Positions 1 through 64,000 of a DNA stretch of 64,000 bases are shown in pieces. The notes under the pieces were generated by a model that was not told where the DNA came from, ran no database searches, and saw only the letters and a program-made list of their open reading frames with translations. A program made the translations under genes and the position numbers. This stretch comes from Cladosporium halotolerans (taxonomy: Eukaryota). Positions within the stretch are counted from its first letter, which is position 1, and every line of letters begins with the position of its first letter. The stretch spans positions 1,116,001 through 1,180,000 of the forward strand of contig NW_027191452.1 in assembly GCF_011745625.1 (NCBI RefSeq). Reading direction: 5' to 3'.

Positions 1-670
1 CACGATCTTCGCCATCGCCTCGTTCCCGCCCATCTGGTTCATCGAGAAGCTCGGCCGCCGCCCCATGATGTTCTGGTGCGCGCTGGGCTGCGGCGTCAGC
101 ATGATCATCTACGTCGGCCTGACCACCGTCGCGAACCCCACCACCGCCACCAACTGGGCCGCCGTCGCCTTCATCATCCTCTACAACGTCGTCTTCGCCT
201 TCGGCTGGCTCGGCACCTGCTGGATCTACGGTACGCTCTCCCTCCCAACCACCCCACCCCCCAAACCCTCAAATCTAACGCATCCCTTTCCAGGCCCCGA
301 AATCGCCCCCCTCCGCTACCGCCACGTCGCCGGCAGCCTCGGCGCGGCCGGCGAATGGTTCTCGACCTGGGTCATGGTCTTCGGCGGCGGCACTGGCATC
401 GCGGCCGTCGGCCCCAAGATCTTCATCTGGCCGCTGGTCTGCTGTTTCCTCGCGGCCGCCTACGTCTGGTACTACTGCCCCGAGACGACGGGCCGCACGC
501 TCGAGGAGATCGACGTGCTGTTCGCGAAGCCGGGCCCGCACCGCGAGGCGCTGGAGCGCGCGGCGGCGGAGAGCGCGAGCAGGCGCGGCTCGGTGAATAG
601 TGGGAGAGGAGTGTTTGAGAAGGCGGGCGCGGAGCAAATTGAGACGAAGCGGGAAAAAGAGGTGTTGTAG
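1..670 (+). CDS. MFS sugar transporter, 3' part (5' end outside window); intron 231-293
   Basis: Sugar-porter motifs 'IEKLGRR', 'WIYGPEI.PLRYR' (restored by splicing GTACGC..CTAAC..CAG) and 'PETTGRTLEEID'; several hydrophobic helices. Confidence 0.9.
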   Translation, partial: TIFAIASFPPIWFIEKLGRRPMMFWCALGCGVSMIIYVGLTTVANPTTATNWAAVAFIILYNVVFAFGWLGTCWIYGTLSLPTTPPPKPSNLTHPFPGPEIAPLRYRHVAGSLGAAGEWFSTWVMVFGGGTGIAAVGPKIFIWPLVCCFLAAAYVWYYCPETTGRTLEEIDVLFAKPGPHREALERAAAESASRRGSVNSGRGVFEKAGAEQIETKREKEVL

Positions 671-1139
671 ATGGTGGGGATGGAGAAGGTTGGATGGGAG
701 AAGTGACAGCTTGGCTTGAGAGACTTTGGACGAGCTACTGTCAATGTGAACATATTGCCAACGCAGATGTGTTCAAGTGATTGTCCAGTCTAATGTCGCC
801 CTGTTGTTAGCTGATGTGCGGTTGGAGTTTTGAGAGATGTGTGTAGTCGACCACAGTGTCTATGACCGATTGAATCCGTTGAGGCCAGAAGTAAACTTTA
901 GTGAGCCCGCAACTACAGGACACCTTCGCCCGCGTGAGAAGTCGCATCCTTTCAAAAAGCAACACAAAAGGCAGCCAAAACACAGGCAGAGTAGCGACAT
1001 CGCTTTAATCTTCTTTTCCTTTTTCTTGTTCTCAATTTGTCGTACATGCTAAATGATACACTCATATTCCAGCCCCTCCTCATACGACTTCTTACACCCG
1101 AAACGCCCCAACTCCATTCCCATATCCTCTGCTGAGCTT

Positions 1140-2185
1140 TTACTCTTCAGCAACCCAGCCGTACGCAAGACCAGTCAACAGACCCGCACCAGCCCACAGA
1201 GCAGACCAGCCGAGCGCGCCAACATACTCCGTCCCCTCGATCGTGCCGAACACGCGCACGAGCGTGTTGACAAACGAGCTCAGGACCAAGATCACAGTCC
1301 GCTTGGCCAGGACGCGCGTGCGCGCGCTGAAGCCATCCGCGCCGAAGCCAAGGTTGTACGCGAGGGTCTGGCCGAGCGTGGCGGTCTCGGAGTCGAACTT
1401 CGGCGGCGCGGCGACGGCGTCGAAGGCGCGGAGCAGGCGGTTCGAGGCCGCGACGGCGGGGACGAAGAGGAAGCGCGTGGTCGCGAGGCCGGCGGGCGCG
1501 GCGAGCAGGACCTGCAGCGGCAGGTTCTCGTCGCGCGGCTGGTGCAGGGCGCGCAGGTTGTCGAAGTGCGTCACCATGTAGACGGGGAGCCAGGTGTAGG
1601 CGGAGGTGTAGAGGGTGACGGCGTAGATGGCGGCGCCGAAGACGGTGACGAGGCTCAGGACTTGCCAGTCGCGGACGATCTCGCGCGAGGCGGCTTTGGT
1701 CAGTTTGGCGTCGGTGGGGGAGGCGGAGGCCTGGGTGAAGAGCGCGAAGGGGAGGGCGACGCTGAGGAGGTCCGTCGCGAGCGCGGGCAGGACGGCGTAG
1801 TCGTGCGCGGTGTAGAAGGCATTGAGGAGGTAGTAGAATGGCAAGTTGCTAAGGAGCGTGAGAGCGGTGAGGTCGAGCCCTAGACGGTGTCAGTTGCAAT
1901 GACCAAGCAGTGCGCGCATGTTTCGCGTTTCTCCCGCTTACAGTTGTAGCCAGAAAAGAAGGCGATGAGCAGCGAGACGACCTTCCACGCGACGACGGCG
2001 GCTACCTGCCAGTCGTCGGTCAAGTCGCGACTGACGGCGGCGAGCTCGAGACCAGTGAGGTCGGCCAGGGCGCTGTAGGCGAATGCGCTGATAGCCAAGC
2101 TCGAGACGACAACGAGCGGCAGACGCAGCAGCGAGGGCAGCCTCGAGGGCGACGGCACGGGCAGCTGTGCCTCAGTGGGCTCCAT
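1140..2185 (-). CDS. Multi-pass membrane protein of unknown function; intron 1880-1941; alternative start at 2284
   Basis: ORFs 1880-2515 and 1140-1844 join in frame through GTAAGC..CTGAC..TAG (GYN/WLDLTAL); high GC3; several TM segments. Confidence 0.8.
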
Positions 2186-2897
2186 GGCAGCAGAGGCGGG
2201 ATCTGTGGCAAAGTCGCGAGTCTTGACCTCAGAGCTGAACTGGTCGTCGGGGCGCACAGCAAGGAAAGGAACGTGGGAAGCCATTTCAGACTGCAGAAAG
2301 TGGATTTGCGCGTCGTCGCGTTTGCGCTGCGGGATGGAAGAAAGAAGCCCGCTCCGTTTCCCAGGTGACCGCCCTGACGTCACGCTTTTTGCCTGACTCG
2401 CCTCGCCTGCTGGAACCTCGATTTTCCATTCACGGCACGAGTAATTCGGTAGGCTATACCTTATGTAATTGATCACAAAGGTGCACTTGGCACCTCTATT
2501 GAAGTACGCGACCATGCTGTGCTGAGTAAAAGATTGTGACCTGAATATTTATTTTTGGAGACGCGCGCCGGAGGTCACATCTTGACAGGAAGCAATTTTC
2601 ATGAAACGAGCATCCTTGAAAAGTGAAAGACTGCAATTTCGCATAGAAGCAGATTGGTATTCTTTTGAAAGCTAGGCGTGAAGGTCGCGGCGGACGCCAG
2701 ACACCAGAAGAAAATTCCCTAATAAAGAAGACGTGATATCCCGGAGCAAACCCTCGTTTGCTTATTTTTCTGTTTTCAACATGCATGTCCCGATAATCCA
2801 ATACGTTGTCCAGCCTCCGGGGCATTGGACGCCTCTACGGGGCGATTCTCTCGGAACTTCTGATGGTCCATTGAGCGGAACAAAACTCTACGCTACC

Positions 2898-4987
2898 TTA
2901 GGTGTAGTCGTTGTTTCGCCTTTCGGGCCTTGACCTGCGCCCGACACTCTTCATGCGACTGAGGAAGCCACCACCCGAGGGCTTCTCGCCTTCGTTGCTG
3001 CCAGGGCGTGTGCCGTCTGCTGTGATGCTCCTAGTCAAACCCCTGCCCGGACCAGCCGCTGAGCTGGAAGATAGGTTGCGTCCTGCAGAGGGGCGCTCTT
3101 GCTCCGCAATCCTGATCTGGGATCCCTTTCGCGCGTAAGCGCTCTCGTAGTCATTCTCAAACGGATTGATTTCATTCTCCTTGGAATAGTTCATTTGTGC
3201 GCGTATGGGTCCGCCAGCTGAGATTGACTTGCTGGGTGGAGGGCTCGTCTCGATGGCGTTGTCATTGCTACTGCTGGGCTGGTGGTATCGTGCGTCTGGA
3301 GTGCGACCCTCACTGTTGGGCCCACGGCGGTTGTTGGACATGCCGCGGAATCGCTGGGCAAGAGACTTCTTGCGGGTAAGACCTCCGCCAGCGAGAGCTG
3401 CCCCTTTCTCTTCAGAGTCACGACGTGTTATGTCGCGCTTGCTTGCAGGTGCACCGTCCAAGAAGGTAGAAGTGCCGAGTCCGGTAGACTCAGCACCGTG
3501 GACGTAGTCGCCACGTCGTGTGGGATCAATGATATTAGGCTCTGTCTTGCGCGTGCTGGCAAAAGCGTCAAAAGCCTCTTCGCCACGGCCGTGGAATCGG
3601 TCAAGATCGATGCGCGAGTTCAATGGGCCTGCACCGCCGAGAGCCATATTGGCTGAGTTGGCAGGGAACGCTTCCATAGGTGCGCGGCGATCCTTTTTGA
3701 CGTTACGGTGGGGGTTGCAGGCATCGAAAGGTCCATCATGGTGAAATACTGCGATCGTCTTGTCAGCAATGTACAAACGAAAAATATGGAAGCATTCACA
3801 TACGTCCTTGGCCGTAGATTCCAGTGACATCCAGTTTGTCAATGATGTCAAGCCCTTGAGGCTTGCGCGAGCGGCCGCCACTCCTGATCTTCTCCTTCTC
3901 ACGTTTGTGGCGGTCTTCGCGCTCTTTCCGTCTCTCACGTCTCCTGCGCTCTTCAGATTCGGTGCGAGGCGGGCGCTCGCTTCGTTCGCGATCCCGGCGA
4001 CCTTCGCGTTCCTGGCTGTTCATGACTGAGGATGCTGACAAGCCTCGAGGGCGCGGTGCCGGGGCGCGGTTGCTCGAGTCGAAACCCATAGGTGGTAGTT
4101 GACCACGGTTCCTGTCGTTGCGCTGCTCGAACCCGGATGGGCGTGGTGCGTTCACAGGTGGCGCGGCTGATCGTGGTGGAGGGACTCGTGGGGCCACGCG
4201 GGCAGGCGCTGTCTCTGCAGATTGGTTAGTCAATGATGATTCTGATGGTCACTGGAGTACACGAACCATTCGCAGGAGCGTCAAGGAGTGACATTTCGCT
4301 CTGTTGGAAGTTTCAGTCAGCAAAATGATCGCGGATTCATGGGGACCGCTCCGTCGTCATTATGTATGGTTTGCTGAGCAGTCTACCTGACACGAATGTG
4401 ATGTTCCAGACCCCAGAAGGTGCTTTGGGGTAACATGTGACACGCCTCGCGTCGCGCCAGCACAAACGAAGGGATGTGGGGGTTCCATGTGCAAACACCT
4501 GCTACTCCACTGCAGCCGGGATACACTTACAAAGATATCTGCGGTCAAGCCATTGACCTCTTTACTCGCAGGAGCCGGGGGAAACTCGCTGACGTCGAGG
4601 AAGGGATTTCTGGACATCCTGTTGTTGGCGGTGTCAAAGCTCCTCGGCGAGCTGCTGGTCAAGCCGGGAGACGCGGCGCGGTTGCGGAAGGGGTTGTTGG
4701 AACCGAAGTTGACAGATAGGGTCGCGTTCTCGCGGGCGGCGGTGTTTGGCGAGGGGCGCCGGGGCTCTATACAAGCGGAAGCAATGGGTCAGCGTATGAT
4801 GAACGCGCAGGGCGGACAGTGTATCGAAGGCGCAGAGGAGGGCGGCATTGGGCAGCGACAGCGATTGTTGCGCGGGATCGGCAGGCGTGAAACAGGAGGC
4901 AGCGCCTGCTCGCGCGTCTTCACGGGGAATGCGCAGGGGTGTGGACGAGGCGGCTGGAGGGAGCATACCGGGCACGACGGCGGCCAT
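2898..4987 (-). CDS. PAL1: Pal1 cell morphology protein; introns 4767-4968, 4301-4530, 4215-4266, 3749-3803
   Basis: Pal1 core 'DIIDKLDVTGIYGQGLFHHDGPFDACNPHRN..APMEAF'; NPF motifs; all splice junctions keep the frame. Confidence 0.85.
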
Positions 4988-6207
4988 TTTGCGAGAGCTT
5001 TCTCCCAGTGGACGTGTGGGCGCTCGCTGGAGACGGCTCTACGAGTCGTTGGAGTGGTGCGGAAGTGCGGTGTCTGCTGGCGAGCGGGGAGACGGCGGCG
5101 GTGGCAGAGGGGAGGATGATTGGCAGAGGCGGCTGCCAGGGTCAGGGCGCGGCAGGGCAGGAGGCTGCGGCCCTGCTTGCTTGCTTGTCGGCTCGTCGGG
5201 AGGGATGATGCGCAGTGCACTTCACGCCGCGACGGTCGAGAGTGCGAAGCGCGTGTTGGGTAGCAGGAGGATGCGTGTGCGGTATCGAGAGTAGGCAGAG
5301 GCAGGAGAGCAGTCTCGGGCTCAGGAACAGGAGAAGAGCAACAACAGCAGTCCCGCACCGCACGCCGACCAGACGCCCACGGCCTGCGTGACCCGCGCAC
5401 AATTAGCTTTCGCCTCGCGCCAACTCTGTCCCCAGGCTCACGTCCTGCAGGTCACGAGTTCTGCCGACGCGGCGCCCGCCCGGAGCCTGCGCTTGGCGCC
5501 CTCCTGCGCTCGCGCGCCAGACAGAGATGGCACTGTGGACAGCCCCTCATTTGGCGCCTGGCCACCGCCGCCTGCTGCTCGGCTGTACGGCTACGGCTCA
5601 CCTCGCGCCCGTGTCCGCTGCGGTTGAGCGAGCGTACCTGACGGAACACACGCAAAACGCTTGCGCATTACGAGCACTGGACAGCCAGGACGTGGTACCT
5701 CACCTCCAACTGGGGCCGACACGACAACGCCGCGGCGCAGGTACGAAGACGGCCACGTTCCGCAGCGGCACTAAAATACCCCAAACTTTCCACCGCGCGT
5801 ATGGTGGCCGTACACCGCGCGTGTGAGTCTGACTCTGAGAGATACTTCCCCTTGAGCCACACGCTTCGGCATCTCACGCCTCCGCCGAACCCGTGGCACG
5901 CACAATCCGTGCTCTTCGGCCTCGAACGCTCGGCTACCGACGACGGTGCGGAGCGCATGCGTCCCCTGCGCCGCCACCTCTTCATCTCACTCGCACGTTT
6001 TTCGATCCTCTTAGATCCTGCGTGTGGAGACCCCTTCGACTCGCTCCTGAGTGCGCTTACCGCTTCCGACCCTAAGCCGCGGCACGAGTCCCCTTAGTCC
6101 TCTCAGGGACGCGTAGATCCTCTTCAGGATCGCTGCATCGACTTCGTTGCCACATCTCCGCCCCGGAGGACGCTGCTCGTGCTGCGGCATCAGCGAGCTT
6201 GTGCACC

Positions 6208-6682
6208 ATGGCGGAGTCCAGAACCAATGGCACGGGTGCCGGCAAAACGGAATGGTACGCGGGCGCATCGCGCTTCGAATTGGAGCTGGAGGTATGTCGC
6301 GCTGTCATTTATCCAGAAGCCTTACCGGGCCGCCGCTGACCTTGCTTAGTTCGTACAATCCCTGTCTAACCCCTACTATCTACACCACCTTTGCGTCCAG
6401 AAGTTCTTCGAAGATGACTCCTTCGTGGAGTGGTGCAAGTATCTCAAGTACTTCGCCGAGCCCAAATACCTCCCCTTCCTGTCGTACGTGGCGTCTCCCC
6501 CCTTGTGGAGAAGCTTATTTGCGCCTCTCCAAGCTAACGAGAATTTAAGGTATCCGGGTCCAACGCTCAAAGCTTTGGACCTCGTCCAGCAAGAGCAGTT
6601 TCGGAAAGACATCCTGAGGCCAGATGTGGTCGAGCGCTTAACCAATGATTGGATGACCGCCTTCACGGAGAAGAAGGAGTGA
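6208..6682 (+). CDS. SOH1: Mediator subunit 31; introns 6292-6349, 6484-6549
   Basis: Spliced product 'RFELELEFVQSLSNPYYLHHL...YLKYFAEPKYLPFLSYPGPTLKALDL.QQEQFR' is the MED31 signature. Confidence 0.93.
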
Positions 6683-6728
6683 TGGCGAGGGTGGCTTTAA
6701 CGCACGCCATGAACGTCGGAACTTGCGC

Positions 6729-7187
6729 TCACCAAAGCGGTGTTCCACGTCGACAATGTTGACAGGCTCGGGCAGCATTGTTCTTGCATCGTCCGTCGCT
6801 CAAGACTTCACAAACCGCATGCAGGCCGTCGAAGCCTTCCCCATATGCATCACCGCATTTATCCCACATTTTCAAATGTCAAGCGCCGGGCCTTTCTGTA
6901 GGCTTGCAATGGCCGACGGAGAATCATTGCCTAGCACATGTAACGCCTTCAGTCGTGCACGACGTCGGCTCCCAGCCCGGCATTTCCGATCGCAAGTTAT
7001 TCTCTGCCGCCCGGATCAACCCAACGATTTGCGCAGATCTCCTTCGGACGACGTTCACATCTTCAGGGTCGTGAAGCGCCAACGCCTTGTCAGATCTTCG
7101 ATCGATCCGATCCGTTCGGACATTCGGCAGGATGGGAGCTGTGTGAAGTGGAAGCGCGAGAAGTATGGTCAGGATTAAGCCCATCAT
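6729..7187 (-). pseudogene. Possible decayed small secreted Cys-containing protein
   Basis: Signal-peptide-like start (MMGLILTILLALPLHTAPI); the same frame continues past two TGA codons into a Cys-rich tail. Confidence 0.3.
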
Positions 7188-8148
7188 TGGTGTCCAGCAG
7201 TGCATTGCGTTCAATATGCAGGTTCGGTCTATTTGGCTGCACTGTTTTCCGAGAAATCATCAGCGCCTAATAGTCATCTACATAGCAGCTTTCGAGAACC
7301 GGCGATCAACTCGTTGTGGCTTGAATGGACCAGAAAGTTCTAGTGGCCGCAAGCGCAATACACACGTTGACCTAGTGTCATTGAGATCTACATCAATTTG
7401 CAGGATCAACGGATCTTTCTAACGACGGCTAGCATTAGTGATCTAATTGATTTTCATTCCCTGGATTTCTATTTCTGACAACATTTTCATTGCCCTCTGA
7501 TATGCCAGCGTTATCTCCTGGAATATATTGATATTTTGATTGTTAGAGCTTGCGGCAGTTGGTTTGCACAGCGCTGAGAGTGAGGAGTCTGGGAGGATGC
7601 TCAATCATGTCGAGAAGGAAACGGTTGAAGTGGCATAGTCTCACATCAACATACATGTCGACTCAAATTCCCAATTTGAGGACGTCTTCTACAGGCCTTC
7701 GGTCAATTCATACATGCCATGCCAGGGTTTTTATGATTTCGGAGATCTCGCATGGCATGAGCGAACGAGAGGCGTGCCGAATTCGGCGGCCTCTTGCCTA
7801 TGTAGGAAATTTTTTTCGGTGAGTTTCGCAGCGACGCAGCATTCTTCGTAATTTGCTTGGCTAGTTTGGTTCATGCCATGCGTGTGTATGCCGTACAGTA
7901 TGGTTCGGATACCTCGGACTAGAATGCGAGATTTCTGCAGGTCTGGCTGTGACGTCGCGTCAGGGTCCGCAATCAGGGCGGAGCTGGGCTGAACTCCACG
8001 TGGACTGGGTGGGATGCGTTGGCCGGCGCTTGAACTGTCCTATCTTCACATATATTGCCATGTAGCTACCACATCACCCTTCCCGGTCGCCCGTGACCGG
8101 GACTGAGCATTCGACTACCAACGGAATCCACTCTGAGACCTGATTGCT

Positions 8149-10368
8149 ATGGATTCTAAGCAACAGCCAAGTCGGGGCAGACAAGCCCCACCATTGCCGC
8201 CCAGACAGCCCTCCACGACCTCACCCTACCCAACCGACGCTCCTCCCTCCTACGACTCAGTCGCCTCGAAAGTCTACGGCGACGATTGGACCGCGCAAAA
8301 TGACCCTCGCTCCTCTTCTACGCAATCGCTCACACCCTCCGACAGCAACAATGCAGACGAGCTCCAGCACCAACCGCACCCTGAGCGGCGCCGGAAGCTC
8401 CTGTGCATCTACGTACACGGCTTCATGGGCAACGAGACCTCCTTCCGCTCCTTCCCCGCACACGTACACAACCTGCTCTCAGTGCTCCTCTCCGACTCCC
8501 ACGCCGTCCACACGAAGATCTACCCGCGCTACCGCTCGCGCCGCAACATCGCCTGCGCGCGCGACGACTTCAGCAGATGGCTGACGCCGCACGAGGGCGA
8601 GAACACCGACGTCGTGCTCTTGGGCCACAGCATGGGAGGCCTGGTGTGCGCAGAGGTGGCTCTCATGCCCTCCACCAGCGGCAACAGGCCGTTGCAACAC
8701 AGGATCGTCGGCACGGTGAACTTCGACGTGCCCTTCCTCGGCATGCACCCGGGCGTTGTGAAGAGCGGGCTGTCGAGCATATTCTCCGCGCCGGCAGAAG
8801 AACCTGCGGACAAGTGGGATGCTACGCAGCTGGGGGGCGGTCCTGGCGGTGAAGGAGCGGCCGACGGCCCGCGAGAAAACTCACCTGCTCCTTCGGACGG
8901 CCTCTGGCGCCCGGAAAGTACGGACCCGAACTTCAACCCCTCGTTCCAGAACGACGTTGTCTTGCCGGTGCGAGAGGGGTGGCGCAATGCGTGGCATTTT
9001 GTGTCGAAGCACTCGGATAACCTGGGCAAGGCGACGAAGCAGCTTGTGACTTCGCACTTGGAGTTCGGCGGCGCTATGGCGAACTATGGAGAGCTCAAGG
9101 CAAGGTATGCTCGGATCAGAGCACTCGAAGAAGAAAGCGAGGAGGTGAGGAAGAGTGTCGTTCAAGGCGGCAAGCCGCCGAGGGTTCGCTTTGTGAATTA
9201 CTACACTGCAAGCACTGGGAGACCCAAAAAGCCGAAAGACCCACAAGAGGGATTGCCAGATGGCGTGGGCAGCTCGGCCAGTCTCGACGTCGTTGAGAAT
9301 GACGCCTCAAGAGGCCGATCAGTAGGCAGCACGCGATCGGTCAGCCCCAGTATTACTCTTGAGGAGCATGATGATGGCGGCCGAGTGGAAGTCAAGACGC
9401 CAGAAATGCCTTCCGAGGATGAGTATATCACCCCTTCACCAGAGATGCGCCATGTAGATCCTTCGCCGGCTAGCGACCAAAGGGACTCTGAGCCAGAGCC
9501 GGAAGCCGAGCCGGAAGCCCTCTCTCGCGCCTCGACATCGGCTGCATCGACGGCCTCGCTTCCTCCCATCCCAGATCCACCAGTCGCTCCGGCTCCGCTT
9601 GACGTCAGCTACATTGAAGACAAGCAGACGCGCAAACTTGTCGAAAAGGAACACTCTCGCGCTGTCAAAGCATACGAGCAAGCCGTCAAAGAGCGAGAGC
9701 GTGTCATACGCGATCGTGCGAAGTTGGTGGAGAAGCGAGAGCGCAAGGCTGAGAAAGAGACTTTAAAAGCTGGAAAGGCAACCCTGAAGGCAGAGAAGGA
9801 TGCGCAAAAGGCGCGTTTGAAGGCCGAAAAGGAGGACGGGAAGGAGGTCAAGAAGATGGCCAAAGCCGAGGAGAACAGGGAGCTCACTCATTCTGAAAAG
9901 GAGGAGTTGCGCTTGAAGCAAGAGCGGGAGAGAATGGAGAGAGAAGGCAGGCGTTTGAGAGGTGAGCCGGAGCCGGAGTCTCAGCCAGAGGAGCCAACGT
10001 CTCAGCGGAAAGAGGAGGAAAGCCCAGTCTCCTCACCCGAAGCATCGCCGCCACCAACTATCGCGGCACCCTCCGGTATGCCACCCACATCTCGAAAGTC
10101 TTCCGACCCTGCGGATCAGAACAAGAAGCCGCCCAAAGACCGCAAGTTCTGTACCTTGCCACCGAAAGATTCTCAAGGACAGCGTGACCCATGCTGGCCA
10201 AGGGTCTTCATGAAGGATGTCGACGAGGTTGGCGCTCATTGCGGGCTGTTCTTTGTCGACGAGCGTTACGAAAGGTTGGTTGGGGACGTTGCTGAACGGA
10301 TCGAGGGCTGGGTCAAGGAGGGGAGCGGCCTCGAGACTGGATTGGAGAGGATGGGGTTGAAGTCTTAG
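8149..10368 (+). CDS. DUF676-like alpha/beta serine hydrolase with charged coiled-coil C-terminus
   Basis: 'YVHGFMG' oxyanion motif, 'GHSMGG' nucleophile elbow, 'FDVPFLG', C-terminal 'DEVGAHCGLF'; 739-aa intronless ORF. Confidence 0.85.
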   Translation: MDSKQQPSRGRQAPPLPPRQPSTTSPYPTDAPPSYDSVASKVYGDDWTAQNDPRSSSTQSLTPSDSNNADELQHQPHPERRRKLLCIYVHGFMGNETSFRSFPAHVHNLLSVLLSDSHAVHTKIYPRYRSRRNIACARDDFSRWLTPHEGENTDVVLLGHSMGGLVCAEVALMPSTSGNRPLQHRIVGTVNFDVPFLGMHPGVVKSGLSSIFSAPAEEPADKWDATQLGGGPGGEGAADGPRENSPAPSDGLWRPESTDPNFNPSFQNDVVLPVREGWRNAWHFVSKHSDNLGKATKQLVTSHLEFGGAMANYGELKARYARIRALEEESEEVRKSVVQGGKPPRVRFVNYYTASTGRPKKPKDPQEGLPDGVGSSASLDVVENDASRGRSVGSTRSVSPSITLEEHDDGGRVEVKTPEMPSEDEYITPSPEMRHVDPSPASDQRDSEPEPEAEPEALSRASTSAASTASLPPIPDPPVAPAPLDVSYIEDKQTRKLVEKEHSRAVKAYEQAVKERERVIRDRAKLVEKRERKAEKETLKAGKATLKAEKDAQKARLKAEKEDGKEVKKMAKAEENRELTHSEKEELRLKQERERMEREGRRLRGEPEPESQPEEPTSQRKEEESPVSSPEASPPPTIAAPSGMPPTSRKSSDPADQNKKPPKDRKFCTLPPKDSQGQRDPCWPRVFMKDVDEVGAHCGLFFVDERYERLVGDVAERIEGWVKEGSGLETGLERMGLKS

Positions 10369-10550
10369 GAGATGTGTTTCATGCGTGCATCGTATCCTGC
10401 CTTTGAACGATACCCGACATGCGATACAGGCTGGCTGGCCGGTCTGCTGACGAATGTTTGAGCGAGTTTCCTTGTACATTTGATAATTCTACATTCGCTA
10501 AATCATGGGTATCATGCGCTTTCACAGCAAAAGAAGTCGCCAACATGGAG

Positions 10551-11345
10551 CTACTCGAAGAAGCCTCCGTCACTCTCGTCGCCGCTCTCGTTGGCAGCCA
10601 TCTCTTCGGCCTTCCGTTTCCCGTTCTTCTCGGTTTGCTTCTTCGGTTTCGCTTCATCCACTGCAGCATCTTCCGTGATCTTGTAATTTCCTTCTTTGTC
10701 CAGCTTGCCATTCCTCAAGGCGTCCAACTTCCCACTTTGCGCACACTTTCTGAGCAAGTCTCTCATTTCTTGATCGCCTTGCCTCTTCACCTCGGTCGAT
10801 TTGCCATCCTCATCGCTTCCCTCGACTTTTTTCGCGCTCGGGTACAACGCAACATAGGGCACGTCCAGTGGATAGAACATCGCATACTGCACATCGAGCT
10901 CGCACTCATCCACCTCCCTCGCTAACTCCTCCCTCTCGCCCGCATCCTCCTCAACTTCCTTCATCGCCTTCTTCGCCCTCTTCAGCCTCTTAGTAGCCTT
11001 CTGCCGGTCAAAGAATCGAACCTTGTGATACCTCGCAATCATCTTACTCCTCTTCTCTGCCGTCTGCGACTCCACGAGCTCTTGCTGCGCGCTCGCCAGT
11101 TCGCGCTCTTTGGCGATCCTGACCTTGGGTGGCAGCGGCTTCTTGCCTTCGCTCTCTTCGCCGTCACGCTCGAGCAGCCTCCGCAGATTGCGAATGCTGG
11201 TCTTCAGTTCATTGACCGGTCGTGCCTTTTTGAAGGACTTGCTGCCGCTGAGGTTGTTGGGTTTCTGCCGTTTGCGCGGCGGGTCGCGGGGAACCTGGGT
11301 TTGGCGCGAAGGGTGGATGTCTGGCGCGGGGCGTTTTGAGGCCAT
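10551..11345 (-). CDS. EFG1: rRNA-processing protein Efg1
   Basis: 'KMIARYHKVRFFDRQKATKRLK' and 'YAMFYPLDVPYVALYP'; acidic FFE C-terminus. Confidence 0.9.
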   Translation of the reverse strand: MASKRPAPDIHPSRQTQVPRDPPRKRQKPNNLSGSKSFKKARPVNELKTSIRNLRRLLERDGEESEGKKPLPPKVRIAKERELASAQQELVESQTAEKRSKMIARYHKVRFFDRQKATKRLKRAKKAMKEVEEDAGEREELAREVDECELDVQYAMFYPLDVPYVALYPSAKKVEGSDEDGKSTEVKRQGDQEMRDLLRKCAQSGKLDALRNGKLDKEGNYKITEDAAVDEAKPKKQTEKNGKRKAEEMAANESGDESDGGFFE

Positions 11346-11684
11346 GGTCGTGAATTCTTTGCCTTTTGGCCTGACTCGAGATATCGCAGGCTTTTTAGCA
11401 AGGGCAGAATGGCAAGTTGCACTTTTTGCTCAAGCGAATCTGAGATTCCTGGGAAGGCTTCTCGAACCGTACCTTAACTTTTTGAAGGGCCGGCTGGGCT
11501 TGCAGGGCCCCGAGACGCGCTAACCCGGATTGGCCAAGCTTGCTCACTTCACATCTCTTCCCACCGTCTCGTCGGCTCGTCGCGTCGCCATTAACAGGCA
11601 TTGAATTCTGCATCATGATTCCTTGAGCGGCCGGAGTCGCTATGCTTGTAGCACTTATCGAACCATCAGAGAAACAGTCCGTCA

Positions 11685-14521
11685 ATGGAAGCGGCTGTGC
11701 GCTGGTCGCCGCACTCGACAGGCGATAAACGTCGATTCCTGTTGGTTGATGTCGCCGAAAGCAGCTTGACGCTCAATGAGATCGATGGCAATGTCAACGA
11801 TGGGTCAAAGATTCCACACCAACGAGTTGCCCATTATGGCAAGCTGCCTAATTTTGCCGCTTTCGACTGGTCGAGGACGGATGAATCTTTAGTGGCCCTT
11901 GGCCTGGTCTCGGGCAACGCGAGCTTGGTGAAGCTTAGTGAGACTAACGAGCCGTCGGAGGTCGTGACGACTTTTAGGATCAAACAGCAAAGGAAGTGCA
12001 ACTCAATCGCGTTCAGCAATGAGAACTGGCTTGCGGTGGCGCTCGACAAGACACGATCGGACGTTTGCCTCAACATCTACGATGCCAGTGGCAACTCTGG
12101 CAATCAGAGTGATCCAATCAGGAGGCTTTGTCCTGCTGAACTGGTTTCTAGTGTCAGATTCTTTCCTAGACAGCCACAGGAGATTGTTCTTGCGGCTCAG
12201 CGAGCTTTTATCCGGTTATATGACCTGCGAGGTTGGTTGCTCTTATCCACTTCGTTCAACAAGTACTGACACAATAAGACCCTCATGGAAACTCCGGTGC
12301 CAACGTCCAGGCCTCTACGAGGAATGTCAACAATATTGCCATCGACCCGATGGACGATAATTACTTCGCTTCCGCTGGATCCACCGATGACCCGTCTGTG
12401 ACCGTATGGGACAAGCGTTGGATCACTCATGGAGCTGGAGCGACGAACAACGGTGCAGTTTTCGACTTCAAGCCAGCCGTTGACAGCAGCTTGAGAACAT
12501 CAGTGTGGAGCCTGCGGTATTCCGGGCAACATCGCGGCCGTCTCGCCGTTTGCTCCAGCACGGGAGAACTTAAGATTTTTGACATGGTGGAAGGCCGGAC
12601 TCATCTCTCGCAGTCTGCTGAATACATGCCTTTCAACCCGTACGGTGGCTCACATTGGACGACAAATCGCTACGTTTCAGAGAGCAAAAGCCTGGAGCAC
12701 CCGTGGCATCATTCTAGCCACGGAAGGCCTAGCAATAGTAGGATCGTCGCATTTGACTGGATGAGAGATGGAGACATTGATGTGGACCAGGGCTTGATGG
12801 TACTTCGGCCTAATCGCTCGGTTGACATCATGCGCGTGCCTACTGATAAGTCTATTGCTGAGGTAACGCCACGGCACGAATTCAGCGTAGCGTTGAAAAC
12901 CTCATCCTTCTCTGAACCAAACACCGCGGCTGATACGACGCAAGTGGAGGCCACCTATGAACAGCAGCACGGTGCTTCAGAAGCGGAAGACTTCGGTCCG
13001 CTCCAGTACAGTGGCGAGCTTAACGTAGAAGAGGAGGTCTCCGTACCGGTTTGCGCGCCAGGTGATCCGCAGATTGCTTCTTTACTGGCTGCAGGAACCG
13101 TTCCTCGTGAGCGCTGTCGACGTGGATACTTATTCGATTGCCAGAAAAACATGGAGATTGTCGCGGGCAATTGGCAACTCGAGCGACTGTGGGAGATCGT
13201 TGGCCGCTTCCAAGAACAGGCACAGGAAGACGGCATGGTATTCGACACCTTGGATCTGAGTTATGTTGGAGTCACAGGCCTCTGGTCAGAGAACCCAGGC
13301 CACAGCCCGAATCGGTTCCTCTCGCCAGCTCCTACAAAACCAGAAGACGCGTTGATTGGTCTGACCGAAGAGAAGGAGATCCCTTCTTTTGAAGGAGAGC
13401 GAACAGAATTTCCAGAACATAGACAAATTTGCCTTCTGGTATGTGGCTGGAAATTCACCTTGGATACACTGGAAGCTGAGTGTCAGGAGCTCATTGATCG
13501 AGGTCTGCACTATCAAGCTATCGTGCAAGCTGTGCTGCATGGCTATCGAAACGTGGCTTTAAATTTGCTGCGAACTCTGATACGGAGCAAGACAATACCG
13601 AACATTGGACTTGGTGCTCTACTAGCATCGGATGAGATCAATGAGGCTCAACGGGAAATGTGCATGTGGATGTCAGCCGATACTGATGATCCGGCGTTGA
13701 AGGCTCTGCTGACGTACCTCACCAACGGAGACTGGCGAGATGTCATGAAAACGAACTACTTGCATCTTGGCTACCGAGTAGCTCTCGGCCTGCGATACCT
13801 CAACGATACCGAATTGAGCGGCTTCATCCAATCAGAAACCGCGCGCGCTATACGCAATGGTGATCTGGAAGGCATCCTTCTGACTGGCCTGGGATCACAG
13901 GCTATGGACCTACTGCAAACCTACTTGACCCGGACAAACGACCTTCAAAGCGTCGTGCTCGCGGCCAGTTTCACGAACCCGCTTTATGTTGACGATATCC
14001 GCTGGGAGATGTGGAAGGATACCTATTTCCAGCAAATGCAGACATGGCGCGCATTCAACGAACGCACCAAGTTCGTAATTCAGCACAATCGTCTCGCGCG
14101 CACACGCGAAAGAAGTTCTGCAAAGATTGGCAAAACGCCAGCACAGGTCGCGTTGAAGTGTGCTCACTGTCACGGTTCACTCGCGCGCCACGAAAATCAC
14201 TCCCTCAGCGGGAAGAATGCGTCGAAGCAAAACGTCAAACCAAAGGTCAAAGGACCTGCAGCAAACGCCGGTACGGTCTGCTTGAAGTGTGGCCGCCATA
14301 TGCCGCGCTGTGCAATTTGCGCGTTGTGGCTGGGGACGCCGGACCCCCAAAAACAAGCTGCAAAGAAAGACATTGCGCAGGTGGAGCATGCGATGAGTCG
14401 TTTCTTGAGCTTTTGTGTGGCGTGCGGGCATGGATATCACGCAGATCACGCGTTGAGGTGGTTCGAGGGCCACGATGTATGTGCTGTGCCAGACTGCGGC
14501 TGCTCTTGCGGGTTGAAGTGA
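11685..14521 (+). CDS. SEA4: GATOR2/SEACAT subunit Sea4/MIOS; intron 12232-12278
   Basis: N-terminal WD40 repeats, 'GDLEGILLTGL', C-terminal Zn-ribbon/RING 'CLKCGRHMPRCAIC...CGHGYHADH...CAVPDCGCSC'; the intron joins two ORFs in frame. Confidence 0.9.
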
Positions 14522-15432
14522 TGAAGCCATGTGTGGTCCTCGACCTTGACCTGGGACTACTACCGGCCGGCTCTTTCACTCCTTGTCCTTTCGTTGCTAA
14601 GCGGTATGCGAATTTTCAGGCGCACACGTGGAGGTGGATGCTCCGATATTGGCTCTGTCTTGTTTGAAGCTCTTCGTTCAATCTAAACGTAGTAGCGCCA
14701 ACAGTCATGGAAGCATCCAGCAGGCAGGGATTAATGAATGTGAGTGGTCCTAACGGCTGTAATCGGAAATCTCGGATGGAGAACGCAGCTGAAAGATCAC
14801 TACAGGATTAAGTGTACATATGCAATACACGCCTTAATTGAAGCTGCCGCGAAATGTCACCGCACCGAAAAGCTACCACCCATTTCAGGAACGGCCTGCT
14901 ATTTGCCGTCGTTTGAAATGATTCCGGTCTCCCATGATCTTCTCGCTAGGACCCGATCAAGGTCATATCTGCGGTTTCCGACATTGGCCAGCGCTTCTGG
15001 TTGAAGAAAACGTCGTCTATCACATGCCAAGTAACTTGACTGGCGTGTGACAAGATGCACGCGTCAAATTGATCCCCCATTTAAATTGAGCTCATATCTG
15101 CGGCTTTCGACACTTTGCGGCTTTCCACTCCCAGTCAGAGCGGAGTCGACTTGCGCCTTCACTGCAATCACGTGCAGCGCGGTTGCCTAAGCAAGTGAAC
15201 GCGCGAGCTGCTTTAAGACTCGACATGCGATCAGCCGTTGACGTTCTACCACGACACTTCCTTATCCGCACAGCGCCAGACGCGACCATTACTTGCAGCA
15301 GCATCAGCGACGTCTACCAGCAGCAGAGGAGCACACCACGAGGTCAGCCACCCCTGTTCCAAAAGATAGCAGCGAACACTCAGCACTCTCGCCGCAGCGC
15401 CGTCGTGGCCTGGGACGCGCACGAGAAGCACG

Positions 15433-18400
15433 ATGGCGTCCACCATCATGGCACGGCCTGACGAAGGCCGCATGCACCGTCTGGCTCTACAAGTCGCACA
15501 TTCCGCGATGACAGGCTTTCATGAACACATGGCTAAAACAGACCACAAAGTCGTTGCAGTGGAGCGGCATGACTGTGACTGGCGCGATGGCTGCAAGATG
15601 ACCGAAGAGCGCTTCCTATGGTTCAAGGCGCGCGACAAGACCCCAGTTCGTCAAATCAAATCATTCTACCGCTCGCACTACGATGATTCCGCCCTAAAGG
15701 TCACGCTCAACGTCCACCAGCAGCAAGTTGACGACTCGAAGTTCCTTGCCGATCTCGACAGCTTTCACGACAGGTTTATTGTCTTCACTACACAATCGCC
15801 GCTTCCCGCTCCTCCGGCCCCTCTTCCATCTTCGCAGCTCTTTGTTCCGGAGTATCGGCCGAATCTAATGCTGGGTCTCTCCAGTGCTCCCTCATATTCG
15901 GATGAAAGCGGAACTTCTCGCAGAACTATTGGTAGCGCAAGTCACACACAGTCGACAAGTACAGCTTCTGTCCTTCTCGGAGGCAATGAATCAAGGACGG
16001 TGGTACACACGGCTCTGAAGGAACTTCTTACGGAGCGGTCGCCGGAGAGACTCGAATATGCCGTGCAAAAAGGCCTTGCGACACTGAAGGAGATTGAGCA
16101 GCATCTCTACACCCTTTCAAAAGACCCAGATGCACGCAAATGGCTTGTCACAGTCGCTGAAGTCCGCGAGATGGCTAGCAAGAATCGCACCGTGATCGGA
16201 GTTGCCGGGAACACAGGTGCTGGGAAGAGCAGTGTAATTAACGCTGTGCTGGAAGAAGAGCGATTGGTCCCAACGAACTGCATGCGTGCTTGCACTGCCG
16301 TGGTGACTGAAATGTGCTACAACGAATCCAACGACCCTTCATCCCCATACCGAGCGGAGATTGAGTTCGTGCAACCGGACGACTGGCGCCGTGAGCTCGC
16401 TATACTTTTTGAAGAGGTCTTTGACGGCGCGGGCAGTATCAATAAGGATGTTCACAACTCCGAGTCGATCGCGGGTGTAGCGTACGCCAAGATGCGTGCC
16501 GTCTACCACAATCATACAAGGGAGATGCTGCAGTCGAGCAACATCAATCAGCTCATGGCCACCAAGAGTGTCATTGATGTGCTCGGGACTGTGAAGCGTA
16601 TCAGTAGCGGCGATTGCGCTAGCTTCTACCAGCGTCTGCAGCACTATGTCGACAGCAAGCAAAAGCCGGGATCCGACCAACACGTTAAAAATGCGCAGAA
16701 ACGTGAATTGGAGCTTTGGCCTCTGATTAAGGTCGTGCGCATATACACCAAGGCGGAAGCTCTGTCGACCGGCGCTGTTTTGGTTGATCTGCCAGGCGTG
16801 CACGACTCGAACGCAGCTCGCGCTGCAGTTGCCGATTCCTACATGAAGGAATGCACTGGGCTCTGGATCGTCGCCCCTATCACTAGAGCCGTGGATGACA
16901 AGGCCGCGAAGAACCTACTCGGCAACTCTTTCAAACGCCAGTTGAAATACGATGGCACATATTCTGCAGTCACATTCATTTGCTCCAAGACGGACGACAT
17001 TTCCAGAACTGAAGCGATCGACTCGCTCCATCTCGATACCCGTATGGCAGGATTGCTTGGTGAGCGATCCGAAATCGATCGCAGCAAGCTTGAAATCAAC
17101 GAAGAGCATGCGCGCCTTCGCAATGATCGCGAGAGTAATGACGATGAAATGCACAAGTATGAGGAGCAGATCGACCATCTAGACGATGAGCTCAGCAATA
17201 TCTCGATCGGAAACATGCCTTACGATACCGGGGCTCCCAACAACAAGCGAAAGCATGCAATAGAGGCTGAAGAAGCGTCCCTCACTGACGGCGTGCCACT
17301 TACGGCGCAACAGAAACATGACAAGATTGAGAGTCTCAAACAACTCAAGAGGACTGCTCGTCAAAATGGACGGCGACTGCGAGAGAGAATGGAGCAGTTC
17401 CAAAGGCAGCTCGTAGATCTGGAAGCGCGCAAAGTCGAGGTTGACGCGAGCTTGGATGCCTTTTGCATTGAAGGCCGCAACGAGTGGTCCCGCGCACGCA
17501 TCAGAGAAGACTTTGCAGAGGGCATCAAGGAGCTAGACCAGGAGAACGCCGCTCAAGAAAATCCCGAGGAGTTTGACCCGAACCACGACGTGCGGGACTA
17601 TGAAAATGTGGCTCGCTCGCTACCAGTGTTCTGTGTCAGCAGCCGTGCATATCAAAAATTGAGTGGTCGGCTTCAACATGATGGTGAGGTCGTCGGCTTT
17701 TCTTCGAAGAGCCAGACTGAGATCCCCCAACTCCAGGCACATTGTCGAAAGCTCACTGAGGGCGGAAGGCAAGCTGGGTGTACACGTTTCCTTAACAGGT
17801 TGAACCAGCTTCTCACGTCCTTAAGCCTCTGGGCATCTGATGATATGAGTGACTCTTCGGTCGATTCACAGCAGCGCATATCGTTCAAGAGCTCTCTCGC
17901 AAAGAACCTGCTTCAGTTTGAAAGGGGCCTGGAGGTCGGTGTGGACCAAACTATGGATGACGTCGTCGAAATTCTCGAGGCACAGCTGTTCGGGGAGTTC
18001 GCCGCAGCCGCAAATGCCGCAGCTTCGGCCGCTGACTCAACTGTCTCCAGCTGGGGAGCCCCTATGGAGAACGGTGGACTGTTCTGGGCTACGTATAAGG
18101 CCACAGTCCGCCGCAAGGGTATTTTTGCAGGGTCCTCTGGAACTCGCAACTTCAACGTAGAACTCACGGATCCACTTTACAAGGGACTGAGTACTCCGTG
18201 GGATCAAGCGTTTCACCGCCGTCTGCCAGCAGTCATCCAGAGCTTTTCTATCGGTGCGGTTACTACTTTGCGCCAATTTCATGATGCAGTCGAGTCCGAC
18301 TGCAAAGAATATGGTCTTGGGGTCTCCCGTATCGCTCGGCTGGAGGACAATATTATCGTATTTGAGACTGCTTTCGAGGAGCTTTCAAAAGCGATGACAA

Positions 18401-18936
18401 TCAACGTCAACGAAGCGCAGCGTGAGATCAACAGAGAATTCACACCGTCGGTGGCTTCAGCCATGGATCCGGTATACACTGTGTGCGGCGCAGAGAATGG
18501 TAAGCGTTCATCTCAAAGTTTTGTTCGTATATCACTGACGTACTTCGCAGGCCGAGGTTCGTTCCAACGTATGAAGCAGCACATGGCCACTCATATTGCC
18601 ACTCACCAATCCAGCATGTTCGAAGATGCCACGACCATGGTTAGGAACAATATCAACTCCATGTGTGAACAGGCGAGGAGAACCATGCACGGGCGCGTGC
18701 ATCATGTTCAAGAAGCAATCTCACGCGACTACCTGACGATCCTTGGGGACGAACACAGTAAGAATCGAGCGGTCAGCAATGTGGAAAAGACGGCGCGTAG
18801 GGATATTGAGGATGTAATCAATGAGAGTGAAGTTTCTTTCCGAGAGGCGTTGGAATGCGACTTGGATCAGCTCGCCTCCGTTGGTGGCAAGCGCTCGGAC
18901 ATCGACCGTGAGGATACGAGCGCACCGCTAATTTGA
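15433..18936 (+). CDS. Dynamin-superfamily GTPase (SLIP-GC-like fungal family); probable intron 18500-18550; start uncertain
   Basis: G1 'GNTGAGKSS', G2 'PTNCMRACTAV', G3 'DLPG', G4 'SKTDD', followed by coiled coil and helical bundle. Confidence 0.85.
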   Translation: MASTIMARPDEGRMHRLALQVAHSAMTGFHEHMAKTDHKVVAVERHDCDWRDGCKMTEERFLWFKARDKTPVRQIKSFYRSHYDDSALKVTLNVHQQQVDDSKFLADLDSFHDRFIVFTTQSPLPAPPAPLPSSQLFVPEYRPNLMLGLSSAPSYSDESGTSRRTIGSASHTQSTSTASVLLGGNESRTVVHTALKELLTERSPERLEYAVQKGLATLKEIEQHLYTLSKDPDARKWLVTVAEVREMASKNRTVIGVAGNTGAGKSSVINAVLEEERLVPTNCMRACTAVVTEMCYNESNDPSSPYRAEIEFVQPDDWRRELAILFEEVFDGAGSINKDVHNSESIAGVAYAKMRAVYHNHTREMLQSSNINQLMATKSVIDVLGTVKRISSGDCASFYQRLQHYVDSKQKPGSDQHVKNAQKRELELWPLIKVVRIYTKAEALSTGAVLVDLPGVHDSNAARAAVADSYMKECTGLWIVAPITRAVDDKAAKNLLGNSFKRQLKYDGTYSAVTFICSKTDDISRTEAIDSLHLDTRMAGLLGERSEIDRSKLEINEEHARLRNDRESNDDEMHKYEEQIDHLDDELSNISIGNMPYDTGAPNNKRKHAIEAEEASLTDGVPLTAQQKHDKIESLKQLKRTARQNGRRLRERMEQFQRQLVDLEARKVEVDASLDAFCIEGRNEWSRARIREDFAEGIKELDQENAAQENPEEFDPNHDVRDYENVARSLPVFCVSSRAYQKLSGRLQHDGEVVGFSSKSQTEIPQLQAHCRKLTEGGRQAGCTRFLNRLNQLLTSLSLWASDDMSDSSVDSQQRISFKSSLAKNLLQFERGLEVGVDQTMDDVVEILEAQLFGEFAAAANAAASAADSTVSSWGAPMENGGLFWATYKATVRRKGIFAGSSGTRNFNVELTDPLYKGLSTPWDQAFHRRLPAVIQSFSIGAVTTLRQFHDAVESDCKEYGLGVSRIARLEDNIIVFETAFEELSKAMTINVNEAQREINREFTPSVASAMDPVYTVCGAENGKRSSQSFVRISLTYFAGRGSFQRMKQHMATHIATHQSSMFEDATTMVRNNINSMCEQARRTMHGRVHHVQEAISRDYLTILGDEHSKNRAVSNVEKTARRDIEDVINESEVSFREALECDLDQLASVGGKRSDIDREDTSAPLI

Positions 18937-20829
18937 ATGATGTCGTTTACCGGTGGCGTAGAATCCAATGGCATTGAATGGGGGGATTTTGCTTTCGTAG
19001 TGCACGTAGTTCTCCATATCAAAATTGCTCCCGAGTAGTCTATGATGGAGGGTAATACCTGCTATTCCTTACTTCAGTCTGGAGAGGACTCAAGACGTCT
19101 GTCTGCGACTCAAGGATCCTGACGCCACGTTAGAATTCAGGAATAATCCACGGCCCTAAAGGCGACTTCCTGTAATAACATCGGCCCAATTTGGCGCGAA
19201 ACCATGACTCAGGTGGTCCTATTGGGTCCCGGGGCATCCGGGCTCCTCCACCGGTGGCTTGACGGGCAGTGCTTTATTGTAAGGCGGAGCGGGAGGATTA
19301 ATGCAACGACAAAATTGGTCAACACGTTTTAGGCATTTCCGCGCCAAATCAAGCTGGTCTTACGCCCGCTGTGCCGTGCCTCTGGAAGCCTGTTTGGAGA
19401 ACACTAATCTGTTGAAGCGCCATATGCATTCACGCTCTCAGACCGGGCGAGCTCCTGAATTCTTCTATGTTGATTGGCGACAATGGCTGCGATGCTGCTT
19501 CAGCTTGCATGTGAACTGGGTCATTTTGTGAACCCTCTTGACAGATCTCTTGTGTCACGCCTGTCTCGTGCTGGCTCTGGTACAGCGTACGGTTGGCATG
19601 CCTTGGCTATCTGCTGCGGTTGTCACGACAGACTTCATCCAACCGGGGAGCTCATCGTGCGAGATGGACGGTGAACAATGTAGCATCAGACTTGGTGACG
19701 CCACAGTCGCTTCGTCTTCGTGAATTAGCTAGACGGTATATTCTCCCACGAAGGCAAGAGCCGAGGAGTCTCAAATTTCTGTTGCCGGAGTAGGAGGGTT
19801 GGTGTTGGTGGAGGATGCCGGCGGTCTGACGTCGAGTGCGGTTCCGTAAGCGAGGAAGCGAGGGCTTAGCGCACGTCTATTTTTAAAACCACTGTGCCTC
19901 GTATTCCAACGCCGCCCGTCAATCCGTCTGCCATGTTCTTGCTTGCCACTCTGCTTAGGCTCGATTCGAACGGCACGGGCATCCGAGCCGCATCTGCGAC
20001 TGAAGCGTTGGATGTCCCCGGACGCAAGTGTAAGATGGCGTCTCTGTTCGTCGACAGCGCTGATGGCCGGCCAGAGGGCGCGCACGAAGCGGCACAGCAT
20101 CTTCGGCCACGTTCCCAAAGTCCACGGCAACAGAGTTTCCAAGCGGTCAAAGCCCGGCGTCTAGAGTTATCCTCCAACTCTTTGCGAATTGACAATGATG
20201 GAGGAACTGCATGCTTCCTCCTCTGCCGATTTCGAGCAGCAGGAGTTTATGGTGAAGTTGGAGCGTTCCTTCTAGCCGCATTGACCATTTTCATGCCCGC
20301 ACGTCTAGTCCTTACCTCATACGCCATGAATAGTAATCGACGAGATTTGCCGCTCTATTCTCCTTATGATGCCCGCCCCGGATGCCATCTCGGCTGAAAG
20401 TGTTGTGACCTGACTCCGGCGTGACTACAAGGTTACGGGTCTTGACGGACCGCAAGCATGGGGAATTAGTCTTTTGCCCTCCAAATCTTCACCGTTTCGC
20501 GGAGAGAATCAGCACAGATAATGCTCGCTTATGCACTCTTAAGCTGAACGGCCGCCACTCTCCGGCAGTGCCTCAATTGATCCTACGCTGTACGCATCAT
20601 GTACGACCTGTCCGATCCCTTTGATTGACTTTGAAGGAATACCCTGTCAAGGTCATGTCAAGTTGCCCCCACAATGTCAACTGACTGGGTTCACGCAACA
20701 TTGCATATTCAGATGCCCTGTGATCGGCCTCCACACTATACTGATCTTTCGCCATTGACATCCATTCCAATCTACAAACATCAGTCAGATTTCATCATTG
20801 CCGAGGAATCTCGGTCCAACCAATATCGC

Positions 20830-21957
20830 ATGGACCCTCACGACCCGCCCGAATACGATCCGGAAATACTGGTTTCTCGGCAGAGGCAGGATGATACATG
20901 TATGCCATACGGTAGCCATCACTCGGAGAACGCACGTCAACAGCCAGCTACAAATCCCCTTGCACAAGGTCAATGGGCCAGAGTACCAACAAGACCTCCC
21001 GATTTTGGCACCTTTATCGCCACAAATCCTGGAAGTCGGGGTTTGAATCAACCTTCTCTACAGCGAACGCAAAGCGTTGGACCAGCATTCCGGCTTGAAA
21101 GCTCGCCTCCAAAATCTTCCAGTTCCAGACCACGAAGGCGACCGAGGCCATTGGATCAGGAGCGCCTGCGACAGCCTCTAAATCCCTCTATGCTGTACCC
21201 TCAAATGAGTCCGTACGCGGTGCCGGACAACGGATCGGACAATGACACTTTCGACTATCAACCACGCTCCATAAGCCAACCAACAACTCCAGGTCTTCTG
21301 CCGCGGGTCTCGGAGGTTCAAGCAACCACCCTTCCCCGACATGCCACCTATCCACCGGCCAGTGAATGGCTTGACCAAAACGAGTCAATCACAAACGACG
21401 CAGCTTTCAATGACGAGCACGAGTTTCGCTTATTCGTAGAAGCCACGGCTGGCTTGGGCCCAATACCGAGCATGGATCATAGAGGCTTGAGCTCACCATT
21501 TACCTCCCACAGTCATCCAATCCACCACAACGACAGCACAGGTGGATTCGAAACAGACACAAGCTACATGATCTCGCCGACCGCGGATACCCCAACGACA
21601 GTACAGGCTCTACAGTATCTTGCTCAAATGCCCGAGAATACCTCCCAACCACCACCGCAACCACCGCAGCGGCACAACATACAGGCGTTTGGACCGGATT
21701 TTGACAGCTGGCTGCAATCTCCGCCCTCACATGTCGGGCCAGCACAACGACCTCCAATGCCACCGCTTTCAACACAAGCAGTGATGCCGGACTGGACAAG
21801 TGTCCCGGATGTGAGCCCGCTTGACGAAGAGTTGCCTGACTATGCTGCAAGCCAGGCGCAGGCGCAGGCTGTACAGAGGGTTGAGGCGACAAGGCGAGCG
21901 CAGGAGTTACAAAGAAGGTGGCAGCAAAGCGGGAGCCGAACGACAAGGTACTCTTAA
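20830..21957 (+). CDS. Pro/Ser/Gln-rich hypothetical protein (alternative start 20674)
   Basis: Long ORF, low complexity, ordered-looking C-terminus 'ELPDYAASQAQAQ..EATRRAQELQRRW'. Confidence 0.65.
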   Translation: MDPHDPPEYDPEILVSRQRQDDTCMPYGSHHSENARQQPATNPLAQGQWARVPTRPPDFGTFIATNPGSRGLNQPSLQRTQSVGPAFRLESSPPKSSSSRPRRRPRPLDQERLRQPLNPSMLYPQMSPYAVPDNGSDNDTFDYQPRSISQPTTPGLLPRVSEVQATTLPRHATYPPASEWLDQNESITNDAAFNDEHEFRLFVEATAGLGPIPSMDHRGLSSPFTSHSHPIHHNDSTGGFETDTSYMISPTADTPTTVQALQYLAQMPENTSQPPPQPPQRHNIQAFGPDFDSWLQSPPSHVGPAQRPPMPPLSTQAVMPDWTSVPDVSPLDEELPDYAASQAQAQAVQRVEATRRAQELQRRWQQSGSRTTRYS

Positions 21958-22151
21958 AAGGCAGAGGGAAAATCTCATGGAATTACTGCACCTTTCCATT
22001 CTGCTTGAAAACCCTTGTGCAGTTGTGATTGCACCATATGAAGATATGACCGTACTCGAGATTCATAAACAGAGATCCTCAATCGGCTCGCAAGTGAGAA
22101 GTCTAAATAAAGTAGTAGCAATCTGGACACAATCTATCTTAGACCCAGAGC

Positions 22152-24094
22152 TCAGTGAAGCTTTGCTAGGCGGAGATAGCATTGCTGAGGGGCGCTAGTC
22201 AACAGCTCATGCTTTTTGTAGGTCGACAAAAGCTCCGGAACGGGCTGCAAGTCAAATCTCCACACGGTCAAGGTAACGAGTATGCGGAGTTGCATTTCAG
22301 CCAACTTGCGACCTGTTCGAAAACGTCAGCATTTATAGTGAATGCGCAAAACGTATTGCCCTTACCAAAGCAGCTGCGAATTCCCGCTCCAAATGGCATG
22401 GACGGCCCAGCCCTCGGATTGAAGACTTGCTTTCCATTGTCGTCCAAGGAGAGCCATCGCTCAGGCAGGAAGTCACCAATGGTGGAAGGATCCCAAACGC
22501 CATAGGCTGCTTTTGCCTCGCGGCTAGATTGGGTGCGCGAATTTTCGTCAATATCGAACGCCGGCGTCAAGAAGGATGGCCCGCCATTGGGAAAGAACAC
22601 GTCAGTCCCTTTTGGGATATGTATACCCAGAATCTGGGTGTCGACAGTCGCGACCCGGTTGACGATTTGAGTCGCAGAGGTATGGCGCATTACTTCCTCA
22701 ATGACCGCGTCAAGATATGGTACCTGACAGTTACAATGATCAGCGAGTCAGCCGCCCTTTATGGTAGATGGGCTCACACACCTTGGTTTTGCACAGTGCT
22801 TCCACAGTAGGGTCTTGGCCAGCATTAAGAACCTCCCTGAACGCTTCGTGCAGCTCGGAACGAAGTTTCGTCTGCACCGTCTGCCTCGAACTGATCCACT
22901 TCAGAGCCCACTGCATGACCGTGCCCGTCGTTTCGTATCCCGCAATAACAAAACCGAAAAGTTCGTCGCGCATTACTTGGGTATTCCATCTAAAAACAAT
23001 TGATCAGTCCTGGTCTTCAATACCTTCGAGCGGTACGCACTGTACTGGGCGGCCTTCTTTTTTCGACATTTGCACTTCGTTCTGCATGATCAAGTCTACT
23101 GCACATCGGAGGCTGCCTTGGTGAGCAGAACTTGAAGAGCTTCGCTTGTACGCTTTCTCCAACTCGGCATTTATCATCTTGTTCTTACGGGAGACAGCCA
23201 TGCGTAGTTTGGGGTGAAAATTCATTGCGAGCCAATGATGCAGCACTGGGGACGGCGACTTCAAAGGGATCTCGGACGACGCGGTTACTGTGACAGTTGC
23301 GTCGTATTCTTTCGATGTAGGCGCTACAGGTAGCTCGGCCTCTGTATCGTTGTTTTCTGGTCGTTCTCCCGATGGCAGCTTGGAGAGGAGGTCAACATGA
23401 TTCGAGGTGACCTGTAGGGAAGATCCAAACGTGGCTGCAAAGATAGTATCGCTGCATAGGTCACCCAGCTAACGTCAGAAAAAAGCCTCTGGGAGTTACA
23501 TCTGTGCCAATGTACTCACAGTGATGCGTTGAGAATGTCGTTCTTCGCTGTGAACGGGCGCCCAAGTGCCAGCCTCGACTTTTCGTTCCAAAGCCTGTGT
23601 AGCATGTTGATGCTTTCGTATACTCGTTTGCTTAGCACCTGATCGAGGAATTGGGGTGACATTGTGTCACCCACCAACCGTCGGTGAGCTTTCCATTCGT
23701 TTCCGAGCCTTAAGCCGGCGTGATGAGTCGGCAGCGTTGCTTTGAAGATGTCGCTAAAGAATTGAGAACGGTCGAATTCGCGGGATCTACGGACCATAAC
23801 GTCTTGAGCCTCTTTGAAATCGGCGACGACAACCCATGGCTTGCCGAACGGGCGGAGGAACAACTGGATGACCGGTTCATTGAGCTTGATGAGCTGTTGT
23901 GAGAGGAAGCCTGTCATTTCAGACCTCTCGGCCTCGTATCTGATTGCCTCAGGTAAGTCGCCGGTGATACGTCCTGCCGCATATTCGTTGTATGGAATAC
24001 CAGGAATTGGTTTGGGGAGCGCTGCTTTGTAGACAAGGTAACCAAGTACCAATGCGGCTGAGAGAGATGCAAAGTATACCGTAGTCAAAAACAT
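22152..24094 (-). CDS. Cytochrome P450; introns 23452-23519, 22990-23040, 22724-22781, 22313-22365
   Basis: N-terminal TM plus 'LPKPIPGIPYN', I-helix 'AGYETT', 'EEVMR' (ExxR), 'PERW', heme motif 'PFGAGIRSCFG'; exons join in frame. Confidence 0.92.
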
Positions 24095-25349
24095 GGCTGT
24101 TGCTTCTGTATTGGCTTCAGAGACAGTCAACTCGGTTTGCCGGCTCAATGAAACGTTCAGGTGATAGAATGTCAGGATAAAAGAGGGCAAAGTGAGTGAT
24201 GCATGAGAAAACGACGGAGAGGGAAAGACAGGTCAATGTGCAATATTTGTAGACGGCGAAAGACGCGTGACAAGTAAGACCAACTGAGAAGCATAAGCGT
24301 CAGCTTACTTGGGAGGTCTATGTCAAACGATCTGTCAAGGGTATGGGCGCGCAGCGACCCTAGCTACTGCGGTGGCATGCATGCATGAACTGACTGGCTC
24401 CCAAGACCTGGCTGGCATGGTCCAAGCGAGTGTCATTTTGCGATAGCCGATCTGTACCAGGTCGTTGAAGAGAGTGACGTTAAGCTGCAATTGAATGTAT
24501 CTAATATGTGTCAGCACATCTGGGAAGGTCCGCGCTGAGTTTCTCTTGAGGGACGTATCTACGTAATCAGGGTGATGATTGGGTCTTCACTGTGGTTACA
24601 CAACCGCAGTCTTTGAGTCTGGCTGGGATTACTCGTTCACTTGGCACATGACAGTTGTGCCAGCTCAGTGCCGTACAGAATACCTAGGTAGGCTGGCAAC
24701 TCTCCCAGTTCAGAATGGGTGTACCAGGTCCAGGAATAGGCATGGCACCTTCTACTCATCTCATTCGTTTCTGCACAGTTAAGAGAGGCGCATGACGAGC
24801 TCCTTTACTCTTTCCGCAGTGTCCGGCATAAGTGTAATCGATAATTCAATCAGTAAATGCAATGAAATGATTCTGGGGTGGAGCCTTGCATGCCGCGGAC
24901 ATGGGGATGCTGTTGCTGATCTGGGCATCACTCCACATCACACGATAGCGGTTGCGCGTATGCGTACTCAGGGTTCTGGGTGCTGCACGAATGAGCTTCT
25001 ATCAGTGAACAGGTATCCCGACAGACGTGAGGCTCGACGAGATCGCACGCAAGAAGCGCGCGTGCGGTCGTGAAGAGGGATGTCATGTGACCAGACTTCG
25101 GACGACGTTTGGCGAGGGGCAGCCGCAGCCGCACCCCGGCGTTCGTTACGCACGGTGTCTGGATCCATGGGGCATGCGCCGACCGTAAGCCAAGATTATT
25201 CACTGCCGCGCTTCGACATCATTGTCCATTCCCCTCGACCAGCTGGACAGACGCTCGATTGACGCCCAGGATAACGGTCGCATGAGACCAAACATACCAG
25301 CACCAAACAGAGTCGATTGCACGAGGTCCCCGCGGCTGGCACAAGCACA

Positions 25350-28128
25350 ATGAGCTCTCGTATGATCGGACGCGCAAGCCTGGTGGGCATGACAATTATC
25401 GCTAACTTCTTGGTCTGTAGTCAAGCAATTCATCCGTAATGTGCGAGCCGCGAAGACTATCGCCGACGAAAGAGCGGTTGTGCAAAAGGAGAGCGCGGCC
25501 ATAAGAGCTAGCTTTAGGGAGGAGAGCCACAACTCAGATCTGCGGTATGAAATACCATGTACACCCAGCGCTGAATCGACGAGCTTATACGGTCAACAGG
25601 AGAAACAATGTTGCGAAACTCTTGTACCTGTTCACCCTCGGCGAGCGAACACATTTTGGACAAATAGAATGCCTGAAGCTTCTCGCCTCACCGCGATTTG
25701 CGGACAAGCGTTTGGGCTACCTGGGAACGATGTTGTTACTGGACGAGAATCAAGAGGTTTTGACGCTCGTGACGAACTCTCTGAAAAAGTAGGGATCTTG
25801 TGGTCAAGGTGATTGTAGACTTGCAGCTGACCGAAGCAGTGATCTCAACCACAACAATCAGTACATTGTCGGCCTTGCGCTCTGCACCCTAGGAAACATC
25901 GCCAGTATCGAAATGGCCCGAGACTTGTTCCCTGAAGTCGAGACCATCCTTGCCTCCTCGAATCCATACATCAGGCGAAAAGCTGCCCTTTGCGCGATGC
26001 GCATTTGCAGGAAGGTCCCCGATTTGCAGGAGCACTTCATTGACAAAGCCAAAGTGCTACTCAATGACAGGAACCATGGCGTCATGCTTACTGGCCTTAC
26101 TCTGGTCACGAGCATGTGCGAGGCTGATGAGGAAGAAGGCGGCGAGCAAGGAGTGGTGGATATCTTCAGACCTGTGACTGGCAGTCTGGTGAAAACACTC
26201 AAGGGGCTTTCGCAGTCGGGCTATGCTCCGGAGCATGATGTTACGGGCATCACAGATCCGTTCTTGCAAGTCAAGATCCTGCGCTTGCTCAGGATACTCG
26301 GAACCGGCGACGCGCGTATCAGTGAGCAGATCAACGACATTCTTGCGCAAGTTGCAACCAACACAGACTCCTCCAAGAACGTCGGCAATTCAATCTTATA
26401 CGAAGCCGTCTTGACGATTCTCGACATCGAAGCAGACTCTGGCCTTCGCGTGCTTGGCGTCAACATTCTCGGAAAATTCCTGACCAACAAAGACAACAAC
26501 ATTCGCTATGTTGCTCTGAACACGTTGATCAAGGTTGTTGCGATTGAGCCCAACGCGGTTCAAAGACACCGAAACACCATCCTCGACTGCCTGCGCGATC
26601 CCGATATCAGCATCCGAAGGAGAGCTCTCGATCTCAGTTTCACTCTCATCAATGAAAGCAATGTCCGCGTTCTCATCAGAGAACTACTGGCCTTCTTGGA
26701 GGTGGCAGATGCAGAGTTCAAGCCCATCATGACCTCACAGATCGGTATTGCTGCAGACCGGTTCTCACCTAACAAGAGATGGCATGTGGACACTATGATG
26801 CGGGTGCTGAAGCTTGCTGGCAACTACATCAAAGAGCAGATCCTTTCGTCCTTCGTCCGTCTCATCGCGACAACACCCGAACTTCAGACATACTGCGCGC
26901 AAAAGCTATACTCGGCGCTGCGCGACGACATCAGCCAAGAAGGACTGAACCTGGCAGGAGCTTGGGTCATCGGTGAATACGGTGATGCGTTGATTCGAGG
27001 CGGCTCGTACGAGGAGGAGGAACTCGTGAAGGAAGTCAGGGAGAGCGAAATCGTCGACACTTTCCAAGCCATCCTTCACTCGAGCTACGCCGGACAGAAC
27101 GTAACGGAGTACATTGTCACTTCGGCGATGAAGCTCACAACCCGCTTGCAAGATTCAGCACAGATCGACCGCTTGCGTCGGATCCTACTCAGCTATCAGA
27201 CAAATTTGAACATCGAGGTACAGCAGCGTGCTGTTGAGTACGGCAACCTCTTTGCTTACGACCAGATAAAGAAAGGTGTCCTCGAGCGGATGCCGCCACC
27301 TGAGATCAGGGAAGAGCAGAGAGTTCTTGGTGAAGCTACGAAGAAGCGCAACAGCAGAGCGCCCGCGAAGAAGAAGCCCAGCCAGATCACAGAGCAGGAT
27401 ATGCTTCTTGACTTGATGGGTGGTGATTCATCAATGCCGACGACGGACACCAGCGCAACTGTCAACGGGTCAGCAAACAATGCTGACCTGTTGGCAGATA
27501 TTCTAGGTGGTGATTCTATGGCTTCCCCGCCACAGTCAACTGCCAGCCCTGTCAATGGCGCATCGTCCCAGCAGAACAACATGTCCTCAATCATGGATCT
27601 TTTCGATTCAGGCTCTACCAGCACGCCCCAGCCACAGCCGCAGAGACCGCCGATGCAATCGTCAGCCTCCAACGACCTTTTCGGGGGCATGGGTAGCCCT
27701 CCTCCTCAACAGCAATCACAACAGGCTTCAGCTCCCACGCACACGGCTTACGACAAGAACGATCTGTCTGTCACATTCACGGTACAACGCAACGCACAAG
27801 CGGTGCAGGTCATGGCGCGGTTCAAGAACCAAGGTAGTTTTGAGAACATCGGCGCTCTCAATTTGCAGGCCGCCGTGCCCAAATCACAGAAACTGCAACT
27901 GCAGGCCATCAGCAGTGCAGATCTCGAGGGAGGTCAAGAAGCCCAGCAGCAGATGAGAGTAACAAGTGTCCAAGGGGTAAGCCATCATCGATATCATCTT
28001 GCCTTCTTCTTATGCTAACTACTTTTCAGCCTCCTCCCGCCAAGCTCCGCCTGCGATTAAGGCTTACATACTCGAAAGACGGCGGTGCGCCTCTGACGGA
28101 ACAGATAGATTGGTCAGAGCCTGCTTGA
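25350..28128 (+). CDS. APL4: AP-1 complex gamma adaptin (4 introns)
   Basis: '[28 protein letters not shown]', '[10 protein letters not shown]', '[12 protein letters not shown]', hinge and ear domain. Confidence 0.95.
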
Positions 28129-28387
28129 TAGACTCAACGGCTACTGAAGTTCTGTGTGCCGGCGGATTACAGAAATAGTGCTGCGTTCAGCGTTGCATCA
28201 TTCATGGGTAGCAATGCATCCCTCGTAAGAAGATCTCCCCGAACCTCACCGCTGCATCGACAAGACATCATTTTGCGTCTTCTTCATCAATGCCTCTTCG
28301 CGTGCATAGGTCCCAATAGATTGTAGACGTCTTCAGGCATTGCCCCCCGTATACATGAAATAAGCATCAACTATAGATGGGATTGCT

Positions 28388-29155
28388 TCATGCCTTGCCC
28401 TTGCCCTTTGCCCAGCTCGCGGGAGCTTCTTTGACGATCTTGCCATCTTGCACCAGTACTCCGAGGCCAGTTCGGTCTTCAACTCTCTGGAAAAGTTCAA
28501 GTGGCACCAGACCGTTCTTGTCGCCTTCCGTGAGAAGGACGCCGTTGTCGCTGAGTCCGAAGGTCAGCCCGGCATCCATCGCGCGAGCCACATCTAGGAA
28601 GACCAGGATTGTCGAAGTCTTTCGCATTCCTGAAATTACCGGAGCAGCGGTCTGCGTGGCCTCATCGTGCTCAACGATCGACGTGAAGCCCGCAGGCAAG
28701 CCAGAAGCGAAGTGCACGTGGTTGCGGCCCATGGCTTTCAAGCCCCCGGAAGAGACGATCAGACCCCAGGCCGCGTGAGTGGTGCCGTGGACTGCTGTAG
28801 CAGGCGCGTTCTCTTTCGTGACGGGCGTCAGCAAACCTTCGGATTCCATCTTGACCGAGTGGCCCTGGTTGGCGCGGATCAAAAAGTCGGACGGTTTATC
28901 GGAGGCGGCGTCTGTGTCGGGCTTGGGCATCATGGTGTACCGCTGCTTCTCGTCGGCGGCGACGACTTCTTTCATTTCGGCGAAGGTGATCTTCATGGAC
29001 TTAAATTTGCGGTTGGAGATCACGTCGGCGGCGTTCAAGAAGCCGCCGTCGAGGAACTGCAGGCCTTCTTCTTCTGCGCCGTGGCGCAAGAGCCAGGACA
29101 TCTTTTTAGATACCTGCGTCGCGCGAGGAAGGGGCTCGCGGTTACCGCGCGCCAT
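28388..29155 (-). CDS. TPT1: tRNA 2'-phosphotransferase
   Basis: 'SKKMSWLLRHGA', 'KQRY', 'IRANQGHS', 'HGT', 'MGRNHVHFA', 'SDNGVLLT'. Confidence 0.95.
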   Translation of the reverse strand: MARGNREPLPRATQVSKKMSWLLRHGAEEEGLQFLDGGFLNAADVISNRKFKSMKITFAEMKEVVAADEKQRYTMMPKPDTDAASDKPSDFLIRANQGHSVKMESEGLLTPVTKENAPATAVHGTTHAAWGLIVSSGGLKAMGRNHVHFASGLPAGFTSIVEHDEATQTAAPVISGMRKTSTILVFLDVARAMDAGLTFGLSDNGVLLTEGDKNGLVPLELFQRVEDRTGLGVLVQDGKIVKEAPASWAKGKGKA

Positions 29156-29711
29156 TGTCGTCAGTGGACGGGGCGTGATTGTCTTTGGATCCGGTCTTGG
29201 AATTCTATTCTTTCTTGAGAGCTGTGCGCAGAGTGGGTGACGGCTTTTTGTGCTGCTGATATAAGAAAAGTGGTATATCGCGCCGGCTCCGCCTAAGACG
29301 TTGATGAAGCGCTGTCGACTCTTGATGGTGTTTTCGAATTTCAGTCTCTAAATGCGTATTCGTCTGGCTGGTTCCTCATGGATTGCTCTCGCAGCATGAT
29401 GGACTCATTGCTGCCGTCTTACTGCTGGTGTTCTTCGAGTAGAGGCGATTGGCTGGCGTCGACGGTACGCTAAGGGCTGGCTGCAGATGCCCTTCAAGGC
29501 TGAGGACGCAAGGCTCGCCAGGCACCGCCACTGGCTGCAAAAGTCCAGACGTGGCTGCGTGGCTGCCTCGGTGTGGAAGCTACGTCACATCCTGCTCATG
29601 CCCGCAAGTACTCCGCGCCAAAACAAAACCCTCCAAATCTTTCGTCTTCCCTGAACAATAGGCGCCTTCACCAACCTTCCTCGTTGCTGTCTGCCTGTTT
29701 GCGTCTTTCTT

Positions 29712-30758
29712 ATGGCGACTCGACGGTCCAGAGCGAAAGTCGAGATTCCTATCTCTGACGCTGCAAATGCTTCTCATCGTCCACAAGCAAGCAGCTCAAC
29801 TTCAGGCATGACCCAAATCGACTCTCCTGCGGCCTCACCATGGCTACCTACACCCCTCGAAGCTATTCTTCTCTCACTTTTCCCCGGTACTCTCATCTTG
29901 GGGTCTCTTTTCAGCACTCTCACTGTCAACGACAAGGCTACACCTTACGACGCCGCACTGCAAAGCTATGCGGCGGAACATGCGCCTAGCTATTTCGCAA
30001 AGAAGAGCAACATTTTCAATGTATACTTTGTCAAGATTGGTTGGGTCTGGATAACTGCGGCTTTTGCCCTCTTCATTGCAAGCCACAGGGGCCTGGGACC
30101 AAGCTTTCAGGTCACAACGAGAAGGCTGCAAGCGGCCGCACGATACGCTTGCGTGACATTCGTCTGGATTTTCGTCACGCAATGGTTCTTCGGGCCTGCG
30201 CTTATCGACCGCGGCTTTCGACTCACGGGTGGGCAATGCGCGGTCATGCTATCCAAAGACCCAGTCTCGGAAGCGAAGAAGGCGGACATGAGCGATCTAA
30301 GGGAGGCCCTTTCGCACGCGGCTTGTAAGGCAGCCGGCGGTAGATGGATGGGTGGCCACGACATCAGCGGACACGTCTTCCTGCTGATCCTTGGAAGTGG
30401 AATGCTTTGGTTTGAGCTGCTGCCGGTGGTGGCCAGATGGACTGGTCTGCGAGAGGCACGTCGCATCAACTCCAGCGATGGTCGAATACTGAGTGCGAGT
30501 GCGGAGACACTCGCATCCGAGAGTCAAGGGCACAAGGGCAGCATAGAGGTGCCTCAAGAGCTGGGAGTTGGAGCGAAGCTTGCAATGGGTGTAGCCGCAG
30601 TCAGCTGGTGGATGCTCCTCATGACGGCCGCATACTTCCACACATGGTTCGAGAAGTTCACGGGCTTCATGCTTGCATCCACTGCATTGTATGCTATATA
30701 CCTGCTGCCGCGAGGATTGCCCATCATGAGGCAGGCGATTGGGATGCCTGGAATATAG
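29712..30758 (+). CDS. SCS3: FIT-family acyl-CoA diphosphatase / inositol phospholipid synthesis protein
   Basis: 'YFAKKSNIFNVYFVKIGW', 'QWFFGPALIDR', 'GHDISGHVFLL', 'YFHTWFEK'. Confidence 0.92.
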   Translation: MATRRSRAKVEIPISDAANASHRPQASSSTSGMTQIDSPAASPWLPTPLEAILLSLFPGTLILGSLFSTLTVNDKATPYDAALQSYAAEHAPSYFAKKSNIFNVYFVKIGWVWITAAFALFIASHRGLGPSFQVTTRRLQAAARYACVTFVWIFVTQWFFGPALIDRGFRLTGGQCAVMLSKDPVSEAKKADMSDLREALSHAACKAAGGRWMGGHDISGHVFLLILGSGMLWFELLPVVARWTGLREARRINSSDGRILSASAETLASESQGHKGSIEVPQELGVGAKLAMGVAAVSWWMLLMTAAYFHTWFEKFTGFMLASTALYAIYLLPRGLPIMRQAIGMPGI

Positions 30759-31472
30759 GCCTAGAATGATAGATGTGTACTATTGTTCTGACCATGTCCT
30801 GCGGATTAGTGCGAAGTGATCTAATAAGTGTTGCTGTTCATTATAAGTTTCTATCTCACATGCTCTGCTCTGTTTAATAACACTGCACGGCGTCCAATGT
30901 AACCCGCAAACGCGTAATGGGAAGCCACGGGACGAAGAGAGATACTGATACAGAGCTAGATGTAATCAGAAAAATTACGGAACTCTTCGGTGTTCCACGA
31001 AGAAGATCTCCGAGGAATCTTCGATTTCTCATTAGATCCTCAACATCGTCCTCAACATCGTAGAAGAACATAGCGTGTCATGCCATCCTCACCACCTCAT
31101 GAACTAGACTTTCCCTGAGAGAGTCCATTCTATTGGCTGTAAGCTTTCATGTACAAATATGCGTACCTTATTGGACACTAGGTTTCCGACTCAAGGCCAG
31201 GTACAGAGCTGAAGAGGAGCTGACCGTGGCGTCATTCATCCCTGCAAGGCGGCAGGCGGCAGCAGCTTACCCTGAAATGTCTCCTACAAACAACGTTTCC
31301 TCTGGCTCCGCTCGATCGCCGCTCACTACTCCCTAGCGCCGTCCGGATCGTCAGGTGCAACTCATTCCACCACGCCTGTTCGTTGCACATACCTACCTAC
31401 ATCCATTGCCCACCCAATACCGCTTTCTTCGCGCCCGGTGCGCGAATTGCGAACATCGCCGCGTCCGCGACA

Positions 31473-32632
31473 ATGCAGTTACTGTACTACTCTCTGGCCC
31501 TGTACCTGTCCCTGACCTCAGCCGATCCGGCTCCCGCGAAAGCGTCAGACACACCACGCGAACCATGCACTATCCGCTCGCCCACCAGCGGCGCATTTTT
31601 TGACCTTAACCCATTACATATCCTCCCGCCTGCGGAGTCGAAGTCCAAGCATCCGCGCGAGATCAGTTGGAACGCGACAGGCTACGACTATGGATACAAC
31701 TTCACGATGAACTTCTGCGGGCCGGTGCTCGAGAACATCACGGATGTTGTGGGAGTGAAGGAGGAGTCATGGAAGAACGTGAGCGCGTTTTACAAGGACG
31801 ATCATGGCAAGATCTACAGCATTGGGCAGGAGAACCATGCGCCGGTACTGAGGGGCAGGAAGCTGGTTCTGAACTATACGAGAGGCTCGCCTTGTGGCGC
31901 TTCGAGCAAGAGCAGAAGGAGTGTTGATCTATTGAGTGAGAGAGAGATCGTTGACGACGACGACGACGACGATGACAAGAAAGACAAGGACAAGGGCAAG
32001 GGCAAGGGCGACGACAAGGATAAGGATGAAGACAAACCATCCAAGTCCAAGGAGCCCGCCAAAGACGAGCGCAGGAAGAGCACCATCATTTCCATGCTCT
32101 GCGACCGCGACCCAATGTCTCCCCAGCTGACGCTCAACTTCGTCGGCGCCGACCCAGACCAGTGCACTTACTTCTTCGAGGCGCGCTCGTCAGCCGCCTG
32201 CGGCGGCATCGAAGTCGCCAAGCAGACGCTCTCGCCCGGCGGCGTCTTCGGCGTGATCGCCATCATCGCCATCATCGTCTACATTGTCGGCGGCTGCGTC
32301 TACAGCCGCATGGTCCTGCAGCAGCGCGGCTGGCGCCAGCTGCCCAACTACGCCCTGTGGGCGGGCATCGGCAGTTTCCTGAAGGTACCGTTCAAACGCC
32401 CTTTCAAAGGTCTCTAATCCACTTCGTTTTGGCGCGTGCTGACCTTCGCGTCCAACAGGATGTCTTCATCATCCTCACGTCCTCTTGCGCGCGCTGCATG
32501 CCCTCCAGGCGAGGATACAGCCGCGTGAACACCGGTTTCGGGGGCTCGGGCGGTGGTAGGAGAGCGAGGGGCGACAGCAGTGATGCGGAGAACAGGCTGA
32601 TCGATGAGCTTAATGAGGAATGGGACGATTAA
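31473..32632 (+). CDS. MRL1: Mannose-6-phosphate receptor-like protein; intron 32385-32458
   Basis: Signal peptide, MRH-type Cys pattern, TM helix, 'RGWRQLPNY', C-terminal 'ENRLIDELNEEWDD'. Confidence 0.88.
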
Positions 32633-32842
32633 GATCGGCCTGATCATCTATCGCGCCCACGAGTGGCGTTTATGGTCTTCCGGGTGTCAATTCATAATTG
32701 ATAGAGGATTCTTCGATTGTATCAAGAGTTTGACTGCTTTTCGTCTTTGATCTGTAAACCTAGGAAACAGCCTCCTGTCCACCAAATTCTGACGATCGGT
32801 GGTTGCACACTGTCCTGGAAACCCTTGAAAATAATGATACAA

Positions 32843-34597
32843 TTACATGTTCGTCGCCCATTGATCTCCCTTGCCTCCTTCTTCCTCACTCGCCACAGCA
32901 ACAGTGACATTCCCCGTTTCCTTGCCCTTCGTGTCCACCGTCTTGAACGTGTACTTGCCGCCACGCCAAAGATCCTTGAGCGTCAGCTCTCTGGTGCGCT
33001 GGAGTGACTCGATGTCACCAATACGGTCAAGAGTCGCCTCCAAGTGCTCCTCGAAGCCCTCCTCCGAGCAGATCTCGCGGAAAGCGTTCATCATGGGGAC
33101 GGAGTCGGCGCGCACGCGCGCCTTGGAGTCGATGGTGAAGATGTTGATCGCGTCGTAGTCCTGGATGAAGTCCGCGCGCGTCATGATGTAGCGCGCCTCG
33201 TGCAGCGGGATCTGCGGCAGGATGTGGCCGTGCTCGACGTGATAGACGGCCTCCATTTCCTTCTCGCGGTCGACGAGCGCCTTGGCCAGCACCATTGCGG
33301 CCGAGGCGTACTTCTGCTGATCCATGACGTCGTCGTCCATCTCGTCGCCGAGGATCCAGCACTGGTTGAGGAACCAGGTCTTCTCCAGCCGGCAGATCTC
33401 GTTGCAGGTGTCGATCATGTCGTGTGATTTGGCGACGCGGCTGAGGTAGCTAATGCGACCACCGACTTTGTCGTAGACCTGCTCGAGAATGGAAAGATCG
33501 GGGTCATCGTGGCGGTAGCGGACGCGGTAGTTCTTCAGTGCTTGCATGGCTTGCGTCTTGGGGAGGTCCATGATCGGGATTACGTGCATGCGAGTCGCAT
33601 AGCGCTTCAGCCGTTCGTAGACCCAGTAATCGTCACTGTTGAAGACCACGGTGACCAGGTTGCTCGCCGCCCATTGTTCAGCGCGCTGCTGGAGGAGCTC
33701 GAGCAGATCCTGGCCCTCTTCGTTGTTGCGGACCAGATGCATCGAATTCACGATCAGGATGAGCGGGCGTCCAATCTTCTCGCGGCGACGGAGGGCGATC
33801 TTCTCCATTTTGTTGAAAGCACGCTCGATGTCGAGCAAGGCATTGGCATCTCGAGGACCGCGGATGGAAAAGAGAGAGCCTATGTTGTCCTCGTGGAATT
33901 CAAAGTCAAGGGCTTTTCCAAGACGGATGCGAAAGATCTCAGGGTCGGCGTGCGCTTCGAACATGGCGACGCCCTCGCCGTCGATTTTCGCCATCGCGTC
34001 AATCAGCATACTGGACTTGCCGGTTCCCTTCTCACCGACGAGTAGGTGATACTGGCCCTTAAGCCTGCCGTGGACAATCTCGTCGATGAGACCTTGTTCC
34101 TCACGAAGGACCCAGTGCTCGCGGTTGCTGTCTTCATCGCCCAGGTAACCCAAGCCAGTGGCAGATCCTGACTTTGCTGCGGCTGCCAGGTCCAGGACTG
34201 GATCTCCCGGTCTGAAAGCACCTTCCATTTTCTCGAGGATCATGTACTTGTAGTAGCGAGTGTAGCCATAACCGACCGCGCCGAGGATAGCGACCGATGC
34301 TGCGGTGGTGAGGGCAGACTCGGCCATTTTGTGAGCCGTTGAGCGCCATGATGATTCGTCGCCACCGCCGCCGCCTTTGGATTTTTTGGAGTCGTCTTCT
34401 TCGTTAGGGTCATCAGGTGGGCCTGGAAGGTTGGGACCCGGAGGTTGCTGAACGGATGCGAAGCGTTTTTGTGAGACGGCCGCTGGGCCATCACGGATAG
34501 CTGCAGCGGAGGGCACACGGAGGTTGCATCTCACGGCATTGAGAGATCGCTGCCGCGTGGCGATAGAAAGAAGCTTTAATGAATGTAGTGGAGGCAT
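32843..34597 (-). CDS. P-loop (AAA-like) membrane-anchored protein, probably mitochondrial
   Basis: Arg-rich presequence-like N-terminus, one TM, Walker A 'GEKGTGKS'; 584-aa ORF with high GC3. Confidence 0.8.
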   Translation of the reverse strand: MPPLHSLKLLSIATRQRSLNAVRCNLRVPSAAAIRDGPAAVSQKRFASVQQPPGPNLPGPPDDPNEEDDSKKSKGGGGGDESSWRSTAHKMAESALTTAASVAILGAVGYGYTRYYKYMILEKMEGAFRPGDPVLDLAAAAKSGSATGLGYLGDEDSNREHWVLREEQGLIDEIVHGRLKGQYHLLVGEKGTGKSSMLIDAMAKIDGEGVAMFEAHADPEIFRIRLGKALDFEFHEDNIGSLFSIRGPRDANALLDIERAFNKMEKIALRRREKIGRPLILIVNSMHLVRNNEEGQDLLELLQQRAEQWAASNLVTVVFNSDDYWVYERLKRYATRMHVIPIMDLPKTQAMQALKNYRVRYRHDDPDLSILEQVYDKVGGRISYLSRVAKSHDMIDTCNEICRLEKTWFLNQCWILGDEMDDDVMDQQKYASAAMVLAKALVDREKEMEAVYHVEHGHILPQIPLHEARYIMTRADFIQDYDAINIFTIDSKARVRADSVPMMNAFREICSEEGFEEHLEATLDRIGDIESLQRTRELTLKDLWRGGKYTFKTVDTKGKETGNVTVAVASEEEGGKGDQWATNM

Positions 34598-35317
34598 TGT
34601 CCCCGAGAAAGTGATGCGCAGAGCTCAAAACATAACCTGCGCCGCCACGGCGACTTCCCTAAAGGCTTTTCCGGCACGGCCAGACCCAGAACACCTCACA
34701 GCAAAGGAAACGAAAATTGTGTAGAGAACAAAGCGAATGGTGGGTTGGTATCACAGCGGAAAGACGACGATGAAACACGGCGTCTCCAGGAGATCTAGGT
34801 AGGCCCGCGTCTTGGCTGGTGGCTTAGACAGCAGCTTAACGTGCGGCGTGGCAGGTCGAGACAGGGCTAGCAGCACGGCGGTTGTGCTTCGTGGTAGAAT
34901 TGACGACCGGCCGTCAATTCTTGACTATTGCAGTCGAAGGCACGCCCGCCATCCCCGCGTACATCCTCAAAGCTCCCCGGCCTGCAGATGGTCGGTGGTG
35001 CCGCCTCCACCCACTGCCTTCGTCCGAGAGCCGCAGCCGCGGAGCAGAGGGCGGCGTTTCGGCGGATGTCGGGGATGTCGGGAGTGCCTGGAGTCGTCCC
35101 CAGGTCATAGCGTAGGGATGGGACGAAAGTTTGTTTGATTTTGTAGTAGATCGACTCCTTGCAGACTCGCTTCTCTTCATCACCACTCTGTACATTTCGT
35201 CGGCGCTTGTATTATAGTAGATTCGACTTCTCGGCGCTTGTTTCACTCTCCTTCTTTCATCGCGGTTTCCATCCAGAATTCCATTGGCTTGCGGCTCGGA
35301 GCGAAGACGACATCAAC

Positions 35318-38300
35318 ATGGCCGCCAGCAATGACGTCTCGAACAAGTGTAAGTGGTGATACCCCTCTTCGTGTGACTAGGCAAGCGACAAGGAAATGCA
35401 TCGGACATAGCATTCGAGTGTTTATCAGTGGCATGCTGACATGCTGGCAGCGGGAGAGTCCTCCAAGCAAACCCCGAACGGCACTACCGCCGAGCACGCG
35501 ACCAACGGCACCGCACAAGATGGAGCTGTTACATCCGCAGACACACCTGACGACGTTGCCGACGACATCCCTCAGGGCCCCGAGAGCGTTTTCCAGCTTA
35601 CAATCAAGCTCCCGCACACCCCTGGTCAGACACAGTTGATGGTCTCAACACAAGAGCAGGTGCAGGACATCAGGCAGTCCATTGTTGACCAGCCGCATAC
35701 TTTCCAGTACTCATGCTTCCACCTGGAGCACAAGGGCAAGCGCATCAACGACTTTGTTGAGCTGTCCGAAGTGCCGGAGATCATGGAGGACCCTGTCTGC
35801 ACGCTGGTGGAGGACCCGTACACGGAATCGCAGGCGCGTATGCACATTGTGCGCGTGAGGGAGCTGATCGGTGCGGCTGGTGACAGGACTGATCTGGTTA
35901 TGGGAATTGATGCTGGTACCAGCCTTTGCGATCAGGTCGAGATCACGGATACCAAAGATCAGAACCAGGACACCAACCCTGTAACTGGATACGATCTCGA
36001 CGCTCCTGGCCCTATCTCTGCTATGCTCGCTAAGCCCAGGGATGCGGCGCCTAAGACCGTTAAGAGCCTGTCTCTCTCGCCCTGGAACCCGCCTCCATAC
36101 AACTTGCGAAACCGTGGACATCTCCTGTACCTTCAGGTCACCACCAACGAGGGTGAGCAGTACGCCATCACTTCTCACGTTTCTGGCTTCTACGTCAACC
36201 GCTCGACCAACCAGAAGTTTGACCCTGCGCCTAAAACCTCGCCCAAGGCATACGCGGCTCACTCCCTCATCTCCCTCATCGCTCAGATCTCGCCCTCATT
36301 CGACGCATCCTTCACCCGCCTCCAAGAGTACAACGGCCAGCGGGATCCCCTCGCATCCTACCAGCTGTCTAACAGCATTCCCGCAGCGCCATGGCTTGTT
36401 CAGTCCTCCTCTCTGCAGCAGCACCAGCCGGATCTGGCTCGCTCGCAGGAGGCTCTTCTTCTCTCTGGCGCCGACAACATGGAAACCCTGCGCGACTGGA
36501 ATGAGGAGTTCCAATCGACCCGTGAGCTTCCGAAGGAGACCGTCCAGGACCGCGTGTTCAGGGAGAGGCTCACGAGCAAGCTTTTCGCGGAATACAACGA
36601 GGCTGCGGTGCGTGGTGCCTGTCTTGTGGCCCGCGGCGAGGTTCAGCCGCTGAACCCTACAGAAGAGAGGGATGCGCAGATTTTCGTATACAACAACGTC
36701 TTCTACTCTTTCGGTGCTGATGGTGCGGGTACCTTCACCAGCGATGGTGGTGATGAGGCTGCTCGTGTGGCTGTTGGCAAGGATGTTCAGGGCGTCAAGA
36801 ATGTCAACCAGATGGATATTGATGGTCTTTGCACACCCGGCACCGTTGTCGTGGACTACCTCGGCAAGCGCATTGTTGGCCAGAGCATTGTTCCTGGAAT
36901 CTTCAAGCAGCGCGACCCTGGTGAGAACCAGATCGACTACGGCGGAGTCGAGGGCAAGGATGTCATTGCTGAGCACGAGGGCTTCGTCAAGCCGTTCAGC
37001 GAGCTCAGCAAGAACATGCGCGTCAAGCAGCACGCCGTCTGGGACAAGGAGGGCAAGAGGCACGACCTTGAGGCTTCCGTCGAGACCAAGGGCCTGCTCG
37101 GCACTGACGGCAGGAAGTACGTGCTTGATCTCTACCGCGTTACCCCTCTCGACATCGCTTGGCTCGAGCAGCACCGTGGTGATGGACAGACCGAAGACAA
37201 GCGCTACCCTCACCGCATGACCGTGCTTCGCCCGGAGCTGGTTGACTCCTACCGTATCTCTAAGCTCAGGGAATACATCTCCAAGAAGCTGGAGGAGAAG
37301 CGGGAAGCCAAGAAGGCCGAGGAGGCCGAGAAGAAGGATGAGGCTAAGGACGGCGAGGAGCAGCCCAAGCAGCAGGAGTCTGTGGACGTTTCTGGCTTCT
37401 CTTTCACCCTTAACCCTGATGTCTTTTCTGGCCAGCTGCCCGAGACCGACGAGGAGAAGGCCAGCTACCAGCAGGACGAGGCTGATGTCCGCACTGTCTG
37501 CGAGTACCTGAGATCGGATGTGATTCCTCGCTTCCTGCGTGATCTCCAGGAGGGCGAGACTGGTTTCCCGATGGATGGCTCCAGCCTGACCAGCACTCTG
37601 CACAAGCGTGGTATCAACGTGCGTTACCTTGGCGAGCTCGCTCGTCTGGCTGGCGAGAAGGAGGACAACAGGATGCAGGCTCTCAAGCAGCTTTGCGTCC
37701 AGGAAATGGTCAGCAGAGCGTTCAAGCACGTCGCCAACAAGCAGCTGCGTGACTTGCCGCCCGCTTTCTCGCAGAGCTGCATTGCTCACCTCCTCAACTG
37801 CTTGCTCGGCGCCGAGTACAACGCTCAGCCGCAGCCTGAGTTCGACCAGGAGCTGAAGGCGATTTACACTGAGACTGACTTCAGCGTTGAGAAGATCACT
37901 CCTGAGACCCTCAAGGAGGAGATCGTTCGCCAGGTCGCCCTACGCTACAGGCACAGCATTGACGGCGATGTCGTCCAGTCTGGCAAGCAGCTCCAGATGC
38001 TACGCGAGGTCTCTTTGAAGCTTGGTTTCCAGCTTGAGGCTAAGGAGTACGCCTTCGCCAAGTCTGCTGCTACCGAGCAGTCTGACCTGAAGCAGAAGCA
38101 GTCCTCCGACTCGCTGAAGGTGCCGCAAACTAACGGTACTGGCGCTACCGAGGGCGGCAGCAAGAAGAACAAGAAGAAGAGGAACGGAGACCGTTCGCCC
38201 GCTCGCCCTGAGGCTGTTGCGCCGTCCGCGCCCGCAGCGACCTTCCACCCTGACAATGTTTTCAACACTGTTCCGATTGTGAAGGAAGCGTCGCCGCGCA

Positions 38301-39259
38301 GTGTTCTCGCCGAGGAGGCGCTTGACGCTGGCCGCATGAGCATCCAACAGGACCAAAAAGACCTGGGTCAGGAGCTCCTGCTCGAGAGCTTAAGCTTGCA
38401 TGAGCAGATCTACGGTATCCTGCACCCTGAGGTCGCTCGTGTGTACTACGCTCTCTCCACCATCTACTACAGTCTGGATGAGAAGGCCGGCGCCGTCGAG
38501 CTCGCCAAGAAGGCCGTCATTGTCTCCGAGCGCACCCTCGGTGTTGACTCTACTGAGACCATTCTTGCCTACCTCAACCTGTCTCTTTTCGAGCACGCCA
38601 CTGGCAACACCAGGAACGCGCTTGCGCTTGTGCGCCACGCTCTTGACCTCTGGAAGGTCGTGTACGGCATCAAGCACCCTGACTCCATGACCACCATCAA
38701 CAACGCTGCGGTCATGCTGCAGACACTCAAGCACTTCCACGACTCCCGCGTCTGGTTCGAGGCTTCTCTCGCCATTTGCGAGGAGGTTGCCGGCAAGCAG
38801 AGCATCAACACTGCCACTCTCCTCTTCCAGCTCGCCCAGGCCCTCGCACTTGACCACGACAGCAAGACCGCCGTGACCAAGATGCGCGAGTCCTACAACA
38901 TCTTCAAGACCGAGCTGGGCGCCGACAACCAGAACACCAAGGAGGCCGAGACCTGGCTCGAGACCTTGACCCATTCTGCCGTGAGCCAGGCCAAGCAGGC
39001 GCAGCAGCTGCTCACCAACCGCAGGATCCTCATGCGCAATGGTCGCCCCGGTGCCTCGAAGACCGTCATGGGCACCCGCCCGCAGCCGCCTGTCGGCCAG
39101 AGCGCGAACAAGATGCCTGAGGCTCTGCAGCAGGCCACTGGCCGCACTGACCAGAAGAGCATGGACGAGCTGCTGAAGTACATCAATGGCGAGAGCTCGA
39201 GCAAGCAGACGCCGAAGAAGAAGACGACCAACCCCAAGAAGAGGCAGCAGAAGGCCTAA
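35318..39259 (+). CDS. CLU1: Clustered mitochondria protein; intron 35349-35450
   Basis: Clu domain 'LRDWNEEFQSTRELP', 'GTDGRKYVLDLYR', 'HKRGINVRYLG', C-terminal TPR repeats. Confidence 0.95.
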
Positions 39260-40128
39260 ATGTTGGTCCCATGAGCGCCTGATTTATTGAAGGGACAAAA
39301 GTTTATGATGAAACGAGGCCAGGAAGGTTCCTTGCGGAGGTGAAAACGGGCTCCACAAAATGGGGGTGGTTGGCGAGTCCTTGCATTTTTATCACGCGTT
39401 ACAGATACCAGAGCGTGGCGCCTGCTTTGGAACTGGCGCCTTTGGTCAATGTAGAGTATTAGATCTCGACTCAAAAAGTCCGGAGAGCTGTAGAAATATG
39501 TACGATAGCTGTTAGGATCTTCTCAAGCTTGAAAGTGCGACACATCGCTCTGTTCCATGTTATGGGTAGGGTCCATGATGCCTGTTCTTTGGTTTTGTGC
39601 ACCATGCCGTCGTCGGCAGACTACCGCTGGCAGACCGCGGGCCTTTTAGGCTTGGGGTTTTATGAGTCGGAAAGAATGGCAACTAAGCAATGGTCATTAG
39701 CACTTGAATAGCCATTCTGCGATGTTTTCGTCAGATTACAATATATCCCATGTCACGGACATCAAATGTTAATGTTATGGAGCGTGGCAATCTCTGAGCG
39801 TGGTCTTTGCAAATTCGATCTCTTCACACAATTCAAGCTCTTCTAATTAGGCATGCCCCTCAAATTTCATTGTTACGCTGCTCAACCCGAATGCCACAAT
39901 CCTTGACCCTCAAGCTTCCCCGTTGAGCCTTTTCGGTGCAGACCCAAGCTCAGATGCTCTAGCATGTACTGCCGAGATTGTCGCTTCCACGTTCTCTCCC
40001 ACAAGTCACAAGTCGCAAGCATTGTGATCTTGCTATTTGTCGCCAGCTTCGTGCTCACAATGGTCAAGGTGAGCGAGGTTGTGCGGTCGCTGTCGGCGAT
40101 AGTAAACTTAGTCAATTATCGGTGCTCC

Positions 40129-41916
40129 TCACGGTTTCAACGGCTTACGAGATGTGGATAAGGTCGTCTTGATGGGCGGGACCGACGGCCTCGTGTACTG
40201 AGGCCTCTTCTCCCCGTCACGCAACAACTTCCCCCGTTTGACGTGATCAGACAAAGCCAGTACGTCGTCAACAACCGCGAGCAGCCTCTTGCGAGCGCTC
40301 TCAGGGTCAAGATGACCTGAGGAGCGATCTTGCGCGTTTACATTGCGAGATAGAGCATTCTTGAAAAATGAAATCGTTGCTTCTTCGATTCTTTCCTTGA
40401 GGAATTGATCAATGAACTCGATATTCTGCACGACTTGGCGGTTTTGGTCATAAGCATCAGACGTGAGTTGCATCAGCAACTCAATAATGGCGAGCAAGAT
40501 GCGAACCTTCTCCACCTGTTTATTAGTGTCGCGGTAGCAAAACCGTGGCATAGACCAGGTCGACGTGCTATGAATAACGTAGAGCATGGTATGGACTACG
40601 CTTGTTGGCTCACATGTCTTGCTCATCTCTGCCTGTTCTTGTTCGATGATCCGGAGAGCATTCAGCAAGTGGGTCTTCAATCCGCGCAGTGCATCTGCTA
40701 CGGTCTGTGCCTGCCTAGCGAGACTCTTTGACATCGCGCTTTGCTCCTCGAGAAACTCGCTGAACTGGGCAATGAATATAGCAGTATGGGTATGTGAGAA
40801 GCTATCCGGCCAGATGTACGAGAAAACTTTTTCGATCCATTACTCGATATTCGAGCGGCGCGACTCCATCGCAAGAGTTACTTCGCTAGCTTTGCTAAGG
40901 CGGTCGATTTTAAGGAGAAGATTGTCGCGGTAATGATCCTCTGTGGTATGGAATTGGACCATTACATTCGACACAGCAGGCCCAGCTGAGAACACTGCGT
41001 CTAGGGAGGCAAGAAGGTCTTCTCGATCCCTGAAGGCCCTCTTTCCGAGTAGAACGAAGTTCGTGACAGAGGAGACCAGGTTGTCTATGTCACCGAAGGC
41101 CTTGAGTGTGAACTCCACGTGAGATTCCTTAGAAGCAAGACGTTTCAGGACTTTTTCAGTTTTGCCAAGACTATGAGCTACGGTCGGAGACGGTGTAAGG
41201 GTGTGGTGTGAAATGGGCGGTCTGAAGGCAGTGCAGATGTCGGGTGCTCCAAGCCACGTCAGATAATGGCTCGATTGGCGCAAAGCCAATGAGCTTGCGC
41301 AGCTCTCGTGAGCAGTATTCAGTATTGCAACGATCGAGAGAAGCAAGACTAGTGGGATTACGAGAATAGGCCAAGTACGGCTAAGAAGCCAGACGCTAGT
41401 GTTAGCAAGCCAGAGGAGAGGCTCCAGCGCTTGATACAGCGAATTGTCGCGACGGGCCACAGTGGCATGCTGGGCAACTCCGTGGACGGTGCCGTGTACA
41501 ATCTGTTTCGCCGCGGGACTGCGCTTCGCCTCGAGATGCTCGTACACTAATCGATTGCAGCGGCCGCGCTGCCGTGTCTGCTCGAGGCCGGATTGCAGGT
41601 CAGTACTGCTGCGTGAGTCGCCGCCATTGTCGTCGCTGGAAGTGCCCGGACTAGCATGGATGGCGTCTGCAGGAGGATGGTCTGGTTTGGTCGACTTGCT
41701 GGAAGAACGATGTTTCGCGCTCACTCGGCCTAGCGCAGTCCCCGAAGCGCTGGAGCGTCTACGGCGACGAGAAGTCATGATTGGTGTAGAGTGGATGAGA
41801 TGTTGCAAGGACGGAGCAGCAGTGAACGAGCAGATATCGCAGGGATATGGCAGTGAAGCCGCAGCAGATTGTCGTCGCCACTCGGACATGGCAAGGGGGC
41901 GCTTAAAATCAGCCAT
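40129..41916 (-). pseudogene. TM plus coiled-coil protein interrupted by one in-frame TAA (40840-40842); pseudogene or cryptic intron
   Basis: ORFs 40840-41916 and 40129-40734 share a frame, and the 35 codons between them are open. Confidence 0.55.
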
Positions 41917-42539
41917 CAGCGTGCTCCCTCGATACCTTTACCAGCGCAAGCAAGGCACGCAAACCTTGCGCGCTTTGCGTTCGCGAGCCTTGCATCGTGC
42001 TCCCAATGCTCTCACATCCCCTGAAAAACACCACCCATGCCCATCACTTGGCCATCTCCCATCTCGTCCTTCCCTGCCGTCCGCACACCGCGATATGTGC
42101 TGCTGCCATGTGGCTGGGCTCCCATAATCAGACGACGGTCAGCACGCCTGTATTGATGCTCGCATCAGCAACAGCGGCAACGCAGGGCTCTGCTCGAAAC
42201 ATCCTGGGTCCATGGCTACCTGGCGGCAAATTTCGCAATCTACACAAGGCGCCGGGATCTGCATCGGCCTTAGATCAATGGTGATGAGGTTTCTGCCTGG
42301 GGTGTTGTGTCTAGCATGTGGCGACCGCAGAGGCTTGGCGACGATGTTCTAGTCTGATGCTGGGAAGCCGAGATGATGAGCAAGACATTTTGGTTTTGAA
42401 GAATTATTCAGGCAGAGAGCGGCATTCATGGTATTGAAGTGGAGGTGCCTAACCGGTTTCGAGCGGGAACATTGTCGACGGCTGATAGACAAGGGCCTTC
42501 CACAAGCAGGATAGCGCGTACCTTATCACGTCAACGTCA

Positions 42540-45247
42540 ATGCTTCCACCATCATTACCTGCCTTTTCCTCCTCGACTTTCAGGTGTCAAAAACTGCATA
42601 CGAAACCAAGTGACCCTTCAGGACCTCGGTCGCATAATGCACGCTGGCACGGTGGTAACGCGACGCTGATTCGAAACACAACGTTCTGGACCGGTGAGCC
42701 AGTAGACGGACAATATATCTGGCAGCATGGCGACGTATTGTTGGACCAGGGCCTGATCACGCGCGTGTCGAGCAGTATCGCAGACGATGATCTGCCTAAG
42801 GACTGTGCCGTTCACGATGGGAGTGGCAAAATGCTTACCGCCGGCATTGTCGACATGCACTCGCACGCAGGAGACTCACCTCTACCGGAGACTCGCGGAG
42901 GTACTGATGACAACGAGATGAGCTCTGACACGACGCCCTACGTCCGATCTCTCGATGCTATCAACCCGCTGGACTATCAGATTGAGGTCATCAAGTCGGG
43001 AGGCGTGACCACATCTCTTATTTTGCCCGGCAGTGGCAATGTAAGCTTGTTCCTCTCCGCGCTCGAATTCAATGATCCTAGAAATCGCTAACAGCCCTCC
43101 AGAATATCGGCGGCGAGGCTTTCGTGATAAAGCATGCGGTCGGCAAATCAGATGGTCGCCCAGAATTAAGCGCCGAAGACATGCTGGCTGACCCCGATCG
43201 CAACTGGAGATACATGAAGATGGCCTGTGGCGAGAATGCCAAAGCAGTCTACGGGCGAGTGGGTCGCGACTTTGGTCCAGTGTCGCGCATGGGAGAGGCT
43301 TGGGAATTCAGACACGCATTTGACCAAGCGAGAGACCTCGTTCAAGCACAAGATGACTGGTGTGCAGCTGCCGATCAAGTCGGAGCCGAAGCAATGCAAG
43401 AATACTTGCCGCAAGACCTGAAGCGAGAGAGTCTTGCCGCGGTGTTGCGAGGGCAGGTCCACGTCAATACTCACTGCTATACCGTTCCCGACCTAGAGGC
43501 TTTCGTCCGTCACACGAACGAGTTCAAGTTCCCTGTGAGGGCGTTTCACCATGCTCACCAGACATATCTCGTTCCCGAGATTCTGAAGCGGAACTACGGC
43601 GGACGGGCACCAGCTGCAGCACTTTTTGCCGACAACATGTACTACAAGGTCGAAGCGTACATCGGCTCTGAACAAGCTGGTAAGATACTCCATGAGAATG
43701 GCATCACTCCAGTCTACGTCTCGGATAACCCTGTGCTTAACGCACAGCATGTCCTCTTTGAGGCTGCCAAGGCTTACAAGTACGGACTTCCTTACCATGT
43801 CGCACTTGCTGGCGTCACTAGTGCGTCTGCAGAGCTGCTTGGACTGGGTGAAAGGATTGGCAAAGTGAAAGAAGGCTTTGATGGAGATCTCGCCCTTTGG
43901 GATTCAGACCCTCTGAGTGTCGGAGCTACTCCTGTGCAAGTCTGGATTGATGGCATTAGCCAGTTCCAAGACCCAGTGGAGCTGAAGAAGCCGAGTGCAA
44001 AGCCAATCGATCGTGAGGCTGCGCTGGAGCCTTCCACTGGAACATCTGACAAGGTCAAGAGCATTGTCTTTACTGGAGTATCGAAATTGCTACTTTCAGA
44101 TGTGCAGACTGAGTTCAGTGAGCTGCCAATCAACGTTGTGGTGAAGAACGGCAGAATTGATTGCACCGGTCCCTGCGAGGACGTGATCGGCAGCCTCTCA
44201 GATGCGAAGACTGTGCATCTTTCTGACGGCTATTTCGCCCCTCCAGCGACAGCTTTCGGCTCATACCTGGGTGTGGAGGAGATTTCAGCGGAGGAGGTGA
44301 CAAACGACGGCGGCAACAATGCCCAGAGCTTCAGTGCTGCTATTGACGGATTATCCCTGGACAGCAAGTCGCTCGAAGCAGCCTATGCGCATGGAGTCAC
44401 TCGTGCCATCTCAGCTCCTGCCTATGAGGATGGTGGTCACAAGGGAGTTAGTGTCGCCTTTCGCGTGAATGCGAAGCACGCTCTTGAGAAGCACGCCATT
44501 CTCAGAGATCACGTTGCCGTTCACTATCCGCTCACCCTCGACGCAAGAGGCGACAACACGCCTTCCATCTCCAGCCTGGTAGATGCACTGAAAGTGAAGC
44601 TCCTCAAGGCTCTCTCAGCGAACGAAACAACAGCCCCCACGAACACAGAAGCCGAATCCCTTCGCAGCATCGTCCACGACGGAACACCGCTGGTGATCAC
44701 AGTACACAAAGCCGACACCATCGCCTCTCTCATCCGCATGAAGTCCGCAATTGACGCTCGCATCAAGGAGGCCACGTCTTCCTCGGCGAGCCTGCTACGC
44801 CTGATCATCCTCGGCGGCGCAGAAGCCCACCTCCTTGCACCCGAGCTCGCGGCGGCAAACGTCAGTATCGTGCTCGCTCCGCCGTTCCCGTACGCTGAGA
44901 GCTGGGATCAGCGCCGCAGCCTGACCGGTGCGCCTTTGACAAACGGAACTGCGATCGACGTCTTGCTCGAAGCAGGCGTCAACTTGGCGCTTGGCACAGC
45001 CGAGGACTGGCAGACGAGGGATCTGTACCTGTTCGCTGGCATTGCGCATGCGAACGGCGGTGGCAAGATTAACGAAAAGGAGGCGCTGGGATTGGTGAGC
45101 GGTAATGTGTACGAGATGCTTGGACTGGAAGGGTTGAAAGGTGACTGGCGCGACGAGTGGGTCGTTTCTGAGGGTCATCCTCTTCAGATTCCGAGTCGGA
45201 TTGTTGCTGTTGCCGACGGTAATGGCGAAGTGGATGTGTGGAGTTAG
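42540..45247 (+). CDS. Tandem-domain metal-dependent amidohydrolase; intron 43041-43102
   Basis: 'GIVDMHSHAG' (HxH), 'GGVTTSLILPGSGNNIGG', 'MKMACGEN', 'SDNPV', 'GKVKEGFDGDLALWD'; second degenerate repeat domain. Confidence 0.88.
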
Positions 45248-45507
45248 TCGAACTTGGCACATACTCTACGGAATTCTTCGAGGGTTCAGTAGTGAAGGGA
45301 CTCTCACAGGATATTGTTAGACAGGACTAGGATTGCGAAATTGAAATGTCCTTGTCCTTTCAGCTACGCCATTTGATATAATTTTGCATGAAAAGCTTGT
45401 GACTGAAACCATTGACAGTGCTGGAATAACCTCCCCCAACATGCTTTCGTAAAACAATGTCTTTCTCCATGCACCCCACTGCCCGCTTGTGTCGACCGAC
45501 CATGTCC

Positions 45508-47409
45508 TCAAATGTCGAGAGGCGCTCCTCCAACAGTGTAGTGCCCTGAAACCGAAGCCTTCTGCGGAGGCTCTGGACCCATGACAGGCTTGGACGGAGC
45601 AGCTCCGCCCTCGCCGTCAGCCGGATCCCAGCCCTCCAACTCCTCTCTGGCCCGTTCCTTTGCAGCCTCAGTGGCACTCTCAATCTTCGTCATCATTCTC
45701 TCCTCGAGCTTCTTCGCTGCTTCAGCGGTGCCGCGCTCTGCAGCATCCCGGACACATGTGGCAAGCATGGCCCAAATCGTGTAGACAGCGTCGTTGCCGG
45801 CGTTATGCAGGTGCCATGCGGCAAAGTCGAAATCGTTCATGATAGCTCCGAGCCCGCGAGGAATTGGATCGCGGGTATACGCCTGGTACATTGCTTTCGT
45901 ATCCAGTGTGGCGAGCATGGTGCCGCGACCGAGAACGGAGAAGCCAAGCTTATGGCAATACTGGACGTCTTGCCCAATGTCGTGCCCAAGCAAGACGATG
46001 TTGCGCTTGTTCTGAGGGTCTTCAATATTTGACACGCCTGCCGGGTTGCTGAATGGCTCATGGAAGCACTGTGTGAGAACGCTCGGCATTGACTTGAGGG
46101 CGACCCACTCGCTGTTCCCAAACTCGAAGTGCTCTGGACAACCAGCGACGAATTTGCCGTTCACGTAGCCTTTGTGCTCGATGACTCTGAAGTGGCGTGC
46201 ACGAACGAATTGATGCCAGTTCTGTCCGCTCTTGCCAGGAGCTGTGTCTTGGAGGTCTCTGGTATCAAGAGTGCTCACGCCAACTTCGGTGATGATGTTG
46301 TGGGCCCGTTCGTAGGACTCGACATCGACTGAAATGATGACGACGTCGGAATCGCATGGATGGCAGGCGGGCTCCTCGACATTCAGAGAAGCAGTTGCGA
46401 GGCTATTAATGTCGGTCAAACCCTCTGGATGTTCCACAGCACGCAGCCCTAGGAAGCGCTGCGCCTGAGCAAGTTGCCTGCCCATGCTCTGACGCTGCAG
46501 GACATTGCGTTCATGCTTCTCCTTGTTCTTCTTCTTAGATTTGTTCTTGGCGGCTTCAGTTGCAAGTGCCATCTTCTCTTTGAAAGCTTTCAAGCTACGG
46601 TCCTCGGGCGGTGCCATCTGCGGCTGTAATTCATAAGGCTCAACGCCGCGGAGGAAGAAATCGTACTGGCTACGATTGACGGTCGTGCCCAGGAAATACG
46701 GACGATAGGCCGGGTTGGGATCGTCAAAAGTGATGAGGAGACCCTCGTCCTCGTGGCGGCTATCGAATTGCCAATTGAGGCTTTCAAAGTCGGCGTTCAC
46801 TTCGTCAATCAGATCTTGAGCTTGGCTGACAGTGACGAAAGTGATCGGCTTGGCGGTCTGCTCATTCCAGGTATAGTAGCTGATGAGGGCTATCAGTATG
46901 GACGACATGAGGGCTTCAGGTATGATAGCATATGCTTACATATCCCAAGGTCGATTGTATATCTTCCCTTCATCGAAAAAGGCTGTGGCGAGCGGTTGCT
47001 TGAACTTGGGGTCGACAAATTTGTAGGGGAACTTGGTGATGGCAAGGAACGGGCAAAAACTCATGCCCAGGTTGGATTCCTGGCCCTTGCGCGGATCCAA
47101 AGTGAAGTCGTCGGAGGTAGAGCCTTCACCTGATGCGTGCTGGGACACGTTACGAGCTTGCTGATTAGCGTAGGAAGGTGCCGAGTGCGCGAGAGAAGGT
47201 TCGGATGCAATGAAATCGTCAATGGTTTGCAGATTTCCGAAAGCGTCCACGATCTGGTGCGCGTCGTCCGAGTCGTCTTGCACCTCGGGCGCTATCTCAT
47301 CTCCGTGGGCTCCAGCGTCTGCTTTCGGCGGCGGTGTCGGTAGGCGAGGTGGAAGGTTTTGCTCTCCACCCATGAGCCGCGTGAAGATCTCAAAGCGATT
47401 GGCCGCCAT
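45508..47409 (-). CDS. QDE-2-interacting protein (QIP)-like / Gfd2-YDR514C DEDDh exonuclease; intron 46880-46939
   Basis: 'SVDVESYE..ITEVG', 'LLGHDIGQD', 'LDT', 'HNAGNDAVYT'; N-terminal 'FCPFLAITKFPYKFV'. Confidence 0.8.
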
Positions 47410-47567
47410 GTTGCTAGTTAGGTAGTCGCGCAGGTCAAAATTTGGCGGGAAGCGTCAGTGGGAGTGGGAGTTGAAGTGAGGGAAAGAACGGCTTGCCAGC
47501 AAGCACGATAACTTGTGAGCGTGGTTCGGAGGTCGCGTGGCATCGCTCTAAAGGCAAGTAATGAGTG

Positions 47568-47803
47568 CACGTGAATTTTGCACGCGGGAGCATGTGATCA
47601 TAATTCAGAGGTGTATGATAATCACGTCCGTTGTGTGCTCTACATCACATCCTCAGCCTGACTGCGAGTCTTGCTCGTCAAAGTCCAAGTGATGAATCAA
47701 CGTGTTCACGAGGCTGGCCGCGCACGTCCCCTACACGTGAGAGCAGCCCAAAATGAAATACAGAAGAGTCAAGCAGTGTCAACGGAGCTGACTCGTCACG
47801 TGA
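47568..47803. promoter_or_regulatory. Three CACGTGA E-boxes in the divergent QIP/BBP promoter
   Basis: CACGTG at 47568, 47734 and 47797 within a 640-bp head-to-head spacer. Confidence 0.35.
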
Positions 47804-48049
47804 GTGCACTTTGAGTCCGAGGAGTCGACCTGCAGTGCTGATGCGAGTGAGTGTTGTGCCTCCCTAGAGCGCCTGACGTGCCTTGGTGCCTGGTCCCTGA
47901 GTGACAACTCGCTCGATGTGGCCCGTGCACACGCTAGCAAGAGCGCCCTCCAAGCTTCCACTTCGAGTCGCGCTCAACCTCGACACAACTTCCACTCTCA
48001 GTGCTCCACCATCCAACCTCACCGCCGACTACCGCATCGCATCATCAAC

Positions 48050-49972
48050 ATGTCGTGGCGCAACAATGCCGGCAGTACCGGCGCCAACAACATACCCCTG
48101 GGCACCCGGCGCCGCGGCGGCGACGCGAGCGAAACCCCCGATTTTGCGCCCGCCTCGAACGAAGGCAAGCGTGGTCGCAGCCCCGAACCGGTCCCTAAGG
48201 AGCCTGCCCTGAACCCGGATGGCACCAAGAAGCGTCGCAAGCGTAACCGTTGGGGCGATGCTTCGGATAACAAGGCCGCTGGCCTGATGAACCTGCCCAC
48301 GGCCATTACCGCGCCCATGACTGCCGAACAGCTGGATGCATATGTGACCCATTTGCGCATCGAGGAGATCAGCCAGAAGCTGAGGATCAACGACGTTGTC
48401 CCAGCCGATGGTGACAGGTGAGCTTGCAGTCCCACTACCTCCAATCGAGCCGAAGCTTTGGATACTAACATGTCGCAAGGTCTCCTTCTCCTCCGCCGCA
48501 ATACGATAACTTCGGTCGCCGTGTGAACACCCGCGACTATCGCTACCGTAAGAGGCTCGAAGAAGAGCGTCACAAGCTCATCGAAAAGGCGATGAAGATC
48601 ATCCCGAGCTACCACCCGCCGTCTGACTACCGCCGTCCTACTAAGACACAGGAGAAAGTCTACGTGCCGGTTAACGATTACCCAGAAATCAACTTCAGTA
48701 TGCTGCTAATTCTCCCCACCTGCACTTTACTTTGCTACTGCCTGAGCAGCAGCTTGTTGCTTATGGCGAGCAAAAGCCAATCTAACCCCGTCCCTACTAA
48801 CGCTTCCCTTCGTATCACTTGAACATTAACTAACATTAGCTTTCTTTCTACTAACAGTCGGTCTACTTATCGGTCCCCGTGGTAACACTTTGAAAACAAT
48901 GGAAAGCAAGTCTCAAGCCAAGATTGCAATTCGCGGAAAAGGCTCTGTCAAGGAAGGCAAGGGCAAATCCGATGCTGCTCACGCTAGCAACCAGGACGAA
49001 GATCTGCACTGCCTGATCATGGCAGACACTGAGGAGAAGATCATCAAAGCCAAGGAGCTCATTCACCAGGTCATTGAGACTGTAAGTCATCCGTCTTCGA
49101 CATCACGAGTTATGTTTGACCTAACAAATTCGCAGGCTGCCTCCATTCCTGAGGGCCAGAACGAGCTGAAGCGCAATCAACTTCGTGAGCTCGCCGCGCT
49201 TAACGGTACTCTCCGTGACGACGAGAATCAGGCTTGCCAGAACTGCGGTGAAATCGGCCACCGCAAGTACGACTGCCCCAACGCCAAGAATTTCACCGCA
49301 AATGTTATTTGCCGCGTTTGCGGCAATGCTGGACACTTTGCTCGCGACTGCCCGGATCGTGCCCGCGGCTCAGACTGGCGCAACATGCCACCGCGCGCCC
49401 CAACGAATGCTGCCGACAAGGAGTACGAGAACCTCATGAACGAAATTGGAGGTGGCACCGCAGGCAATCCGTCGAGGCAGATCGGCTGGCAAGAGGGTGG
49501 TGCCGGCGATGCAGCGGGTGGTGCCGATCTCAAGCCGTGGCAGCGTGGTCCTACTGGAGGCCCAGCGCCTTGGGAGCAGAACCGCCAGAACAACCCGGCT
49601 CCGTGGCAGCAACGCCCTCCGCCTGGCGGTCCTTCTGGAGGACCTGCTCCTTGGCAACAGCGCGGTGGTCAAGACAACTATGGCGGCGGTGGTGGATATG
49701 GCGGTTACGGTCAGGGAGGCTACGGTGGTGGTGGCAGAAGCTACGACGCTCCTCCGTGGCAGCGCGGTGGCGGCGATCGCGAGCCGCGTGGCGGTGGTGG
49801 TGGTGGTGGACCCGCACCATGGCAGATGCCGCAGCCGCCGCAGATGGGCTATGGAGGCACTCCCGGCATGGACTTCAACGCTCCTCCGCCGCCGCCGCCA
49901 CCGCCTGGTGGCATCCCTCCTCCTCCCCCGCCAAGCGACAACATCCCTCCGCCTCCCCCGCCGCCGCAGTAG
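48050..49972 (+). CDS. MSL5: Branchpoint-bridging protein / splicing factor 1; introns 48418-48479, 48698-48857, 49082-49135
   Basis: ULM '[10 protein letters not shown]', '[10 protein letters not shown]', KH '[16 protein letters not shown]', QUA2 '[12 protein letters not shown]', two CCHC knuckles, Pro-rich tail. Confidence 0.95.
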
Positions 49973-50886
49973 CGGTCTCGAACGAAGCGGGATGACTAAC
50001 CAGTCGTAGTGACTTCTAACATGGCGTTGCAGACTGTTCTTTCGAAATTCTCGTGCGTGTGGCTTAAAACAAAATTGGTGGACACAGATGCACTAAGTGC
50101 ATTGGTTTTTCCCCCAGCTCAAGTAGCTTAATGAGTCTGAAGTCCCACCCGGGTCTTGAATGCAACTATAACCTGCTACCTTTCCTTCCATCATGTTTCA
50201 CTCGTTTCTCCGAGTGCAAAGATTGGGTACTACAAGGATACACTGAGTCTGGCCACGTGCTCCGCCCAGATCGGCCTTACGCGGCGCTCACCGAGGCCAT
50301 CAAGGCGATCGTCGCCAAGCGCCTCGCCAGCTGAGCGAAGGATCAGACTCTAACACCGCCGGCACCAGCCAGATTGGTTGCAAAACCACCCCATCCCCAA
50401 CAAGGGAGGAGCGTGCGCCGGTCACTTTCGCTCACCATTCGCTCGACGGTGCGCTAGTCTTTTGCAAGTAAGCTCGTAATATCTGACATCGAGGCGCAGG
50501 AGCAGGCTGGTCCCTGTTGCGCGCACGAGAGCTGAATCGCTGTACGTGCTGCTCTCGCCTCGAACCTTTGCGCATTTCTCCTCTCCTCCCTTGAATTATC
50601 CGTGTCCTGTGTACAACATTTCTCTCAACATATCAGTCGTCTGCACTTCATCCAATTGCCAAAAAAATCCATCTTCGGACAAAGACACCGCGAAGAACCA
50701 CGGTTCGGGCATCGCGTTGGGTACGGCTTCTTTTTCTGTCCCGAAGACCCTGTGGCTGCGCTGTGGGTGCGCTGCGCTCGTATTTCTTCACGCTCTCTCG
50801 GTTGGCGCTCTGCACGGAGGGCTTGAAGGATCCTAAAGGCGCTCTTGGGGGTTGCTTCTTTCCTTCGGGTATAGACACAAGCAGCC

Positions 50887-52124
50887 ATGGGCGCAATACA
50901 GGCTGCGCTCTTCGCGATCGCGGCTTTGGGTGTCCGCGGTGCGCCAGTGGATGGTGAGTTGGTTTCTTTGGATCGCTTAAGAGCGCCACCACGCGAGGGA
51001 ATGCAGTTCTGATGATCGCGAATGCAGAACCAACGTCGTGGCAGAACGAGACTACGAGCGCGACGACATCGACCACGTCTTCTGACGAAGGACGAGTGAC
51101 CATCTTCGCGCCTGTAACAATGGAATCGCAGCTATCGCTCCTCCTGCCCGAATTCTCCACAACGCCTCCTGCACCCTCACCAGTCACCGAAATCACACAA
51201 CTGTCGCTCGAAGTGGGAGGATCAAGTGGCGCCTCGTGGACGACCAGACGCGGAAGCTCAGGCTTGCGCCCCATCGTCCAGCCAACCGCGATCTCACTCG
51301 ACCTGCCCGTGACCGACGACACGGGCTCCACGCGAACAACAGTCATCACAATCGCGCCCACCGCCCACCTCGAGCGCTCCGGCACAACCCTCCTCGTCCC
51401 GATCGAGACCACGACGCGCCCCGCGCAGCCCAAAGCCCCTCACGTCGAAAACCCCGGCTCCTCGCTCGACAACCCCGATCCGGCAACGACAGAGCCCCCA
51501 ACGACCAGCGACGTCTCTCCCCCGCCAGACGTAACCTCAACCGCGCACGCCGAAAACTCCGGCGTCGAACTCGTCCTCCCCACCGAGCAGCCGCAAAGCG
51601 AAGACGAGGCCTCCCAGCCCAGCAACCCCCCGCAGACTCCCGCTCCAACACACGCCCCCGCCCCCTCCGCCATCAGACTAGGCACCACGTCGATCCTCGC
51701 CGGCGGAGCCCCCGTCACCCTCGACGGCGCCACGCTCTCCCTCGCGCCCTCCGGCGCCCTCCTGCTCAACGGCGCCACCGTCTCCTACGACGCTGTCGCT
51801 GGAGCCGGCCAGCCGGAGCCGGCGCTCGACACGCAGGCGCTGGCTTCGCTCGCTACAGCGCAGGCCTCGAATCCTACGGGTGGAGCGACGTCTGCAGGGG
51901 CCACTGAGAGCGGCGCGGGGACGGTGACGGAGACGACGTCTGCGAGCCGACTGACGCGGTCGTCGTCGGCTTCGACTACGGGCGACTCGACGGGCTCAAG
52001 CAGCGCGAGCGCCGCGCCGGCCGAGCAGACGGATAGCGGCGCGGGCGCGAGGGCGGTGGCGGCGGGGGCGTGGTCGGCGACTGGGCTGGTCGGGGTGCTG
52101 GGGTTGGTTGTGGGGGTGTTGTGA
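50887..52124 (+). CDS. Ser/Thr/Pro-rich secreted, probably GPI-anchored cell-wall protein; intron 50954-51027
   Basis: Signal peptide in exon 1 (MGAIQAALFAIAALGVRGAP), S/T-rich body, omega-like 'DSGA' then hydrophobic C-terminus. Confidence 0.82.
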
Positions 52125-53518
52125 TGCGGTGCGGTGGGTTTTCTTGCTACCTTATGTTTGTGGATGGTGATGCGATTTGCGGCGTTTGTAATGGGGCGAG
52201 TCTCTGCACGGATTTGGGTGGGCGCTGTGGTTCTGTGTAATGATTTGATTCTTTCTTTCTTTCTTTCTTTTCGGGATGGCGGTTGGACATGCACTTTGAG
52301 AAAAAGTACCTCAGCCGAAGACGATCGCAATTCATGGATGAAGTCGTAACCAAACAATCACAATCCACCTTGCATTGCCAAAGTCACCTGGAGATGCCTC
52401 ACTATATATACACCTTGCGTACGACACGCTGGGCTTTCCCAAAGCGCGAGCCGGAGCTTACCTCAACTCACCTGCCCAATCGAAGCGCCACCTCAGATCA
52501 GGGGTTCCAAAGGACGAAAAGCGAAGCGCGTAGGCGGTCAGGACCTCTGGCAGATCGCGAGTCATCGTAAATCAATCAACCAGCCGACAAACACGATGCG
52601 GGCGGAGAAATGTGGATCGTTGCAGTGATTCCCGCGATCCAATGTCCGACAGGAACTAGCAGTGGACGAACACAAGACACTGGGAAACAGCGATGGGAAG
52701 CCACGTTTTGCAAATGAAGGGTACAAGAAAAATGACGTCTGATGATTGAACACAGCAGCTGTGAGAAAAAACTAGATAAATAAGTAAGAAAAGACATAAC
52801 AAATCTCTCCGCCCGGAGTCCTCGTCCTCCTCTCGCTGGAAAGAGGCCAGATAATGAGACAAAGTTATCCCCTCGATGCTTCCTTCCCCCTCCTTCCTTT
52901 CCGTTCCTATCCTGATGAATAGACAGCTGGATAGATACCTACTGCAAACCGGTGCTCGACGCTTCGTCGTGTTTTTCCCTTCCAATCCGCGCTGATCGGC
53001 TTCAACCTCGTTGCCATTTGCGCGTTCCAGCTCCTCTGTTCCCGATCCCGATGGACGAGACGAGGAGTCGTGGCGGCGCGCAAGGCGACTCATCGGTACT
53101 GATACAGTGCTTTCTTCGGCGGAGCAAACCCGGTTCTGTTGAATGGCTTGAAATGAACAATAAAAGGACATGGGGTTTTTTTGGGTTTCCGGCGTCGAAG
53201 AAAAAAGGGAAAGAAGGCTTCCTTCCTGTGCCTGGATTTTGTGGGGTTTTGGGTTTCTTTTGTTTCTCCAAACATGCAAATGTGATTCCGATGAAGATTC
53301 GGTTAGGGGATTGTTGGGTTCCGTTATTCGTGAGAGTCTTGAAAGTCAATGGGAAAGCGTGCGCGCCCCGGGGCCGGGACAAGGACCGGGACCGGGAATA
53401 TGTTGCTGTCATGATAGATTCGCGATGAACAAAGCAGTCAAGTCGTACTGATGATGCGTCGAGAGATACACTTTGGAAGGCTGAAGGGGTGGCGGCTTGC
53501 AAAAGCGGTGCCACCTCG

Positions 53519-54852
53519 TCAAGCGTCCATCTTTCCGAACATGCCTTCGTCGTCGTCGTGCTGGTGACGGGAAGCGTGCACGTCCTCGTCGGACATCTCT
53601 TCGTCCATGTCCACGTCCTCTTGCGGCTCCCTGTAGGGCATGCGGGAAGACGGACCGGGCACCGACGCGCCCTGGTATTTGGCAGGGAGCGGCGGGACGG
53701 GTGGTACGTCAGCAGGCAGCCCTGTAGGCACGCTGCTGGGCGTGCCGTACGAGCAACTGAGCAGACCGACTGCGGCCGCGAGGTCGGCCGGGTCTTCTTC
53801 GGGGTAGCTCTCTGCGATGCTGGTGTTGGCAGTGCCGGGCCGATTGCTGGAGGAGCTCCACTGTCGGTAGTGGTTGCCGAAGCCAGAAGTGCTGGGCGCG
53901 CTTTCCGAGAAGGCGGACTGGTAGGACCTGGAGTATGCGCTGCTGGAGGTGCTGTAGCGTTTGGCGTTGGGGTCGCGGTAAGCGTGTTCGCTTTGCGGAG
54001 GCGGTGAGGTCTCTGTCGAGCTGGGGTCGTCCTCGCGAAGGTCGGAGGAGCCGGAGGCGGCAGGAGAGGAAGCGTCACTGTCGTTCGCCGGAGTTCCATC
54101 CGCATTCATAGCCACCAACACAGACGCAGCCTCGAGCAGCTGCACCTGCTGGTGTTTTGAGATGAGCAGCTTGGAGGTGTACTGCCACTGGGGGGTGTGC
54201 TCCCAGCTGCGTATGGATCGTCAGCCTTAATTAAATCACAGCCCTACGGAAATTGCAATACGTACAGATGCTTGTTGAGGCAGCTGCCATGCTTGTACGC
54301 CTTGCCACAATGTTCACACTTGAGCTCGCCGGTGGCAGCCTTCTCTTTCTTGGTCAAGCCGGTGCCGTCGCTTGCCCTTCGTTTCGCTTTTGACTTGTCA
54401 ACGGCGGGGAAGGAGGACAGCGAAGGACCGTCTGTGAGGACGCCGGCGGTGCTTCCGGTGCGGGCAGGCATGGATGCCTGGTGGGGAAAGCTGCTCGGCA
54501 TGGAGGACTGCGCAGCGTCGCCAATGGCGGCCTTGGAGTTGCGGCGGTTGATGGCCACGGAGCCGTCGGCCACGCCGTTCTCGACAGCAGCCTCGAGGGC
54601 GGCCGGGTTGGCGGGCGCAAAGGACGAGCTCTTTCTTCTGTTGATGCGGCCGGCGCCGAGCGAGGTGGAGTGTGTACGGTTGTAGGGCTGGCGGGCAGGC
54701 AGGCTGGAGGGCGTCGAGCCGACGGAGAGACGGTGTTGGGTTGTTTGGCGTGACATGTCCTGGGGTGAGAGCGATTAGAAATGCAGGTACAGCAGGCAAG
54801 CTTTCGGGCCAGCGCCATGGGGCACAGGCGTGCATACCTTTGTTGCGGTCAT
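53519..54852 (-). CDS. Single C2H2 zinc-finger protein; introns 54760-54837, 54207-54265
   Basis: Spliced 'CEHCGKAYKHGSCLNKHLWEH...SKHQQVQLLEAASVL' and 'AAVGLLSCSYGTP'. Confidence 0.88.
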
Positions 54853-57849
54853 GGCAGTGGGAGGCGGTGGATTGGGCGCGCTGGTCAATGGGCCGGGCGG
54901 ACGAGGTGCCGGCTGACCTTTGAGCAGGCGGTTCTTTGTTGAGGGCGAATTGTTGGAAATGTTTCCTGGGAGCCTCGGAAGGCTGACACAGCCGCGAGCG
55001 CCGAGATCGCCAGAGGTGGCACTCAGCTGACAGGGTGCGGGCGAGACAGGTGATGGGCGGGGAGGCGGGCGGTGGTGAGGGTGGAGGGGGGATGCAGTAG
55101 CTCGTGCAGGCGGCGGCGTGGTATGGTGGGAGGGTGAGGGTGGTGAGGGCGAAGGCAGGTCAGACGGTCGGCGGCGAATAAGTTGGGCGAGCAACAACAT
55201 TGCCCGCAGGCGCCGCACGAGGACAGCGCGCGAGACACAGCACTGGCGCTGGCGCCGGGCAGGCTGGCGGAGGGGAGCGGCGATCCACGATCGCTGCAGC
55301 CAGCAGGGCCAGCTGGGCCAGCACGGCCAGCCCGCACGGCCAGCTTCCCTGCCGGGCTGGCGCGGGCGCAGGCGCGCGAGTGGGGTCGGCCAATGGGCGC
55401 GCGCGCGCCGAGGGCAGGGGCCGCTGGTGTCTCCAGCAGCCAACGGTCACGGGCGCGGGCTGCGGAGAGCGAGGAGAGACTCGAGGAGAGGAGAGGAGAG
55501 ACGACGGGCGACGCGCGACGGGCGACGAGCCCAGGCGAGACAGCAATCGCGATGGCCTGACGGGCATGTCGCGCAGGCGCTTTGCCATGCTTGCAATAGG
55601 TATTCCCCATGCTCCAGACCCCGTGCGAGCATACCTATCCAGGTATTGCGGCGACTCCTATTGCGAGCCTCCCACTGCGGAGAGCTGTGTACATACGTAC
55701 CTATCAATACCTCGGGGCACCAACAGTCCCTGCGCTGCCTCAGGTCGCCCGCCCGCAGTCTAGAACGGGCGCTCCCTCACTCCCCTCGCCTCGCCTCGCC
55801 ACCGCAGTCACGGGGCATCAGCGTCGTATTCCCTCCATACGTACATACGTACATACGTACCGCCGCGCGCGATTGCAACGTGTTGCCCGCGCCGGTTCGG
55901 ACGCGCACTCCGAGAATGCCATCATCCCCCATGCGCCGTGCGCCGTGCGCCGCTGGTCAGTTGATGTCCCCACACGCCCGCACCGCCTGCGCCCTAGGCC
56001 CGTCTTAGGCGCGTGCGATAACCACCCACGCCCGCACCATTTGCTCCTCGCCGTGCGCGCCTTTCGCCTGCCACGCGCGATGTGGCGCCGACCGCCTGCG
56101 CGCATGGACGACCTGGGTGGATCCACGATGGTAATTATCCTCCGTCGATTGACCGTGACGCCAGGACTCCTGCCCTCGCCGACGAGCCCGCCGCCGTCAC
56201 CATTGCGCATCCTCCGAGCCCGTGTCCGTCAGCCGCCGACGGCCTCCCTGCCCTCGGCGACTGATCTGTGTGTGATCTGTGATCGCCAGAATCCCACTCG
56301 CTTGCTGCCCTGTCAGCCTGCGAACATGCAAATCGCCATCTGCTCTGCGAAGATCGCCAGGCCGATCGCGCCTGCACTGATTGCTACACAGCATGGCTCC
56401 CGAAAAAAAAATTGTCTCTGTCCCCTATCGCAGCTTGCACCCTGTGAAAATGCTATCTTGGACCCTGCCTCCTAATCGCACTGCAGTCACGTAGTGCATG
56501 CTTCGTTCCTGCTTCTGATTGCGGCGCCCACCCTCGCTAGCGCCTCCGCCAGTTCCAGACAGAGCGCGAGGTCTGGCGTGCTGGGCCAAGGCACGGTGCC
56601 GGACCCAAGCGACCGCGGCCTTTGCAGTCTCGGGCTGCCGATAGGGCCACTGGATAAGCGACGCCACAGATAGCGCAATACTCGCGGCCACCTGTGCACA
56701 TTATCATTGGCAGCGCCGTCAGCAGCACGTCTTCCGGCGAGATATGACTCTGTGCGATAACGTGCTGCGACCAGCGCTTGACGAACACGCGCCGGCCAGG
56801 CACCACGGTACCTTAATCTCCACGAGGCATTATCATTCTCCTCGTTATGATCCAGCGCGCGGAGCCTCGACTGGCCCCGCACGCACCCCGCCGCCGAGAC
56901 ACGCCTCGACACAGCCGCAAGCGCACAGGGATCCCCTCAATCTAATCATCACGCCCGCCGATGCGCCTGTTCTCCAGGAAAGTGCATCGGGGATCGACGC
57001 GACTAGGTAGGTATCTGCGGCTCACGGCGCAGCCGAATGCCGAATGCAGTTCAGGGCAGGACCAAAAAATTAAATCTGGCCGACAGACAGCCGCGGCGGC
57101 GTACACTATCGCTTGTAGACGGAGTGATTCGTTCATTGAAGTGTCTCCCAGCTCGCCTATTGGGTTTCCTTCCTACAGTCGTAGTCACCTTCATGCTGCA
57201 CACCTCGCCATGCGCGGAGTATCTCATCGGCAGAAGCTTGGCCAGAAATTCACAAGATAGGTAGCCAAAGCCAAACTTCTCTCCGCCCTCTTCCCACCTA
57301 TCAATCGCCTCAGGGTCGCGCAAGTAGACGGATAGACACGATACAGTAATACATCTCGAAACACGCTCGCTCGACCAAAGGGCCCCCGGACGGCCCCCCT
57401 CCCACGCACAAGCCCAATGCCTCACCGAGTCCAGAGCTCCAGTCCCATCCCCATCCCAATGCCCACAACTGCCGCCGCGCCTCCCAGACCCCGATTCCCC
57501 CTCCCCATGAAACGCCGCCTACGCAGCTGCTGCACCGCCCTGCCGCGCGCCGCGCATGAACCGGCACCAGCCAGTCTCGCCAGCGCAGGCCATTGCAGCA
57601 CCGAATCCGCGGGAGGGGAGGGCCAAGTACAGCACCTACCTACCTCCCGCACGCCATGCTGACGGACATGACACCTTCCCAATCAATACAACCCGAGCTC
57701 GCGAGGCGGCCGGGCAGCAGCAGCGTGAGATCACTGTCATCGCAGTCCGAGCCGCGACCAAAAAAATAAAACACGTGCGGCGGCGTTTTTCCTGGCCCGG
57801 CTTTTCTGGGATCCGCTGAAAAGTCGCCGTCACTACTGCCCAGGGCCAG

Positions 57850-59620
57850 CGCAGCCAGCCAGCTAGGTCTCGACCGCCGCTCTCCAGAAAGAGAACATGT
57901 CCGCGCCGCAGAGTGAGCTCTGGGCTCGTCATCGCGCGGAGGAAGGCCTTGGGCGGACTCCACTGATTCTCAGAAGCTGCTACCGCCCGTCCCGTCTGTG
58001 ACGGGGGAGATCCAATGGCTGTGCGTGAGACTGGGTTGGAGAGCCGGAGCCGCGTCCGCTGAGTGGAGGGCTGCCGTCGGGACAATTGCCACTTGGTTAG
58101 AAGTCACGTGCTAAGGGTTTCACGTGACGTGTACCGAGAGGGGGGGGGTTCTGGGTCTGCCTGCCTGTTTGTGAAGACGGGAGCTGGGATATTAATGAGT
58201 GTTCCGGTCTCGGAAGAACGGCGTGTAAGAGCTTCACCAGAGGTTTGCGTTGCTGCGCGTTTTCCAACCGTTTTTTCGGCGTACTTCGCGCCGCGAGTGC
58301 TCGTCCTAGGTGCTCCGCGCTTTGCTCGTCTGTAATCCCAACCCTAACCCTACCAGCCCTATTCGACCATCTGCCGTGTGAAGGGTTGGTTTACCAGCGC
58401 ACTTCAGCAACGTAGGAAACAGGTAAAAGCCGTCTTTGTTTGTTGGCCGTTTTTTGCCATTTGAGGTGAGTCACTGCCGAGATACTTTTGTGCACGACGG
58501 CGTTGTGTTGCGGTTGAATCGTTGCTCTCCTTTCTCGCTGATCCAACATCAGTGCAGTCCATGAACACTGCTGACCGCGGGCCTACCCAACAAATACCAG
58601 ACCTCTCGTTACAATTCTTGATACCCAATGAAACAATATGAACGGCCATATTTTCTCACGATGAAACAACCCTAGTTCGCATACTCGCAGGACCGGCAAC
58701 AGCGCAGAACCACAAACTCCCCTCCAACAACCGCTTTGATAAGTCAACATCTTCCCGAGGGCGGTTTCCTTTTCCACGCCAATGGCCGGACACCAGAAGA
58801 AGGTGCCTGGCGTAGCGATGACCGACCGACGGAGAGACGGCGAAGCTCATCGTCTTGCCTTCTCTCGAATATTATAGCCGTCCCTTTTGTAAGCCCGGGT
58901 TCAGAAATACAGCTGCTCCGCTAGGCTGATACGACGCCCCTTCGACACCAGGACTCGCGCTGAATGTGGCATCGAGACTCGCGTGGTGAGGAGGGGTTTT
59001 GCAGGGCCATGGAAGGCGTTGTGGCAGCGATGATCAATGCTGCGGCATCGATCTCCGCCGCAGCTGGTCCACGCTGCGAACACTGGGAAGCGAGGCGAAG
59101 CTGTGGGATGGGATTGGCTGTGACACGTCTGCCTTGAGAGCTCTCAAGAAGAAATTACATGCGTGGTATGTGCATTTGCTATGGTACAATTTGTCCTTGC
59201 CGTTTGTTGGCGACAGAGTTATTTTCAGCGGCGGGGTGCCGGGAAGGAGAAAGCAGATGTACAAAGGTTGAAAACAAAAACGGTCGGGGGAGACCGAGAA
59301 ACGAGAAGGAAGTTGCGTGACCGGCAAAGTAAGGCTCCGGTTGGCCTTGGGCTGGGATTGTGATTATGCAGTCTTTGTCGTCTTCCGAGAGATCGAACCA
59401 ATCCATGACGAGTCGTAATCTGCGCTCGCTCGCTTCCGGAGCCAGTAACCCGGTGCCGTGTTTCCAATCGATCAGCACGCTCAAGTGAGAAGCATGCTAG
59501 GTGCGTGCTCAGTGGCGTACTTGTAGTACATCTCGGAGCACGCCTGCTCAACAGTATCGACGGTCCGCCAGATGAAGCTCAGCAGCGCCCGGACACTCGG
59601 CTGCTTCTTCTCGTAGTACC
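57850..59620 (+). ncRNA. TER: Candidate telomerase RNA; both ends approximate
   Basis: Template AACCCTAACCCTA at 58340-58352; pseudoknot helices 58429-34/58496-501, 58445-54/59276-85 and 58484-94/59258-68; enclosing helices 58208-58279/59294-59390; no credible + strand ORF; CR4/5 not located. Confidence 0.72.
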
Positions 59621-60356
59621 AGTACGACGTCAGCTCCTCCAGCCGCGTGATCGTCCATCCCCAGAGCCAGTGCAGCCAGCCGATGACATCGATCTTGCCG
59701 TCGCGCCAGGACGCCGCCGTGTTGCTGCGCGGGAACGGCGTGCTGGGAACCTTGCCATCAGGACAGCCGACGAAGTCACAGAGCAGCGGCCAGTTGGCGT
59801 CGCCGTCGTCAACCGTGAGCTCGAGGTAGCGCTCTGGCTGGCCGGCGAAGAACTCGCGCACGCGCGCCGTGTGGTTCGTGTACGACTGGCGGATCGTCTC
59901 CTCGTTGCCGTCGAACGTGACCGCGCCGTAGAAGTGCGAGTAGCCGATCCACTCGCCGCGGCCGACGTGGCGGCGCATCGACTTGAGCCAGGTGGCGTCG
60001 TCCTTGCGCAGGCTGAGGATGAACTTCGAGTCCGGGTATAGCTCCGCCATCTCGCGGTACAGGTGCGGCCAGGGCAGGTCCTCGAAGGCGTCGTAGAAGC
60101 GCGTCTGCTCTATCAGCGGCTCGTACTCGCCGTTCACGTACGAGTGCACCATGTGCCGGCTGCGGATGTCCTTCCAGCCCAGCCGCTTGTACCCGATCTG
60201 CGCGAGGGCATCGCCGAAGGAGGTCGTGCCGGTTTTGGAGAAGCCGATCACGAAGACTTTGGGTTTCAGGTTTTGGGGCGGCTGCGCGAGCTCGGTGCAG
60301 ATGAGGACGATGATCGAGAAGAGCAGGACGGGGATTGCGAGCGATGAGGCCTGCAT
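59481..60356 (-). CDS. Sulfotransferase-family (Sulfotransfer_4-like) protein with N-terminal signal anchor
   Basis: PAPS-binding loop 'VIGFSKTGTTSFGDAL', 'YPDSKFILSLR...WLKS', 'WPLLCDFVG..VP..PFPRSN'. Confidence 0.85.
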   Translation of the reverse strand: MQASSLAIPVLLFSIIVLICTELAQPPQNLKPKVFVIGFSKTGTTSFGDALAQIGYKRLGWKDIRSRHMVHSYVNGEYEPLIEQTRFYDAFEDLPWPHLYREMAELYPDSKFILSLRKDDATWLKSMRRHVGRGEWIGYSHFYGAVTFDGNEETIRQSYTNHTARVREFFAGQPERYLELTVDDGDANWPLLCDFVGCPDGKVPSTPFPRSNTAASWRDGKIDVIGWLHWLWGWTITRLEELTSYWYYEKKQPSVRALLSFIWRTVDTVEQACSEMYYKYATEHAPSMLLT

Positions 60357-62098
60357 TGCGGGCAGATAATCCGCGAACGCGGCGTGGTGTTGTACGCAGA
60401 CAGGACGCACCGCAGATCGCAGAGCCGAGGATCTGGTACCGAGCTCCTGACGGTGTAGAAAGACGCGGTATCACACGCTGCACCTACCTGCGACGACGTG
60501 ACGTTGAAGGGCGGAGGGGGAGCGCACTCAACGGCGACCAGACAAGCCTTTTTCGCAAACCCTCAGATCATTTGACGGGTCCCGCTCCGCGTGCGGGTCT
60601 CGGCATCTTGGAGATGGGCAGACACGTGCATGTGTGCATACTGGTCGAGAGGTAGTTGTCCCCGACTTCTGTACAGGTGCATCTTGGAGCGGTGGGATGG
60701 AGACGCAGGTCGCGTCAGGGTCGAGATGGACAAGGCGATACACGCGCATCCGCGGGCGGCGTTCCGTCGCGTTTGGGCGCACACGCACACGCACGCAGGT
60801 CGGCTGTCACCGCGACAGAGCGACAAGCCGCGCGGTCAAGAGCTTGCGAATCTTATTAGGGGCGGAGGGTTGCGCACTCAGCCCTACCGATCCGATCGCC
60901 TGTTGAGGTCCTGAGGCGATGGTGAAATAACGATGACCGGCAGGAGGGTGCTACAAAGGCACGGCAGGCAATGGATCGGCAGCGCGCGCGTTGCAGCGAG
61001 CAGGAGTGTCGTGGTTCTGTGTCGCACCGCGTGCCGCCCACGGAGGCACAGCCACGTGCCGCGAACCCTGCGTGTGCGCTCACTTCTGTACTTCGATTGT
61101 ACCTCACAGTACACGTCCGCCCGAAGAAAAGGGCACAACACACCGCCGCCCTCAGCAAGCGCGTAGCCGCCGGTCAACAGCGCACAGGCGGCGGGCTGCG
61201 TCACGGCGTGCTGTACTTGTTACAGCAGAGCAGAGCAGTCGTGGCGCTGTGGAGCGCCTCGTCACGCCGCCTATCTGGACCCTACGTGCACACTACAACG
61301 CGATACGCCGGACGAGTGGGACGGAACCTCGCGAGCTTGTGCTCATTCTAGGCGGCTTGGCTCGCGTGGCATCTGCCGTCAACGCATGTGTGCCGCCCAC
61401 GACGGGTCAGCACCAAGCGTGTCATGAGCGCTCACCTCGCCACTTCCAGTCTGCGGCCATCTGGGCCTGCGAGCGCAGCAATGGCGGGTGGCGAACTGGC
61501 GTAGCGGGCGCTGCATGTTGTCTTAGGTTGTGGCTTGATAGCGCTACTGCGAGCCCTCGGCTGTCTTCAGCACCCTTCCCGGCGCTAGAAGAATGAAGCC
61601 CGCGCGGACCTCGACCGTTGTTGAGACGAAACTGATCGGCCCGGCCGTCTCCTTGCCCTGGCGAGAGCGTGCGTGCGTGCCCTCGATGGCAGAACCTGTT
61701 TGCGTTCGAAAGGCGTCGTTCATTATTGGGTGAAATCGCGTGTGAGACCTTGAGAAATGCTCGTGCAACCAGCCGATCGATACAGACCTGGATCAATGGC
61801 GGGCTGCAACACAGGTGTGGCCGACGGCTGTGGCGCGCCGTCTGTATTCAACGGCGAACCAACGCGGTCACACACCTCACGGGCCATGATCCATGCTCGT
61901 GCAGATTATCATTGGACGGCCCCTGTCACCTGGCTAGCGACACCAGGAAAATTAGGTGCTCCGCGCACCCTTTGCGATCATCCTTTCATTCTGTAGCTTC
62001 ACCTGAGAGTGACCTCACCCAAGACGCCCCGCCCCATCCTCCGAGATGATTTGACCCGGACCTCCCATAGACACCTCACTGCTGGCTCCCTCAACACC

Positions 62099-63730
62099 AT
62101 GACTGCGTTCCTTTGGCGGGCATTGTTCGCCGTGGTCGTTGTCGTGCTTGTTGCGCAAAACATCCTGCTCTGGCATTCTTCTGGCAAACCATCCGAACCT
62201 TCGATTCCTCTACCCAAGAATGGACACAGGCCCTCGAGTCAACCCGAGGAGAGCCACCCAGAGAGCCAAACAACTCTGGTGTCACATGAGTCGAACTGGA
62301 CCTATGAGCCTCTGAAACATGCAGAGGACTTCACCCTCAATCGCCACAAGTGCGAGATAGCCTTCCCGGATCTCTGGTACGAAATCGACCGATCCGTCTC
62401 GTACTGGAAACACAACATCTCGCGCTCGATCACCGAAGACGACATCTCCCTCGACTGGCGCGAGAATGGCGCCTTCCGGGCCTTGATCCACAGGAACCAG
62501 CTTCGCATCATCGAAACAAAGGGCATCTTCACCCTCGAGGGCTCGCAGTTCCCCGAACGTGCAATCGCCGTCTGGCAGCAAATCCACCGCGCCCTCCTCG
62601 GCGCCACCGCAGCAGGAGAGACCCTCCCCTCCATTGAGTTCTCCGTGAGCGTGGACGATCGGCCCGACACCCCCGAGGAAGACCCCGAGGACACGCACAC
62701 GCTCTGGTCCTTCTCCCGCAAATACGACAACCCCGCGCACGACCGCGCCTGGGTCATGCCGGACTTCAACTTCTGGTCCTGGCGCGGCGTGGCCGGCTCC
62801 TTCACCGAGATGCGCGCCCGCGGCAAGCAGCTGGACGAGTACATCGAGGACAAGATCCAGAAGGCCGTGTGGCGCGGCGTGGTCTGGACGAACCCGGACG
62901 TGCGCGCGCCGCTGCTCGAGGCGACGCAGGGCAAGCCCTGGGCCGACGTCGTCGAGTTCGACTGGATGACGCACGCCAACTTCATCCCCATGGAGGACTT
63001 CTGCCGCTACGCGCTCCTCGTGCACACCGAGGGCCGCTCGTGGTCCGGCCGCCTGAAGTACCTGCTCAACTGCGACTCCGTCACCATGATCCACGACCGC
63101 GAGTGGACCGCGCACTACTACAGCCTGCTGAAGGACAGCGGGCCCGGCCAGAACTACGTGTCCGTCAAGCGCGACTTCTCGGATCTGAGGGAGAAGGTGC
63201 TGCACCAGCTGACGGACGTGCGCGACGCGCAGAGGATCGCGAACAACGCCGTGGCGACCTTCCGCGACCGCTACCTGACGCTCGCGGCGGAGACGTGCTA
63301 CTGGAGGCGGATGATCCAGTCGTGGAGTGATATTGCGTTCAGCCCGGAGGTCTACGAGGATGTGGAGAAGAATATTACGGGCAAGATGAAGACGAAGCGG
63401 ATGCTGAGGGGCATTGCGTTCGAGGAGATGGTGACGCAGGGTGCGAGGCGGGATGAATACCCGCCTACGCCGAAGGAGGAGGAACCTGCTGAGGGAGAGG
63501 GAGAAGAGGGAGAGGTTGAGGGAGAAGGTGAAGGTGAGGACGAGGGCGAGGGCGAGGGAGAAGGCGAGGGAGAAGGACAGGGCGAAGGCGAGGGCAGCGA
63601 AGCAGAGACGAAAGAGGGGGCTCACGGGACGAACGAGGGCGGGAGCAGCAGTGATGGATCGGACAAGGAAGGCGGAGGAGCAGACGCTCCACAGACCAGC
63701 AGCGCTGCCAAACACGGCCAGACAGGGTGA
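62099..63730 (+). CDS. Glycosyltransferase family 90 (CAP10 domain), type II membrane protein
   Basis: Signal anchor, 'WVMPDFNFWSW', 'KAVWRG', 'FCRYALLVHTEGRSWSGRLKYLLNCDS', 'QNYVSVKRDFSDL'. Confidence 0.88.
   Translation: MTAFLWRALFAVVVVVLVAQNILLWHSSGKPSEPSIPLPKNGHRPSSQPEESHPESQTTLVSHESNWTYEPLKHAEDFTLNRHKCEIAFPDLWYEIDRSVSYWKHNISRSITEDDISLDWRENGAFRALIHRNQLRIIETKGIFTLEGSQFPERAIAVWQQIHRALLGATAAGETLPSIEFSVSVDDRPDTPEEDPEDTHTLWSFSRKYDNPAHDRAWVMPDFNFWSWRGVAGSFTEMRARGKQLDEYIEDKIQKAVWRGVVWTNPDVRAPLLEATQGKPWADVVEFDWMTHANFIPMEDFCRYALLVHTEGRSWSGRLKYLLNCDSVTMIHDREWTAHYYSLLKDSGPGQNYVSVKRDFSDLREKVLHQLTDVRDAQRIANNAVATFRDRYLTLAAETCYWRRMIQSWSDIAFSPEVYEDVEKNITGKMKTKRMLRGIAFEEMVTQGARRDEYPPTPKEEEPAEGEGEEGEVEGEGEGEDEGEGEGEGEGEGQGEGEGSEAETKEGAHGTNEGGSSSDGSDKEGGGADAPQTSSAAKHGQTG
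63488..63600 (+). repeat. Coding (GARGGN)n repeat giving an acidic Glu-Gly tract in the GT90 tail
   Basis: EGEGEEGEVEGEGEGEDEGEGEGEGEGEGQGEGEG. Confidence 0.8.
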
Positions 63731-64000
63731 AGTGGCCCTTCACGAAGTTGTTCGACATTCATGGCCACGCCCTCTGGACTGCCTCGCCGCTCCTCGGGCG
63801 ATTGTTGCAGCGCATCCGCAAAAGGAGGTAGGCAAGCCAGAAAGCGAGGGATCAGGGAAAGCCGTCATTATCCGACGGCGGAAGTCTCAAGCCGCGATGC
63901 GTTTGATTGCCGATGGGAACATCCACCGAGACCACGGGCCGTGCTCTCCCGCGCTCGTTTCAAAAGAAAAGGCTGAACCCAGCATTCCTAGCTTGCAGAA

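Follow-up and report, generated by a model that had tools for sequence, protein, structure and literature searches.

Why does the gene for the protein that recognises the branch site carry an intron crowded with that protein's own binding word? The window, a stretch of 64,000 nucleotides from Cladosporium halotolerans, contains a gene for the branchpoint-binding protein (BBP, also SF1 or Msl5), and its second intron is of this kind. It belongs to a set of introns in which the donor is weak, the acceptor lies far from the branch site and is often weak too, a single branch site is strong and further CTAAC words keep fixed positions; they also have a hairpin, a premature stop codon and retained transcripts. 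Our preferred reading, to which we give a probability of roughly 0.55, is that this conserved intron is regulatory and that its retention keeps BBP in check. Surplus BBP would fill sites at which branching should be impossible and thereby stall its own intron; the dependence on BBP dose is what we infer. The locus bears on how the level of BBP/SF1 is set, and on whether an activator of splicing can repress it on a natural intron.

The coding region lies at 48050..49972 on the plus strand. Its four exons (48050-48417, 48480-48697, 48858-49081 and 49136-49972) encode 548 amino acids. Judged by its sequence, the gene is a member of the BBP/SF1/Msl5 family, with an SF1 helix-hairpin, a KH-QUA2 domain and zinc knuckles. 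Three Pfam families score above cut-off in the exons: PF16275 (SF1-HH), PF22675 (KH-I BBP-like) and PF00098 (CCHC knuckle). A Cladosporium protein (Dothideomycetes) shares 99% identity over the KH exon, and this homologue matches the solved Msl5 and SF1 KH-QUA2 structures. A DNA search matched the gene once in the genome. Intron 1 (48418..48479, 62 nt), which serves as an internal control, and intron 3 (49082..49135, 54 nt) are ordinary, and both are joined out in all four of the runs described below. Intron 2, the proposed regulated intron, is a GT..AG intron of phase 1 and splits an Ile codon six codons ahead of the GPRG loop. An earlier note on this DNA had described it as 160 nt long, at 48698..48857, interrupting the KH domain ahead of that loop. 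All these coordinates hold, and the 48697-48858 joint is present in contigs of three of the four runs. The 15 introns that a simple-rule search found in the window are 51-102 nt long, and 14 of them have a single motif.

Five branch-point-like motifs had been listed for intron 2, at 48705, 48781, 48795, 48829 and 48849, and each is where it was placed. Dinucleotide shuffling, repeated 5000 times, gives 1.25 CTRAY where the intron has five (P=0.004; with one true branch site discounted, P=0.03). No other 160-nt stretch on either strand of the window has three or more CTAAY.

Read on the plus strand, the intron begins with a weak donor, GTATGC (48698..48703). The BBP-type motif GCTAAT (48705..48710) lies next to the donor, and its branch-type A is at +12; in control introns the branch A is at +33 or later. 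The central hairpin (48731..48774, -21.7 kcal/mol) is overlapped by a smaller hairpin (48764-48779), the form kept in the nearest clade. Two middle motifs, TCTAAC at 48781 and TACTAAC at 48795 (together 48781..48801), lie just 3' of the hairpin and are predicted to be single-stranded. Homology and spacing place the putative true branch site at ACTAAC (48829..48834), with its A at 48833. A proximal TAG (48837..48839) comes 6 nt past this A, followed by a pyrimidine tract between the two AGs (48840..48848) and by a terminal TACTAAC that overlaps the used acceptor (48849..48857). The A of the terminal word, 3 nt from the intron end, is too near to serve as the branch for that acceptor. Perfect TACTAAC is found in the middle and terminal words, not at the putative branch site. 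Three internal GTs are present, none of them consensus-like. An unsystematic search for a nested intron (stwintron) found none evidently conserved in the alignments and no nested joint in the four runs.

How widely is this arrangement kept? We scanned metagenome contigs with the codons of NDYPEINF plus one base, an exact-peptide pattern that favours filamentous ascomycetes, and obtained at least 114 new loci. The set of 115 loci includes the window's own. Nine without a downstream exon were dropped (five cut inside the intron, four apparently unrelated). Among the matches listed, intron 2 is present in 103 loci and absent in 3. Clustering the 103 introns at 75% identity gives 55 clusters, and the intron is at least 100 nt long in 51 of them (among the matches listed); the clusters are related to one another, and counts across them are not independent trials. 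Introns 1 and 3 from the same genes served as controls (31 and 30 recovered, 61 together; medians 56 and 54 nt; about one motif). Among the matches listed, intron 2 is 104-247 nt long in 51 of the 55 clusters, compared with about 55 for the neighbouring introns. By the peptide-pattern presence call, and again among the matches listed, intron 2 is missing in none of 97 rows that have intron 1 or 3, and 12 rows lack intron 1 or 3 and keep the other. Intron 3 is downstream of the premature stop and hence provides a junction after it, yet it is missing in 10 rows (among the matches listed).

A quick tree of the clusters, from which 11 were left out for short cover, groups the motif-rich introns among the matches listed with Dothideomycete, Sordariomycete, Leotiomycete, Eurotiomycete and Lecanoromycete references, which we take to be correctly labelled as these five classes of filamentous ascomycetes. 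One further locus, L061, has a Pezizomycete as its best match (85%). Three introns that are short and plain (L014, L073 and L086) form one small clade that also lacks intron 1, among the matches listed. Going by these three, the long motif-rich design can be lost, and their clade is a natural loss that makes a useful control. A very divergent fungal BBP (L012:1226-1310) has an 85-nt intron at the same position with four CTAAC, the first at +4 and overlapping the donor. L012 could not be placed in the tree; its intron raises the prospect that the design may predate the filamentous ascomycetes.

Conservation of the extra CTAAC motifs was what the earlier note had proposed to check, and they are kept by position across classes. 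Summed over clusters, 237 CTAAC compare with 27 expected among the matches listed. The position-specific conservation holds in 51 of 55 clusters while the middle of the intron diverges (among the matches listed). Of the 51 long introns among the matches listed, 50 have a first CTRAY motif that begins between +6 and +10 (+10 itself in 42), and none has a donor with T at +6, whereas most of the 61 control donors have one. In the matches listed the first 55 nt hold one to five motifs, 128 in all; even the closest of 53 control branch sites is farther from the donor than 115 of these. A motif 25-65 nt ahead of the branch motif is found in 38 of the 51 long introns among the matches listed and is absent in 13. 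The putative branch motif is ACTAAC in 46 of 51, and its A lies 20-32 nt from the intron end, compared with 9-14 in most controls (both among the matches listed). CTAA overlaps the acceptor in 35 of the 51 listed long introns and in none of the 61 controls; the remaining 16 have no terminal motif. The acceptor is AAG in 27/51, against 5/61 of the controls, and a retained intron meets a stop inside the intron in 54 of the 55 clusters (both among the matches listed). By their spacing, the CTAAC words beside the donor and on the acceptor lie where branching should be impossible.

The branch site also differs from the other words in its pairing with U2. We scored this pairing against the genome's own U2, for which the four extending letters after the motif are ACTT. 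Among the matches listed, three or four of these letters are matched at 39 of 51 branch sites, compared with 8 of 53 controls, 4 of 60 middle motifs and 12 of 128 motifs at the 5' end. The window's own putative branch site matches two of the four. Upstream, the excess of U2 pairing is small (3.35 vs 2.45 of 8). Decoys mostly have a C where the branch site has an A. The point is weakened because the orthologues represent one conserved word, because the last T belongs to the YAG and because the A may serve BBP.

The hairpin at 48731-48774 had been overlooked by the earlier note. It folds better than its shuffled versions (z -3.2, 2/200 shuffles); the fold of the whole window intron is not unusual (z -1.15). 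In a set of 50 introns the folding of the central segment on average surpasses that of shuffles (mean z -1.6, with z under -2 in 20), and the whole-intron fold is unusual in just 9 of the 50. The 3' arm of the stem lies about -22 to -4 from the first middle CTAAC and leaves the motif open, with 28 of 37 exceeding their shuffles (p=5e-4). In one clade of 15 sequences 94.5% of cells pair and four pairs are changed on both sides; the covariation score of this clade is reached by 0/500 shuffles, a result that related sequences can give without structure. Both the sequence and the length of the hairpin differ among clades. The folding predictions indicate that the hairpin is kept and its sequence is not. 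Among the matches listed, the nine sequences nearest the window have another, small hairpin in common; its 8-nt loop is conserved, and in the window this hairpin competes with the long one. Its counterpart at 48764-48779 has a loop that is nearly invariant in these nine related introns among the matches listed and lies 2-3 nt ahead of CTAAC. Conservation of this loop suggests a protein contact. Two other pairings were considered and rejected. The donor pairs with a stretch 5' of the branch site in one clade's consensus fold, at -2.97 kcal/mol within a species and -3.08 kcal/mol between mismatched species (P=0.73), and shuffles or control introns pair just as well. A pairing between the 5' CTAA and the proximal TTAG is not general: four clusters have CAG, and several more have no TTAG.

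Is the intron ever left in? We compared the contigs of four runs with 48330-49230. None of the runs is on record as RNA; we take them as RNA-like because all four have introns 1 and 3 removed. In X16, X19 and X4 intron 2 is spliced out with a joint to 48858, and in two of the four runs, X1 and X4, it is retained. DNA is an unlikely source of the retained form, because in X1 it stands in one contig without introns 1 and 3 and in X4 no contig covers either of these introns. X1 and X4 come from different studies and are a few letters off the window, so that retention is seen in slightly different strains. X16 and X19 match the window sequence and show the spliced form only. In X4 the retained and the spliced contig have similar depth (255 and 267), although contig depth is a poor measure. 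Five metagenome rows among the matches listed lack both introns 1 and 3 and are in this sense cDNA-like, although their DNA may itself have lost both introns; three of them are spliced at the distal AG and two (L070 and L075) keep intron 2. Constitutive splicing, named earlier as an outcome that would speak against a switch, is thus not what the contigs contain (retention in 2/4 runs and 2/5 cDNA-like contigs). One contig of X19 leaves the gene at 48950 with 255 unrelated letters and is probably an assembly chimera.

A retained intron 2 meets a TGA at 48820..48822, as had been predicted, after 236 residues. The 236-residue product ends before the GPRG loop and is without most of the KH domain, QUA2 and the knuckles. 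The retained form (48050-48822) would keep the N-terminal basic motif and the SF1 helix-hairpin and have no RNA-binding domain. If this product is made, it could compete for the partners of BBP.

The preferred reading can be put as a sequence of steps. When BBP is scarce, it would bind the branch site, U2 would take over and the distal AG would be used. The takeover would be helped by the 4-nt extension of U2 complementarity that the decoys do not have. When BBP is plentiful, BBP-U2AF/Mud2 would also fill the other words. The word 3' of the branch site would then block access of U2 and cover the acceptor, and the words on the donor side would get in the way of U1 or set up a bridge between U1 and BBP that is too short for branching. 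With the intron kept, the RNA would be detained or sent to nonsense-mediated decay, and less BBP would be made. Published work bears on several of these steps. The KH-QUA2 domain of Msl5 binds UACUAAC, with sensitivity to the first three bases of this word (PMC4338336), and Msl5-Mud2 associates with U1 (PMC3378887). In yeast extract U2 is kept from a branch site that has an Msl5 site placed 16 nt downstream of it (PMC8464032); the terminal word in the window is 21 nt past the branch A. That block was seen on a branch-site mutant, and an upstream Msl5 site helps U2 loading (PMC8464032). In Arabidopsis, binding of SF1 favours the distal AG (PMC12746065), which counts against repression by BBP because the distal AG is the productive form here. 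The reading is further weakened because, among the matches listed, 16 of the 51 long introns have no terminal motif and 13 no middle motif. The role of the conserved proximal YAG is outside what it explains.

A bolder version is also conceivable, and we hold it only tentatively. A 2006 SELEX study of the extended BBP site is said to have found that a 5' stem-loop and a 3' A raise the affinity of BBP. The intron might be a dose meter at the branch site, of the same age as the filamentous ascomycetes, in which a U2-tuned site stands beside decoys for BBP only, put where no branching can take place and one of them behind a hairpin that may raise BBP affinity. Splicing would fall as BBP rises, with the earliest spliceosome trapped on the protein's own pre-mRNA. 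If true, a core commitment-complex factor would here repress splicing in nature, through the very word it normally binds.

The alternative that survives best, although we consider it rather unlikely, is that the intron is regulated and no BBP-dose loop exists. Retained RNA could form a detained nuclear pool, or retention could respond to another signal: the supply of U2AF/Mud2 or U2 snRNP, temperature acting through the hairpin, or another ACUAA-binding protein. Retention does vary between runs, and the similar depths in X4 hint weakly at a large steady pool, of a kind that would not survive strong decay. A role of yeast SF1 in keeping pre-mRNA in the nucleus has been reported (PMC3061054), and in mammals QKI represses through paired ACUAAC words (PMC13004596). 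A general sensor, however, would not require a design confined to the BBP gene, as is found in this genome. The 3' design has one match in 27.9 Mb, the BBP intron itself (reversed control 5). A near AG past a branch motif with a second AG has 10 matches (control 87). Donor plus adjacent motif has 51 (control 166), and among the 30 of these that were read only the BBP intron has further motifs within 160 nt.

Could the extra words instead be splicing enhancers? Upstream BBP would load U2 onto a weak intron and favour the distal AG, so that BBP promotes its own splicing. The donor and the acceptor of intron 2 are indeed weak, upstream cryptic sites were needed for rescue in yeast extract (PMC8464032), and the Arabidopsis preference of SF1 for distal AGs (PMC12746065) fits. 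We nevertheless find enhancers improbable. They do not account for weak sites and a long intron kept beside short, strong neighbours, nor for a word over the acceptor, nor for retention.

More doubtful again is a switch between the two AGs, in which the proximal YAG comes into use when BBP sits on the acceptor or branching takes place at a middle word, so that the KH domain is broken or the frame shifted. Of the 51 long introns, 47 have an AG 5-7 nt past the branch A, always as a YAG (43 TAG, 4 CAG), and the pyrimidine tract after it has a mean of 89% pyrimidine in the orthologues (both among the matches listed). In window intron 2 no AG separates the middle words from the proximal TAG; several orthologues, however, have intervening AGs. 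The proximal AG is also nearer the branch A than in any of 54 control introns, where the minimum distance is 9. The earlier note had proposed that the upstream AG at 48838-39 would add 18 nt in frame inside the KH domain. In the window it does, but an in-frame product with six more amino acids is unsupported: the frame from the proximal AG is unconserved (0/1/2 in 13/22/12 of 47 clusters, among the matches listed), and a joint to 48840 appears in none of the four runs or five cDNA-like contigs. Contigs drop rare forms and decay could hide frameshifted ones; the window's own product, by contrast, would be in frame. We do not count the site as a conserved alternative 3' splice site with a second protein isoform, since its frame is not kept and no junction to it is seen in the RNA-like contigs. 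That the intron is kept as a non-coding RNA or stable lariat soaking up BBP is very unlikely: it is long, structured and has several single-stranded motifs, but it has no Rfam match at E up to 5 (three sub-threshold matches lie elsewhere in the gene), the hairpin varies by clade in sequence and length, and conservation is strongest at the splice sites.

A layout of branch site, near AG, pyrimidine tract and far AG is reportedly also that of Drosophila Sex-lethal exon 3. Its splicing, with SPF45, is autoregulated as we propose for BBP (PMC9984181). Sex-lethal has a cassette exon controlled after step 1, whereas in the BBP intron the far AG is productive and the output seen is retention. The nearest fungal case is the retained intron of Neurospora srp2/SRSF5, an example of unproductive splicing of a splicing-factor gene (PMC4379411). 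The srp2 intron is like BBP intron 2 in being unusually long, stop-bearing and retained at a conserved position in a fungal splicing-factor gene. Its sequence is reported as not notably conserved among Aspergillus species (PMC4379411), whereas the BBP intron keeps its cis-words by position. These words are the target of the encoded protein itself, and the gene encodes a core branch-site factor, unlike the SR protein srp2. Sensitivity to decay was demonstrated for srp2 (PMC4379411); decay of the retained BBP form is only proposed.

Two further systems resemble the preferred reading in part. On yeast ACT1, cryptic Msl5 sites and a stalled FIC complex are like the BBP intron in that extra BBP sites, upstream and downstream of a branch site, alter the access of U2 and a downstream site blocks it (PMC8464032). 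The FIC was obtained in vitro on a mutant substrate and is not a natural feedback loop in a BBP gene (PMC8464032). Competition between QKI and SF1 shares several ACUAAC words in one intron and repression through a KH-QUA2 protein (PMC13004596). There a second protein does the repressing, and its words are neighbouring branch sites that can both be used (PMC13004596). In the BBP intron, by contrast, the positions of most words should not allow branching, and we propose BBP itself as the repressor.

Intron 2 likely belongs to autoregulatory unproductive splicing, with an alternative form in RNA, a premature stop and conserved words for its own protein. A full-text literature search that covered few subscription papers found no account of the BBP intron or of SF1/BBP autoregulation. 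Term searches in PMC4666396, PMC3061054, PMC12746065 and PMC13004596 found no SF1/BBP autoregulation. The retention event may be listed without comment in fungal RNA-seq tables. All this points to a self-limiting BBP switch that appears to be undescribed, within a kind of system, autoregulatory unproductive splicing, that is already known. The intron is a natural substrate on which to study how the fate of the early spliceosome depends on where the branch site lies, on pairing with U2 and on an AG that is too close. With 160-200 nt, separable elements and, by its class distribution, a presence in Neurospora- and Aspergillus-type laboratory fungi, it makes the questions of BBP level and of repression by an activator directly testable. 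To our knowledge budding yeast, the source of most of the biochemistry, has no intron in its BBP gene.

Triple CTAAC has 31 matches in the genome, 30 of which were retrieved. A BBP regulon was considered and rejected: the 14 other triple-CTAAC loci that were read are repeats, coding sequence, and introns or flanks of unrelated genes, and none was recognised as a splicing factor. A sugar-transporter intron (L172, G000:C317, about 119352-119449, minus strand) has seven CTAAY in telomere-like short repeats. Upstream of an aconitase X-like gene, a tandem repeat of 17-18 nt (L178, G000:C394:54904-54994) carries a TACTAAC-type word in each unit. A 66-nt candidate intron in a small gene without a Pfam match (L175, G000:C372, minus strand, locus 1499-1564) is a miniature of the BBP layout: it has CTAAC at +8 and again on the acceptor, and the letters after its branch motif are those that extend the pairing with U2.

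Follow-up and report, generated by a model that had tools for sequence, protein, structure and literature searches.

Fungal telomerase RNAs (TERs) are long, fast-diverging and mostly unannotated, and a non-coding interval of Cladosporium halotolerans raises the question of whether such a gene lies there. The interval carries a perfect telomere-like 13-mer on the + strand, around which an earlier note had drawn a TER core of template, boundary hairpin, pseudoknot and enclosing helix, within 58200-59400 of the window (the whole 64-kb stretch of DNA analysed here). We favor, at a probability of roughly 0.4, a composite of ordinary parts, a regulatory region plus a UTR, over a single folded RNA of 1.2 kb. 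The call of a TER gene is an open minority possibility, because the proposed fold does not exceed chance and key features of a TER are missing.

The description of the locus as an intergenic gap holds for its coding content, with all six frames negative over 56400-59470 and no Pfam match, and the non-coding DNA around the 13-mer amounts to 3 kb. At its right end, 59114-59480 is covered by an RNA-like contig that runs on through the minus-strand sulfotransferase gene. This contig comes from X12, a run from the same organism that is not recorded as RNA; its depth is uneven (0, 5 or 50), and we therefore treat it as RNA-like. Record 8 of X12 (1607 nt, depth 50) extends from 59114 through the sulfotransferase coding sequence to beyond 60500, a contig from a separate study, X1, starts at 59116, and no loose ends were seen at either start. 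The coverage is consistent with a 3' UTR, and 59114-59480 is probably that of the convergent sulfotransferase mRNA. Further left, the ends of two X12 contigs, 58101 and 58145, flank a composite of CACGTG boxes, and the right-hand contig begins about 195 nt to the left of the 13-mer, which it contains. Low-depth RNA-like contigs (2.5-5.8) reach leftward to 56756, towards a minus-strand C2H2-like gene. The X12 coverage gaps at 58578-59113 and 57193-57664 are evidence neither way.

Features of the locus, in window coordinates. X12 contigs are strandless.
Feature	Position	Strand	Remark
Weak C2H2-like gene	~53400-54800	-	Coding signal 53470-54620
X12 contig, depth 5.4 (record 5 or 6)	57665..58101		RNA-like run
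Composite TCACGTG - CTAAGGGTT - TCACGTG(ACGTG)	58104..58127		Two CACGTG (Cbf1-type) boxes around telomere-like AGGGTT
X12 contig, depth 5.7 (record 5 or 6)	58145..58577		RNA-like run
13-mer AACCCTAACCCTA	58340..58352	+	Candidate template or tandem TTAGGG-factor site (predicted)
AGGGTTGGT, telomere-like word in G-strand sense	58382..58390	+	Complementary to 58352-60 and to the 13-mer (58338-45)
Stem 1, GCCGTC/GACGGC around U-rich tract TTTGTTTGTTGGCCGTTTTTT	58429..58501	+	In minimum-free-energy fold
ATAAGT	58739..58744	+	Sole copy downstream of the 13-mer; no preceding U tract
P6/P6.1-like element CGTTG-loop-CGATG, ATCA, ATGC-TGCG-GCAT	59017..59048	+	5' of the A-rich strand
AAACAAAAAC (A-rich strand)	59272..59281	+	Same letters as core of Aspergillus TER CS4 (pseudoknot A-strand) motif
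Probable 3' UTR of sulfotransferase mRNA	59114..59480	-	Contains the 3' strands drawn at 59258-59390
Sulfotransferase gene (Sulfotransfer_4)	59481..60410	-	Pfam E 5.5e-32; strong coding signal

The template-like string for TTAGGG is present as claimed: AACCCTAACCCTA is the C-strand telomere repeat, two repeats plus one nucleotide with no mismatch, and the sole telomere-like word of at least 9 nt in the 64-kb window. Base composition predicts about 0.01 exact 13-mers of the telomere repeat per 64 kb and about 5 per 30 Mb, and CCCTAACCCTAA at up to one mismatch gave 1 match against 0.05 expected (at least one match in 5 of 100 shuffles). Partition-function calculations in three of four contexts predicted the 13-mer to be less paired than the RNA average (unpaired 0.63-0.68 versus 0.37), with 58340-45 pairing to 58382-87 at a probability of 0.42-0.53. 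In a full-length context for the fold of the earlier note, 58145-59480, it was no less paired than average (unpaired 0.38 versus 0.36), and its predicted partner was 59233-59243. The predicted hairpin at 58288-58320 stops about 20 nt 5' of the 13-mer, whereas the template boundary helix of the Aspergilli lies about 2 nt from the template; the helices that do abut 58339 are long-range alternatives of 5-6 bp, read by eye and at chance level. The 13-mer also exceeds the 1.5 to 2 repeats that are the norm for templates of Pezizomycotina TERs (PMC3603654), and a template complement 30 nt downstream likewise speaks against a template.

Every string quoted for the proposed fold lies where it had been placed. 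The U-rich loop and all eight strand pairs are positioned as described, and the strands do pair, some of them through G-U pairs and, in the two enclosing helices 58269-79/59294-303 and 58256-65/59308-17, with 1-2 mismatches. Compared with chance, the fold does not stand out. Allowing G-U pairs, 58200-59400 offers 47 helices of at least 10 bp, against 32.7 +/- 6.2 in 60 shuffles (one of which reaches 47) and 8-43 in eight control stretches of the window. At 11 bp or more the count is 18 against 11.7 +/- 3.7 (6 of 60 shuffles reach 18), and with Watson-Crick pairs only, one helix of at least 10 bp is found where 0.5 are expected (24 of 60 shuffles reach 1). AAAAACGGT at 59276-84 has an equally good partner at 58267-75, and the duplex energy of 58425-58505 with 59240-59320 ranks 6141-9213 among 12788 60-mers across the window, i.e. 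at the median. On the reading that we favor, the long-range helices are pairings that any 1.2 kb of such composition offers. The strands of the enclosing helix do pair, and helices of that size are expected by chance; the stem 1 region (58429-58501) has a z-score of -0.48. The 5' strand of the second pseudoknot helix and the 3' strand of the first are 41 nt apart, whereas the helices of known pseudoknots are described as contiguous. The drawn structure is not supported: its helices do not exceed chance, a probable convergent 3' UTR contains its 3' strands, and it is followed by neither CR4/5 nor an AUAAGU-type site.

Sequence from a relative was confined to two short pieces, which showed no clear compensatory change; the G54/C66 change would be compensatory only if the RNA adopted a fold in competition with a conserved hairpin. 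Within one contig no difference was listed over 58489-58530 and at most 2 over 58459-58530, against 12 in the 61 nt of 58531-58591 (Fisher p 0.003). Divergence is highest in the other piece, 58933-59029, with 12 differences over its 97 nt; its alignment ends inside the P6/P6.1-like element. Elsewhere, a metagenome scan with a 17-mer around the template found at least 102 stretches, and 0 of 101 loci resembled 56001-61000 at E <= 1e-3. Neither the sulfotransferase nor an SF1 alignment, each scanned against genome contigs, led to a relative, and the literature searched on Sordariomycete and Dothideomycete TERs (including PMC12137546) held nothing useful.

What does stand out around the 13-mer is a cluster of short words. 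Counting both orientations, 58000-58499 holds 9 telomere-like pentamers, where 500 nt of the window have 1.12 on average (sd 1.27), and no other bin of the window ranks higher; 2 of the window's 10 copies of AGGGTT fall in it. TCACGTG itself is at its expected frequency across the window (9 copies versus 9.59), its copies being grouped at 58104-27 and upstream of the SF1 gene. The promoter next door also carries TTAGGGG, AGGGTT and CCCTA (60853-60890); when 58090-58430 was compared with that promoter (60500-61150), the similarity scores were 17-22 where the null mean is 21.2, and hence showed no likeness.

General regulatory factors open promoters and insulate divergent genes, and the telo-box of plants is a comparable promoter element. 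In the composite that we favor, 58100-58400 would be a regulatory region around which low-level transcripts appear to start. Its words (two CACGTG boxes, AGGGTT at 58114, the 13-mer at 58340 and AGGGTTGG at 58382) would be bound, as DNA, by a bHLH factor of the Cbf1 type and by a Myb factor that recognizes TTAGGG (Tbf1, Tay1 or Teb1 type). A poorly constrained spacer (58580-59113) would follow, after which the convergent sulfotransferase mRNA would have its 3' UTR. The motifs, their clustering, the chance level of the helices, the lack of coding signal and a coverage consistent with a 3' UTR are observed; that proteins bind these words, which way the transcripts run and where the poly(A) site lies are inferred. 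In A. fumigatus and N. crassa, according to PMC4138321, TBF1 motifs occur in excess ahead of ribosomal-protein genes; in C. albicans these genes are driven by TBF1 and CBF1, and the sites are frequently palindromic pairs. Like clusters of Tbf1/Cbf1-type sites in ascomycete promoters (Hogues et al. 2008 as cited in PMC4138321), the one here has TTAGGG-type words both ways, partly as an inverted pair, beside CACGTG and near apparent transcript starts. Unlike them, it consists of sites predicted from sequence, its 13-mer is apparently transcribed, and its neighbors are neither ribosomal-protein nor snoRNA genes. We know of no Tbf1/Cbf1-type site clusters described in Dothideomycetes.

Several observations sit uneasily with a composite. 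The 13-mer lies inside an RNA-like contig, where a template would be expected more readily than an upstream site; the sulfotransferase and C2H2-like neighbors fall outside the ribosomal-protein and snoRNA class; TCACGTG is not enriched window-wide; and an exact CS4-like 10-mer and a unique ATCA-plus-hairpin would both have to be coincidence.

Those last two are among the features that keep a + strand TER in contention, one that would start near 58145, use 58340-52 as template and have an architecture other than that drawn; we consider this somewhat less probable than the composite. Like known Pezizomycotina TERs (NcrTER of N. crassa and those of Aspergillus; Qi et al. 2013, Kuprys et al. 2013), the locus has, within a long non-coding region, a stretch that resembles a template for TTAGGG-type repeats. 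Its RNA-like contig begins just past the TCACGTG boxes, and Aspergillus TER alignments open with a conserved upstream TCACGTG block labelled 'Promoter?'. The U-rich tract (58435-54) and the A-rich strand, which resemble CS3 and CS4, are both present, the pairing between them being at chance level. AAACAAAAAC occurs exactly once in the whole window on either strand; at up to one mismatch it has 3 matches versus 2.09 expected, and the only nearby near-copy (one mismatch) is at 58432-41 on the opposite strand, i.e. in the U-rich tract. A possible enclosing 3' strand begins 9 nt after the A-rich strand, the order of helix I after CS4 in Aspergillus. The U-rich and A-rich strands lie about 70 nt apart in the Aspergilli and 830 nt apart here; so distant an A-strand is not absurd, because in N. 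crassa some 850 nt separate the template region from the pseudoknot on its 3' side (T-PK3 = nt 225-255, 434-462 and 1289-1515). The little-changed block 58459-58530 and the below-average pairing predicted for the 13-mer in three of four contexts also fit a TER. A compact pseudoknot through CCAACAAA at 58587-94 was discarded, as the relative alters 3 bases there, and likenesses to the Aspergillus alignment seen by eye at GGTTTACCA (58387) and GTTGCTCTCCT (58521) are, for so many comparisons, of chance length by a rough estimate rather than a computation.

The remaining hallmarks argue against a TER. Of the 175 P6.1-like hairpins in 128 kb, only the one at 59037 is preceded by ATCA, and the element to which it belongs resembles the Aspergillus junction ATCA-AAGC-TYAG-GCTT; its P6 is weak, and the minimum-free-energy fold favors a different structure. 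Five P6.1-like hairpins occur in 58353-60300 and none in 59290-60250, 3' of the proposed pseudoknot, where CR4/5 would be required. AGAG-N5-CTCT is the P6.1 pattern of human TR; neither it nor the Aspergillus junction motif at up to 5 substitutions was found near the locus. In the Aspergilli, the spliceosome makes the TER 3' end by cutting at AUAAGU or AUACGU, which is accompanied by a branch site and, upstream, by a U-rich Sm-like site, and work by Qi and colleagues in 2015 reportedly extended this rule across Pezizomycotina. The full combination is absent at any plausible 3' end here: the ATAAGT at 58739 (0.16 expected by chance in 58353-59480) is followed only by a weak branch-like ATGAC near 58819 and then TAG at 58876, and no ATAAGT or ATACGT occurs on the + strand from 58744 to 62000. 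Rfam probably has an ascomycete TER model, and the covariance-model check returned no telomerase family at E up to 10, a negative of uncalibrated sensitivity.

Length and order count against a TER as well. The 970-1340 nt free here compare with 2425 nt for the TER of M. graminicola, the one measured in a fellow Dothideomycete, and 2049 nt for NcrTER; the model overlaps the convergent 3' UTR, and the relative diverges most over 58933-59029. The canonical TER order is template, pseudoknot, CR4/5, 3' site, whereas the + strand reads 13-mer, U-rich tract, ATAAGT, P6/P6.1-like element, A-rich strand. Under the canonical order the P6/P6.1 element and the A-rich strand could not both serve, and the TER-like hints (13-mer, CACGTG boxes, CS4-like motif and P6/P6.1-like element) are mutually inconsistent in order. 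A TER here would need an unusually long 13-nt template, a non-canonical layout and a 3' end away from AUAAGU. Its A-strand would lie 830 nt from the U-strand and overlap the convergent 3' UTR, or else its core would be compact, with a P6.1 at 59037 whose loop has 4 nt; we rate such a TER a minority possibility.

Less probable still is an origin of the 13-mer by chance or as a relict, which would make it a functionless interstitial telomere-like sequence. It would then lie in a transcript of the minus-strand C2H2-like gene, as part of a long 5' leader or further upstream, or in a non-coding RNA that is promoter-associated and unstable. The expectation of about 5 exact copies per 30 Mb allows for this, the low-depth contigs extend in the direction of that gene, and flexible searches turned up incomplete likenesses to almost all TER elements, as they would in random sequence. 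Like interstitial telomeric sequences, the 13-mer is a short perfect repeat distant from a chromosome end, the stretch lying at least about 56 kb from both ends of a 179-kb contig in a DNA-like run. Unlike them, it has just 13 nt, no flanking degenerate array, and separate words in opposite orientation; telomere-like words are grouped on the two strands and next to the CACGTG boxes, and this speaks against an accident, as does the conserved block 58489-58530.

Another spliced + strand non-coding RNA, such as a host transcript, is improbable: a search listed intron-like signals at 58466-58552 (GTGAGT ... GCTGAT ... CAG) and 58889-58951 (GTAAGC ... GCTGAT ... CAG), the first with a variant seen by eye that ends at 58600 (GCTGAC at 58570, CAG at 58600) and with the conserved block inside it, but the X12 contig is continuous across 58466 with no joint reported, the branch A at 58574 is G in the relative, and no snoRNA or other Rfam family was matched. 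Two special cases were set aside, the 58466-58600 intron as a TER 3' site (the altered branch A; the RNA would be too short) and a snoRNA host (no C/D or H/ACA boxes by eye, no Rfam match).

The case illustrates how readily a template-like word and hand-drawn helices mimic a TER, with some 30 helices of at least 10 bp expected by chance in 1.2 kb of this composition. If the motif cluster consists of sites for a TTAGGG factor and a CACGTG factor, it would be an ordinary promoter feature; the TER call, if true, would offer a handle on telomere maintenance in a little-studied group of Dothideomycetes.

The telomere-like 13-mer AACCCTAACCCTA and all of the strings and pairings that the earlier note had quoted for a plus-strand telomerase RNA (TER) gene are present at their coordinates, although some pairs are G-U and two of the enclosing helices contain one or two mismatches. 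The 13-mer and the quoted strings are thus real as sequence, but the structure drawn from them is no evidence. The 13-mer (58340-58352) holds the sole telomere-repeat 9-mer within the 64-kb window, where a 12-mer search allowing one mismatch gave one match versus 0.05 expected. Base composition predicts exact 13-mers at about 0.01 per 64 kb and about 5 per 30 Mb, and because of the latter figure the 13-mer by itself is not diagnostic of a gene. At least 102 unrelated contigs from metagenomes (loci L001-L079) carry the 17-mer CCCAACCCTAACCCTAC, a number of the order due to chance by a rough, uncomputed estimate.

Helices in 58200-59400 were counted against 60 dinucleotide shuffles, with eight other stretches of the window as controls. 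With G-U pairs allowed, there were 47 helices of at least 10 bp versus 32.7 +/- 6.2 in the shuffles (1 of 60 reached 47) and 8-43 in the controls, and 18 of at least 11 bp versus 11.7 +/- 3.7 (6 of 60 reached 18); the single perfect Watson-Crick helix of at least 10 bp compares with 0.5 expected and was matched in 24 of 60 shuffles. These counts are at chance level, and therefore the perfect 10-bp helix, the 11-bp helix and stem 2 (58445-58454/59276-59285), all proposed as TER structure, are what chance provides. In addition, AAAAACGGT at 59276-59284 has an equally good alternative partner at 58267-58275, the duplex energy of U-rich 58425-58505 with 59240-59320 ranks 6141-9213 among 12788 window 60-mers, and local folding of 59185-59300 and of the boundary and stem-1 hairpins gives z-scores of -0.5 to -0.8.

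We tentatively read the interval, at a probability of about 0.4, as a composite of a regulatory motif cluster, a spacer and a convergent 3' UTR. The fungal DNA of the window is rich in GC (52-66%). Its branchpoint-binding protein shares 79-81% identity with Cladosporium counterparts, followed among named matches by Zasmidium, Rachicladosporium, Fulvia, Pseudocercospora and Hortaea, which places the source among Dothideomycetes close to Cladosporiales/Mycosphaerellales; a protein-atlas look-up likewise pointed to Ascomycota. With a codon-usage score trained on four of the window's ORFs that have Pfam support, every frame on both strands is negative between 56400 and 59470, and only the minus-strand sulfotransferase gene scores strongly positive; leftward, minus-strand coding signal resumes at 53470-54620. 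The non-coding interval therefore spans about 3 kb, so that the gap called intergenic is indeed non-coding by codon usage, but exceeds the extent drawn for it. Coding signal and a weak zinc-finger match suggest a transcription-factor-like gene on the minus strand at 53400-55400, and a long 5' leader of this C2H2-like gene may explain the RNA-like contigs at 56756-58101.

Contigs from sequencing runs carry no strand, and parts without cover are no evidence. Run X11 is DNA-like, with the whole stretch inside one 179-kb contig from which the window may derive, whereas run X12, under the same organism label, looks like RNA because its depth is very uneven, no run being recorded as RNA. Near 59114, contigs of X12 and of run X1 end no more than 2 nt apart, neither showing a loose end, and the DNA run continues past them, a weak hint of a true RNA end. 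Read by eye, the minus-strand sequence at this point resembles a poly(A) site. Because the ends from two studies coincide and the minus strand is poly(A)-like, we read 59114-59480 as the convergent sulfotransferase mRNA's 3' UTR. All 3' strands of the proposed TER model (59258-59390) fall inside it. A G run lies between two of the X12 contigs and may merely interrupt the assembly instead of separating two transcription starts.

Coordinates of genes, motifs and sequencing-run contigs in the window
Feature	Coordinates	Strand	Remarks
TCACGTG boxes	47568-47803		four, overlapping or adjacent, directly upstream of SF1 gene
SF1/branchpoint-binding-protein gene	47804-49969		with introns
Coding signal	53470-54100, 54310-54620	minus	weak zf-C2H2 match (E 0.005)
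X12 contigs	56756-56924, 56989-57192, 57665-58101, 58145-58577	strandless	depth 2.5-5.8
G run	58138-58147		about 9 G, exactly in 43-nt gap between X12 contigs (58101/58145)
X12 contig	59114 through sulfotransferase gene to >60500	strandless	1607 nt, depth 50
X1 contig (another study)	starts 59116	strandless	225 nt, identical
Palindrome	59133-59148		perfect, 16 nt, TTGAGAGCTCTCAA-type, about 20 nt inside apparent sulfotransferase mRNA 3' end
Sulfotransferase gene	59481-60350	minus	
CACGTG boxes	60623, 61053		sulfotransferase/GT90 promoter
Glu/Gly repeat (EGEGEGE...)	63500-63640		long, C-terminal in GT90 (CAP10-domain) protein

That a plus-strand TER lies here in a layout unlike the drawn one is doubtful. 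The comparison drew on excerpts of Qi et al. 2013, Kuprys et al. 2013 with its ten-Aspergillus TER alignment, and Kannan et al. 2015. That alignment opens with a conserved TCACGTG block labelled 'Promoter?', and two TCACGTG boxes (58104-58127) lie just ahead of the X12 contig start at 58145. AAACAAAAAC at 59272-59281, the sole exact copy in the window, equals the core of CS4, the Aspergillus pseudoknot A-strand motif, and the drawn enclosing 3' strand follows 9 nt later, mirroring the position of core-enclosing helix I after CS4 in Aspergilli. Also in favor is the distance in N. crassa, where the excerpts of Qi et al. 2013 place the pseudoknot about 850 nt past the template region. At 59017-59048, a hairpin, ATCA and then ATGC-TGCG-GCAT resemble Aspergillus ATCA-AAGC-TYAG-GCTT; among 175 P6.1-like hairpins in 128 kb, no other is preceded by ATCA. 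However, its P6-like stem is weak, the minimum-free-energy fold favors another structure, and the contig alignment of a relative (run X2) ends within it, at 59029. The order also conflicts: the P6/P6.1-like element precedes the A-rich strand, and the sole AUAAGU downstream of the 13-mer, the motif of 3' processing in Aspergilli, lies 5' of both. Plus-strand ATAAGT is confined, within 55000-62000, to positions 55178 and 58739 (about 0.16 expected by chance in 58353-59480); the latter is not preceded by a U tract and has just a weak branch-like site. Five P6.1-like hairpins (4 bp, U..G in a 4-5-nt loop) lie in 58353-60300 and none in 59290-60250, 3' of the drawn pseudoknot.

Three of four contexts predict a template less paired than the RNA average (0.63-0.68 versus 0.37 unpaired), but in the full-length context, 58145-59480, it is predicted to be mostly paired with 59233-59243 and no more accessible than average (0.38 versus 0.36). 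Its complement AGGGTTGG competes for pairing 30 nt downstream, and about 20 nt separate the boundary hairpin from the template. Free space amounts to 970-1340 nt versus 2425 nt in the one Dothideomycete TER measured in the excerpts of Qi et al. 2013. Neither the Aspergillus junction motif within 5 substitutions nor the human-type P6.1 pattern, used as a search query, was found near the locus. No telomerase family in Rfam matched 650-800-nt slices even at E up to 10, a negative that is uncalibrated, as Rfam probably, but not certainly, includes an ascomycete TER model. Flexible descriptors gave a partial match somewhere for almost every TER element, as unrelated sequence yields such matches.

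In the relative, 58459-58622 shows 14 differences over 164 nt, of which the 12 listed all fall in 58531-58591, and therefore at most two fall in 58459-58530. Given at most two differences there versus 12 in the following 61 nt (Fisher p 0.003), the block 58459-58530 is constrained. The second piece, 58933-59029, has 12 differences over 97 nt, and no clear compensatory change was found in the two pieces. It is unlikely that the 13-mer is a functionless motif within a leader or promoter transcript. A different spliced non-coding RNA is less probable still. Separately, a 3226-nt X12 contig (depth 36) has just 30 exact bases (58548-58577) in common with the window before it diverges into sequence found nowhere in the window; the low-depth contig 58145-58577 stops at the same position.

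Under the composite reading, 58000-58499 would be a cluster of candidate TTAGGG-factor and CACGTG-factor sites where transcripts start. Telomere-like pentamers in both orientations peak in this bin (9 versus 1.12 +/- 1.27 per 500 nt), which also holds 2 of the window's 10 AGGGTT copies, one flanked by the two CACGTG boxes, the second forming an inverted pair with the 13-mer. The next promoter (sulfotransferase/GT90) has TTAGGGG, AGGGTT and CCCTA within 40 nt at 60853-60890. Against this, none of the neighboring genes belongs to the ribosome, and the 13-mer is apparently transcribed. According to excerpts of PMC4138321, the upstream regions of ribosomal-protein genes are enriched in TBF1 motifs in A. 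fumigatus and N. crassa, whose C. albicans counterparts are driven by TBF1 and CBF1. The excerpts add that the sites are often palindromic pairs. Given these precedents, a TTAGGG-factor and CACGTG-factor site cluster in a transcript-start region is an established kind of element.
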